37,385 bases of DNA from a virus (Duplodnaviria > Heunggongvirae > Uroviricota > Caudoviricetes), in the IMG/VR virus record IMGVR_UViG_2913123054_000004; one strand, written 5' to 3'. Positions 1 through 37,385 of this stretch are shown in pieces; position 1 is the first letter of the stretch, and the number at the start of each line of letters is the position of its first letter. Both the position numbers and the translations under genes were made by a program. The notes under the pieces are model-generated. The model did no database searches. It was given only the letters and a program-made list of their open reading frames with translations, and was not told the origin of the DNA.

Positions 1-1017
1 TCACACTTCTAGCGTTGCGAGGGGGTTGAATTTCAGAGCCGTCTCAAGATGATCGGGTGCTAAATGGGCATAGCGCATAGTCATTTTTATATCGTGATGT
101 CCGAGGATTTTTTGCAAAGCAAGGATATTTCCACCCGACATCATGAAATGCGCCGCAAACGTATGGCGCAGAACGTGTGTCAGTTGACCGCGAGGGAGCA
201 CGATAGACGTTTTTTCCATCACGGATAAAAATTGAAAATAGCAGTCTGTGAAGAAATTGAACCCATCAAGCGCCATGATCTCTTCGTAAAGCTCTTTACT
301 GATAGGGATGCTTCTGTTTTTCTTCCCCTTTGTTCTTACAAAGGTAATTCGGTATTTGGTCACCTGTGAGCGGGTAAGATTTACGGCTTCACGCCAGCGT
401 GCGCCTGTGCTTAAGCATATCTTAACTACCAGTGCCAGAATTGGGTCCTGACGTTTGCAATCAGCCAGCAATTCAACAATCTGCTCATGGGTAAGCCATG
501 CCATCTCTTTTTCTGCGATGGTGAATTTTCGCATGTTCTCCAGTGGGTTCGGATACGACCATTCGCCCAGGCGGGATAGTTCGCTAAAAACACTACTTAG
601 ATAGCTTTGCTCCAGGTTAATGGTGACCGGGCTTGCTCCTTTCTTCCATTTCTCGCTGAAGTAGATCTCACCTGTCAGGCGTTTATCTCGATAGTGGGCA
701 AACATTTTAGAGGTGAGATCAGTTGCAAGGGGATTGCCCAGAGCGTCAACCATCAGCAGCAATTTGTCATAGACATGCTGCCCAGCAGTCAGAGATTTAC
801 CATGTAGTTTGAACCATAGCTCAACCACGTCTTTCAGCGTTCGACGATCCATTGATTCACCCAGCCAGGGCTTTACTTCGGTTTCTTCCATCGTGTGACG
901 CTCAAAAGCCAGAGCTTCGCCTTTGGTGGAGAATTGTTTACGCACACGACGTCCACTACGTCCGGCGGGGTAACATTCGCAAAGCCATTTTCCTGTGGTG
1001 AGTTTTCGTACTGCCAT
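1..1017 (-). CDS. int: Tyrosine integrase, P2/186 type
   Basis: 338-aa ORF with tyrosine-recombinase C-terminal motifs (LSTGARWREA, HVLRHTFAAHFMMSGG, MTMRYAHL). Stop codon sits at positions 1-3; the terminal gene position is as in P2. Confidence 0.9.
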   Translation of the reverse strand: MAVRKLTTGKWLCECYPAGRSGRRVRKQFSTKGEALAFERHTMEETEVKPWLGESMDRRTLKDVVELWFKLHGKSLTAGQHVYDKLLLMVDALGNPLATDLTSKMFAHYRDKRLTGEIYFSEKWKKGASPVTINLEQSYLSSVFSELSRLGEWSYPNPLENMRKFTIAEKEMAWLTHEQIVELLADCKRQDPILALVVKICLSTGARWREAVNLTRSQVTKYRITFVRTKGKKNRSIPISKELYEEIMALDGFNFFTDCYFQFLSVMEKTSIVLPRGQLTHVLRHTFAAHFMMSGGNILALQKILGHHDIKMTMRYAHLAPDHLETALKFNPLATLEV

Positions 1018-1098
1018 AAAAAATGCCCTCCAGTGGAGAGCATTCTTACTGTATATATAACCAGTGTCAATGTATTAGATACATGTTGTCATACATCA

Positions 1099-2076
1099 TC
1101 ACTTTTTGGTAATGATGTCATCATTTGCTGCTGATTTTTTATCTACAAGTGAGCCTAAAATGTTAAATAAATTTGGAGGTGGCTGCGTTTTATCTGCGAA
1201 TGCAGAATTAGCTGACATATTCCAATCTTTAAACACATCAATAGCATCTTGTTTTGTTGCAGTTGAACCATAAATTTGTAAGAAGACCTCACCAAACATT
1301 AGAGCATGTTGTCTGTCTTTTCTTATGATTGCTTCATGTGTGTATTTTTTTGAATTGTTTAAACAAAAATAAGAAAGCCAAGAAAGTAATGCAACCCCAA
1401 GTAAGCCTCGAGTGAAATAATAAAAAAGTTCAATGGGGGTAGTATCTTTTATATCGATTTTATAAAAAAATGTTAAAAAGGCGGCGCTTATAGATAATAA
1501 TGAAAATAGTATTCCGGCTATCGCCCAATTGTAAGACATTGTAGTGAAGTCTTTATCGTCCTGCTGTAGTTTTGCTTTGACGCCTTGCACATATTCAGGA
1601 ACCTTTTCGTCAATTTTCTTTTGTTGAATTTTGCTTGAAAGTTCTTGGTTTTTAAACTGTAGTTCTTTGTTTTTGATGTGTTGGACTTTTAGCTGTGATA
1701 CTAGTTTTTCTTTACTTTCTATTTCATTTGACAATTCCATTTTCAACTTTTCCATTTGCTCTGAATGAGCGTTATGGTTTTTTTGAAACTCGCGTAGTTT
1801 ATGTTCTAATTCCTCAATTTTTAAAAGGTACTTATCTGCTTCACTGTTTTGCAATGATGTATGGTCAGACATGAAGGGGGCATACTTATATTCTTTTTTA
1901 GAAAAATTTCGACTGTAAGCATCAAATAGCATATCGAATTCATCAAACGCTAGAGAATCCAATAGGTTTTTCAAAGTATTATAGGTGTCATTGGTTAAAT
2001 GTGATTTTAATTCTCCTAATTTAATACTTCTAGACGTGTATTTTTCACTATTGCTTTTATAATCAGAACCACTCAT
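1099..2076 (-). CDS. Hypothetical protein: N-terminal coiled-coil region, two predicted transmembrane helices, C-terminal domain; AT-rich moron
   Basis: 325-aa ORF, markedly AT-rich and K/E/N-rich. Hydrophobic segments IAGILFSLLSISAAFLTFF and LLGVALLSWLSYF. Inserted between int and cI where P2 and 186 have no gene of this size. Confidence 0.6.
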   Translation of the reverse strand: MSGSDYKSNSEKYTSRSIKLGELKSHLTNDTYNTLKNLLDSLAFDEFDMLFDAYSRNFSKKEYKYAPFMSDHTSLQNSEADKYLLKIEELEHKLREFQKNHNAHSEQMEKLKMELSNEIESKEKLVSQLKVQHIKNKELQFKNQELSSKIQQKKIDEKVPEYVQGVKAKLQQDDKDFTTMSYNWAIAGILFSLLSISAAFLTFFYKIDIKDTTPIELFYYFTRGLLGVALLSWLSYFCLNNSKKYTHEAIIRKDRQHALMFGEVFLQIYGSTATKQDAIDVFKDWNMSANSAFADKTQPPPNLFNILGSLVDKKSAANDDIITKK

Positions 2077-2088
2077 TCCAATATCCTT

Positions 2089-3033
2089 TTATAATTCTTC
2101 TATCAGAATAAATTTGCATTTTGCAATAACATCAATATCTGAAATTTTACATTCAAATGATAAATCATTGTCTGAAATTTTTAATCTTCCTACAGGTATT
2201 CTAGTTAGGGTTCGAATGCTCACTTTTCCTTCTATTTTAACAATCCATTTACCATCTGTAATTTCATCGAATGATTGATTACATAGGTATGTTTTTTTTT
2301 CGGTGCTAACAATCAATGGTAATTGGATTGAGTCTGGTAGTAACGCTTTATCAAGCATATAGAAATTTGAATCAAATAGATTCCCGTCAGTAATTTTTTT
2401 GTGAGTAATAGCAATTACATCATTTCTTGCATCGTCAAACTTTGGGCCTTTACCAGTAGTTAGCCACATTAGTGAAGTACCCGTTTCGAGAGCGCACTTA
2501 ATTATCCAGTCTGAAGGAAAAACATCACGCATATATCTTGTGGCTAATGTGCTTTTTGAAATACCTAAGTGATCAGCTAAGGCTTGGCGAGTCTTATAAC
2601 CGTAAGCCCTAACAATTCGCTCTATTGCTTCCTTGCCACCCCGAGAATAATCAATGATGTTTTCATTGTCGAACTTTGGTTGTTTATAGTGAACGTCATG
2701 ATAAGAACCATCTTCGGAGTGTGTTTCAACATGCTGTTCTGGTGAAGGAGATGGCATTTGTTCGTCATCATCTGAACCAAATGCTAGCCATTTAATTGAT
2801 GCTCCTGTTTCCATTGAACAGATAACAATCCAATCTGCAGGAAATGTATCGCGGGCATATCTGTTAGCCATCGTGCTTTGGGAAATACCTAGATGGTTAC
2901 AGAATGCTTGGCGTGACTTGAAGCCATAAGCCATGAGTATCCGCTCGATTACTTTCTGACCACCACGATTTTGTATGACAACGGCTTTCATATCGTCATC
3001 AATATGGCGAAATGTGAATTTTTGAGTTGACAT
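2089..3033 (-). CDS. cI: 186 CI-type immunity repressor carrying two tandem copies of the N-terminal HTH domain
   Basis: 314 aa. Residues ~20-85 and ~125-195 are paralogous (IERILMAYGFKSRQAFCNHLGISQSTMANRY...CSMETGASIKWLAFG versus IERIVRAYGYKTRQALADHLGISKSTLATRY...CALETGTSLMWLTTG), separated by an acidic/Pro linker. C-terminal part resembles the 186 CI oligomerisation domain (WIVKIEGKVSIRTLTRIP...FEC). Confidence 0.8.
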   Translation of the reverse strand: MSTQKFTFRHIDDDMKAVVIQNRGGQKVIERILMAYGFKSRQAFCNHLGISQSTMANRYARDTFPADWIVICSMETGASIKWLAFGSDDDEQMPSPSPEQHVETHSEDGSYHDVHYKQPKFDNENIIDYSRGGKEAIERIVRAYGYKTRQALADHLGISKSTLATRYMRDVFPSDWIIKCALETGTSLMWLTTGKGPKFDDARNDVIAITHKKITDGNLFDSNFYMLDKALLPDSIQLPLIVSTEKKTYLCNQSFDEITDGKWIVKIEGKVSIRTLTRIPVGRLKISDNDLSFECKISDIDVIAKCKFILIEEL

Positions 3034-3062
3034 ATTCTTTATGTGAACCTATTCTCCGTTTT

Positions 3063-3079
3063 GTGATGTTGTTATCACG
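3063..3079. promoter_or_regulatory. Inverted repeat GTGAT-N6-ATCAC in the cI/apl intergenic region, candidate operator overlapping a possible rightward early promoter (TTGTGA ... TTAAAA)
   Basis: Dyad symmetry read directly. Sits between the repressor gene and the first rightward early gene. Confidence 0.3.
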
Positions 3080-3121
3080 ATTAAAACCAGCTCACCACAA
3101 GCTAAAAGGAGATGTTGCATC

Positions 3122-3343
3122 ATGACCCCTAACATTTCAATAACTCTGAATACGCCACACGTCACAATTGAGCGTTATAGCGAACTTACTGGTCTTTCTA
3201 TCGTCACCATCAACGATATGTTGGCTGATGGTCGCATCCCTCGCCATCGCCTTCGGAAAGACAAGAAAAGAGAAAAGGTGATGATCAACCTTGCTGCTCT
3301 TACCGTTGATGCACTTACTGATTGCAATGTTGTATTCAACTAG
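3122..3343 (+). CDS. apl: Apl/Cox-like excisionase and transcriptional regulator
   Basis: 73-aa basic protein as first rightward gene opposite cI. RBS AAAGGAGA upstream. Position equivalent to P2 cox / 186 apl. Confidence 0.6.
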
Positions 3344-3375
3344 TTCCATTTTGGGATACATCAGGGGTGTCGACC

Positions 3376-3885
3376 ATGTTTGATTACCAAGTTTCCAAAC
3401 ATCCACATTTTGATGAAGCCTGTCGTGCATTCGCACTGCGCCACAACCTGGTGCAACTGGCAGAACGTGCAGGCATGAATGTGCAGATTCTGCGGAACAA
3501 GCTGAACCCAGCTCAACCTCATTTATTAACCGCACCAGATATCTGGCTACTTACCGATCTGACTGAAGATTCAACGCTGGTAGACGGTTTTCTGGCACAG
3601 ATTCATTGTCTGCCATGTGTACCGATTAATGAGGTGGCAAAAGAGAAACTGCCACATTACGTCATGAGTGCAACCGCAGAGATCGGGCGTGTTGCTGCAG
3701 GTGCGGTATCTGGCGATGTAAAAACCAGTGCAGGTCGTCGTGATGCTATCAGCAGCATTAACTCTGTAACACGACTGATGGCGTTGGCTGCTGTTTCATT
3801 GCAGGCCCGTTTACAGGCTAACCCTGCGATGGCGAGTGCAGTTGATACCGTGACTGGCCTCGGTGCTTCATTCGGTTTGCTGTGA
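3376..3885 (+). CDS. cII: CII-like lysogeny establishment regulator (186 CII homolog)
   Basis: 169 aa from ATG at 3376 ([24 protein letters not shown]...[17 protein letters not shown]...GASFGLL); matches remembered 186 CII closely. The ORF track starts upstream at 3322, but the homolog start is 3376. Confidence 0.8.
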
Positions 3886-3892
3886 GGTACTT

Positions 3893-4189
3893 ATGCTGAC
3901 GAAAGAACCATCATTTGCATCGCTGCTGGTAAAGCAAAGCCCGGCAATGCACTACGGTCACGGCTGGATCATGGGTGAGGATGGAAAACGCTGGCATCCA
4001 TGTCATTCACAAGATGAATTGCTGTCTGAATTGACCACGAGGAAACGGAGAAAGTCAAAATGTATGCAGCGGAAAGTGAAGTGGTTTATCAGTTTCGTTA
4101 CAGAGGGGAGAGTTATTCAGTACCTGAAGATGATTTGCTCTGTTGTTATCCGTCGTTGTCGGGCGATGGCAGTTACTTTTTCACGCTAA
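3893..4189 (+). CDS. Hypothetical early protein (fil/dhr region); 3' third overlaps the next ORF and may be out of frame
   Basis: ORF from ATG 3893. First ~55 aa look protein-like; the tail is R/K/C-rich and overlaps 4060-4284. Confidence 0.35.
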   Translation: MLTKEPSFASLLVKQSPAMHYGHGWIMGEDGKRWHPCHSQDELLSELTTRKRRKSKCMQRKVKWFISFVTEGRVIQYLKMICSVVIRRCRAMAVTFSR

Positions 4190-4284
4190 AAGATGGGACG
4201 TTTTTACGGGGAGAGCAGGTTAAAGAGACGATACGAAAAAATGTATCTCCTCTTGAACGTTACCGTAATAACAAACAACGATAG
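4060..4284 (+). CDS. Hypothetical early protein
   Basis: 74-aa ORF with RBS GGAGAAAG 8 nt upstream of the ATG. Confidence 0.5.
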   Translation: MYAAESEVVYQFRYRGESYSVPEDDLLCCYPSLSGDGSYFFTLKDGTFLRGEQVKETIRKNVSPLERYRNNKQR

Positions 4285-4306
4285 TTGCGTTTTGGGGATA
4301 TGAATT

Positions 4307-4648
4307 ATGGCAATTAATGGCGCTGCGGCGACTGTTCCATTAAGCCCCGGTGAACGCCTGAATGGACTTAATCACATTGCGGAGCTAAGGGCGAAAGTTT
4401 TTGGCCTGAATATTGAGTCAGAGCTTGAGCGGTTTATTAAAGATATGCGTGATCCACGGGATATCAATAACGAACAAAATAAACGGGCACTGGCTGCTAT
4501 ATTCTTTATGGCAAAAATTCCAGCTGAACGTCATAGCATCAGCATTAATGAGCTGACCACTGACGAAAAGCGGGAGTTGATTAAAGCAATGAATCATTTT
4601 CGTGCAGTGGTGAGCTTATTTCCCAGACGGCTAACCATGCCGAATTAA
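4307..4648 (+). CDS. Hypothetical early protein
   Basis: 113-aa ORF with RBS-like GGGGA upstream; codon usage matches neighbours. Confidence 0.6.
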   Translation: MAINGAAATVPLSPGERLNGLNHIAELRAKVFGLNIESELERFIKDMRDPRDINNEQNKRALAAIFFMAKIPAERHSISINELTTDEKRELIKAMNHFRAVVSLFPRRLTMPN

Positions 4649-4715
4649 CCAACTAATGAAATTAATGGCGTAAACCCGCCGGGTATCCCTTTATCTAAAT
4701 TCAGGAGAATTGATT

Positions 4716-4949
4716 ATGCGTAATATTGAAACCCTCACGACTAAAACCGGACCGGATGATGCAGGGCTTAATATTTTACTGACAGAGGCTCGTCTGGAAG
4801 AACGCCGGGCAAGGGCTGAAGCAATGGCAGCTCGCCTTGATAGCCTGGCGTGTCATATCACATCCCGCCAGCTAAACCACGTCGAAGCAGCAGAACTACT
4901 GCGTGTAACTGCTGAAGCAATCCAGAACGAAGCGCAGGAGATCCACTAA
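4716..4949 (+). CDS. Hypothetical early protein
   Basis: ATG at 4716 with RBS AGGAGA 7 nt upstream (ORF track uses a TTG at 4710). Stop overlaps the next start (TAATG). Confidence 0.55.
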   Translation: MRNIETLTTKTGPDDAGLNILLTEARLEERRARAEAMAARLDSLACHITSRQLNHVEAAELLRVTAEAIQNEAQEIH

Positions 4950-5176
4950 TGGCTGATGCAATGGATCTCGTACAGCAGCGCGTTGAAGAAGAACGCCAGC
5001 GCCATATCCGTGCTGCCCGTGCCAAAACGCCGGGCGTGTCCCGCGTGCTTTGCATTGAGTGTGAAGCGCCAATTCCGCCAGCACGCCGCCGCGCCATTCC
5101 AGGTGTGCAGCTTTGCATTACCTGTCAGGAAATCGCAGAGCTGAAAGGCAAACATTACAACGGAGGTGCTGTATGA
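4949..5176 (+). CDS. TraR/DksA-family C4 zinc-finger protein
   Basis: 75 aa with CxxC-N17-CxxC (CIECEAPIPPARRRAIPGVQLCITC). This family commonly sits upstream of the replication gene in P2-like phages. Confidence 0.7.
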   Translation: MADAMDLVQQRVEEERQRHIRAARAKTPGVSRVLCIECEAPIPPARRRAIPGVQLCITCQEIAELKGKHYNGGAV

Positions 5177-6030
5177 GCACCATCCTGAAATGGGCGGGAA
5201 ATAAAACCGCAATTATGTCCGAACTGAAAAAACACCTTCCTGCTGGCCCGCGACTGGTTGAACCTTTCGCGGGTTCCTGTGCTGTGATGATGGCGACGGA
5301 TTATCCAAGCTATCTGGTTGCGGATATTAATCCTGATTTAATCAACCTCTATAAAAAGGTTGCCGCTGATTGTGAATCGTTTATATCTCGCGCCAGAGTT
5401 TTATTTAAGGAAGCAAACAGGGAGGTGGCTTATTACAACATAAGGCAGGAGTTTAATTACTCAACTGAAATTACTGATTTCATGAAAGCGGTATATTTCC
5501 TGTATCTCAATCGTCACGGTTACCGTGGTTTATGTCGCTATAACAAGAGCGGGCATTTCAACATTCCCTACGGTAATTATAAAAATCCGTATTTCACTGA
5601 AAAAGAAATTCGTGCATTTGCAGTAAAAGCCCTGCGGGCAACGTTTATCTGCGCCAGCTTTGATGAAACGCTGGCGATGTTGAAGGCGGGGGATGTGGTG
5701 TATTGCGATCCGCCTTATGACGGCACGTTTTCCGGTTATCACACTGACGGCTTCACTGAAGATGACCAGTATCACCTGGCATCCGTTCTTGAACATCGAT
5801 CATCTGAAGGTCATCCGGTCATTGTTTCTAACAGTGACACATCCCTGATTCGTTCGCTGTATCGCAATTTCACTCACCACTACATCAAGGCAAAACGCAG
5901 CATCGGCGTGTCGGCTGGCGAGAGTAAATCTGCAACAGAAATCATTGCTGTTTCCGGGGCGCGCTGCTGGGTGGGATTTGATCCTTCGCGTGGCGTGGAT
6001 AGTTCTGCTGTGTACGAGGTGCGTGTATGA
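5173..6030 (+). CDS. dam: DNA adenine methyltransferase (Dam-like, D12 class N6-MTase)
   Basis: 285 aa from ATG 5173 ([11 protein letters not shown]). SAM-binding motif PFAGSCAV and catalytic DPPY (VYCDPPYDG). Start overlaps the upstream stop and the stop overlaps the A start (ATGA). Confidence 0.85.
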
Positions 6031-8441
6031 GTCATGACGATATGAGCAACTCTAGCGGCTTTAACGAGGTCGCTGTAGCATTTTCATGGAACGGCCCGAA
6101 AAAGGCCATTAACCCTTATCTGGAACCGGCGGAAGTTGCGCCGGAGTCTGCACTTTCAAACATGATCACTCTGTACGCTGCCGATAACGAGCAGGAACAG
6201 CAGCGCCGCGAGGCACTGAGTGATCAGGTCTGGGAACGTTATTTCTTTAATGAATCCCGTGATCCTGTCCAGCGCGAAATGGAGCAGGATAAGCTCATTA
6301 GCCGGGCAAAGCTGGCGCATGAACAGCAGCGTTTTAACCCGGACATGGTCATTCTGGCAGATGTCAGCGCCCAGCCTTCTCATATCAGCAAGCCGCTGAT
6401 GCAACGTATCGAATACTTCAGCAGCCTGGGCAGGCCAAAGGCTTATTCCCGCTATTTGCGTGAGACGATTAAGCCATGTCTGGAGCGACTGGATTGTGTA
6501 CGTGACAGTCAGCTATCTGTTTCTTTCCGTTTTATGGCAAGCCATCAAGGGCTGGAGGGTCTGCTGATCCTGCCTGAAATGAGCCAGGATCAGGTGAAAC
6601 GCCTGTCCACCCTGGTAGCAGCGCATATGAGCATGTGTCTTGAGGCCGCTTGTGGTGATTTGTACGCCACCGATGACGTTAAGCCAGAAGAAATCCGCAA
6701 GACATGGGAAAAGGTGGCTGCGGAAACCCTGCGTCTGGATGTTATCCCGCCTGCGTTTGAGAAACTTCGTCGGAAAAGAAACCGCCGCAAACCCGTGCCC
6801 TATGAACTCATACCGGGTTCGCTGGCGCGTATGTTGTGCGCCGACTGGTGGTATCGAAAATTGTGGAGGATGCGTTGCGAATGGCGGGAAGAGCAGTTGC
6901 GTGCTGTCTGTCTGGTCAGCAAAAAAGCATCTCCCTATGTCAGCTATGAAGCCGTGATGCATAAACGTGAGCAGCGCCGCAAGTCGCTGGAGTTTTTCCG
7001 TTCTCATGAACTGGTGAACGAAGACGGAGACACGCTGGATATGGAAGATGTGGTAAACGCCAGCAGCAGCAACCCGGCACATCGCCGCAATGAGATGATG
7101 GCCTGCGTTAAAGGTCTGGAGCTTATCGCGGAAATGCGTGGTGACTGCGCCGTTTTCTACACTATCACCTGTCCGTCACGTTTCCATTCCACGCTCAACA
7201 ACGGCAGACCCAACCCGACCTGGACAAACGCGACGGTAAGGCAAAGCAGCGATTATCTGGTCGGCATGTTTGCTGCATTTCGTAAGGCAATGCATAAAAC
7301 CGGGCTGCGCTGGTATGGCGTGCGGGTGGCTGAGCCGCACCATGACGGTACTGTGCACTGGCATCTTATGTGCTTCATGCGTAAAAAAGACCGCCGCGCC
7401 ATCACTGCATTACTGCGTAAGTTTGCCATCCGTGAAGACCGCGAGGAGCTGGGTAATAACACGGGACCACGCTTTAAGTCTGAGCTGATTAACCCGCGCA
7501 AAGGAACGCCGACAAGCTACATCGCGAAATATATCAGTAAAAATATTGACGGACGTGGTCTGGCCGGCGAGATCAGCAAGGAAACGGGTAAATCCCTGCG
7601 TGATAACGCCGAATACGTGAATGCCTGGGCGTCTCTGCATCGTGTTCAGCAGTTCCGCTTCTTTGGTATTCCGGGACGTCAGGCTTACCGTGAACTTCGC
7701 TTGCTGGCTGGTCAGGCGGCAAGGCAACAGGGTGACAAAAAAGCAGGTGCGCCGGTACTGGATGACCCGCGTCTTGATGCCATCCTGGCTGCTGCTGATG
7801 CTGGTTGTTTTGCCACCTACATCATGAAGCAGGGCGGCGTACTGGTTCCCCGCAAATATCACCTTATCAGAACCGCTTATGAAATTAACGAAGAGCCGAC
7901 CGCCTATGGCGATCACGGTATTCGTATTTATGGCATCTGGTCACCCATTTCAGAGGGCAAGATCTGCACTCATGCAGTGAAGTGGAAAATGGTTCGTAAG
8001 GCCGTTGACGTTCAGGAGGCGGTAGCCGACCAGGGCGCTTGCGCCCCTTGGACTCGTGGCAATAACTGTCCCCTTGCTGAAAATTTGAACCAGCAGGAGA
8101 AAGATAAATCAGCTGATGGGGACACCAGAACGGTCATTACCCGCATGGATGACAAGGAGTTGCACGATTACCTGCACAATATGAGCAAAAAAGAGCGCCG
8201 GGAACTGGCAGCAAGGTTACGCCTGGTGAAACCGAAACGGCGTAAAGACTATAAACAGCGAATTACAGACCATCAGCGACAGCAGCTCGTCTATGAACTG
8301 AAGTCCAGAGGATTTGATGGCAGCGAGAAAGAAGTCGATTTACTTCTTCGCGGCGGCAGTATTCCGTCAGGAGCAGGCCTGCGTATCTTCTATCGGGACC
8401 AGCGTCTGCAGGAGGATGATAAATGGCGGAACCTGTATTAA
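6027..8441 (+). CDS. A: Replication initiation protein A (rolling-circle endonuclease)
   Basis: 804 aa with HUH-type motif (TVHWHLMCF) and tyrosine-containing YIAKYISKN. Size and position as P2/186 gene A. Confidence 0.9.
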
Positions 8442-8534
8442 TTACGCTGATTAACAATTAATGCTCTAAATAATAAGCAAAGGATAAATCCTATTGATTT
8501 TAAAAAAACTTTTTACTTTAACGATATTATTATG

Positions 8535-8554
8535 TACTGTATATAAAACCAGTG
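8535..8554. promoter_or_regulatory. LexA (SOS) box-like operator, TACTGTATATAAAACCAGTG, upstream of the DinI-family module
   Basis: CTGT-N8-CCAG with AT-rich spacer, one mismatch to CTGT-N8-ACAG. A perfect inverted half TATACAGTA follows at 8561-8569. Confidence 0.4.
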
Positions 8555-8596
8555 GTTAAGTATACAGTATTGTCTACCCACAGTGAGATAGGAGGG

Positions 8597-8788
8597 AAGA
8601 TGCAGGATTATTTTTTAGAGTCGTTGAAACTCCAGCGAATTGATTTTTTTCTTAAGCTTGTAGTGGCCAGTGAATGTAGTGATCAGGAAAAAGAGCTTGC
8701 GCTGCTTTGGATTTCAGAACTGACGGATGAACTCATGGCAAAAATCAGAACCCACGAATATAACCGCTCAATGGATGTTGTTAACTGA
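8597..8788 (+). CDS. Hypothetical small protein, first gene of the putative SOS-controlled module (possible Tum N-terminal-like part)
   Basis: 63-aa ORF from ATG 8597 (MQDYFLESLKLQ...); track alternative start at 8552. AT-rich. Immediately upstream of the DinI-like ORF. Confidence 0.4.
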   Translation, partial: KMQDYFLESLKLQRIDFFLKLVVASECSDQEKELALLWISELTDELMAKIRTHEYNRSMDVVN

Positions 8789-8798
8789 GGGGCAATTT

Positions 8799-9032
8799 AT
8801 GCGCATTGAAATAATGATCGATAAAGAGCAAAAAATTAGCCAGTCTACCCTGGACGCCCTTGAATCCGAGCTTTACCGCAATCTGCGCCCCCTGTATCCC
8901 AAAACGGTAATTCGCATCCGCAAAGGTAGCTCTAACGGTGTGGAACTGACCGGACTGAAACTGGACGAAGAAAAAAAACAAGTGATGAAAATTATGCAGA
9001 AGGTGTGGGAAGACGACAGCTGGCTGCATTAA
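8799..9032 (+). CDS. DinI-family protein (DNA-damage-inducible protein I-like; Tum C-terminal-like)
   Basis: 77 aa, MRIEIMIDKEQKISQSTLDALESELYRNL...MQKVWEDDSWLH, aligns with E. coli DinI (MRIEVTIAK...ETWESADDWF). RBS GAGGGG upstream. Confidence 0.75.
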   Translation: MRIEIMIDKEQKISQSTLDALESELYRNLRPLYPKTVIRIRKGSSNGVELTGLKLDEEKKQVMKIMQKVWEDDSWLH

Positions 9033-9161
9033 GAAACGTTGCCCCCAGGAGGATTCATTCTGATGGGGGCTGGTTTGGGCAACGAGTGAAACGAGGCGTA
9101 AGGTGGGCGGACATTTGCCCCAAATTGATAACACTCGTTAAGCTACTTTCCTGATGGATGC

Positions 9162-9497
9162 TTAAGAACGGTCATTCTGTTTAGTTTTCATGAGTGAATC
9201 CCGAATCTTCGCAAGGTTTGAATTTTCGGGGACTGAATCCATGTACGGATCGCGCTCAAACACTAATTGCTCAGATTCAACGAAAGCCCGCCACTCTACT
9301 GGGTCTAGCTCAAACTCCATCGCAGACATATCACTTTCATCTTCCCCCTCGATCCAGTGGACTAAATAAAACAATTCATCATCAGGAGAGTCATCATCGT
9401 CATCAACAATATCAATGTCGGTTACAGTGATGCGTAGGGTGGGATCGATTTTTGAGACATAAATCCCTAACTGTGGCATAGCGGGAATATTGTTCAT
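9162..9497 (-). CDS. Hypothetical highly acidic protein
   Basis: 111-aa ORF with RBS AAAGGA; strongly D/E-rich (DIDIVDDDDDSPDDE, EGEDESD). Confidence 0.55.
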   Translation of the reverse strand: MNNIPAMPQLGIYVSKIDPTLRITVTDIDIVDDDDDSPDDELFYLVHWIEGEDESDMSAMEFELDPVEWRAFVESEQLVFERDPYMDSVPENSNLAKIRDSLMKTKQNDRS

Positions 9498-9876
9498 GAA
9501 AATTCCTTTATTGTTGTTTGCTATTTGAATAAAAATACGCCAAACAGAGTGCTTGCTGTGAATATGGCAAGAATCGTTGTAAGTATCCCGCTAAGATGCC
9601 CCATTCTTTTTTGGAGGTCCTCTTGCATATGGATTATGTTGCCCGAAAACTAACTTCCGTTCCTCGCTCACAGCGGACTTTCATCTTTGTAAACCTGTAT
9701 GTTTCGTTTTTCAAGCGGTCATTCAGATACGGATTTTCACGACCCTCGGCAGTGCATGACTATGCCGCATGAATCCGCATGATCGTTTGGGGATCGTTTT
9801 TGCTGAGGCCCGCCAGAGCTGGCGTGCTTTTGCTTATGTCATGCAGGTGCATGAAAACCACTGCATAAAGCGGGCA

Positions 9877-9895
9877 GGCGTGGCGGGGATACGAG
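9877..9895. other. cos-like site (cohesive-end sequence of P2/186 type)
   Basis: GGCGTGGCGGGGA matches the first 13 nt of the 19-nt cohesive ends as I remember them (P2 GGCGAGGCGGGGAAAGCAC, 186 very similar). Lies in the 550-bp non-coding gap between gene A side and gene Q side. Confidence 0.45.
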
Positions 9896-9937
9896 CGCGC
9901 GTTAAGTCATATAAGAGTTATATATTGATTTGATTGC

Positions 9938-9966
9938 TGGACATACATACAGTGTCGCTCTATCAT
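9938..9966 (+). promoter_or_regulatory. Candidate sigma70 promoter for the kinase/HIRAN operon (TGGACA-N17-TATCAT)
   Basis: Hexamers with 17-bp spacing, ~80 bp upstream of the 10048 start codon. Confidence 0.3.
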
Positions 9967-10047
9967 CTAATAAATCTTAGGGTATTTGACAATGTTTGGA
10001 TAAAATGGAACCTAACTTATTCATAATCCGCTAAACAGGGATGTCAG

Positions 10048-10962
10048 ATGCCATACCAATTGGTAGAGCTTAGCCCCGTAGCTAACGATCTTGAACAGTT
10101 AGGAACCAAAGAGAAGTTTTGGTTCTATTTCTCCGATGACACTGTAAATTTGCAGTTGTTTAAGTACTCTAGGCCAGGTACTGGCGAGCATTGGTCTGAA
10201 AAGTGTGCTGCTGAGTTATGTCATTTGCTTAACATTCCACATGCTAGCTATGATTTGGCGCGATACAATGGTCGATTCGGTGTGGTGACTCAGAATATCA
10301 TTCCATCTGGTTTCCGGATGGTAATGGGAAATGAAGTGCTTCACAGTTCGACATTCGATTATCCTGGGCCTTTACAAGCCGGGGAAAAGCCGGTAAGGGT
10401 CAGAGAACACACTGTCACAAGGGTCTTGGGTTGTTTAGATAGGGAATCTATCAAGCCTCCTCCGAGTGTATATGATCTAACCGGGCTAAATGCAGCAGAT
10501 GTATTTTGTGGATATTTGATGCTCGATGCACTTGTGAGTAATCAAGATCGCCACCATGAAAATTGGGCAATCATGCTTAACAATGAAACTGGTGAGCAGT
10601 TTTTGTGTCCAACATACGATCATGCCGCTAGTTTAGGAAGGGAGATGTTAGATGATGAGCGTAACGAACGGCTTAATACTAAAGATAAAAATCGACAAAT
10701 CCCATGTTTTGTAAGAAAAGCTCGCTCTGAGCTATTCAAAGCAAAAACTGATAAAAAGCCCTTGCTGACTGTTGAAGCATTTCAACATGCAGTTGAAGGG
10801 AGAGTTGCCGCTCGCGACCATTGGTTAGGTAAGTTGAGCGTTTTAACAGAAGATTCCATTACAGATGTGTTTAACCAAGTGCCTTCATCGTGTATATCCG
10901 ACAGTGCACGTAGATTTGCAACGTTAATGGTAATGGAAAATCGCAGAAGGTTACTAGAATGA
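10048..10962 (+). CDS. HipA-family serine/threonine kinase, short form (core kinase domain only)
   Basis: 304 aa. P-loop-like LGTKEKFWF near the N-terminus, catalytic-loop motif DALVSNQDRHHENWAIM, metal-binding LCPTYDHAAS; same order as in HipA/HipT. RBS AGGGA upstream. Confidence 0.8.
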   Translation: MPYQLVELSPVANDLEQLGTKEKFWFYFSDDTVNLQLFKYSRPGTGEHWSEKCAAELCHLLNIPHASYDLARYNGRFGVVTQNIIPSGFRMVMGNEVLHSSTFDYPGPLQAGEKPVRVREHTVTRVLGCLDRESIKPPPSVYDLTGLNAADVFCGYLMLDALVSNQDRHHENWAIMLNNETGEQFLCPTYDHAASLGREMLDDERNERLNTKDKNRQIPCFVRKARSELFKAKTDKKPLLTVEAFQHAVEGRVAARDHWLGKLSVLTEDSITDVFNQVPSSCISDSARRFATLMVMENRRRLLE

Positions 10963-11699
10963 CTAATACAAACTCCGTTTACGTCGCATGGCAGGCACCA
11001 GATACCAGAGACTGGCATGTTGTTGGTAACTTGCAAGAGCGCAAATCGGGGTATGTTTTCAGGTATACCAAAGGTGCTCTTAAATCTTCTAAATTTACAA
11101 AGTTTAGCGGCATGAGTGATGTTCGTGAAACTTATGTATCGGAAGAATTGTTTCCTCTTTTTAAAAATCGCCTTTTATCACCGAGACGTCCAGAGTATCC
11201 GAGTTTCATTAAATGGCTTGGATTTGAAGAAGATAAGGTAAATCCTATCGATATTCTTGCTCGCTCGGGAGGCTTACGAAGCACTGATCAGCTGCAGATT
11301 TTCAAAAAAATTGATTTTGATTCTGATGGTAACTTTGAGCATTTTTTCTTCTTACATGGACTTGGTTACTTGAATAGCTTAGCTAATGCTCGTGTATCTG
11401 AATTGAAACCGGGGCAAATTTTGCGTCTTTGCTTGGATCTTCAAAATGAATACGATGGGGATGCTGTTGTCGTTCGTGCAGATAAACCAGCTGAAATCGT
11501 TGGTTACTGCCCTAGGTATTTAAGTAATGACATCAAGAAGATGTTATTGGATGATCCAAAATCAATCACTTTAACGGTCGAAAAGATTAGTGATGATGCT
11601 CCTCATAACTATCGGTTATTATGTAAATTATCAGGGGTACTAAGCCAAGCCTGTCAATCGACGCTGATTCCTCAAGATGAGTTTGAACCTATTGAGTAA
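10959..11699 (+). CDS. HipS-like (HipA N-terminal subdomain-like) protein with C-terminal HIRAN domain; putative partner/antitoxin of the kinase
   Basis: 246 aa. Start overlaps kinase stop (ATGA). N-terminal half shows HipA N-subdomain-like patterns (EELFPLFKNRLLSPRRP, PIDILARSGGLRSTD). C-terminal ~90 aa has HIRAN hallmarks (LQNEYDGDAVVV...EIVGYCPRYL). Confidence 0.75.
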   Translation: MTNTNSVYVAWQAPDTRDWHVVGNLQERKSGYVFRYTKGALKSSKFTKFSGMSDVRETYVSEELFPLFKNRLLSPRRPEYPSFIKWLGFEEDKVNPIDILARSGGLRSTDQLQIFKKIDFDSDGNFEHFFFLHGLGYLNSLANARVSELKPGQILRLCLDLQNEYDGDAVVVRADKPAEIVGYCPRYLSNDIKKMLLDDPKSITLTVEKISDDAPHNYRLLCKLSGVLSQACQSTLIPQDEFEPIE

Positions 11700-11705
11700 A
11701 TGAAG

Positions 11706-11729
11706 AAAAGCCACCAAACGGTGGCTTTT
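11706..11729. terminator. Bidirectional intrinsic terminator hairpin between the HIRAN gene and portal gene Q
   Basis: Perfect stem AAAAGCCACC / GGTGGCTTTT with 4-nt loop AAAC, T-run on the plus strand and A-run on the other side. Confidence 0.6.
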
Positions 11730-11733
11730 CTTA

Positions 11734-12771
11734 TTATGGGGCTATATCTAGCGAGTAGGTATCAAACCGTATCGCCTCCTTGCCAAGCCAATCATTCATC
11801 TCCTGTAATCGCTTTTGTAGTGGCATTAGCTCATTTCGGACGAATACACGGCTTGCCTTCTCCACATCCCCAAACCCCCCGACATTATTAGGCATAATCC
11901 CCATCATCTGAGGCGGTACGCGGTGCGCAGCCATCATGTCATCACGGCTGACGTTCTTGATGTTCAGAAATTCATCCTTCGCTGCGACTTCTGACAATGG
12001 GATAATCTGAAGTCCGTCTTTTTTACCATTAGGCGAGTACATAAACAGATTGCGGAAGTTACCCGGACCTTTGGCGCTTTTCATTGCGTTGCGGAGGTTG
12101 TTCACATCCTCCTGGTTCTGCGCAGCATCGGTCATGTACATGATGAAGCCTGCATGACTGCCGTTAATGTAATACCTGCGGCGGAACAGCGTGGCGGACT
12201 CGTTGAGCAGAGCTGACGGAATGGCAGAAAGATAACCGGGCAGGCCGTAGATCTCCTGGTTAATGTCCGGTTCCATCAGATGAAAAATGCTGCCTTTCGT
12301 GAACTGATACGGCTGGGTTGTCATACCGTATTGCACAAACCAGTAGGTATCCAGGTCTAACCCACGTCGGGTGTATTTCGCCAGGGCAGGTTCAAGGGCG
12401 ATAACTTCACCGAAGCGGTTCGTACGTTTCTCCAGGTAGGCGTTACCAAATACCAGATAGTCTTGCACAAAACGTGAAAAAGCCTGCTGGCTGAGTAGCG
12501 GGTGAGGGATGTAGGTACTGGTCAGAATGTTGCATTTCACCGCAATTGGTGAACTGTGATGCACGGCAGCGCGGAAGGTGCGCGCCAGTCCGTCAAAGCT
12601 TACTGGCGGTTCATACCAGCGATCTGTCTGTACGCATTCCACATAGTCCAGCAGTTCACGGCGGTCCAGAACAGGAACGGGATCGCCAAAGCTGAATGTT
12701 TCGGCTGAAGTCTGGCTTTTATGCTGAATCTGGGTCGTCGACGCAGTGCGGCTCTTCTTACTCTTTCCCAT
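11734..12771 (-). CDS. Q: Portal protein (P2 gpQ-like)
   Basis: 345 aa; size, position and divergent Q-P / O-N arrangement as in P2. Confidence 0.9.
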   Translation of the reverse strand: MGKSKKSRTASTTQIQHKSQTSAETFSFGDPVPVLDRRELLDYVECVQTDRWYEPPVSFDGLARTFRAAVHHSSPIAVKCNILTSTYIPHPLLSQQAFSRFVQDYLVFGNAYLEKRTNRFGEVIALEPALAKYTRRGLDLDTYWFVQYGMTTQPYQFTKGSIFHLMEPDINQEIYGLPGYLSAIPSALLNESATLFRRRYYINGSHAGFIMYMTDAAQNQEDVNNLRNAMKSAKGPGNFRNLFMYSPNGKKDGLQIIPLSEVAAKDEFLNIKNVSRDDMMAAHRVPPQMMGIMPNNVGGFGDVEKASRVFVRNELMPLQKRLQEMNDWLGKEAIRFDTYSLDIAP

Positions 12772-14537
12772 TAAAAAATCTCCACAATATTGCTGGTATT
12801 GGCGGACTCGCCCTGCAGCGGTTCGTTAAAGAGTGCGTGCATTGTTGCCCAAGCCAGATCGGCATGGCTGGCTTCTTCGCTGCGGCTGGCTTCATAAGTC
12901 GGGCGGTTGCCGCTGGCGGTGGTGGCGCGGCGGATTGCCATGAATGACTGCGCAATGTCGGTGTGCCCGGCGTCAAACTCCAGACGGCGGTGGCTGATAA
13001 TGTCGTAGGCCTTGAGTACCAGGGCGTTTTTAACGTTGGGGTTGTAGACAAACTCCCGGACGGCAGGAAAAAACGCTTTTACGTTCTCGTAAACCCCGTG
13101 ACCGACGCCGGTTGAGTCGATACCGATGTATGTCACGTTGTACTGTTCAGTCAGTTTTTTGATGGCGTCAGCCTGGGCGCGGAAGTCCATCCCGCGCCAC
13201 TGGTGACGCTCAAGAATGCGGAACTTACCGCCTGGCACGGCTGGCGGAGCCACCACCACGCATCCGGCGCTGTCGCCGTTCTGCGTACCTTTTGCCGGGT
13301 CATAACCGATCCACACTTCGCGCCAGCCAAACGGGCGCAGGGCCAGTGCATGAAAGTCAGTCCAGACTTCCCAGCTGTCCACCATGCACGCCTGCAGCTC
13401 GCTGAGCGGGAACACGGACGCGAGATCGTCCACGAACTCACACATCAGCAGGTTCTGGTATTCGTCCGGGCTGTACTCCATGCGTAGCTGGTCTAGGTCG
13501 AACAGGTTACAGCCGCCGCGCACCGCATCTTCCACGGTGACTATCTGGCGGTATTGCCCGTCTGCGCACAGCAGGCCGGGGGCCAGATTGCTGTGGGACA
13601 GGTCAATGTCCACCTTGTCGGCTTTGTTGCGTCCACGGTTGAACAGCGCACCGGACCAGAACGGATAAGCACTGTGTGTCAGGCTGGAAGGCGTGGAAAA
13701 ATAGGTTTGTCGCCATTTTTTGTGAATAGCCATACCGGAAGCCACTTTGCGCAGCTCCTGGAATTTCGGTATCCAGAAATATTCATCCAGATACAGGTTG
13801 CCGTGATAACTCTGGGCAGTGCGGGCATTGGTGCCGAGGAAGTAAAGCGTGGCCCCGTTAGGAAGCACCATCGGATCGCCTTTCAGCTCCACCTCCACTT
13901 CTTTGGCGAAGTCGATGATGTACTGCTTAAAGACGTGGGCCTGTGCCTTGCTGGCGGAAAGAAAAATCTGGTTACGTCCGGTAAGCAGAGCGTCAATCAG
14001 GGCTTCACGGGCAAAGTAAAAGGTCGCGCCGATCTGGCGTGACTTCAGCAGGTTGCGGATGCGGTTGGTTTTTCCGGCTTCCCACCAGTGGCGCTGGTAG
14101 TTGAACATGGAGGAATGGAAGATTTCTTCCAGCTTCTCAATCTGTTCATCGGTGAAAACATTCTTTTCCGGCTGACGGCGCGGGCCTTTGTTGCGGTTGG
14201 CGACGTTTGGGTTTAAGTCGGCTTCGTTGCCGCCATTGTTAAACTTGCCGATCCGCGCGTGGCGCTCCGACTGGCGCGCCAGCAGGTCAATCTCTTTGAA
14301 ATCTTTCCCTTCTTTGTGCTCCTTCATGATGAGCTGACAGTAGCGTGCGGCGGTGGTGAGCTGCATTTGATCCAGCGGCCCATAGTCACCCCACTTGTCG
14401 CGTTTTTTCCAGCTGTGAACGGTTGCAACTTTCTCGCCCAGCATTTCAGCAATGCGGGCTACGCGGTATCCCTGAAAGTACAGCAGCATGGCCTGCCGAC
14501 GGGGATCGAGATCTGCGGGTGTCAGTGTGGTGTTCAT
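12771..14537 (-). CDS. P: Terminase large (ATPase) subunit (P2 gpP-like)
   Basis: 588 aa upstream of Q on the same strand. Confidence 0.9.
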   Translation of the reverse strand: MNTTLTPADLDPRRQAMLLYFQGYRVARIAEMLGEKVATVHSWKKRDKWGDYGPLDQMQLTTAARYCQLIMKEHKEGKDFKEIDLLARQSERHARIGKFNNGGNEADLNPNVANRNKGPRRQPEKNVFTDEQIEKLEEIFHSSMFNYQRHWWEAGKTNRIRNLLKSRQIGATFYFAREALIDALLTGRNQIFLSASKAQAHVFKQYIIDFAKEVEVELKGDPMVLPNGATLYFLGTNARTAQSYHGNLYLDEYFWIPKFQELRKVASGMAIHKKWRQTYFSTPSSLTHSAYPFWSGALFNRGRNKADKVDIDLSHSNLAPGLLCADGQYRQIVTVEDAVRGGCNLFDLDQLRMEYSPDEYQNLLMCEFVDDLASVFPLSELQACMVDSWEVWTDFHALALRPFGWREVWIGYDPAKGTQNGDSAGCVVVAPPAVPGGKFRILERHQWRGMDFRAQADAIKKLTEQYNVTYIGIDSTGVGHGVYENVKAFFPAVREFVYNPNVKNALVLKAYDIISHRRLEFDAGHTDIAQSFMAIRRATTASGNRPTYEASRSEEASHADLAWATMHALFNEPLQGESANTSNIVEIF

Positions 14538-14583
14538 GGCACAAACCTACAGCCTTGAATGAAGGCTTTCCCCGCCTGCGGTT

Positions 14584-14601
14584 TGTGTGGTTGTCGGTAC
14601 A
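14584..14601. promoter_or_regulatory. Ogr-type late-promoter activator site (TGT-N12-ACA) in the P/O divergent region
   Basis: TGTGTGGTTGTCGGTACA, centred ~87 bp upstream of the O start codon; the same TGTGTG...GTACA form recurs upstream of V and FI. Confidence 0.5.
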
Positions 14602-14679
14602 AATACCGCGCATTGTTTCACTGCCCCCATCACCGCAACCATAAGGCTCCAGTAAGTTTTTTCTAACGGAGCACGGCTC

Positions 14680-15513
14680 ATGACAGTGAAAGCAAAGCGT
14701 TTTCGCATCGGGGTGGAAGGTGCCACCACCGACGGACGCGAAATCCAGCGTGAATGGCTGGAACAGATGGCAGCCAGCTACAACCCGGCGGTGTATACCG
14801 CGCTGATTAACCTTGAGCACATCAAGTCTTATCTGCCGGACAGCACCTTTAACCGCTACGGCAAGGTGACGGCGCTGTTTGCTGAAGAAATCACGGAAGG
14901 TCCGTTGGCAGGCAAGATGGCGCTGTATGCCGACGTTGAGCCAACGGAATCCCTGGTGGAACTGGTGAAAAAAGGCCAGAAATTATTCACCTCTATGGAA
15001 GTCAGCCCGAAGTTTGCTGATACGGGCAAAGCCTACCTGGTCGGCCTGGCTGCCACTGATGACCCTGCCAGTCTGGGCACTGAAATGCTGACATTCAGCG
15101 CCAGTGCAGCCCATAACCCACTGGCAAACCGCAAGCAGAATCCTGCCAATCTCTTTACCGCTGCAGAGGAAACGGTGATCGAACTGGAAGAAATCCAGGA
15201 CGACAAACCGTCCCTGTTTGCCCGTGTCACGGCGCTGTTTACCAAAAAAGAGCAGTCCGATGACGCCCGGTTCTCTGATGTGCATAAGGCCGTGGAGCTG
15301 GTCGCCACTGAGCAGCAGAACCTGAGCGCACGCACCGAAAAATCCCTGTCTGAGCAGGAAGAACGCCTGTCTGAGCTGGAGACTGCCCTGCAGGCGCAGC
15401 AAACCGCCTTTAACGAACTGGTGGACAAGCTGAGTCATGAAGACAGCCGCCAGGACTACCGCCAGCGTGCAACAGGCGGTAACGCCCCCGCTGACACTCT
15501 GACCAATTGCTGA
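14680..15513 (+). CDS. O: Capsid scaffolding protein (P2 gpO-like)
   Basis: 277 aa; position and Ala/Glu-rich coiled-coil C-terminus typical of gpO. Confidence 0.85.
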   Translation: MTVKAKRFRIGVEGATTDGREIQREWLEQMAASYNPAVYTALINLEHIKSYLPDSTFNRYGKVTALFAEEITEGPLAGKMALYADVEPTESLVELVKKGQKLFTSMEVSPKFADTGKAYLVGLAATDDPASLGTEMLTFSASAAHNPLANRKQNPANLFTAAEETVIELEEIQDDKPSLFARVTALFTKKEQSDDARFSDVHKAVELVATEQQNLSARTEKSLSEQEERLSELETALQAQQTAFNELVDKLSHEDSRQDYRQRATGGNAPADTLTNC

Positions 15514-15529
15514 TGGAGCACAAAACCCG

Positions 15530-16588
15530 ATGAAGAAGAATACCCGCTTTGCTTTTAACGCTTACCTGCAGCAGCTGGCGTGTCTGAACGGTGTGGCAGT
15601 TGAAGAACTGTCCAGCAAGTTCACCGTGGAACCGTCTGTGCAGCAGACGCTGGAAGACCAGATCCAGCAGTCCGCCGCTTTCCTGACGCTGATTAACGTC
15701 ACGCCAGTGACTGAGCAGTCCGGTCAGCTGCTGGGGCTGGGTGTTGGCAGCACCATTGCCGGAACCACTGACACCACCGCGAAAGAGCGTGAACCTGTCG
15801 ATCCGACGCTGATGGTCGATGTGGAATATAAATGCGAGCAGACCAACTTTGACACGGTGCTGACCTACGCGAAGCTGGACCTGTGGGCGAAGTTTCAGGA
15901 TTTCCAGGTGCGTATCCGTGACGCCATCGTGAAACGTCAGGCACTGGACCGCATCATGATCGGCTTTAACGGCGTGAAGCGTGCGAAAACCTCCAACCGT
16001 AGCGAAAACCCGCTGTTGCAGGATGTGAATAAAGGCTGGCTGCAGAAAATCCGTGAGGATGCACCGGATCACGTCATGGGCAGCACCACCACGGGCGGTG
16101 AAACCACACCGGGCGCGGTGAAAGTCGGCAAAGGTGGCGAATATGCCAACCTGGACGCCGTAGTGATGGATGCCGTTAATGAGCTTATCGACGTGGTCTA
16201 CCAGGACGATGACGATCTGGTGGTGATTTGCGGTCGTGAACTGCTGTCTGACAAGTATTTCCCGCTGGTCAACAAAGAGCAGGAAAACAGTGAAAAACTG
16301 GCTGCCGATATGATCATCAGTCAGAAACGCATGGGTGGCCTGCAGGCCGTGCGTGCGCCGTTCTTCCCGCCGAATGCGCTGCTGATCACCCGTCTGGATA
16401 ACCTGTCCATCTACTGGCAGGAAGACACCCGCCGCCGTTCAGTTATCGACAACCCGAAACGTGACCGGATTGAAAATTTTGAATCCGTTAACGAAGCCTA
16501 TGTGGTTGAGGACTACCGCTGCGCTGCACTGGTGGAAAACATCCAGATTGGCGACTTCAGCGCCGCCGCAGCAGAAGCCGGAGCGTAA
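15530..16588 (+). CDS. N: Major capsid protein (P2 gpN-like)
   Basis: 352 aa; strong match to remembered gpN (TRFAFNAYLQQ, KFTVEPSVQQTL, LAADMIISQKR). Confidence 0.9.
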   Translation: MKKNTRFAFNAYLQQLACLNGVAVEELSSKFTVEPSVQQTLEDQIQQSAAFLTLINVTPVTEQSGQLLGLGVGSTIAGTTDTTAKEREPVDPTLMVDVEYKCEQTNFDTVLTYAKLDLWAKFQDFQVRIRDAIVKRQALDRIMIGFNGVKRAKTSNRSENPLLQDVNKGWLQKIREDAPDHVMGSTTTGGETTPGAVKVGKGGEYANLDAVVMDAVNELIDVVYQDDDDLVVICGRELLSDKYFPLVNKEQENSEKLAADMIISQKRMGGLQAVRAPFFPPNALLITRLDNLSIYWQEDTRRRSVIDNPKRDRIENFESVNEAYVVEDYRCAALVENIQIGDFSAAAAEAGA

Positions 16589-16591
16589 CCC

Positions 16592-17242
16592 ATGAGCCTG
16601 AGTCCCGCACGGCAGCATCGCCTGCGCGTTCAGGCTGAACAGGCCGCCCGCGAGGGCGGCAGCGTTCGCCACGCGTCGGGCTATGACCTGATGCTGCTGC
16701 AACTGGCGGAAGACCGCCGCCGTCTCAAGGGCGTTCAGTCCACGGTGAAAAAAGCGGAAATAAAGGTGGAGCTGCTGCCGAAATATGCCGCCTGGGCGGA
16801 GGGCGTCCTGGCTGCCGGAGGCGCTCAACAGGATGACGTGCTGATGTACGTGATGCTGTGGCGCATTGATGCCGGAGATTATGCCGGGGCGCTGGAGATC
16901 GGGCGTCATGCCCTGCGTCATGGCTGGGTGATGCCGCTGGGTAACCGCAACGTGCAGACCGTGCTGGCAGAGGAAATGGCAGATGCAGCGCAGAGCGCAA
17001 TGCTTGCCGCCACCGGCTTTGATGCCGATCTGTTGCTGCAGACGCTGGAGCTGACAGACGGTCTGGATATGCCGGACCAGTCACGGGCGCGTCTGCATAA
17101 AGCGATTGGCGCTGTCCTGAGTGAAAGCAATCCGGCTTCCGCCCTTAATCATCTCAACCATGCGTTACAGCTCGATCCCCGCTGTGGCGTGAAAAAAGAC
17201 AAACAGCAGCTGGAGCGCAGACTGCGCAATGACAGCCGCTGA
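16592..17242 (+). CDS. M: Terminase small/endonuclease subunit (P2 gpM-like)
   Basis: 216 aa directly after N. Confidence 0.85.
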   Translation: MSLSPARQHRLRVQAEQAAREGGSVRHASGYDLMLLQLAEDRRRLKGVQSTVKKAEIKVELLPKYAAWAEGVLAAGGAQQDDVLMYVMLWRIDAGDYAGALEIGRHALRHGWVMPLGNRNVQTVLAEEMADAAQSAMLAATGFDADLLLQTLELTDGLDMPDQSRARLHKAIGAVLSESNPASALNHLNHALQLDPRCGVKKDKQQLERRLRNDSR

Positions 17243-17337
17243 CAGAACGTGCCCCCGCGCACGGGCGGCACGGGGTGGCGAAAGGCACTGCCACATCAAA
17301 ACCCCGTCCACCGCCCTCTATTTCAGGAGAAAGCAGC

Positions 17338-17802
17338 ATGAAGTTTGTTGCGCCAGAACAGGCACCGGAACAGGCGGAAATCATCAGGAATACGCCGTTC
17401 TGGCCTGATGTGGACTTGTCGGAGTTTCGCAGTGTCATGCGCACTGACGGCACGGTGACGCAGCCGCGTTTAAAGCAGGTTGCGCTGTCGGCAATTTCGG
17501 AGGTCAACGCAGAGCTGTATGAGTTTCGCAGACGCCAGCAGATGCTGGGGTATGCCTCGCTGGCAGAGGTTCCGGCAGAACAGCTGGACGGCAAAAGTGA
17601 GCGTATTCAGCACTATTTCAACGCGGTTTACTGCTGGGCACGCGCCATGCTCAACGAACGTTACCAGGACTATGACGCCACGGCATCCGGTGTGAAGCGA
17701 GGCGAGGAACTGGCGGAAGCCAGCGGTGATTTGTGGCGTGACGCCCGCTGGGCCATCAGCCGGGTGCAGGACGCGCCGCACTGCACAGTGGAGCTTATCT
17801 GA
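17338..17802 (+). CDS. L: Head completion/stabilisation protein (P2 gpL-like)
   Basis: ATG at 17338 preceded by AGGAGA; the ORF track starts further upstream at 17275. Confidence 0.8.
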   Translation: MKFVAPEQAPEQAEIIRNTPFWPDVDLSEFRSVMRTDGTVTQPRLKQVALSAISEVNAELYEFRRRQQMLGYASLAEVPAEQLDGKSERIQHYFNAVYCWARAMLNERYQDYDATASGVKRGEELAEASGDLWRDARWAISRVQDAPHCTVELI

Positions 17803-18005
17803 TGAAAGTGCGAGCGCATCAGTATGACACGGTGGATGCACTTTGCTGGCGTCATTACGGGCGCACGCAGGGTGTCACGGAGCAGGTACTGAAGGCAAAT
17901 CCGGGGCTTGCCGAATACGGCCCCTTTTTACCTCACGGACTGCAGGTGGAGCTGCCGGACATTCCGACAACCACCACCGTGCAGACCGTCCAGCTATGGG
18001 ACTGA
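17802..18005 (+). CDS. X: Tail protein X (P2 gpX-like)
   Basis: 67 aa in the expected position between L and the lysis genes. Confidence 0.8.
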   Translation: MKVRAHQYDTVDALCWRHYGRTQGVTEQVLKANPGLAEYGPFLPHGLQVELPDIPTTTTVQTVQLWD

Positions 18006-18008
18006 ATT

Positions 18009-18224
18009 ATGACGCTTGAGCGAATCAGCGCCTTTATCACGTACTGCATCGCCGTTGTGCTGGCCTGGCTGGGCGATTTGTCCATCAAGGATGCCTCAAC
18101 GCTGGGCGGCCTGATGATTGGTGTGCTGATGCTGGCTATCAACTGGTACTACAAACACAAAGCCTACCAGCTTCTGTGCGACGGGCAGATCTCGCGGGAG
18201 GACTATGAATCCATCAATCGTTAA
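18009..18224 (+). CDS. Holin
   Basis: 71 aa with two hydrophobic helices and a charged C-terminus, immediately upstream of the endolysin. Confidence 0.65.
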   Translation: MTLERISAFITYCIAVVLAWLGDLSIKDASTLGGLMIGVLMLAINWYYKHKAYQLLCDGQISREDYESINR

Positions 18225-18717
18225 ACGCTGTCTTGTCGGGGCCGTGCTGGCTATTGCTGCCACGCTGCCGGGTTTTCAGCAGCTTCACACCTCCGTGGAG
18301 GGGGTGAAACTGATTGCCGATTACGAAGGCTGTCGTCTGCAGCCGTATCAGTGCAGCGCGGGTGTCTGGACCGACGGCATTGGTAATACATCAGGTGTCA
18401 TTCCAGGAAAAACCATTACGGAACGACAGGCAGCGGAAGGGCTGATCTCCAACGTGCTACGTGTGGAGCGGGCGCTGGAAAGGTGTGTGAAGCAACAGCC
18501 GCCGCAAAAGGTGTATGACTCGGTGGTGTCGTTTGCCTTCAACGTGGGAACGGGCAATGCCTGCAGTTCCACGCTGGTGAAATTGCTCAACCAGCGGCGC
18601 TGGGCGGATGCGTGCCGACAGTTGCCGCGCTGGGTGTATGTAAAAGGTGTGTTTAATCAGGGGCTGGATAACCGCCGTGCGCGGGAGATGGCCTGGTGTT
18701 TACAGGGAGCAAACTGA
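18205..18717 (+). CDS. Endolysin (lysozyme-like), probably with N-terminal signal-anchor
   Basis: 170 aa; hydrophobic N-terminus (LVGAVLAIAATLPG) and lysozyme-like core (GVWTDGIGNT). Confidence 0.85.
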   Translation: MNPSIVKRCLVGAVLAIAATLPGFQQLHTSVEGVKLIADYEGCRLQPYQCSAGVWTDGIGNTSGVIPGKTITERQAAEGLISNVLRVERALERCVKQQPPQKVYDSVVSFAFNVGTGNACSSTLVKLLNQRRWADACRQLPRWVYVKGVFNQGLDNRRAREMAWCLQGAN

Positions 18718-18718
18718 A

Positions 18719-19096
18719 ATGAAAAAGAAATTAATCAGCGGGCTGTTTCTGATGTTATGGATGGCGCTGTTAATCGCAGCAATGGTGTATCCGCAGGGGA
18801 TTTTTCCGGTACTGGCAGCGTCCGGCGTTTGGGTAGCCTGTTTGCTGACATGGGCGGTAATTCCGGTAGCACTGGCTGCGTTAATTAAGAACGGCCCGCT
18901 CTGGCAGGAGTTGAGGGCATCTTTGCTGAAGAGCATTACCCGAAAAGAAAACGTATTTATCAGCTGGGTGATGCGATTGCTGATTGTCGTAAGTCTCGCC
19001 TGGACGGGGTGGGCTATTACCATGGTCTTTTATCTACTGACCGTTATTGCCTTCTGGATGACCCGTAATCGGATGGCGCAACAGGTATCAGCATGA
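18719..19096 (+). CDS. lysA: LysA-like membrane protein (lysis timing)
   Basis: ATG at 18719 (MKKKLISG...); multi-pass hydrophobic protein in the P2 lysA position. Confidence 0.6.
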   Translation: MKKKLISGLFLMLWMALLIAAMVYPQGIFPVLAASGVWVACLLTWAVIPVALAALIKNGPLWQELRASLLKSITRKENVFISWVMRLLIVVSLAWTGWAITMVFYLLTVIAFWMTRNRMAQQVSA

Positions 19097-19521
19097 ACCG
19101 GTTGCTGCTGGTTGTGCTGGCGTTATTACTGGCGGCGCTGGGCTGGCAGACGTGGCGGCTGGCTGATGCCAGCCAGACCATCAGCACGCAGGCAGACGAG
19201 CTTCGGAGTAAAAGCCAGGCACTGGCAAAGAGCAACAGCCAGCTTATCAGCCTGTCCATTCTGACTGAAACCAATAACCGGGAGCAGGCGCGGCTCTATG
19301 CCGACGCAGAACAGACCAGCGCGCTGCTGAGACAACGACAACGCCGGATTGAGGAACTGAAACGTGAGAACGAGGATTTACGCCGCTGGGCTGATACTCC
19401 TTTGCCTGCTGACATTATCCGGCTGCGGGAACGTCCGGCACTCACCGGAGGTGCAGCTTACCGTCAGTGGTTGTCCGCGAGTGACGCCGTGTTGGCTGGG
19501 GCAGGCAGCGCCGCGCACTAA
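19093..19521 (+). CDS. lysB: LysB, Rz-like inner-membrane spanin
   Basis: 142 aa with N-terminal TM helix and coiled-coil periplasmic domain. Confidence 0.7.
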   Translation: MNRLLLVVLALLLAALGWQTWRLADASQTISTQADELRSKSQALAKSNSQLISLSILTETNNREQARLYADAEQTSALLRQRQRRIEELKRENEDLRRWADTPLPADIIRLRERPALTGGAAYRQWLSASDAVLAGAGSAAH

Positions 19522-19654
19522 CGGTGATCTGAACGCGTTGCTGGATGAAACGGAGGCCGCCTGGGCGGTCTGTGCAGACAAAGTGGACATGATTATTGCG
19601 TGTCAGGAGCGAAACAGTGAACAAACCACAATCCCTGCGCCACGCCCTCAATAA
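19364..19654 (+). CDS. lysC: LysC, Rz1-like outer-membrane lipoprotein spanin, encoded in an alternative frame overlapping lysB
   Basis: 96 aa with lipobox LTLSGC and Pro-rich tail; begins inside lysB in another frame. Confidence 0.65.
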   Translation: MRTRIYAAGLILLCLLTLSGCGNVRHSPEVQLTVSGCPRVTPCWLGQAAPRTNGDLNALLDETEAAWAVCADKVDMIIACQERNSEQTTIPAPRPQ

Positions 19655-20048
19655 AGCGGTGCCTTATGTCCGCAATAACCCGGACAAACTGCATCTGTTT
19701 GTGGATAACGGTTCGCTGGTTGCCACGGGGGCCAGCTCCATGTCGTGGGAGTACCGTTACACCCTGAACGCGGTGATTGAGGATTTCAGCGGCGACCAGA
19801 ATCTGCTGATGGCCCCGGTTTTGCTGTGGCTGAGGGATAACCAGCCCGATGCCATCAATAACCCGGCGTTACGGGAAAAACTATTCACCTTTGAGGTGGA
19901 TATTCTGCGCAACGATGTCTGTGATATCAGCCTGAACCTGCAACTGACGGAGCGTGTGCTGGTCAGCACTGACGGCAGTGTGTCGAGCGTTGAAGCTATA
20001 GCGGAACCTGATGAACCTGAAGAAATGTGGACGGTGAAACGTGGCTGA
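19596..20048 (+). CDS. R: Tail completion protein R (P2 gpR-like)
   Basis: Matches gpR; an in-frame GTG at 19616 is the start that aligns best with P2 gpR. Confidence 0.8.
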   Translation: MRVRSETVNKPQSLRHALNKAVPYVRNNPDKLHLFVDNGSLVATGASSMSWEYRYTLNAVIEDFSGDQNLLMAPVLLWLRDNQPDAINNPALREKLFTFEVDILRNDVCDISLNLQLTERVLVSTDGSVSSVEAIAEPDEPEEMWTVKRG

Positions 20049-20487
20049 ACTGCAGAAAGTGGACGACTGGCTGAGTGCCTTGCTGGCGAATCTGGAGCCA
20101 GCCGCCAGAAGCCGCATGATGCGCCAGCTGGCGCAGGAACTGCGCCGGGCACAGCAGCAGAACATCAGGATGCAACGCAATCCTGATGGCAGCAGCTATG
20201 AACCGAGGCGAGTAACAGCACGCAGTAAAAAAGGCCGCATCAAACGGCAGATGTTTACAAAACTTCGCACCAAAAAATACCTGAAAATCGCCGCCAGCAC
20301 GGATTCTGCCAGCGTGCAGTTTGAAGGTAAGGTGCAGCGTATTGCCCGCGTTCACCATTACGGACTTCGTGACCGAGTCAGCAAGAAGGGGCCTGAAGTA
20401 AATTATACTCAACGCCAACTACTAGGGGTCAACGAAAGCTCTCAGTTATTAGTTCGAGATGCATTGTTGCGTTTATTAACTTTTTAA
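20041..20487 (+). CDS. S: Tail completion protein S (P2 gpS-like); last ~30 codons AT-rich, possibly altered by the adjacent insertion
   Basis: 148 aa; N-terminal two-thirds gpS-like. Confidence 0.8.
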   Translation: MAELQKVDDWLSALLANLEPAARSRMMRQLAQELRRAQQQNIRMQRNPDGSSYEPRRVTARSKKGRIKRQMFTKLRTKKYLKIAASTDSASVQFEGKVQRIARVHHYGLRDRVSKKGPEVNYTQRQLLGVNESSQLLVRDALLRLLTF

Positions 20488-20504
20488 ATATCATCATTTA
20501 ATTT

Positions 20505-21064
20505 CTATTCATTATTTTTTAGTTTTTTGGATAAAAAGAATAGTCCAGCGATACATATGATCAATAGCACTACAGAAATAGAATTGTGAACTGTCCATTT
20601 GTCTGGGTCTATTACTGAAAGCATGAGTAGTATTACTGAAGCTATACCGAGCATTATAGGTTCTACTGCTTCATCAGGTCCTTTTGTTATAAGCATAAAT
20701 GCAAGTTGAAAACCACATGATACTGCGAGTGCTTTAGCAACATAACTTAGGGTTTTGATTTGTCGTATGTGGGCGAAGAATGGCTGTGATGATATATCGA
20801 TTGGCCAGAATGTATCCGCTAGTTCAACTGTACCCTTGAATAAAAGGAACCCTGTTAAGCCGATAAATATAAGACGTTGACAAAAAAATTGAATTCTATC
20901 TGCAGATTTTTCAGTTTCGGTTTTTTTTCGTCTTCAGGAGTTTTGAGTTCTTCCACCTTATATTTGAAAATATTCTTAATGTCTTTTTTAAACTGATTGC
21001 TTCCAAAGAACGCAATTGCAATGGCTGCGATTAATAAGGATGTTATTACGGATGTAGGCGTCAT
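20505..21064 (-). pseudogene. Membrane-protein moron split by a frameshift at a homopolymer tract (A8 at 20921-20928 or A7 at 20882-20888 on the coding strand)
   Basis: Two minus-strand ORFs (20855-21064 and 20505-20696); the downstream frame stays open back to 20933. One extra base in either A-tract would fuse them into ~186 codons with about five hydrophobic helices. Confidence 0.5.
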
Positions 21065-21076
21065 AACGAGCTAATT

Positions 21077-21094
21077 TGTGTGGTCGATTGTACA
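21077..21094. promoter_or_regulatory. Ogr-type late-promoter element (TGT-N12-ACA) upstream of V
   Basis: TGTGTGGTCGATTGTACA; same form as the O and FI sites. Confidence 0.45.
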
Positions 21095-21141
21095 TGCTGT
21101 TCAGATTACATCAGAATTTTAGTCATGACATCATTTTCTAT

Positions 21142-21720
21142 ATGAATAGACAACTAACCGAGATCATGCGCCTTATCACCAACCTGATCCGCACTGGTGT
21201 AGTCACCGAAGTGGACCGGGAAAACTGGCTTTGCCGGGTGAAAACAGGCGACTTAGAAACTAACTGGATCAACTGGCTGACGCTGCGTGCCGGGAATGCC
21301 CGCACATGGTGGCGACCATCGGAAGGTGAGCAGGTGGTGCTGCTGAGTCTGGGCGGCAATCTGGAGACCGCCTTTGCGCTGCCCGCTGTCTATTCGAATC
21401 AGTTCGCACCACCGTCGACGTCGGCGGACGCCTGCGTGACAGAACATCCTGACGGCGGCTGGTTTGAATACGAACCCGCCACCGGGCGCTGGTATGTCAG
21501 GGGCATCAAATCCATGGTCATTGAGGCTGCCGACAACATCACCCTGAAAACCAGTGAGTTTGTGCTGGAGGCTGACCGCACGCGTATTAACAGCGAAGTG
21601 GTGATCAATGGTGGCGTTACCCAGGGCGGCGGTGCAATGAGTTCTAACGGGATCGTGGTTGATGCGCATCAGCATACTGGCGTTCTGAAAGGCGGTGACA
21701 CCACCGGAGGCCCGGTATGA
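21142..21720 (+). CDS. V: Baseplate spike protein (P2 gpV-like)
   Basis: ATG at 21142 (MNRQLTEIMRLITNLIRTGVVTEVD...) aligns with the gpV N-terminus; the ORF track starts upstream at 21076. Confidence 0.85.
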   Translation: MNRQLTEIMRLITNLIRTGVVTEVDRENWLCRVKTGDLETNWINWLTLRAGNARTWWRPSEGEQVVLLSLGGNLETAFALPAVYSNQFAPPSTSADACVTEHPDGGWFEYEPATGRWYVRGIKSMVIEAADNITLKTSEFVLEADRTRINSEVVINGGVTQGGGAMSSNGIVVDAHQHTGVLKGGDTTGGPV

Positions 21721-22076
21721 CGCTTTATAGCGGGATGAACAATACCAGCGGTAAAGCCATTACTGATATTGACCATCTGCGCCAGTCGGTGCGGGACATT
21801 CTGCTGACGCCGCAGGGTAGCCGCATTGCTCGCCGTGAATATGGTTCCCTGCTGTCGGCACTGATAGACCAGCCACAAAATCCGGCGTTACGCCTGCAGG
21901 TCATGTCGGCAGTGTATGTGGCGCTGAGTCGCTGGGAGCCACGGATGACGCTGGATTCCATCACTATCAACAGCCATTTTGACGGTTCAATGATGGTGGA
22001 GCTGACCGGGCGACGTAATAACGGTGTGCCTGTTTCCCTTTCCGTATCAACAGGAGCAGAGAATGGCAGTGATTGA
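21717..22076 (+). CDS. W: Baseplate wedge protein (P2 gpW-like)
   Basis: 119 aa; start overlaps the V stop. Confidence 0.85.
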   Translation: MTLYSGMNNTSGKAITDIDHLRQSVRDILLTPQGSRIARREYGSLLSALIDQPQNPALRLQVMSAVYVALSRWEPRMTLDSITINSHFDGSMMVELTGRRNNGVPVSLSVSTGAENGSD

Positions 22077-22971
22077 CCTTTCGCAGTTGCCTGCGCCGCA
22101 GATTGTCGATGTGCCAGACTTTGAGACGCTGCTTGCCGAACGCAAGGCAGAATTTGTGGCGCTTCATCCGAAAGATGAGCAGGAAGCAGTGATCCGCACG
22201 CTGGAACTGGAATCTGAACCCGTCACCAAATTGTTGCAGGAGAACGCTTACCGTGAGTTGCTTCTGCGCCAGCGTATTAACGAAGCCGCGCAGGCGGTGA
22301 TGGTGGCTTATGCGATGGGCGGCGATCTTGACCAGCTCGCTGCCAACTACAACGTGAAACGCCTGACGGTGACGCCTGCTGATAATGACGCTGTGCCACC
22401 CGTTGCGGCTGTGATGGAAAGCGATGAAGCGTTACGCCTGCGTGTGCCCGCAGCCTTTGAAGGGCTTTCTGTTGCGGGGCCAACTGCCGCTTATGAATTT
22501 CATGCCCGAAGCGCCGACGGTCGGGTGGCGGATGCCAGTGCAACCAGTCCGGCACCTGCAGAGGTGGTGCTGACAGTCCTTAGCCGCGAAGGCGACGGAA
22601 CAGCAGAAAAAGACCTGCTGGATGTGGTGGAGAAAGCACTGAACAGTGAGAATGTCCGCCCGGTGGCTGACCGTCTGACGGTTCGCAGCGCGGAGATCAT
22701 CCCGTATCGCGTGGAAGCCACCATTTTTCTCTATCCGGGACCGGAAGCAGAGCCGGTAATGGCAGCGGCAAAAGCCAGCCTGCAGAAATACATCGCCAGT
22801 CAGACGCGGCTTGGTCGGGATATTCGCCGTAGCGCCATCTTTGCCGCCCTGCATGTTGAGGGTGTGCAGCGTGTGGAGCTGGCTTCGCCGCTGGCGGATG
22901 TGGTTTTGAACAAAACGCAGGCGGCATCATGTACGGAGTGGAGCGTGACCAACGGGGGAACGGATGAATAG
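22063..22971 (+). CDS. J: Baseplate protein J (P2 gpJ-like)
   Basis: ATG at 22063 (MAVIDLSQLPAPQIVDVPDFE); 302 aa. Confidence 0.85.
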   Translation: MAVIDLSQLPAPQIVDVPDFETLLAERKAEFVALHPKDEQEAVIRTLELESEPVTKLLQENAYRELLLRQRINEAAQAVMVAYAMGGDLDQLAANYNVKRLTVTPADNDAVPPVAAVMESDEALRLRVPAAFEGLSVAGPTAAYEFHARSADGRVADASATSPAPAEVVLTVLSREGDGTAEKDLLDVVEKALNSENVRPVADRLTVRSAEIIPYRVEATIFLYPGPEAEPVMAAAKASLQKYIASQTRLGRDIRRSAIFAALHVEGVQRVELASPLADVVLNKTQAASCTEWSVTNGGTDE

Positions 22972-23569
22972 TCTGCTGCCATCGGGGTCAACTTCACTGG
23001 AGCGCCGACTGGCGCAAACGTGCAGCGGGATTTCTGATCTGCAGGTGCCGCTGCGTGACTTGTGGAATCCGGCTACCTGCCCGGTCAGCTTCCTGCCTTA
23101 TCTCGCCTGGGCGTTCTCTGTGGATCGCTGGGACGAGGACTGGACGGAAAGCGTCAAACGCCAGGTGGTGAAGGATGCTTTTTATATTCATCAGCACAAA
23201 GGAACCACCAGTGCCGTGCGGCGGGTGGTGGAACCGTTCGGATTCCTGATCCGCATTATTGAGTGGTGGCAGACCGGAGAAACACCGGGCACGTTTCGTC
23301 TGGATATCGGCGTGCAGGACCAGGGCATCACTGAAGATACCTATCTGGAACTTGAGCGACTGATAAGCGATGCCAAACCATGTAGCCGTCACATGGTCGG
23401 CATGTCCATCAACCTGCAGACCAGCGGCCCGCATTGGGTGGGAGCCGCCAGCTATCTTGGCGAAGAAATCACGATCTATCCGTATATCAACGAAACAATT
23501 ATTTCCGGCGGCACCGCGCATGAAGGCGGGGCGGTCCATGTTATTGACACAATGAGAGTGAATCCATGA
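22964..23569 (+). CDS. I: Baseplate/tail protein I (P2 gpI-like)
   Basis: 201 aa between J and the tail fibre gene. Confidence 0.8.
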   Translation: MNSLLPSGSTSLERRLAQTCSGISDLQVPLRDLWNPATCPVSFLPYLAWAFSVDRWDEDWTESVKRQVVKDAFYIHQHKGTTSAVRRVVEPFGFLIRIIEWWQTGETPGTFRLDIGVQDQGITEDTYLELERLISDAKPCSRHMVGMSINLQTSGPHWVGAASYLGEEITIYPYINETIISGGTAHEGGAVHVIDTMRVNP

Positions 23570-24942
23570 GCACAAAATTTTATACCCTGCTGACGGATAT
23601 TGGCGCGGCGAAACTTGCCAGCGCCGCCGCGCTCGGTGTGCCTGTAAAAATTACCCATATGGCGGTCGGCGATGGCGGCGGAACATTGCCAGCGCCGGAC
23701 GCAAAGCAGACGGCACTGGTAAATGAGAAACGCCGGGCTGCGCTGAATATGCTCTATATCGACCCGCAGAACAGCAGCCAGATTATTGCTGAACAGGTGA
23801 TCCCTGAAAACGAGGGCGGTTGGTGGATACGTGAAGTGGGCCTGTTTGATGAGTTCGGGGCATTGATTGCCGTGGGCAACTGCCCGGAAAGCTATAAGCC
23901 GCAACTGGCTGAAGGCAGCGGGCGTACCCAGACCGTGCGTATGGTGCTGATAACCAGCAGCACGGACAATATCACCCTGAAAATCGACCCTGCTGTAGTG
24001 CTGGCAACCCGCAAGTATGTGAATGATAAGGTACTGGAGCTGAAGGTGTACGTGGATGACCTGATGGCAAAACATCTTGCCGCACAGGACCCACATTCAC
24101 AGTATGCACCCAAAGAAAGTCCGACGTTTACCGGAACACCCAAAGCGCCAACGCCAGCGGCGGGGAATAATACTACGCAGGTTGCGACCACCGCGTTTGT
24201 ACAGGCGGCACTGCTCACCCTGATTGACGGTGCACCAGCCACGCTGGACACGCTGAAAGAAATTGCAGCTGCTATTAATAATGACCCGAAATTCAGTACC
24301 ACCATTAACAATGCGCTGGCACTCAAAGCACCGCTGTCGAGTCCGGCACTCACCGGAACGCCAACAGCACCTACTGCGGCACAGTCGGTCAACAATACAC
24401 AGATTGCCACCACGGCATTTGTGAAATCGGTGATTGCAGCAATGGTAGGCTCTGCACCTGCGGCACTGGATACGCTGAACGAACTGGCGGCGGCACTGGG
24501 GAATGACCCGAATTTTGCCACGACAATGCTTAATGCGCTGTCAGGTAAACAACCGCTGGACAATACGCTGACTAATTTGAGTGGAAAGGATGTTGCTGGT
24601 CTTCTCGCATTCCTGGGTTTGAAAAACGCCGCACAACGCGACGTTGGGACTGGCACAAATCAAATTCCTGACATGAACGCTTTTAGCTCTGGCTCTGGCT
24701 GGCAGAAATTACCTGGAGGCAGGATTCTGCAGTGGCGGGGAATAGACAATGGCCCTGGGGATATTACAAGCCCGCTACCCATTCCATTTCCAAATCGCGC
24801 AATAGGATGGGCAATTACGTCCGATTATGTACCAGGGTCAGGCGGAGTTGGCACAATAGCCGGGACGTGTACTGCAACGAATATCATTTCACGAAATACA
24901 AATGTGAGCACTGGTGGTAGCGCTATCGTAGTGGGGGAATAG
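23566..24942 (+). CDS. H: Tail fibre protein (P2 gpH-like) with internal tandem repeats and a variable C-terminal domain
   Basis: 458 aa; conserved N-terminus; two ~73-aa tandem repeats (SPTFTGTPKAPT... / SPALTGTPTAPT...); Gly-rich C-terminal domain. Confidence 0.85.
   Translation: MSTKFYTLLTDIGAAKLASAAALGVPVKITHMAVGDGGGTLPAPDAKQTALVNEKRRAALNMLYIDPQNSSQIIAEQVIPENEGGWWIREVGLFDEFGALIAVGNCPESYKPQLAEGSGRTQTVRMVLITSSTDNITLKIDPAVVLATRKYVNDKVLELKVYVDDLMAKHLAAQDPHSQYAPKESPTFTGTPKAPTPAAGNNTTQVATTAFVQAALLTLIDGAPATLDTLKEIAAAINNDPKFSTTINNALALKAPLSSPALTGTPTAPTAAQSVNNTQIATTAFVKSVIAAMVGSAPAALDTLNELAAALGNDPNFATTMLNALSGKQPLDNTLTNLSGKDVAGLLAFLGLKNAAQRDVGTGTNQIPDMNAFSSGSGWQKLPGGRILQWRGIDNGPGDITSPLPIPFPNRAIGWAITSDYVPGSGGVGTIAGTCTATNIISRNTNVSTGGSAIVVGE
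24118..24558 (+). repeat. Two tandem ~219-bp coding repeats inside the tail fibre gene
   Basis: Repeat 1 24118-24336 and repeat 2 24340-24558, diverged at DNA level but clearly paralogous at protein level. Confidence 0.5.
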
Positions 24943-24944
24943 GT

Positions 24945-25367
24945 ATGAGAACGTATCGCTATGACGCAATAACAAACGCATTTTATCCGTATGAGCTACA
25001 GAATGAGTATGAACAAGCAGGGATGTGGCCGGAGTCGGGCCATGATGTGAATGAAGATATTTTTCAGCAATTCATCAACCCTCCCGCAGGTAAGGTGCGT
25101 GTTGCCGGGAATGACGGAATGCCAGCATGGGGGGATATTCCGCCACCGGCTCATGATGAACTCGTTGCGGTAGCAGATGTGAAAAAAGCAGCACTATTGG
25201 CAGAAGCGTCAGTCGTTATCGCCCCGCTGGCTGATGCGCAGGCGGGCGGTTATATCGATGACGCTGACGTGCCGCGACTGGCAGCATGGCAGAAATATCG
25301 CTATGCACTGACGAAAGTGGATACATCAACTGCGCCGGATATCACCTGGCCGCTGCAACCAGTGTAG
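24945..25367 (+). CDS. G: Tail fibre assembly chaperone (P2 gpG-like)
   Basis: 140 aa immediately after H. Confidence 0.8.
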   Translation: MRTYRYDAITNAFYPYELQNEYEQAGMWPESGHDVNEDIFQQFINPPAGKVRVAGNDGMPAWGDIPPPAHDELVAVADVKKAALLAEASVVIAPLADAQAGGYIDDADVPRLAAWQKYRYALTKVDTSTAPDITWPLQPV

Positions 25368-25471
25368 AAATCTTTAGTGTAAATCGTCAAAGATGCTGGC
25401 GACTTGATGATCGATGACGGTATCAGTGATGATAATTTACAGGTTGTACGGGAATAATACATGACAATTTG

Positions 25472-25513
25472 AATGGGGTATAATAGATAAATAATACATC
25501 ATTATACCCCATT
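25472..25513 (+). terminator. Hairpin (13-bp perfect inverted repeat) after the tail fibre genes, probable terminator
   Basis: AATGGGGTATAAT, 16-nt loop, ATTATACCCCATT, followed by TTCG. Confidence 0.4.
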
Positions 25514-25551
25514 TTCGCTATTATCTATTGGCAAAAATATTCTTAATGCCT

Positions 25552-26589
25552 TTATATTTGCCTACCTCCTAATAAAATGTGTGAGGTGTATTTGTTGGTT
25601 TTCAATAACCTTGCTACAATTATGCAGGTGGTTACAATAAGGAAAACAAATGAAGGGGTTATGATGAGGTTATATATGAGTGGATTTTCGCATAGGTTAT
25701 TAATGTTCACGTATGCCTCTATTCTGTAAAAAATAAACGACGAGATTATATAGATGGGAAAGGTGTAAGTACCGACAAAGGATGTGGCTCGTATAAATAA
25801 ATTGTTTTTCGTTGATAAAAATGTATAAGCATATATAAGCGATATGCTTCCGGCGAAGCCAATGAAGTAGCGAAATATAATAATGAATGATTGATGCCAG
25901 AAATCAACATTCTCATATGTCATTTTAGATATGTAAATATAATACTCTCTATTCCATAGGAGAAGCATGCCAATCCATGTTAATACGGATAACACACCAA
26001 TTTTGTGCCTATTTCTAGAGGCAAAATCTAAAATGCGATGGGCGGATATACCAGCGATAAAATAAGGGGCCATAAATTTAATTTTGTCCATATTCCAATC
26101 ATCTCCATATGCAAGGGATATACTAAATATCAGTAAATAAAGCACCACAGAATATTGTTTGCTTATTGAGTGACAAATAGTATAAACAATAGATACTGCA
26201 AAGAGTGCAGAAAGGAACCAGAAGGCGTAGATGGCTCCATATCTAATATTTATTAAATTTATATCTCTTCCCACAAAAATGGATTCAGCAATGAACCATG
26301 CAATGGATGGGATTATTAACTGCATGAATTTTCTTTTGATAATTGATGATGGTTTTCTCTTGAGAGAAAAATAGAAAAGATAGCCGCTAAGCAGCATAAA
26401 AAATGGCATGTGGAAGCTGTAAATGGTAATAAATAATGGGTTGTCAAAAAAATTTAAACTATCTTTTTTTACAAACTGAATTGAATGGCCCCACACGACA
26501 AAAATTATAGCTAATCCTTTCATTGAGTCTATAATGGAATTTCGAGTGCTGGGTGTCTCTGTTATAATAAGATGTGGTTCGTTTTTCAT
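25552..26589 (-). CDS. Acyltransferase family 3 membrane protein (O-antigen/LPS acetylase-like), probable lysogenic conversion gene
   Basis: 345 aa, ~10 hydrophobic segments, AT-rich; family-typical motifs GLAIIFVVWGHS and HMPFFMLLSGYLF near the N-terminus. Confidence 0.8.
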   Translation of the reverse strand: MKNEPHLIITETPSTRNSIIDSMKGLAIIFVVWGHSIQFVKKDSLNFFDNPLFITIYSFHMPFFMLLSGYLFYFSLKRKPSSIIKRKFMQLIIPSIAWFIAESIFVGRDINLINIRYGAIYAFWFLSALFAVSIVYTICHSISKQYSVVLYLLIFSISLAYGDDWNMDKIKFMAPYFIAGISAHRILDFASRNRHKIGVLSVLTWIGMLLLWNREYYIYISKMTYENVDFWHQSFIIIFRYFIGFAGSISLIYAYTFLSTKNNLFIRATSFVGTYTFPIYIISSFIFYRIEAYVNINNLCENPLIYNLIITPSFVFLIVTTCIIVARLLKTNKYTSHILLGGRQI

Positions 26590-26920
26590 TTAATTTGTCA
26601 ACTTTAGATTGAGTGGTATAAGAATTGCAACTAAACACTCGTGAGCTAATATTTACATATATTATCAATGATCATTAATTCAATCAATTAGGAATTGCTT
26701 TATTGTATGTAACAGATTCTCATTTTGGGGTAGATGCTACTATTGCTGTCATCACACCATAAATTAAGTCCATTCATATTAGATATCTTGGGTTGTTCCG
26801 GGAAGTACACGGCCACTATCAGTAAATGTGTGGTAAGAGCTTCACCAGTCGAACGTTTTTGAAAATACAGAGATAATGGCCAACAGGCATCATCCCCGGT
26901 TTTTATTTAGGGGGATGCTC

Positions 26921-27232
26921 ATGCTTATTGGCTATGTACGTGTATCAACAAATGACCAGAACACTGATTTGCAACGCAATGCGCTGAACTGCGCGGGATG
27001 TGCGCGGATTTTTGAGGATAAAATCAGTGGCACTAAGTCCGACAGGCCGGGACTGGCTGCAGCTCGCGCCAAAGGCAGAGTAGGTGGACGCCGTCCTAAG
27101 TTGACCACCGAACAGTGGGCACAGATTGGACGTTTACTCGAGGCCGGAGAATCAAGACAGCGTATTGCACTGATTTTTGATGTGGGTGTTTCCACCATTT
27201 ATAGAAAATTTCCGGCAAATAAGAGCAATTAA
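26921..27232 (+). pseudogene. Hin/Gin/Pin-type serine DNA invertase with in-frame internal deletion of most of the catalytic domain
   Basis: 103 aa: N-terminus [22 protein letters not shown]...DRPGL joins directly to the C-terminal HTH region ([20 protein letters not shown]...[10 protein letters not shown]). About 85 central residues are absent relative to Hin (~190 aa). Confidence 0.75.
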
Positions 27233-27289
27233 TCTCCCTGAATCAGCATTATTTTGATTATCCCTGCAAGCAGACAAATACCGTCATTT

Positions 27290-27307
27290 TGTGTGAATAA
27301 CGGTACA
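27290..27307. promoter_or_regulatory. Ogr-type late-promoter element (TGT-N12-ACA) upstream of FI
   Basis: TGTGTGAATAACGGTACA, centred ~85 bp upstream of the FI start codon. Confidence 0.5.
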
Positions 27308-27383
27308 ACTGCGCTTAGCTGTTTGTCAGGCACAATCACTTCAACATAGGGCGAAGCCTAATCCAATCAGGAGGTTCGCCGCT

Positions 27384-28556
27384 ATGGCTCAGGATTACCA
27401 CCACGGAGTGCGCGTTGTTGAAGTCAACGAAGGCACCCGATCCATTACCACGGTGAGCACCGCCATCGTGGGTATGGTCTGCACGGGCGATGATGCCGAT
27501 GCAAAAATGTTTCCTCTTAATAAACCCGTGCTGATCACTGATGTGCTGACTGCCAGCGGTAAAGCGGGTGAGTCCGGCACGCTGGCTCGTTCGCTGGATG
27601 CCATCGCTGACCAGGCAAAACCCGTGACCGTTGTTGTGCGTGTGCCCCAGGGGGAAACGGAAGAAGAAACCACAACCAATATCATCGGCGCAGTGACCGC
27701 CGAGGGTAAAAAAACAGGCATGAAAGCCCTGTTATCTGCTCAGTCACAGCTCGGCGTTAAACCGCGCATTCTCGGCGTGCCAGGTCAAGATAACAAAGCC
27801 GTTGCGACTGAGCTGCTGAGTGTGGCGCAAAGCCTGCGTGGGTTTGCCTACCTGTCAGCATATGGCTGCAAGACGGTGCAGGAGGCGATCACTTACCGTG
27901 AAAACTTCAGCCAGCGTGAAGGGATGCTGATCTGGCCGGATTTTATCAGCTGGGACACGGTGCTGAATGCCGAAGCAACGGCATACGCCACCGCGCGTGC
28001 GCTTGGCCTGCGCGCCAAAATTGACGAGCAGACCGGATGGCACAAAAGCCTGTCCAACGTGGGCGTGAACGGTGTCACCGGAATTTCTGCTGATGTGTTC
28101 TGGGATCTGCAGGACCCGGCAACCGATGCAGGTCTGCTTAACCAGAACGACGTCACCACCCTTATCCGCAAGGACGGTTTCCGCTTCTGGGGTTCCCGCT
28201 GTCTGAGTGATGATCCGCTCTTTGCCTTCGAAAACTACACCCGCACGGCGCAGGTGCTGATGGACACAATGGCAGAAGCGCACATGTGGGCGGTGGATAA
28301 ACCGCTGAATCCGTCACTGGCCCGCGACATTATCGAGGGTATCCGTGCCAAAATGCGCAGCCTGGTCAGTCAGGGCTATCTCATTGGTGGTGATTGCTGG
28401 CTGGACGAGTCGGTGAACGATAAAGACACGCTGAAAGCCGGGAAGCTCACCATCGACTACGACTACACGCCAGTGCCGCCACTTGAAAATCTGATGCTGC
28501 GCCAGCGCATCACCGATCAGTACCTGGTGAATTTCGCCAGCCAGGTCAGCGCGTAA
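27384..28556 (+). CDS. FI: Tail sheath protein (P2 gpFI-like)
   Basis: 390 aa; first gene of the FI-FII-E-T-U-D tail operon. Confidence 0.9.
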
Positions 28557-28565
28557 GGGGACAAC

Positions 28566-29081
28566 ATGGCTTTACCACGCAAATTAAAACACCTGAACCT
28601 GTTTAACGACGGGAACAACTGGCAGGGGATCGTTGAGTCGCTGACGCTGCCGAAATTCACCCGCAAATATGAGAAGTATCGCGGCGGCGGAATGCCGGGT
28701 GCAGTGGATGTGGATCTGGGACTGGATGACAGTGCGCTGGACACAGAATTTTCCATTGGTGGTACTGAACTGCTGCTGTTTAAACAGATGGGCAAAGCCA
28801 CGGTGGATGGCATCCAGCTGCGCTTTACCGGCTCTATCCAGCGTGACGATACCGGGGAAGTGCAGGCCGTAGAGCTTGTGGTGCGCGGACGTCACAAAGA
28901 AGTGGATTCCGGTGAGTGGAAGACGGGCGAAAGCAACACCACCAAAGTGACCAGTACCAACAGCTACGCGAAGCTGACTATCAATGGTGAGGTGCTCTAT
29001 GAAGTGGACCTTATCAACATGGTGGAAATTGTGGACGGTGTGGACCTGATGGAAGCGCACCGCAACGCCCTTGGCCTCTGA
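28566..29081 (+). CDS. FII: Tail tube protein (P2 gpFII-like)
   Basis: 171 aa directly after the sheath gene. Confidence 0.9.
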   Translation: MALPRKLKHLNLFNDGNNWQGIVESLTLPKFTRKYEKYRGGGMPGAVDVDLGLDDSALDTEFSIGGTELLLFKQMGKATVDGIQLRFTGSIQRDDTGEVQAVELVVRGRHKEVDSGEWKTGESNTTKVTSTNSYAKLTINGEVLYEVDLINMVEIVDGVDLMEAHRNALGL

Positions 29082-29135
29082 TGTATCTGAACGGCGCGGA
29101 ATGCCGCGCCAGAACCCAATTTACAGGACAGCAAA

Positions 29136-29438
29136 ATGAGCGATAAGCAGACTGAAAAGACCATTCAACTGGACACCCCCATCATGCGCGGTAAAACAGA
29201 AATTACCGAAATTGTGCTGCGTAAACCGCAGTCCGGTGCGCTGCGCGGTACACGCCTGCAGGCCATTATGGATATGGATGTGAACGCGATGATGACCGTG
29301 ATCCCCCGCATTTCCAGTCCGGCACTGACTGCACAGGAAATTGCAGAGATGGACCCGGCAGACCTCACTGCTATGTCGGTTGAGGTTGTCACTTTTTTGT
29401 TGAAGAAGTCGGTGCTTGCCGGTTTACCGACAGCCTGA
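29136..29438 (+). CDS. E: Tail assembly chaperone E (P2 gpE-like)
   Basis: 100 aa upstream of the tape measure gene; contains the slippery heptamer near its 3' end. Confidence 0.8.
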   Translation: MSDKQTEKTIQLDTPIMRGKTEITEIVLRKPQSGALRGTRLQAIMDMDVNAMMTVIPRISSPALTAQEIAEMDPADLTAMSVEVVTFLLKKSVLAGLPTA

Positions 29439-29572
29439 CGGTTGACGATCTGGTGGCAGATATCGCCACCATTTTCCACTGGCCGCCATCCGTTACTGAC
29501 GTTATGCCGCTGACCGAAGTGCTGGAATGGCGGTATAAAGCGATTCAGAGAAGCGGGGCCAACGATGAGTAA
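29136..29572 (+). CDS. E': E+E' tail chaperone produced by programmed -1 ribosomal frameshift at TTTTTTG (29393-29399)
   Basis: Slippery T6G ~40 nt before the E stop. The -1 frame is open from there to TAA at 29570-29572 (FFVEEVGACRFTDSLTVDDL...WRYKAIQRSGANDE), overlapping the T start. Confidence 0.7.
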
Positions 29573-32500
29573 TAATAACCTGCGCCTGCAGGTCATTCTT
29601 AATGCGGTTGACAAACTCACCCGCCCATTCCGTGCTGCACAGGCCAGTTCGAAAGAGCTGGCTTGCGCAATCAGAAACTCCCGTGACGCATTAAAGCAAC
29701 TCAATCAGGCGGGTAACAGCCTGGAAAAATTTCGCAAGCTGCAGGCCGATAACAAGAAGTTAGGCGACAGGCTGAACTATGCCAGACAGAAGGCTAATTT
29801 GCTTAGCTCTGAGCTGGAGGCGATGGAACAACCATCACAACGGCACCTTGTGGCTTTAGGTCGGCAAACGCTGGCAGTCCAACGCCTGGAAGAACAACAA
29901 AAATATTTGCAGAAGCAAACGGCGCTTGTGCGTGCAGAACTGTACCGGGCGGGAATTTCTGCGAAAGATGATGCGGGAGCAACTGCCCGTTTAGCCCGTG
30001 AAACATCACGTTATAACCAGGAATTGTCGAAACAGGAGGCGCGCCTGAAGCGACTGGGGGAAGCTCAGCGCAGGATGAATGCGGCGCGTGCCAGTTATGC
30101 CCGTTCGCTGGAGGTGCGTGATCGTATTGCAGGTGCCGGAGCCACCACCACGGCTGCAGGGCTGGCAATGGGCGCACCAGTGATGGCGGCAGTAAAAAGC
30201 TATACCAGTATGGAAGATGCCATGAAAGGTGTGGCAAAGCAGGTCAATGGTCTGCGTGACGATAATGGCAATCGCACTGCGCGTTTTTATGAAATGCAGG
30301 ATGCCATCAAGGCTGCCAGCGAACAGTTACCGATGGAAAATGGTGCGGTGGACTTCGCCGCACTGGTTGAAGGTGGTGCGCGCATGAACGTCGCAAACCC
30401 TGACGACAGCTGGGAAGACCAGAAACGTGACCTTTTGGCCTTTGCCAGCACGGCAGCAAAGGCGGCAACAGCTTTTGAGCTGCCAGCGGATGAACTGTCA
30501 GAAAGTCTGGGGAAAATCGCCCAGCTCTACAAAATCCCTACCCGCAATATTGAACAGCTCGGTGATGCGCTGAACTATCTGGATGATAACGCCATGTCGA
30601 AAGGGGCAGACATCATTGATGTCATGCAACGCCTGGGCGGTGTGGCTGATCGTCTGGATTATCGTAAAGCGGCGGCGCTGGGTTCCACCTTTCTGACACT
30701 GGGCGCTGCGCCAGAGGTTGCAGCCAGTGCAGCAAACGCGATGGTGCGTGAATTGTCCATTGCCACCATGCAAAGCAAGAGTTTCTTTGAAGGGATGAAT
30801 CTGCTGAAACTCAATCCTGAAGTGATTGAAAAGCAGATGACGAAGGATGCGATGGGAACTATCCAGCGCGTACTGGAGAAGGTGAACGCACTACCGCAGG
30901 ATAAACGTCTGTCTGCCATGACCATGTTGTTTGGTAAAGAGTTTGGCGATGACGCGGCGAAACTGGCAAACAACCTGCCGGAACTGCAGCGCCAGCTAAA
31001 ACTGACAGCGGGCAATGATGCGCTCGGTTCCATGCAGAAAGAATCCGACATCAACAAAGACTCACTTTCTGCTCAGTGGTTGCTGGTCAAAACCGGAGCG
31101 CAGAACACCTTCAGCAGCCTGGGCGAAACGCTGCGCCAGCCGCTGATGGATATTCTGTACACGGTGAAAAGCATCACGGGGGCGTTGCGCCGCTGGGTGG
31201 AAGCTAACCCGGAACTGACAGGCACACTGATGAAAGTAGCGGCTGTTGTGGCTGCGGTTACCGTAGGCCTCGGCACCTTGGCTGTGGCGCTGGCTGCAGT
31301 GCTGGGGCCGCTGGCAGTCATCCGTCTGGGATTCTCTGTGCTGGGCATCAAAACGTTACCTTCCGTTACGGCAGCAGTAACACGAACCAGCAGCGCGTTG
31401 TCCTGGTTAGCTGGCGCTCCACTGGCACTGCTGCGACGCGGGCTTGCTTCATCGGGTAACGCAGCGGGTTTACTTACTGCGCCGTTGTCGTCTTTGCGCC
31501 GTACGGCATCACTGACGGGAAATGTCCTGAAAACTGTAGCAGGTGCGCCGGTTGCACTTTTGCGGTCTGGATTATCCGGTTTACGTGCGGTTGCTGTGAT
31601 GTTTATGAATCCTCTGGCGGTACTGCGCGGTGGACTGGTCGCCGCAGGCACGGTGCTGCGAGTACTGGCATCTGGTCCACTGGCGATGCTGCGCGTTGCC
31701 CTGTATGCCATATCTGGTCTGTTAGGTGCTCTGCTCAGTCCGATAGGTCTAGTGGTTACTGCACTGGCAGGCGTGGCGCTGGTTGTCTGGAAATACTGGC
31801 AACCCATCACCGCATTTCTCGGTGGCGTGGTGGAGGGATTCAAAGCGGCGGCAGGTCCCATCAGTGCTGCATTCGAACCACTTAAGCCTGTGTTTCAGTG
31901 GATTGGCGACAGAGTACAGGCGCTGTGGGGCTGGTTTACTGATCTGCTGACGCCTGTTAAGTCGACCTCTGCCGAACTGCAGAGCGCAGCGGCAATGGGG
32001 CGACGATTCGGGGAGGCACTGGCGGAAGGGCTGAATATGGTTATGCATCCGCTGGACTCCCTCAAATCCGGCGTATCCTGGTTGCTGGAAAAACTCGGCA
32101 TTGTCAGTAAAGAGGCCGCAAAGGCAAAACTGCCGGAAAGCGTGACGCATCAGCAACCTGCGACGGTGAATGCAGACGGTAAAGTGATGATGACATCGGG
32201 TGGTTTTCCGTCATGGGGATATGGCTTTGCGGGGATGTATGACAGCGGCGGGTATATCCCGCGCGGGCAGTTCGGCATTGTCGGTGAAAACGGGCCTGAA
32301 ATTGTCAACGGCCCGGCAAACGTGACCAGCCGGAGAAATACAGCTGCACTGGCTGCGGTTGTCGCCGGAATGATGGGCGTTGCTGCCGCGCCTGCAGAGC
32401 TTCCACCGTTGCATCCTTTGGCACTTCCCGCGAAAGGCGGCGGAGCGATGGTGAGTCGTGCAGCCACTGTGCCGCCCGTTCAACGGATTGAGGCACCGAC

Positions 32501-32642
32501 GCAGATCATCATTCAGACGCAGCCAGGACAAAGTGCGCAGGATATTGCGCGGGAGGTGGCACGCCAGCTTGATGAACGTGAACGCAGGCTGAAGGCAAAA
32601 GCCAGGAGTAACTACAGCGATCAAGGGGGATACGACGCATGA
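29565..32642 (+). CDS. T: Tail tape measure protein (P2 gpT-like)
   Basis: 1025 aa, Ala/Gly-rich with hydrophobic central segments, in the tape-measure position. Confidence 0.9.
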   Translation: MSNNNLRLQVILNAVDKLTRPFRAAQASSKELACAIRNSRDALKQLNQAGNSLEKFRKLQADNKKLGDRLNYARQKANLLSSELEAMEQPSQRHLVALGRQTLAVQRLEEQQKYLQKQTALVRAELYRAGISAKDDAGATARLARETSRYNQELSKQEARLKRLGEAQRRMNAARASYARSLEVRDRIAGAGATTTAAGLAMGAPVMAAVKSYTSMEDAMKGVAKQVNGLRDDNGNRTARFYEMQDAIKAASEQLPMENGAVDFAALVEGGARMNVANPDDSWEDQKRDLLAFASTAAKAATAFELPADELSESLGKIAQLYKIPTRNIEQLGDALNYLDDNAMSKGADIIDVMQRLGGVADRLDYRKAAALGSTFLTLGAAPEVAASAANAMVRELSIATMQSKSFFEGMNLLKLNPEVIEKQMTKDAMGTIQRVLEKVNALPQDKRLSAMTMLFGKEFGDDAAKLANNLPELQRQLKLTAGNDALGSMQKESDINKDSLSAQWLLVKTGAQNTFSSLGETLRQPLMDILYTVKSITGALRRWVEANPELTGTLMKVAAVVAAVTVGLGTLAVALAAVLGPLAVIRLGFSVLGIKTLPSVTAAVTRTSSALSWLAGAPLALLRRGLASSGNAAGLLTAPLSSLRRTASLTGNVLKTVAGAPVALLRSGLSGLRAVAVMFMNPLAVLRGGLVAAGTVLRVLASGPLAMLRVALYAISGLLGALLSPIGLVVTALAGVALVVWKYWQPITAFLGGVVEGFKAAAGPISAAFEPLKPVFQWIGDRVQALWGWFTDLLTPVKSTSAELQSAAAMGRRFGEALAEGLNMVMHPLDSLKSGVSWLLEKLGIVSKEAAKAKLPESVTHQQPATVNADGKVMMTSGGFPSWGYGFAGMYDSGGYIPRGQFGIVGENGPEIVNGPANVTSRRNTAALAAVVAGMMGVAAAPAELPPLHPLALPAKGGGAMVSRAATVPPVQRIEAPTQIIIQTQPGQSAQDIAREVARQLDERERRLKAKARSNYSDQGGYDA

Positions 32643-33124
32643 TGATGGTGCTTGGATTGTACGTGTTTATGCTGCGCACCGTGCCGTATCAGGAACTGCA
32701 GTATCAACGCAGCTGGCGACATGCGGCTAACAGCCGGGTAAATCGTCGTCCGTCCACGCAGTTTCTGGGACCGGACAACGACATGCTGACGCTTTCTGGT
32801 GTTCTTATGCCGGAGATAACAGGCGGCAGGCTGTCGTTGCTGGCACTGGAGCAGATGGCAGAACAGGGGAAAGCATGGCCCCTGATTGAAGGCAGCGGCA
32901 CGATTTACGGCATGTATGTGATTGAGGGACTGAATCAGACTAAAACGGAGTTTTTCCGCGACGGTATGCCGCGCCGGATTGAGTTCACCCTGTCGCTCAA
33001 ACGGGTGGATGAATCCCTGTCCGATATGTTCGGTGATCTTAGTGCGCAACTGAATAATCTGCAGGACATGGCAACGTCTGCCTTAAGCGATATCAGTAAA
33101 ACGGTGGGAGGGCTGCTGTCGTGA
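32639..33124 (+). CDS. U: Tail protein U (P2 gpU-like)
   Basis: 161 aa; start overlaps the T stop. Confidence 0.85.
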   Translation: MMMVLGLYVFMLRTVPYQELQYQRSWRHAANSRVNRRPSTQFLGPDNDMLTLSGVLMPEITGGRLSLLALEQMAEQGKAWPLIEGSGTIYGMYVIEGLNQTKTEFFRDGMPRRIEFTLSLKRVDESLSDMFGDLSAQLNNLQDMATSALSDISKTVGGLLS

Positions 33125-34221
33125 ATTTCAGCTCTGAACTGCTTAACAAAGGTAACAAAACTCCCGCATTCAGCATCAGTATTGAGGGCAGGGATATCAC
33201 CACAGTGCTGGATAACCGCCTGATGAGTCTGGCGCTGACGGACAATCGGGGCTTTGAAGCAGACCAGCTTGATCTGGAGCTGGACGACGCTGACGGAAAA
33301 ATCGTGCTGCCGCGCCGTGGTGCGGTCATTACGCTGGCGCTGGGCTGGAAGGGGCAGCCGCTTTTCCCGAAAGGGGCATTCACGGTGGACGAGATTGAAC
33401 ACACTGGCGCACCGGACCGCCTGACTATCCGGGCGCGAAGTGCTGATTTTCGTGAAACCCTGAATACCCGCCGTGAAAAATCGTGGCACAAGACCACCGT
33501 TGGGGAAGTGGTGAAGGAAATAGCTGCGCGGCACAAACTGAAGATGGCATTGGGTGAAGACCTGTCGGATAAACCCGTGGAGCATATAGACCAGACCAAT
33601 GAGAGTGACGGCAGTTTTCTGATGCGGCTGGCGCGCCAGTACGGTGCTATTGCGTCGGTGAAAAATGGCAATCTGTTATTCATCCGGCAGGGACAGGGTA
33701 AAAGCGCCAGCGGTAAACCACTGCCGGTGATCACTATCACACGGAAGGACGGCGACAGTCACCGCTTTACCCTGGCAGATCGCGGAGCCTACACGGGCGT
33801 AATTGCCAGCTGGTTGCATACCCGCGAACCTGCGAAGAAAGAAAGCACCACGGTGAAGCGTAAGCGCAGGACTAAGAAGCAGAAGAAAGAGCCGGAAGCG
33901 AAGCAGGGCGATTACCTGGTGGGTACGGATGAAAACGTGCTGGTACTTAATCGCACTTATGCCAACCGGAGCAACGCTGAACGGGCAGCGAAAATGCAGT
34001 GGGAACGCCTGCAACGCGGCGTTGCGTCATTCTCGCTACAACTGGCGGAAGGGCGGGCAGATCTCTACACGGAAATGCCAGTGAAAGTCAGTGGCTTTAA
34101 ACAGCCGATAGATGATGCGGAATGGACCATTACGACTCTGACGCATACCGTCAGCCCGGATAACGGTTTTACGACCAGTCTGGAGCTTGAAGTGAAGATT
34201 GATGATTTCGAAATGGAGTGA
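33121..34221 (+). CDS. D: Tail protein D (late control gene D-like)
   Basis: 366 aa, last gene of the tail operon. Confidence 0.85.
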   Translation: MNFSSELLNKGNKTPAFSISIEGRDITTVLDNRLMSLALTDNRGFEADQLDLELDDADGKIVLPRRGAVITLALGWKGQPLFPKGAFTVDEIEHTGAPDRLTIRARSADFRETLNTRREKSWHKTTVGEVVKEIAARHKLKMALGEDLSDKPVEHIDQTNESDGSFLMRLARQYGAIASVKNGNLLFIRQGQGKSASGKPLPVITITRKDGDSHRFTLADRGAYTGVIASWLHTREPAKKESTTVKRKRRTKKQKKEPEAKQGDYLVGTDENVLVLNRTYANRSNAERAAKMQWERLQRGVASFSLQLAEGRADLYTEMPVKVSGFKQPIDDAEWTITTLTHTVSPDNGFTTSLELEVKIDDFEME

Positions 34222-34311
34222 TTCTTCGCAATGGAGAACTTTTAAGTTTTCAAAATGGAATAATGCGGTATCATTATTGTGAATTTAGCAAAAATGGGGA
34301 GAGCTCGAAAA

Positions 34312-34530
34312 ATGATGATTTGCCCACTGTGTGGAAGTGCCGCCCATACTCGCAGCAGTTTTCAGGTATCTTCATTGACCAAAGAGCGTTACAACCAGTG
34401 CCAGAACATTAACTGCAGCCATACTTTTGTTACCCATGAAACTTTTGTTCGTTCGATTGCAACGCCAAAAGAGTCAAATCCGGTTCAGCCGCATCCAATG
34501 AAATCAGGACAGATGGCGCTCTCTCTTTGA
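34312..34530 (+). CDS. ogr: Ogr/Delta-family zinc-finger late transcription activator
   Basis: 72 aa from ATG 34312 (MMICPLCGSAAHTRSS...CQNINCSHTF); matches the P2 Ogr pattern. The ORF track starts upstream at 34279. Confidence 0.85.
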   Translation: MMICPLCGSAAHTRSSFQVSSLTKERYNQCQNINCSHTFVTHETFVRSIATPKESNPVQPHPMKSGQMALSL

Positions 34531-34610
34531 CGCTGCCGCCATTTTGTCGCCATCGTTAAAAAACAGTGCTTCTAACATCATGATTTTAAACGGCATAAAT
34601 TTCAGGCAAC

Positions 34611-34653
34611 AAAAAACCCATCAACCTTGAACCAAAATGGCGGGGTTGATGGG
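34611..34653 (-). terminator. Hairpin plus T-run on the minus strand downstream of ybjL (probable ybjL terminator, near the prophage right junction)
   Basis: Minus strand reads CCCATCAACC, 17-nt loop, GGTTGATGGG, TTTTTT. Confidence 0.4.
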
Positions 34654-34765
34654 CTCCACAAAATGGGGACATCAAAGAAAAGCAGTGGCACTAATTAAGA
34701 CTGATGCCCCAAAGAAAAGTTCGCCGATTGTACAAAAAAATTTCATTTTCAGGGCAACTTCAGTT

Positions 34766-36451
34766 TTATCCGAGTCCTGGCCATACCATGACAATGATTG
34801 TCCCGGCCAGCGTTAGCAGTACGTTAGCTATTGCATAAGTGCCCGCATAACCTAAGGCTGGGATGTTACTGCGTGCGGTGTCGCTGATGATCTCCATTGC
34901 CGGAGCACAAGTACGCGCACCCATCATCGCGCCGAACAGGAGTGCGCGGTTCATACGCAGTACATAAGCGCCGAACAGGAAGCAGATAACCACCGGTACC
35001 AGACTGACAATCAATCCGGCAATTAACATCTGACCACCGATCGCGCCCAGGCCGTTATTAATACCGCTACCGGCGCTTAAACCAACGCCTGCCATAAACA
35101 CCATCAAGCCGAACTCTTTCACCATGCTTAACGCCCCCTGCGGAATGTAACCGAAGGTCGGGTGGTTAGCGCGCATAAAGCCCAACATAATGCCGGCGAA
35201 TAACAAGCCAGCAGCGTTACCCATGCCAAAGCTAAATGTACTGAACTGGAAGGTAATCATCCCGATCATCAGGCCAATAACAAAGAACGCGCAGAATGCC
35301 AGCAGGTCTGTGACCTGGCTGTGAATCGAGATAAAGCCGATGCGGTCAGCAATGGTTTTCACGCGACGGGCATCGCCGCTCACCTGTAAAACATCACCTT
35401 TATTAAGCACAACGTTGTCATCAATTGGCATCTCAATCTGGCTGCGGATGACGCGGTTAAGGAAGCAACCGTGATCGGTCAACTTTAGTTGTGCCAGACG
35501 TTTACCTACCGCGTTATGGTTTTTGACGACGACCTCTTCAGTGACGATACGCATGTCGAGAAGGTCACGATCAAAAACTTCTTTACCGTTACGGAAGCTG
35601 GGATCGAGGCGGGCGTGGGCGTCTGGATATCCCACTAACGCTATCTCATCGCCCATTTGCAGTACGGCGTCGCCATCTGGATTTGCCAGAATCCCGTTAC
35701 GACGAATACGTTCAATGTAGCAACCAGTTTGACGATAAATACCCAATTCACGCAGATTTTTGCCGTCGGTCCAGGCCACCAGCTCCGGGCCGACACGGTA
35801 GGCGCGGATCACCGGCAAATAAACTTTGCGGCTGGCATCGGTGTCCAGGCCACGTTCGCGAGCGATTTGTTGGGCGCTGGTCTGTAAATCCTGATGTTGC
35901 AACTTCGGTAAATAACGTGCACCGACAATTAAACTCACCAGGCCAATTAAATAGGTTAACGCATACCCAAGGCTTAGATTATCCAGTGCCGTGGTGAGCT
36001 GTCCGCTTTCCATACCGGAATGGCGTAATGTGTCGCCAGCACCGACCAGAACCGGTGTCGATGTCATGGAGCCAGCCAACATACCGGCCGTCAGACCGAT
36101 ATCCCAGCCAAACAGCTTACCCAACCCTAAGGCGATCGCCAGCGCACTGCTAACCATCACCAGAGCTAACATTAGGTAATTTTTCCCATCGCGGAAAAAA
36201 ATGGAAAAAAAGTTGGGTCCGGCTTCGACCCCGACGCAGAAAATAAACAACATAAAGCCAAGATTAAGCGCGTCGGTGTTAATGCTGAAATGTTGTTGCC
36301 CTAATAGTAACGATACGACTAAAACGCCAATGGAATTACCCAGTTGGATTGAACCAAGTCGTAATTTTCCTAGACATAGTCCAAGCGCAAGGACTACAAA
36401 TAATAACAGAATGTAATTCCCATTTAACAATTCGGCGACGTTTATATTCAC
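34766..36451 (-). CDS. ybjL: Putative transport protein YbjL (host gene)
   Basis: 561 aa, N-terminus [33 protein letters not shown] matches remembered E. coli YbjL; higher GC, host-like codon usage. Confidence 0.9.
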
Positions 36452-36718
36452 GGAGACTAACTTCTTGTTTACGAGTAAGCTGTTGAAAGAAATGGTAATT
36501 TAAGATAATGTTTTCACCTGAAATCAGGGCGCGGATTCATTCAGCGCACATAAGCAATAGTAAAGAAACAATATATTTTACTAGTGTAATCACATTAAGT
36601 ACCAACGGCTATAAAAATTGCGTTGGCCTATATTAGCATGGAATGCGAAGCGGCTTTATCTTACTGAACGCCATAGTGGCGAAAATGTGTTCGATAGAGG
36701 CAGTGTCAGGAGGAGCGA

Positions 36719-37096
36719 GTGAAACATAAACAACGTTGGGCGGGGGCAATCTGCTGTTTTGTCCTCTTCATTGTAGTGTGCCTGTTCCTGGCGACGCAAA
36801 TGAAAGGCGCTTTTCGGGCTGCCGGGCATCCTGAAATCGGCTTGCTGTTTTTCATTCTTCCTGGGGCGGTTGCCAGCTTTTTTTCGCAGCGTAGAGAAGT
36901 CCTTAAACCGCTGTTTGGCGCAATGCTGGCGGCACCGTGTTCTATGTTAATTATGCGTCTGTTTTTTTCACCAACACGCTCATTCTGGCAAGAGTTGGCA
37001 TGGTTATTGAGCGCCGTCTTCTGGTGTGCGTTGGGGGCGTTGTGTTTCTTGTTTATTAGTAGTTTGTTCAAGTCACAGCACAGAAAAAATCAATAA
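36719..37096 (+). CDS. ybjM: Inner membrane protein YbjM (host gene)
   Basis: 125-aa hydrophobic protein between ybjL and grxA, as in E. coli K-12. Confidence 0.8.
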   Translation: MKHKQRWAGAICCFVLFIVVCLFLATQMKGAFRAAGHPEIGLLFFILPGAVASFFSQRREVLKPLFGAMLAAPCSMLIMRLFFSPTRSFWQELAWLLSAVFWCALGALCFLFISSLFKSQHRKNQ

Positions 37097-37127
37097 AGCC
37101 CTCAAACAGAGAGGGCTTATCCGGCAA

Positions 37128-37385
37128 TCAGGCTTCAAGATTCTCTTTCACCCAGGCAGCAAAATCGGTATAGCCGCCGATGTGTTGCTGATCGACAAAA
37201 ATCTGCGGTACGGTTTCTACTGGTTTACCCGCTTTCTGTTGTAAATCTTCTTTGCTAATCCCTTCTGCACGAATATCAACATACTGATATTCAAAGTCAT
37301 CGCGTTCATTACTCAGTTTGTCTGCCAACTCTTTAGCACGCACGCAGTAAGGGCAACCCGGACGACCAAAAATAACGGTTTGCAT
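37128..37385 (-). CDS. grxA: Glutaredoxin 1 (host gene)
   Basis: 85 aa with CPYC active site (MQTVIFGRPGCPYCVRAKELA...); start codon at the window edge. Confidence 0.9.
   Translation of the reverse strand: MQTVIFGRPGCPYCVRAKELADKLSNERDDFEYQYVDIRAEGISKEDLQQKAGKPVETVPQIFVDQQHIGGYTDFAAWVKENLEA

Follow-up and report, generated by a model that had tools for sequence, protein, structure and literature searches.

A candidate surface-modifying acyltransferase-3 gene in the G-FI accessory slot of a P2-like Escherichia coli prophage

In Shigella and Salmonella, prophage-borne acetylases of the acyltransferase-3 (AT3) family are classic agents by which the O-serotype is converted, phages are excluded and vaccine epitopes change. 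In systems of the Sf6 and Salmonella type, AT3 enzymes O-acetylate sugars of the O-antigen, whereupon phage adsorption is blocked and the serotype is changed (PMC9558356). The enzymes OafA and OafB (GtrC family II, Salmonella) carry out phage-associated O-antigen acetylation that blocks phage (PMC9426603; PMC9558356), and Salmonella oafA adjoins a phage tail fibre assembly gene (PMC9426603). AT3 proteins are defined by an R/K-X10-H motif in the first transmembrane helix (TMH1), with an invariant catalytic histidine (PMC7448272, PMC9833829), and by an FFXISG-type motif in which the invariant F and G are F41 and G46 of OafA. An RXXR motif is essential in Oac, OafA and OafB and is strongly though not completely conserved in AT3 proteins (PMC7448272; PMC9833829). 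Transmembrane acyl-CoA acyltransferases have been unified structurally with AT3 proteins (PMC12423673), and AT3 proteins also acylate enterobacterial common antigen (ECA), osmoregulated glucans, peptidoglycan and secreted products (PMC9558356). As to the P2-like phages, the reference record of P2 itself holds fun(Z) in antisense orientation between the tail genes G and FI. This gene blocks T5. Neither acyltransferases nor O-antigen genes are mentioned in surveys of the P2 hotspots, one of which states that accessory genes beyond defences are not known from P2-like elements; acyltransferase cargo is thus somewhat unusual for this family. Likewise, our literature search found no paper in which an AT3 or O-antigen gene is tied to P2-like phages or to hotspots of Peduoviridae.

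We analysed a window of 37,385 nucleotides, which contains a complete P2-like (Peduoviridae) E. coli prophage extending from the integrase gene (positions 1-1017, minus strand) to ogr, followed by the host gene ybjL. An earlier note on this DNA had described an acyltransferase gene at the Z/fun accessory position, and whatever could be checked in that description is borne out (Table 1). The open reading frame has the predicted extent, strand and ATG start, and the chance of 345 stop-free codons at 33% GC is about 2e-12. It lies in the AT-rich island that the note had pointed out, with a GC content of 0.31-0.34 across ~25400 to 26850 against 0.50-0.58 in the flanks, the borders being sharp. H, G and FI are all on the plus strand, so that the gene runs antisense to these late tail operons, again as claimed. 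Because fun(Z) is likewise antisense between G and FI in P2, the positional equivalence to the Z/fun slot is correct, and synteny with the P2 record supports it; the description needs qualifying in that, in this lineage, the slot is no fun-type locus but a decayed Gin-type invertible fibre segment.

Table 1. Features of the accessory slot and its borders (positions in the window)
Feature	Position	Strand	Description
Tail fibre gene H	23566-24942	+	Pfam Phage_tail_fib and Gp53-like_C; precedes the acyltransferase gene
Left gix-like crossover site, inside H	24602-24627	.	TTCTCGCATTCC TG GGTTTGAAAAAC; core TG; aligned to Cartapus IRL
Variable C-terminal tip of H (to 24942) with chaperone G (24945-25367)	24676-25367	+	Cartapus H homology ends at 24675
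Fibre chaperone gene G	24945-25367	+	Pfam Caudo_TAP; between H and the acyltransferase gene
Perfect 13-bp stem	25471-25514	.	Arms 25472-25484 and 25501-25513; inverted repeat I9, 100% complementary
AT3-only (acyltransferase-3, PF01757) integral-membrane acyltransferase gene	25552-26589	-	345 aa, ATG start, GC 0.33
Upstream region of the acyltransferase gene	26590-26851	-	AT-rich, GC 0.34
Remnant of right gix/hix-like crossover site	26840-26865	.	Alignment with Cartapus inverted repeats
Gin/Hin-type serine DNA invertase remnant	26921-27232	+	103 aa; Pfam Resolvase (partial) and HTH_7; PHROG DNA invertase
Tail sheath gene FI	27384-28556	+	Right border of the accessory slot; Pfam Phage_sheath_1, Phage_sheath_1C and Gp18_domIII_N

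The earlier note had assigned the protein to the acyltransferase-3 family and called for a profile search as a check. This search gave a match to Acyl_transf_3 (PF01757) at E=3e-26 and 92.7 bits, against a gathering cut-off of 31, which spans residues 19-325 and covers positions 3-324 of a model 326 positions long. The family motifs, scored on an alignment of 17 homologues, agree with this assignment. The TMH1 motif is K24-X10-H35, with H35 invariant in the 17 homologues and position 24 occupied by lysine in 15 of them and by arginine in 2; the FFXISG-type motif of TMH2 is P62-F63-F64-M-L-L-S68-G69, with F64, S68 and G69 invariant in the same set. In contrast, no clean RXXR motif is seen at the cytoplasmic face of TMH3: a basic cluster is found there, but it is shifted (K85-R86-K87-F-M-Q90-L-I-I-P94), and Q90 is invariant in nine close homologues. 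The AlphaFold2 model, built with 17 homologues, is of high confidence (pLDDT 89.8, pTM 0.88) and nearly all helical, with about ten membrane-length helices, and shows the ten-TMH pore-forming TmAT fold. Neither an SGNH domain, nor an eleventh helix, nor a nearby gene to supply either was found among the open reading frames, in the Pfam matches or in the model; thus, the protein is an AT3-only enzyme. Its place in the AT3 family is secure, and it falls in a subfamily without a characterised member. The best match in NCBIfam is NolL, a fucose acetyltransferase (NF042426, equivalog), which at 68 bits is below its cut-off of 425, and PHROG 3333, 'O-acetyltransferase', is matched weakly (E=6e-5). 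A profile search of PDB sequences gave no match at E<=1, and a fold search of BFVD returned low-probability matches only, which carry no meaning. Within the TmAT superfamily, HGSNAT differs from this protein in sequence (11% identity) and in being a eukaryotic, lysosomal and larger N-acetyltransferase.

How closely the enzyme resembles the characterised phage O-acetylases depends on what is compared. Like Sf6 Oac (OacA), OacB/C/D and PhiV10 Oac, it is a stand-alone AT3 protein (345 aa here versus 333 aa). It has the TMH1 R/K-X10-H and FFxxSG motifs in common with Sf6 Oac, hhalign pairing K24 and H35 with R11 and H22 of Oac, and both genes are prophage-borne with a GC content below that of their flanks. 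On the other hand, the relation to Sf6 Oac is very remote (hhalign probability 20.6% over 153 columns), the essential RXXR arginines of Oac are unconserved, and the carrier here is a P2-like myovirus in which the gene lies between tail genes rather than beside int/attP. A tblastn search of 50,697 phage records at E<=1e-3 yielded no enterobacterial match and none to a phage with an Oac of the Sf6, PhiV10 or D3 type; it gave seven weak partial matches, with 26-35% identity, in records of Gram-positive phages. Hence, orthology to a characterised Oac was not detectable, whereas the setting typical of Sf6 Oac, a prophage-borne gene beside receptor-binding or O-antigen-modification genes, was found. 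With OafA and OafB the protein shares the AT3 domain and the same TMH1 motif; these two enzymes differ in having an 11th helix and, in the periplasm, an SGNH domain, whereas the protein studied here ends after helix 10. They also differ upstream of the gene, where the Dam/OxyR GATC signature is lacking: region 26590-26851 holds a single GATC and therefore has no phase-variation signature of the Dam/OxyR type. Phase variation of the gtr/oafB type was rejected on the same grounds across ten alleles and homologues, whose upstream regions each hold at most one GATC. Since the relation to characterised phage O-acetylases is remote, 'O-antigen acetylase type', the wording of the earlier note, holds as an analogy and not as a membership: the protein is indeed a polytopic AT3 enzyme and can be likened to the serotype-converting O-acetylases of phages, but it does not fall demonstrably within the Oac, OafA/B or NolL groups.

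The likeness to P2 fun(Z) is one of place. Both genes sit at the same position, antisense between the V and F late operons, both have a low GC content (0.33 here, 0.328 in P2) and both are non-essential cargo; the proteins, however, are unrelated. Homology to Fun(Z) was considered and ruled out, the best BLASTP match having E = 2.7. The ancestral content of the slot differs as well, as here it was an invertible fibre segment with its invertase, not fun. In Cartapus, the closest phage relative, the gap between G and FI is taken up by genes for an alternative chaperone, an alternative fibre tip and a Gin-like invertase, the fibre-tip gene being on the minus strand and the invertase gene on the plus strand; more than 1200 E. 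coli records show the same content. The invertible segment of Cartapus is flanked by 75-nt inverted repeats, each holding a 26-bp gix/hix-like site (in IRL, TTCTCGCATACC TT GGTTTGGGAGAA). Alignment of the window with Cartapus by blastn revealed homology through H, the left site included, then none for 2.2 kb; homology restarts at 26852, precisely on the right site's core dinucleotide. This right site retains its outer half (26854-26865) and its core AA (26852-26853), while its inner half (26840-26851) is island DNA that matches at 5 of the 12 positions. The core dinucleotides of the two sites differ (TG in the left, TT in the right). The invertase gene is damaged by an in-frame deletion of 246 bp between short direct repeats, which corresponds to residues 44-125 of 188 (82 internal residues, in the catalytic domain). 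The remnant still has Ser9, the catalytic residue, as well as its C-terminal HTH, and DNA and protein alignments place what remains at 99% amino-acid identity to the Cartapus invertase. In strain 2014C-3075, PGAP labels the equivalent gene a pseudogene with an internal stop. The 103-aa remnant, lying between the acyltransferase gene and FI, was not mentioned in the earlier note.

Among the Gin/Cin/Pin/Hin invertible segments, known from Mu (G), P1 (C) and e14, the comparison is with Cartapus: the invertase gene, the left site and the right outer half are homologous, at 92-96% nucleotide identity, to the working system found in this phage and in the E. coli records, whereas the alternative fibre-tip and chaperone genes are missing here. 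A working segment of the Gin/Hin type comprises two inverted sites with matching cores and an active serine invertase, and the window does not hold this combination. With a half-site lost, the cores mismatched and the invertase crippled, the host-range switch is fossilised; on account of these three independent lesions we reject live DNA inversion. To judge from the alignments, the acyltransferase gene occupies the former place of the alternative fibre arm.

We then considered the distribution of the island. Of 5426 complete E. coli genomes, a single one carries it, that of strain 2014C-3075, with 98.8% identity and the same location at ybjL; this strain is a Shiga-toxin-positive clinical isolate (PMC9729726). 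In a collection of 5.8 billion proteins, the 90%-identity cluster of the acyltransferase comprises 29 member sequences, and the contigs read for this cluster have the same P2-like context with the truncated invertase. The next relatives are 48-56% identical; each one that could be placed is prophage-borne, and in most cases the gene converges with one for a tail-fibre chaperone. In Citrobacter, Kosakonia and two metagenomic loci, the homologue is convergent with a Caudo_TAP chaperone gene and a fibre gene in myoviruses that are not P2-like; one homologue adjoins the P2 gene for gpI. The Cronobacter homologue directly adjoins gtrB-like, gtrA-like and large-membrane-protein genes together with an integrase remnant, and an E. 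coli relative with 38% identity is found in a P22-like prophage, with the integrase gene on one side, the tailspike gene on the other and a second AT3 gene alongside. A P2-like genome of IMG/VR (L097), whose tail genes are 81-85% identical, carries a 53% identical homologue in the same slot between H and FI, with a GC content of 0.31 and no invertase; this allele was not found in the complete E. coli genomes. The close homologues all have a GC content of 0.31-0.34 within genomes of ~0.5 GC. A scan of genome contigs gave, among the matches listed, only ~30%-identical relatives from Bacteroidales and Clostridia, uninformative for context. The four alleles available differ at three synonymous and three non-synonymous positions, too few to read selection (dN/dS).

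Taken together, we propose, with a probability of roughly 0.6, that the gene encodes an AT3-only O-acetyltransferase of a surface glycan, probably the O-antigen or LPS, which would bring about lysogenic conversion and superinfection exclusion. For the acyl donor, the acceptor sugar, expression in the lysogen and the phenotype we reason by analogy with the characterised enzymes, and the parallels in Sf6 and Salmonella oafA make acetylation of O-antigen or LPS the most likely mechanism. An acyl group, most probably an acetyl drawn from acetyl-CoA in the cytoplasm, would pass through the central pore, the conserved TMH1 pair K24 and H35 would share in its binding and transfer, and it would be placed on a sugar hydroxyl at the periplasmic face. 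The most likely acceptor would be a sugar of the O-antigen, or another one of the LPS, that phages use as a receptor. Were the prophage to express the gene without depending on the late operons, which are silent, the surface of the lysogen would change; this would block the adsorption of phages using that receptor, giving superinfection exclusion and a smaller loss of progeny on debris, and would alter the O-serotype epitope. A role in receptor or O-antigen modification is consistent with the genomic context, in which homologues lie beside chaperone, tailspike and gtrBA-like genes.

A genuine AT3 acyltransferase could also act on another envelope glycan, such as ECA (cf. WecH), osmoregulated periplasmic glucans (OpgC), colanic acid or capsule, or peptidoglycan, in which case the benefit would be envelope robustness or masking of a capsule receptor and not an O-antigen change. 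The acceptors of AT3 enzymes are many (PMC9558356), the protein is close to no characterised O-antigen acetylase, its best similarity to a curated model is to a Nod factor fucose acetylase, and one group of homologues (P0004) adjoins lysis genes, not fibre genes. The repeated linkage of homologues to fibre tip, chaperone and tailspike genes, and the one beside gtrBA-like O-antigen glucosylation genes, nevertheless make this reading rather unlikely. It further counts against it that the housekeeping acylases of ECA and osmoregulated glucans are chromosomal core genes and are not known as phage cargo. We regard as improbable the idea that the gene is an inert passenger, low-GC DNA that came with the fibre tip and chaperone allele and stays silent (through H-NS, for example) and of no benefit. 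Its expression signals would suit such a passenger: a consensus promoter scan upstream of the ATG found no site with at least 9 of 12 matches, a clear Shine-Dalgarno sequence was not found when the sequence was read directly, and the one candidate, read by eye, is a weak sigma-70-like promoter (TTGATT-17 nt-TAATAT, 26687-26659). A GC content of 0.33 is typical for xenogeneically silenced DNA, the island is very rare and the adjoining invertase is decaying. However, the acyltransferase reading frame is intact in four assemblies in which the adjacent invertase carries the deletion and, in one strain, an extra stop; the catalytic motifs and 79 invariant columns are kept among ~50%-identical homologues in differing phage backbones; and the same family occurs again in the same slot of the P2-like genome L097.

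Two further readings take their cue from the slot rather than from the protein, and both fare worse. The slot equivalent to Z/fun is a recognised P2 defence locus (PMC13586616), and a PADLOC candidate system, PDC-M03, is present in the cos-proximal hotspot of the same prophage, so that a classical intracellular anti-phage gene of the kind found in P2 hotspots (abortive infection, nuclease or sensor) might be expected. This is very unlikely in view of the protein itself, which over its whole length is a polytopic membrane enzyme of the AT3 family and carries no additional domain, has no similarity to Fun(Z) and matches no defence family of PADLOC-DB 2.0 at E<=1e-3. It is hardly credible, finally, that the gene lies inside a still-working invertible segment, with its expression or the fibre allele varying in phase by inversion. 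Most of the left site in H survives, as does the right site's outer half, and a trans-acting invertase of the Pin/Gin type is possible elsewhere in the host, but the lesions in the right inner half, in the cores and in the cis invertase stand against this reading, as does the finding of one orientation in all four assemblies.

The arrival of the gene can be pictured in the same terms: it would be low-GC foreign cargo, probably linked to the adjoining fibre-tip and chaperone allele. This allele matches the same single genome of the 5426 as the acyltransferase gene and is equally rare. A Citrobacter prophage with an unrelated backbone (L006) has fibre tip, chaperone and acyltransferase genes in the same order and orientation, with identities of 48-51%, 36-43% and 50%, respectively. 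Across six loci, the identities of acyltransferase and chaperone co-vary (77%/68% and 64%/63%, otherwise ~45-53% against <=37% or undetectable), and two loci with a common baseplate and fibre N-terminus (68%) differ in chaperone and acyltransferase alike. We therefore raise, as a tentative possibility, that tip, chaperone and acyltransferase form a mobile 'receptor cassette' which the Gin-type invertase put in place here by recombining aberrantly at the 2-bp core of the right site. As the breakpoint falls exactly on this crossover core, the right-hand junction may be the work of the serine invertase itself; the loci are few (six), and coincidence is possible for this junction. Such a cassette would move as a unit among unrelated myovirus backbones, so that the phage would always carry an enzyme masking the receptor of its own fibre, and the event would have turned a two-state host-range switch into a fixed fibre with an exclusion gene.

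A surface-modifying acyltransferase is a familiar kind of prophage cargo, found here in an unusual phage family. If the E. coli O-antigen or LPS is acetylated as proposed, surface-modifying genes, too, are exchanged in the G-FI slot of P2-like phages, and an uncharacterised AT3 subfamily is added in which a lysine replaces the TMH1 arginine and RXXR is lacking; this subfamily could inform how AT3-only enzymes function without an SGNH partner. The locus also records the loss and replacement of a host-range inversion switch. Practical relevance is modest because the island is so rare.

The 13-bp stem separates the convergent G and acyltransferase genes. Its fold has an energy of -22.6 kcal/mol (z = -5.1), and none of 200 shuffled sequences folds as well. 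By its sequence and place it is plausibly a bidirectional terminator: the P2 record has the V-operon terminator in the equivalent relative place, and the arrangement resembles that of Sf6, where tailspike, terminator and oac follow one another in convergent order, with a hairpin between oac and the receptor-binding tail gene.

The acyltransferase gene is neighboured by a Gin-like invertase remnant, which keeps the catalytic Ser9 within its first 43 residues. Alignment with the full-length invertase of Cartapus, the closest phage relative, revealed 99% identity outside an 82-residue deletion. Such high identity means either that the deletion arose very recently or that the truncated protein has been kept, for instance to bind gix sites. 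In the near-identical prophage of E. coli strain 2014C-3075 (L001), the invertase gene carries an extra internal stop.

Features of the window and of loci encoding acyltransferase homologues
Feature	Coordinates	Strand	Location
325-aa ORF	1099-2076	-	between integrase and CI-type repressor
Two-gene cargo, A and B	10048-10962; 10959-11699	both +	gpA-gpQ hotspot, cos-proximal (old/tin position)
Low-GC stretch (~0.32)	20488-21075		between S (20041-20487) and V (21076-)
Small hydrophobic ORF, 63 aa	20505-20696	-	S-V slot
Small hydrophobic ORF, 69 aa	20855-21064	-	S-V slot
Gin-like invertase remnant (residues 1-43 fused in frame to intact C-terminal HTH)	26921-27232	+	next to the acyltransferase
Homologue, 53% identical	5959-7038		L097 (IMG/VR UViG_2773857903_000001), P2-like phage, same H-FI slot
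Homologue (49%) and neighbours	1695-4812		L003, Cronobacter sakazakii
Three cargo genes	4916-7870		L007-L010, E. coli P22-like prophage, yfdC/argW site, between umuD-like and tailspike genes

Homologues of the acyltransferase lie in other settings as well. In the H-FI slot of the second P2-like phage (L097), the invertase is absent and no full-length chaperone gene is recognisable; the 405-aa fibre gene is followed only by a 63-aa ORF (7144-7335). In the Cronobacter locus, the homologue precedes a gtrB-like glycosyltransferase gene; next come a gene for a small membrane protein resembling GtrA and one for a protein of 608 aa, and finally transposase and integrase remnants. The 608-aa protein has no Pfam match and is probably of GtrC type; the locus would be a combined acetylation and glucosylation island. 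The cargo of the E. coli P22-like prophage comprises an AT3 protein of 354 aa, a 334-aa protein that matches HL_N-beta weakly, and an AT3 protein of 289 aa (P0010, 38% identical to the query). The index of the contig collection places P0010 in 844 blocks, and the three genes may form an O-antigen modification locus that is widespread.

Elsewhere in the window, the S-V stretch holds two small hydrophobic ORFs, whereas the otherwise near-identical L001 prophage encodes an AAA ATPase and a DUF4435 protein (PARIS-like) at this position. Since the contents differ, this comparison indicates that the stretch is a third variable cargo slot of this phage lineage. In PADLOC, both genes of the cargo at the gpA-gpQ hotspot (GC ~0.37) hit PDC-M03, a candidate defence system (A, E=2e-122; B, E=7e-93), and Pfam returned only a weak HipA_C-like kinase signal for A and a HIRAN domain for B. 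The 325-aa ORF, which matched nothing in Pfam or PADLOC, may be another moron; it lies in the region where the GC content of the window is lowest (901-3300, minimum 0.27).
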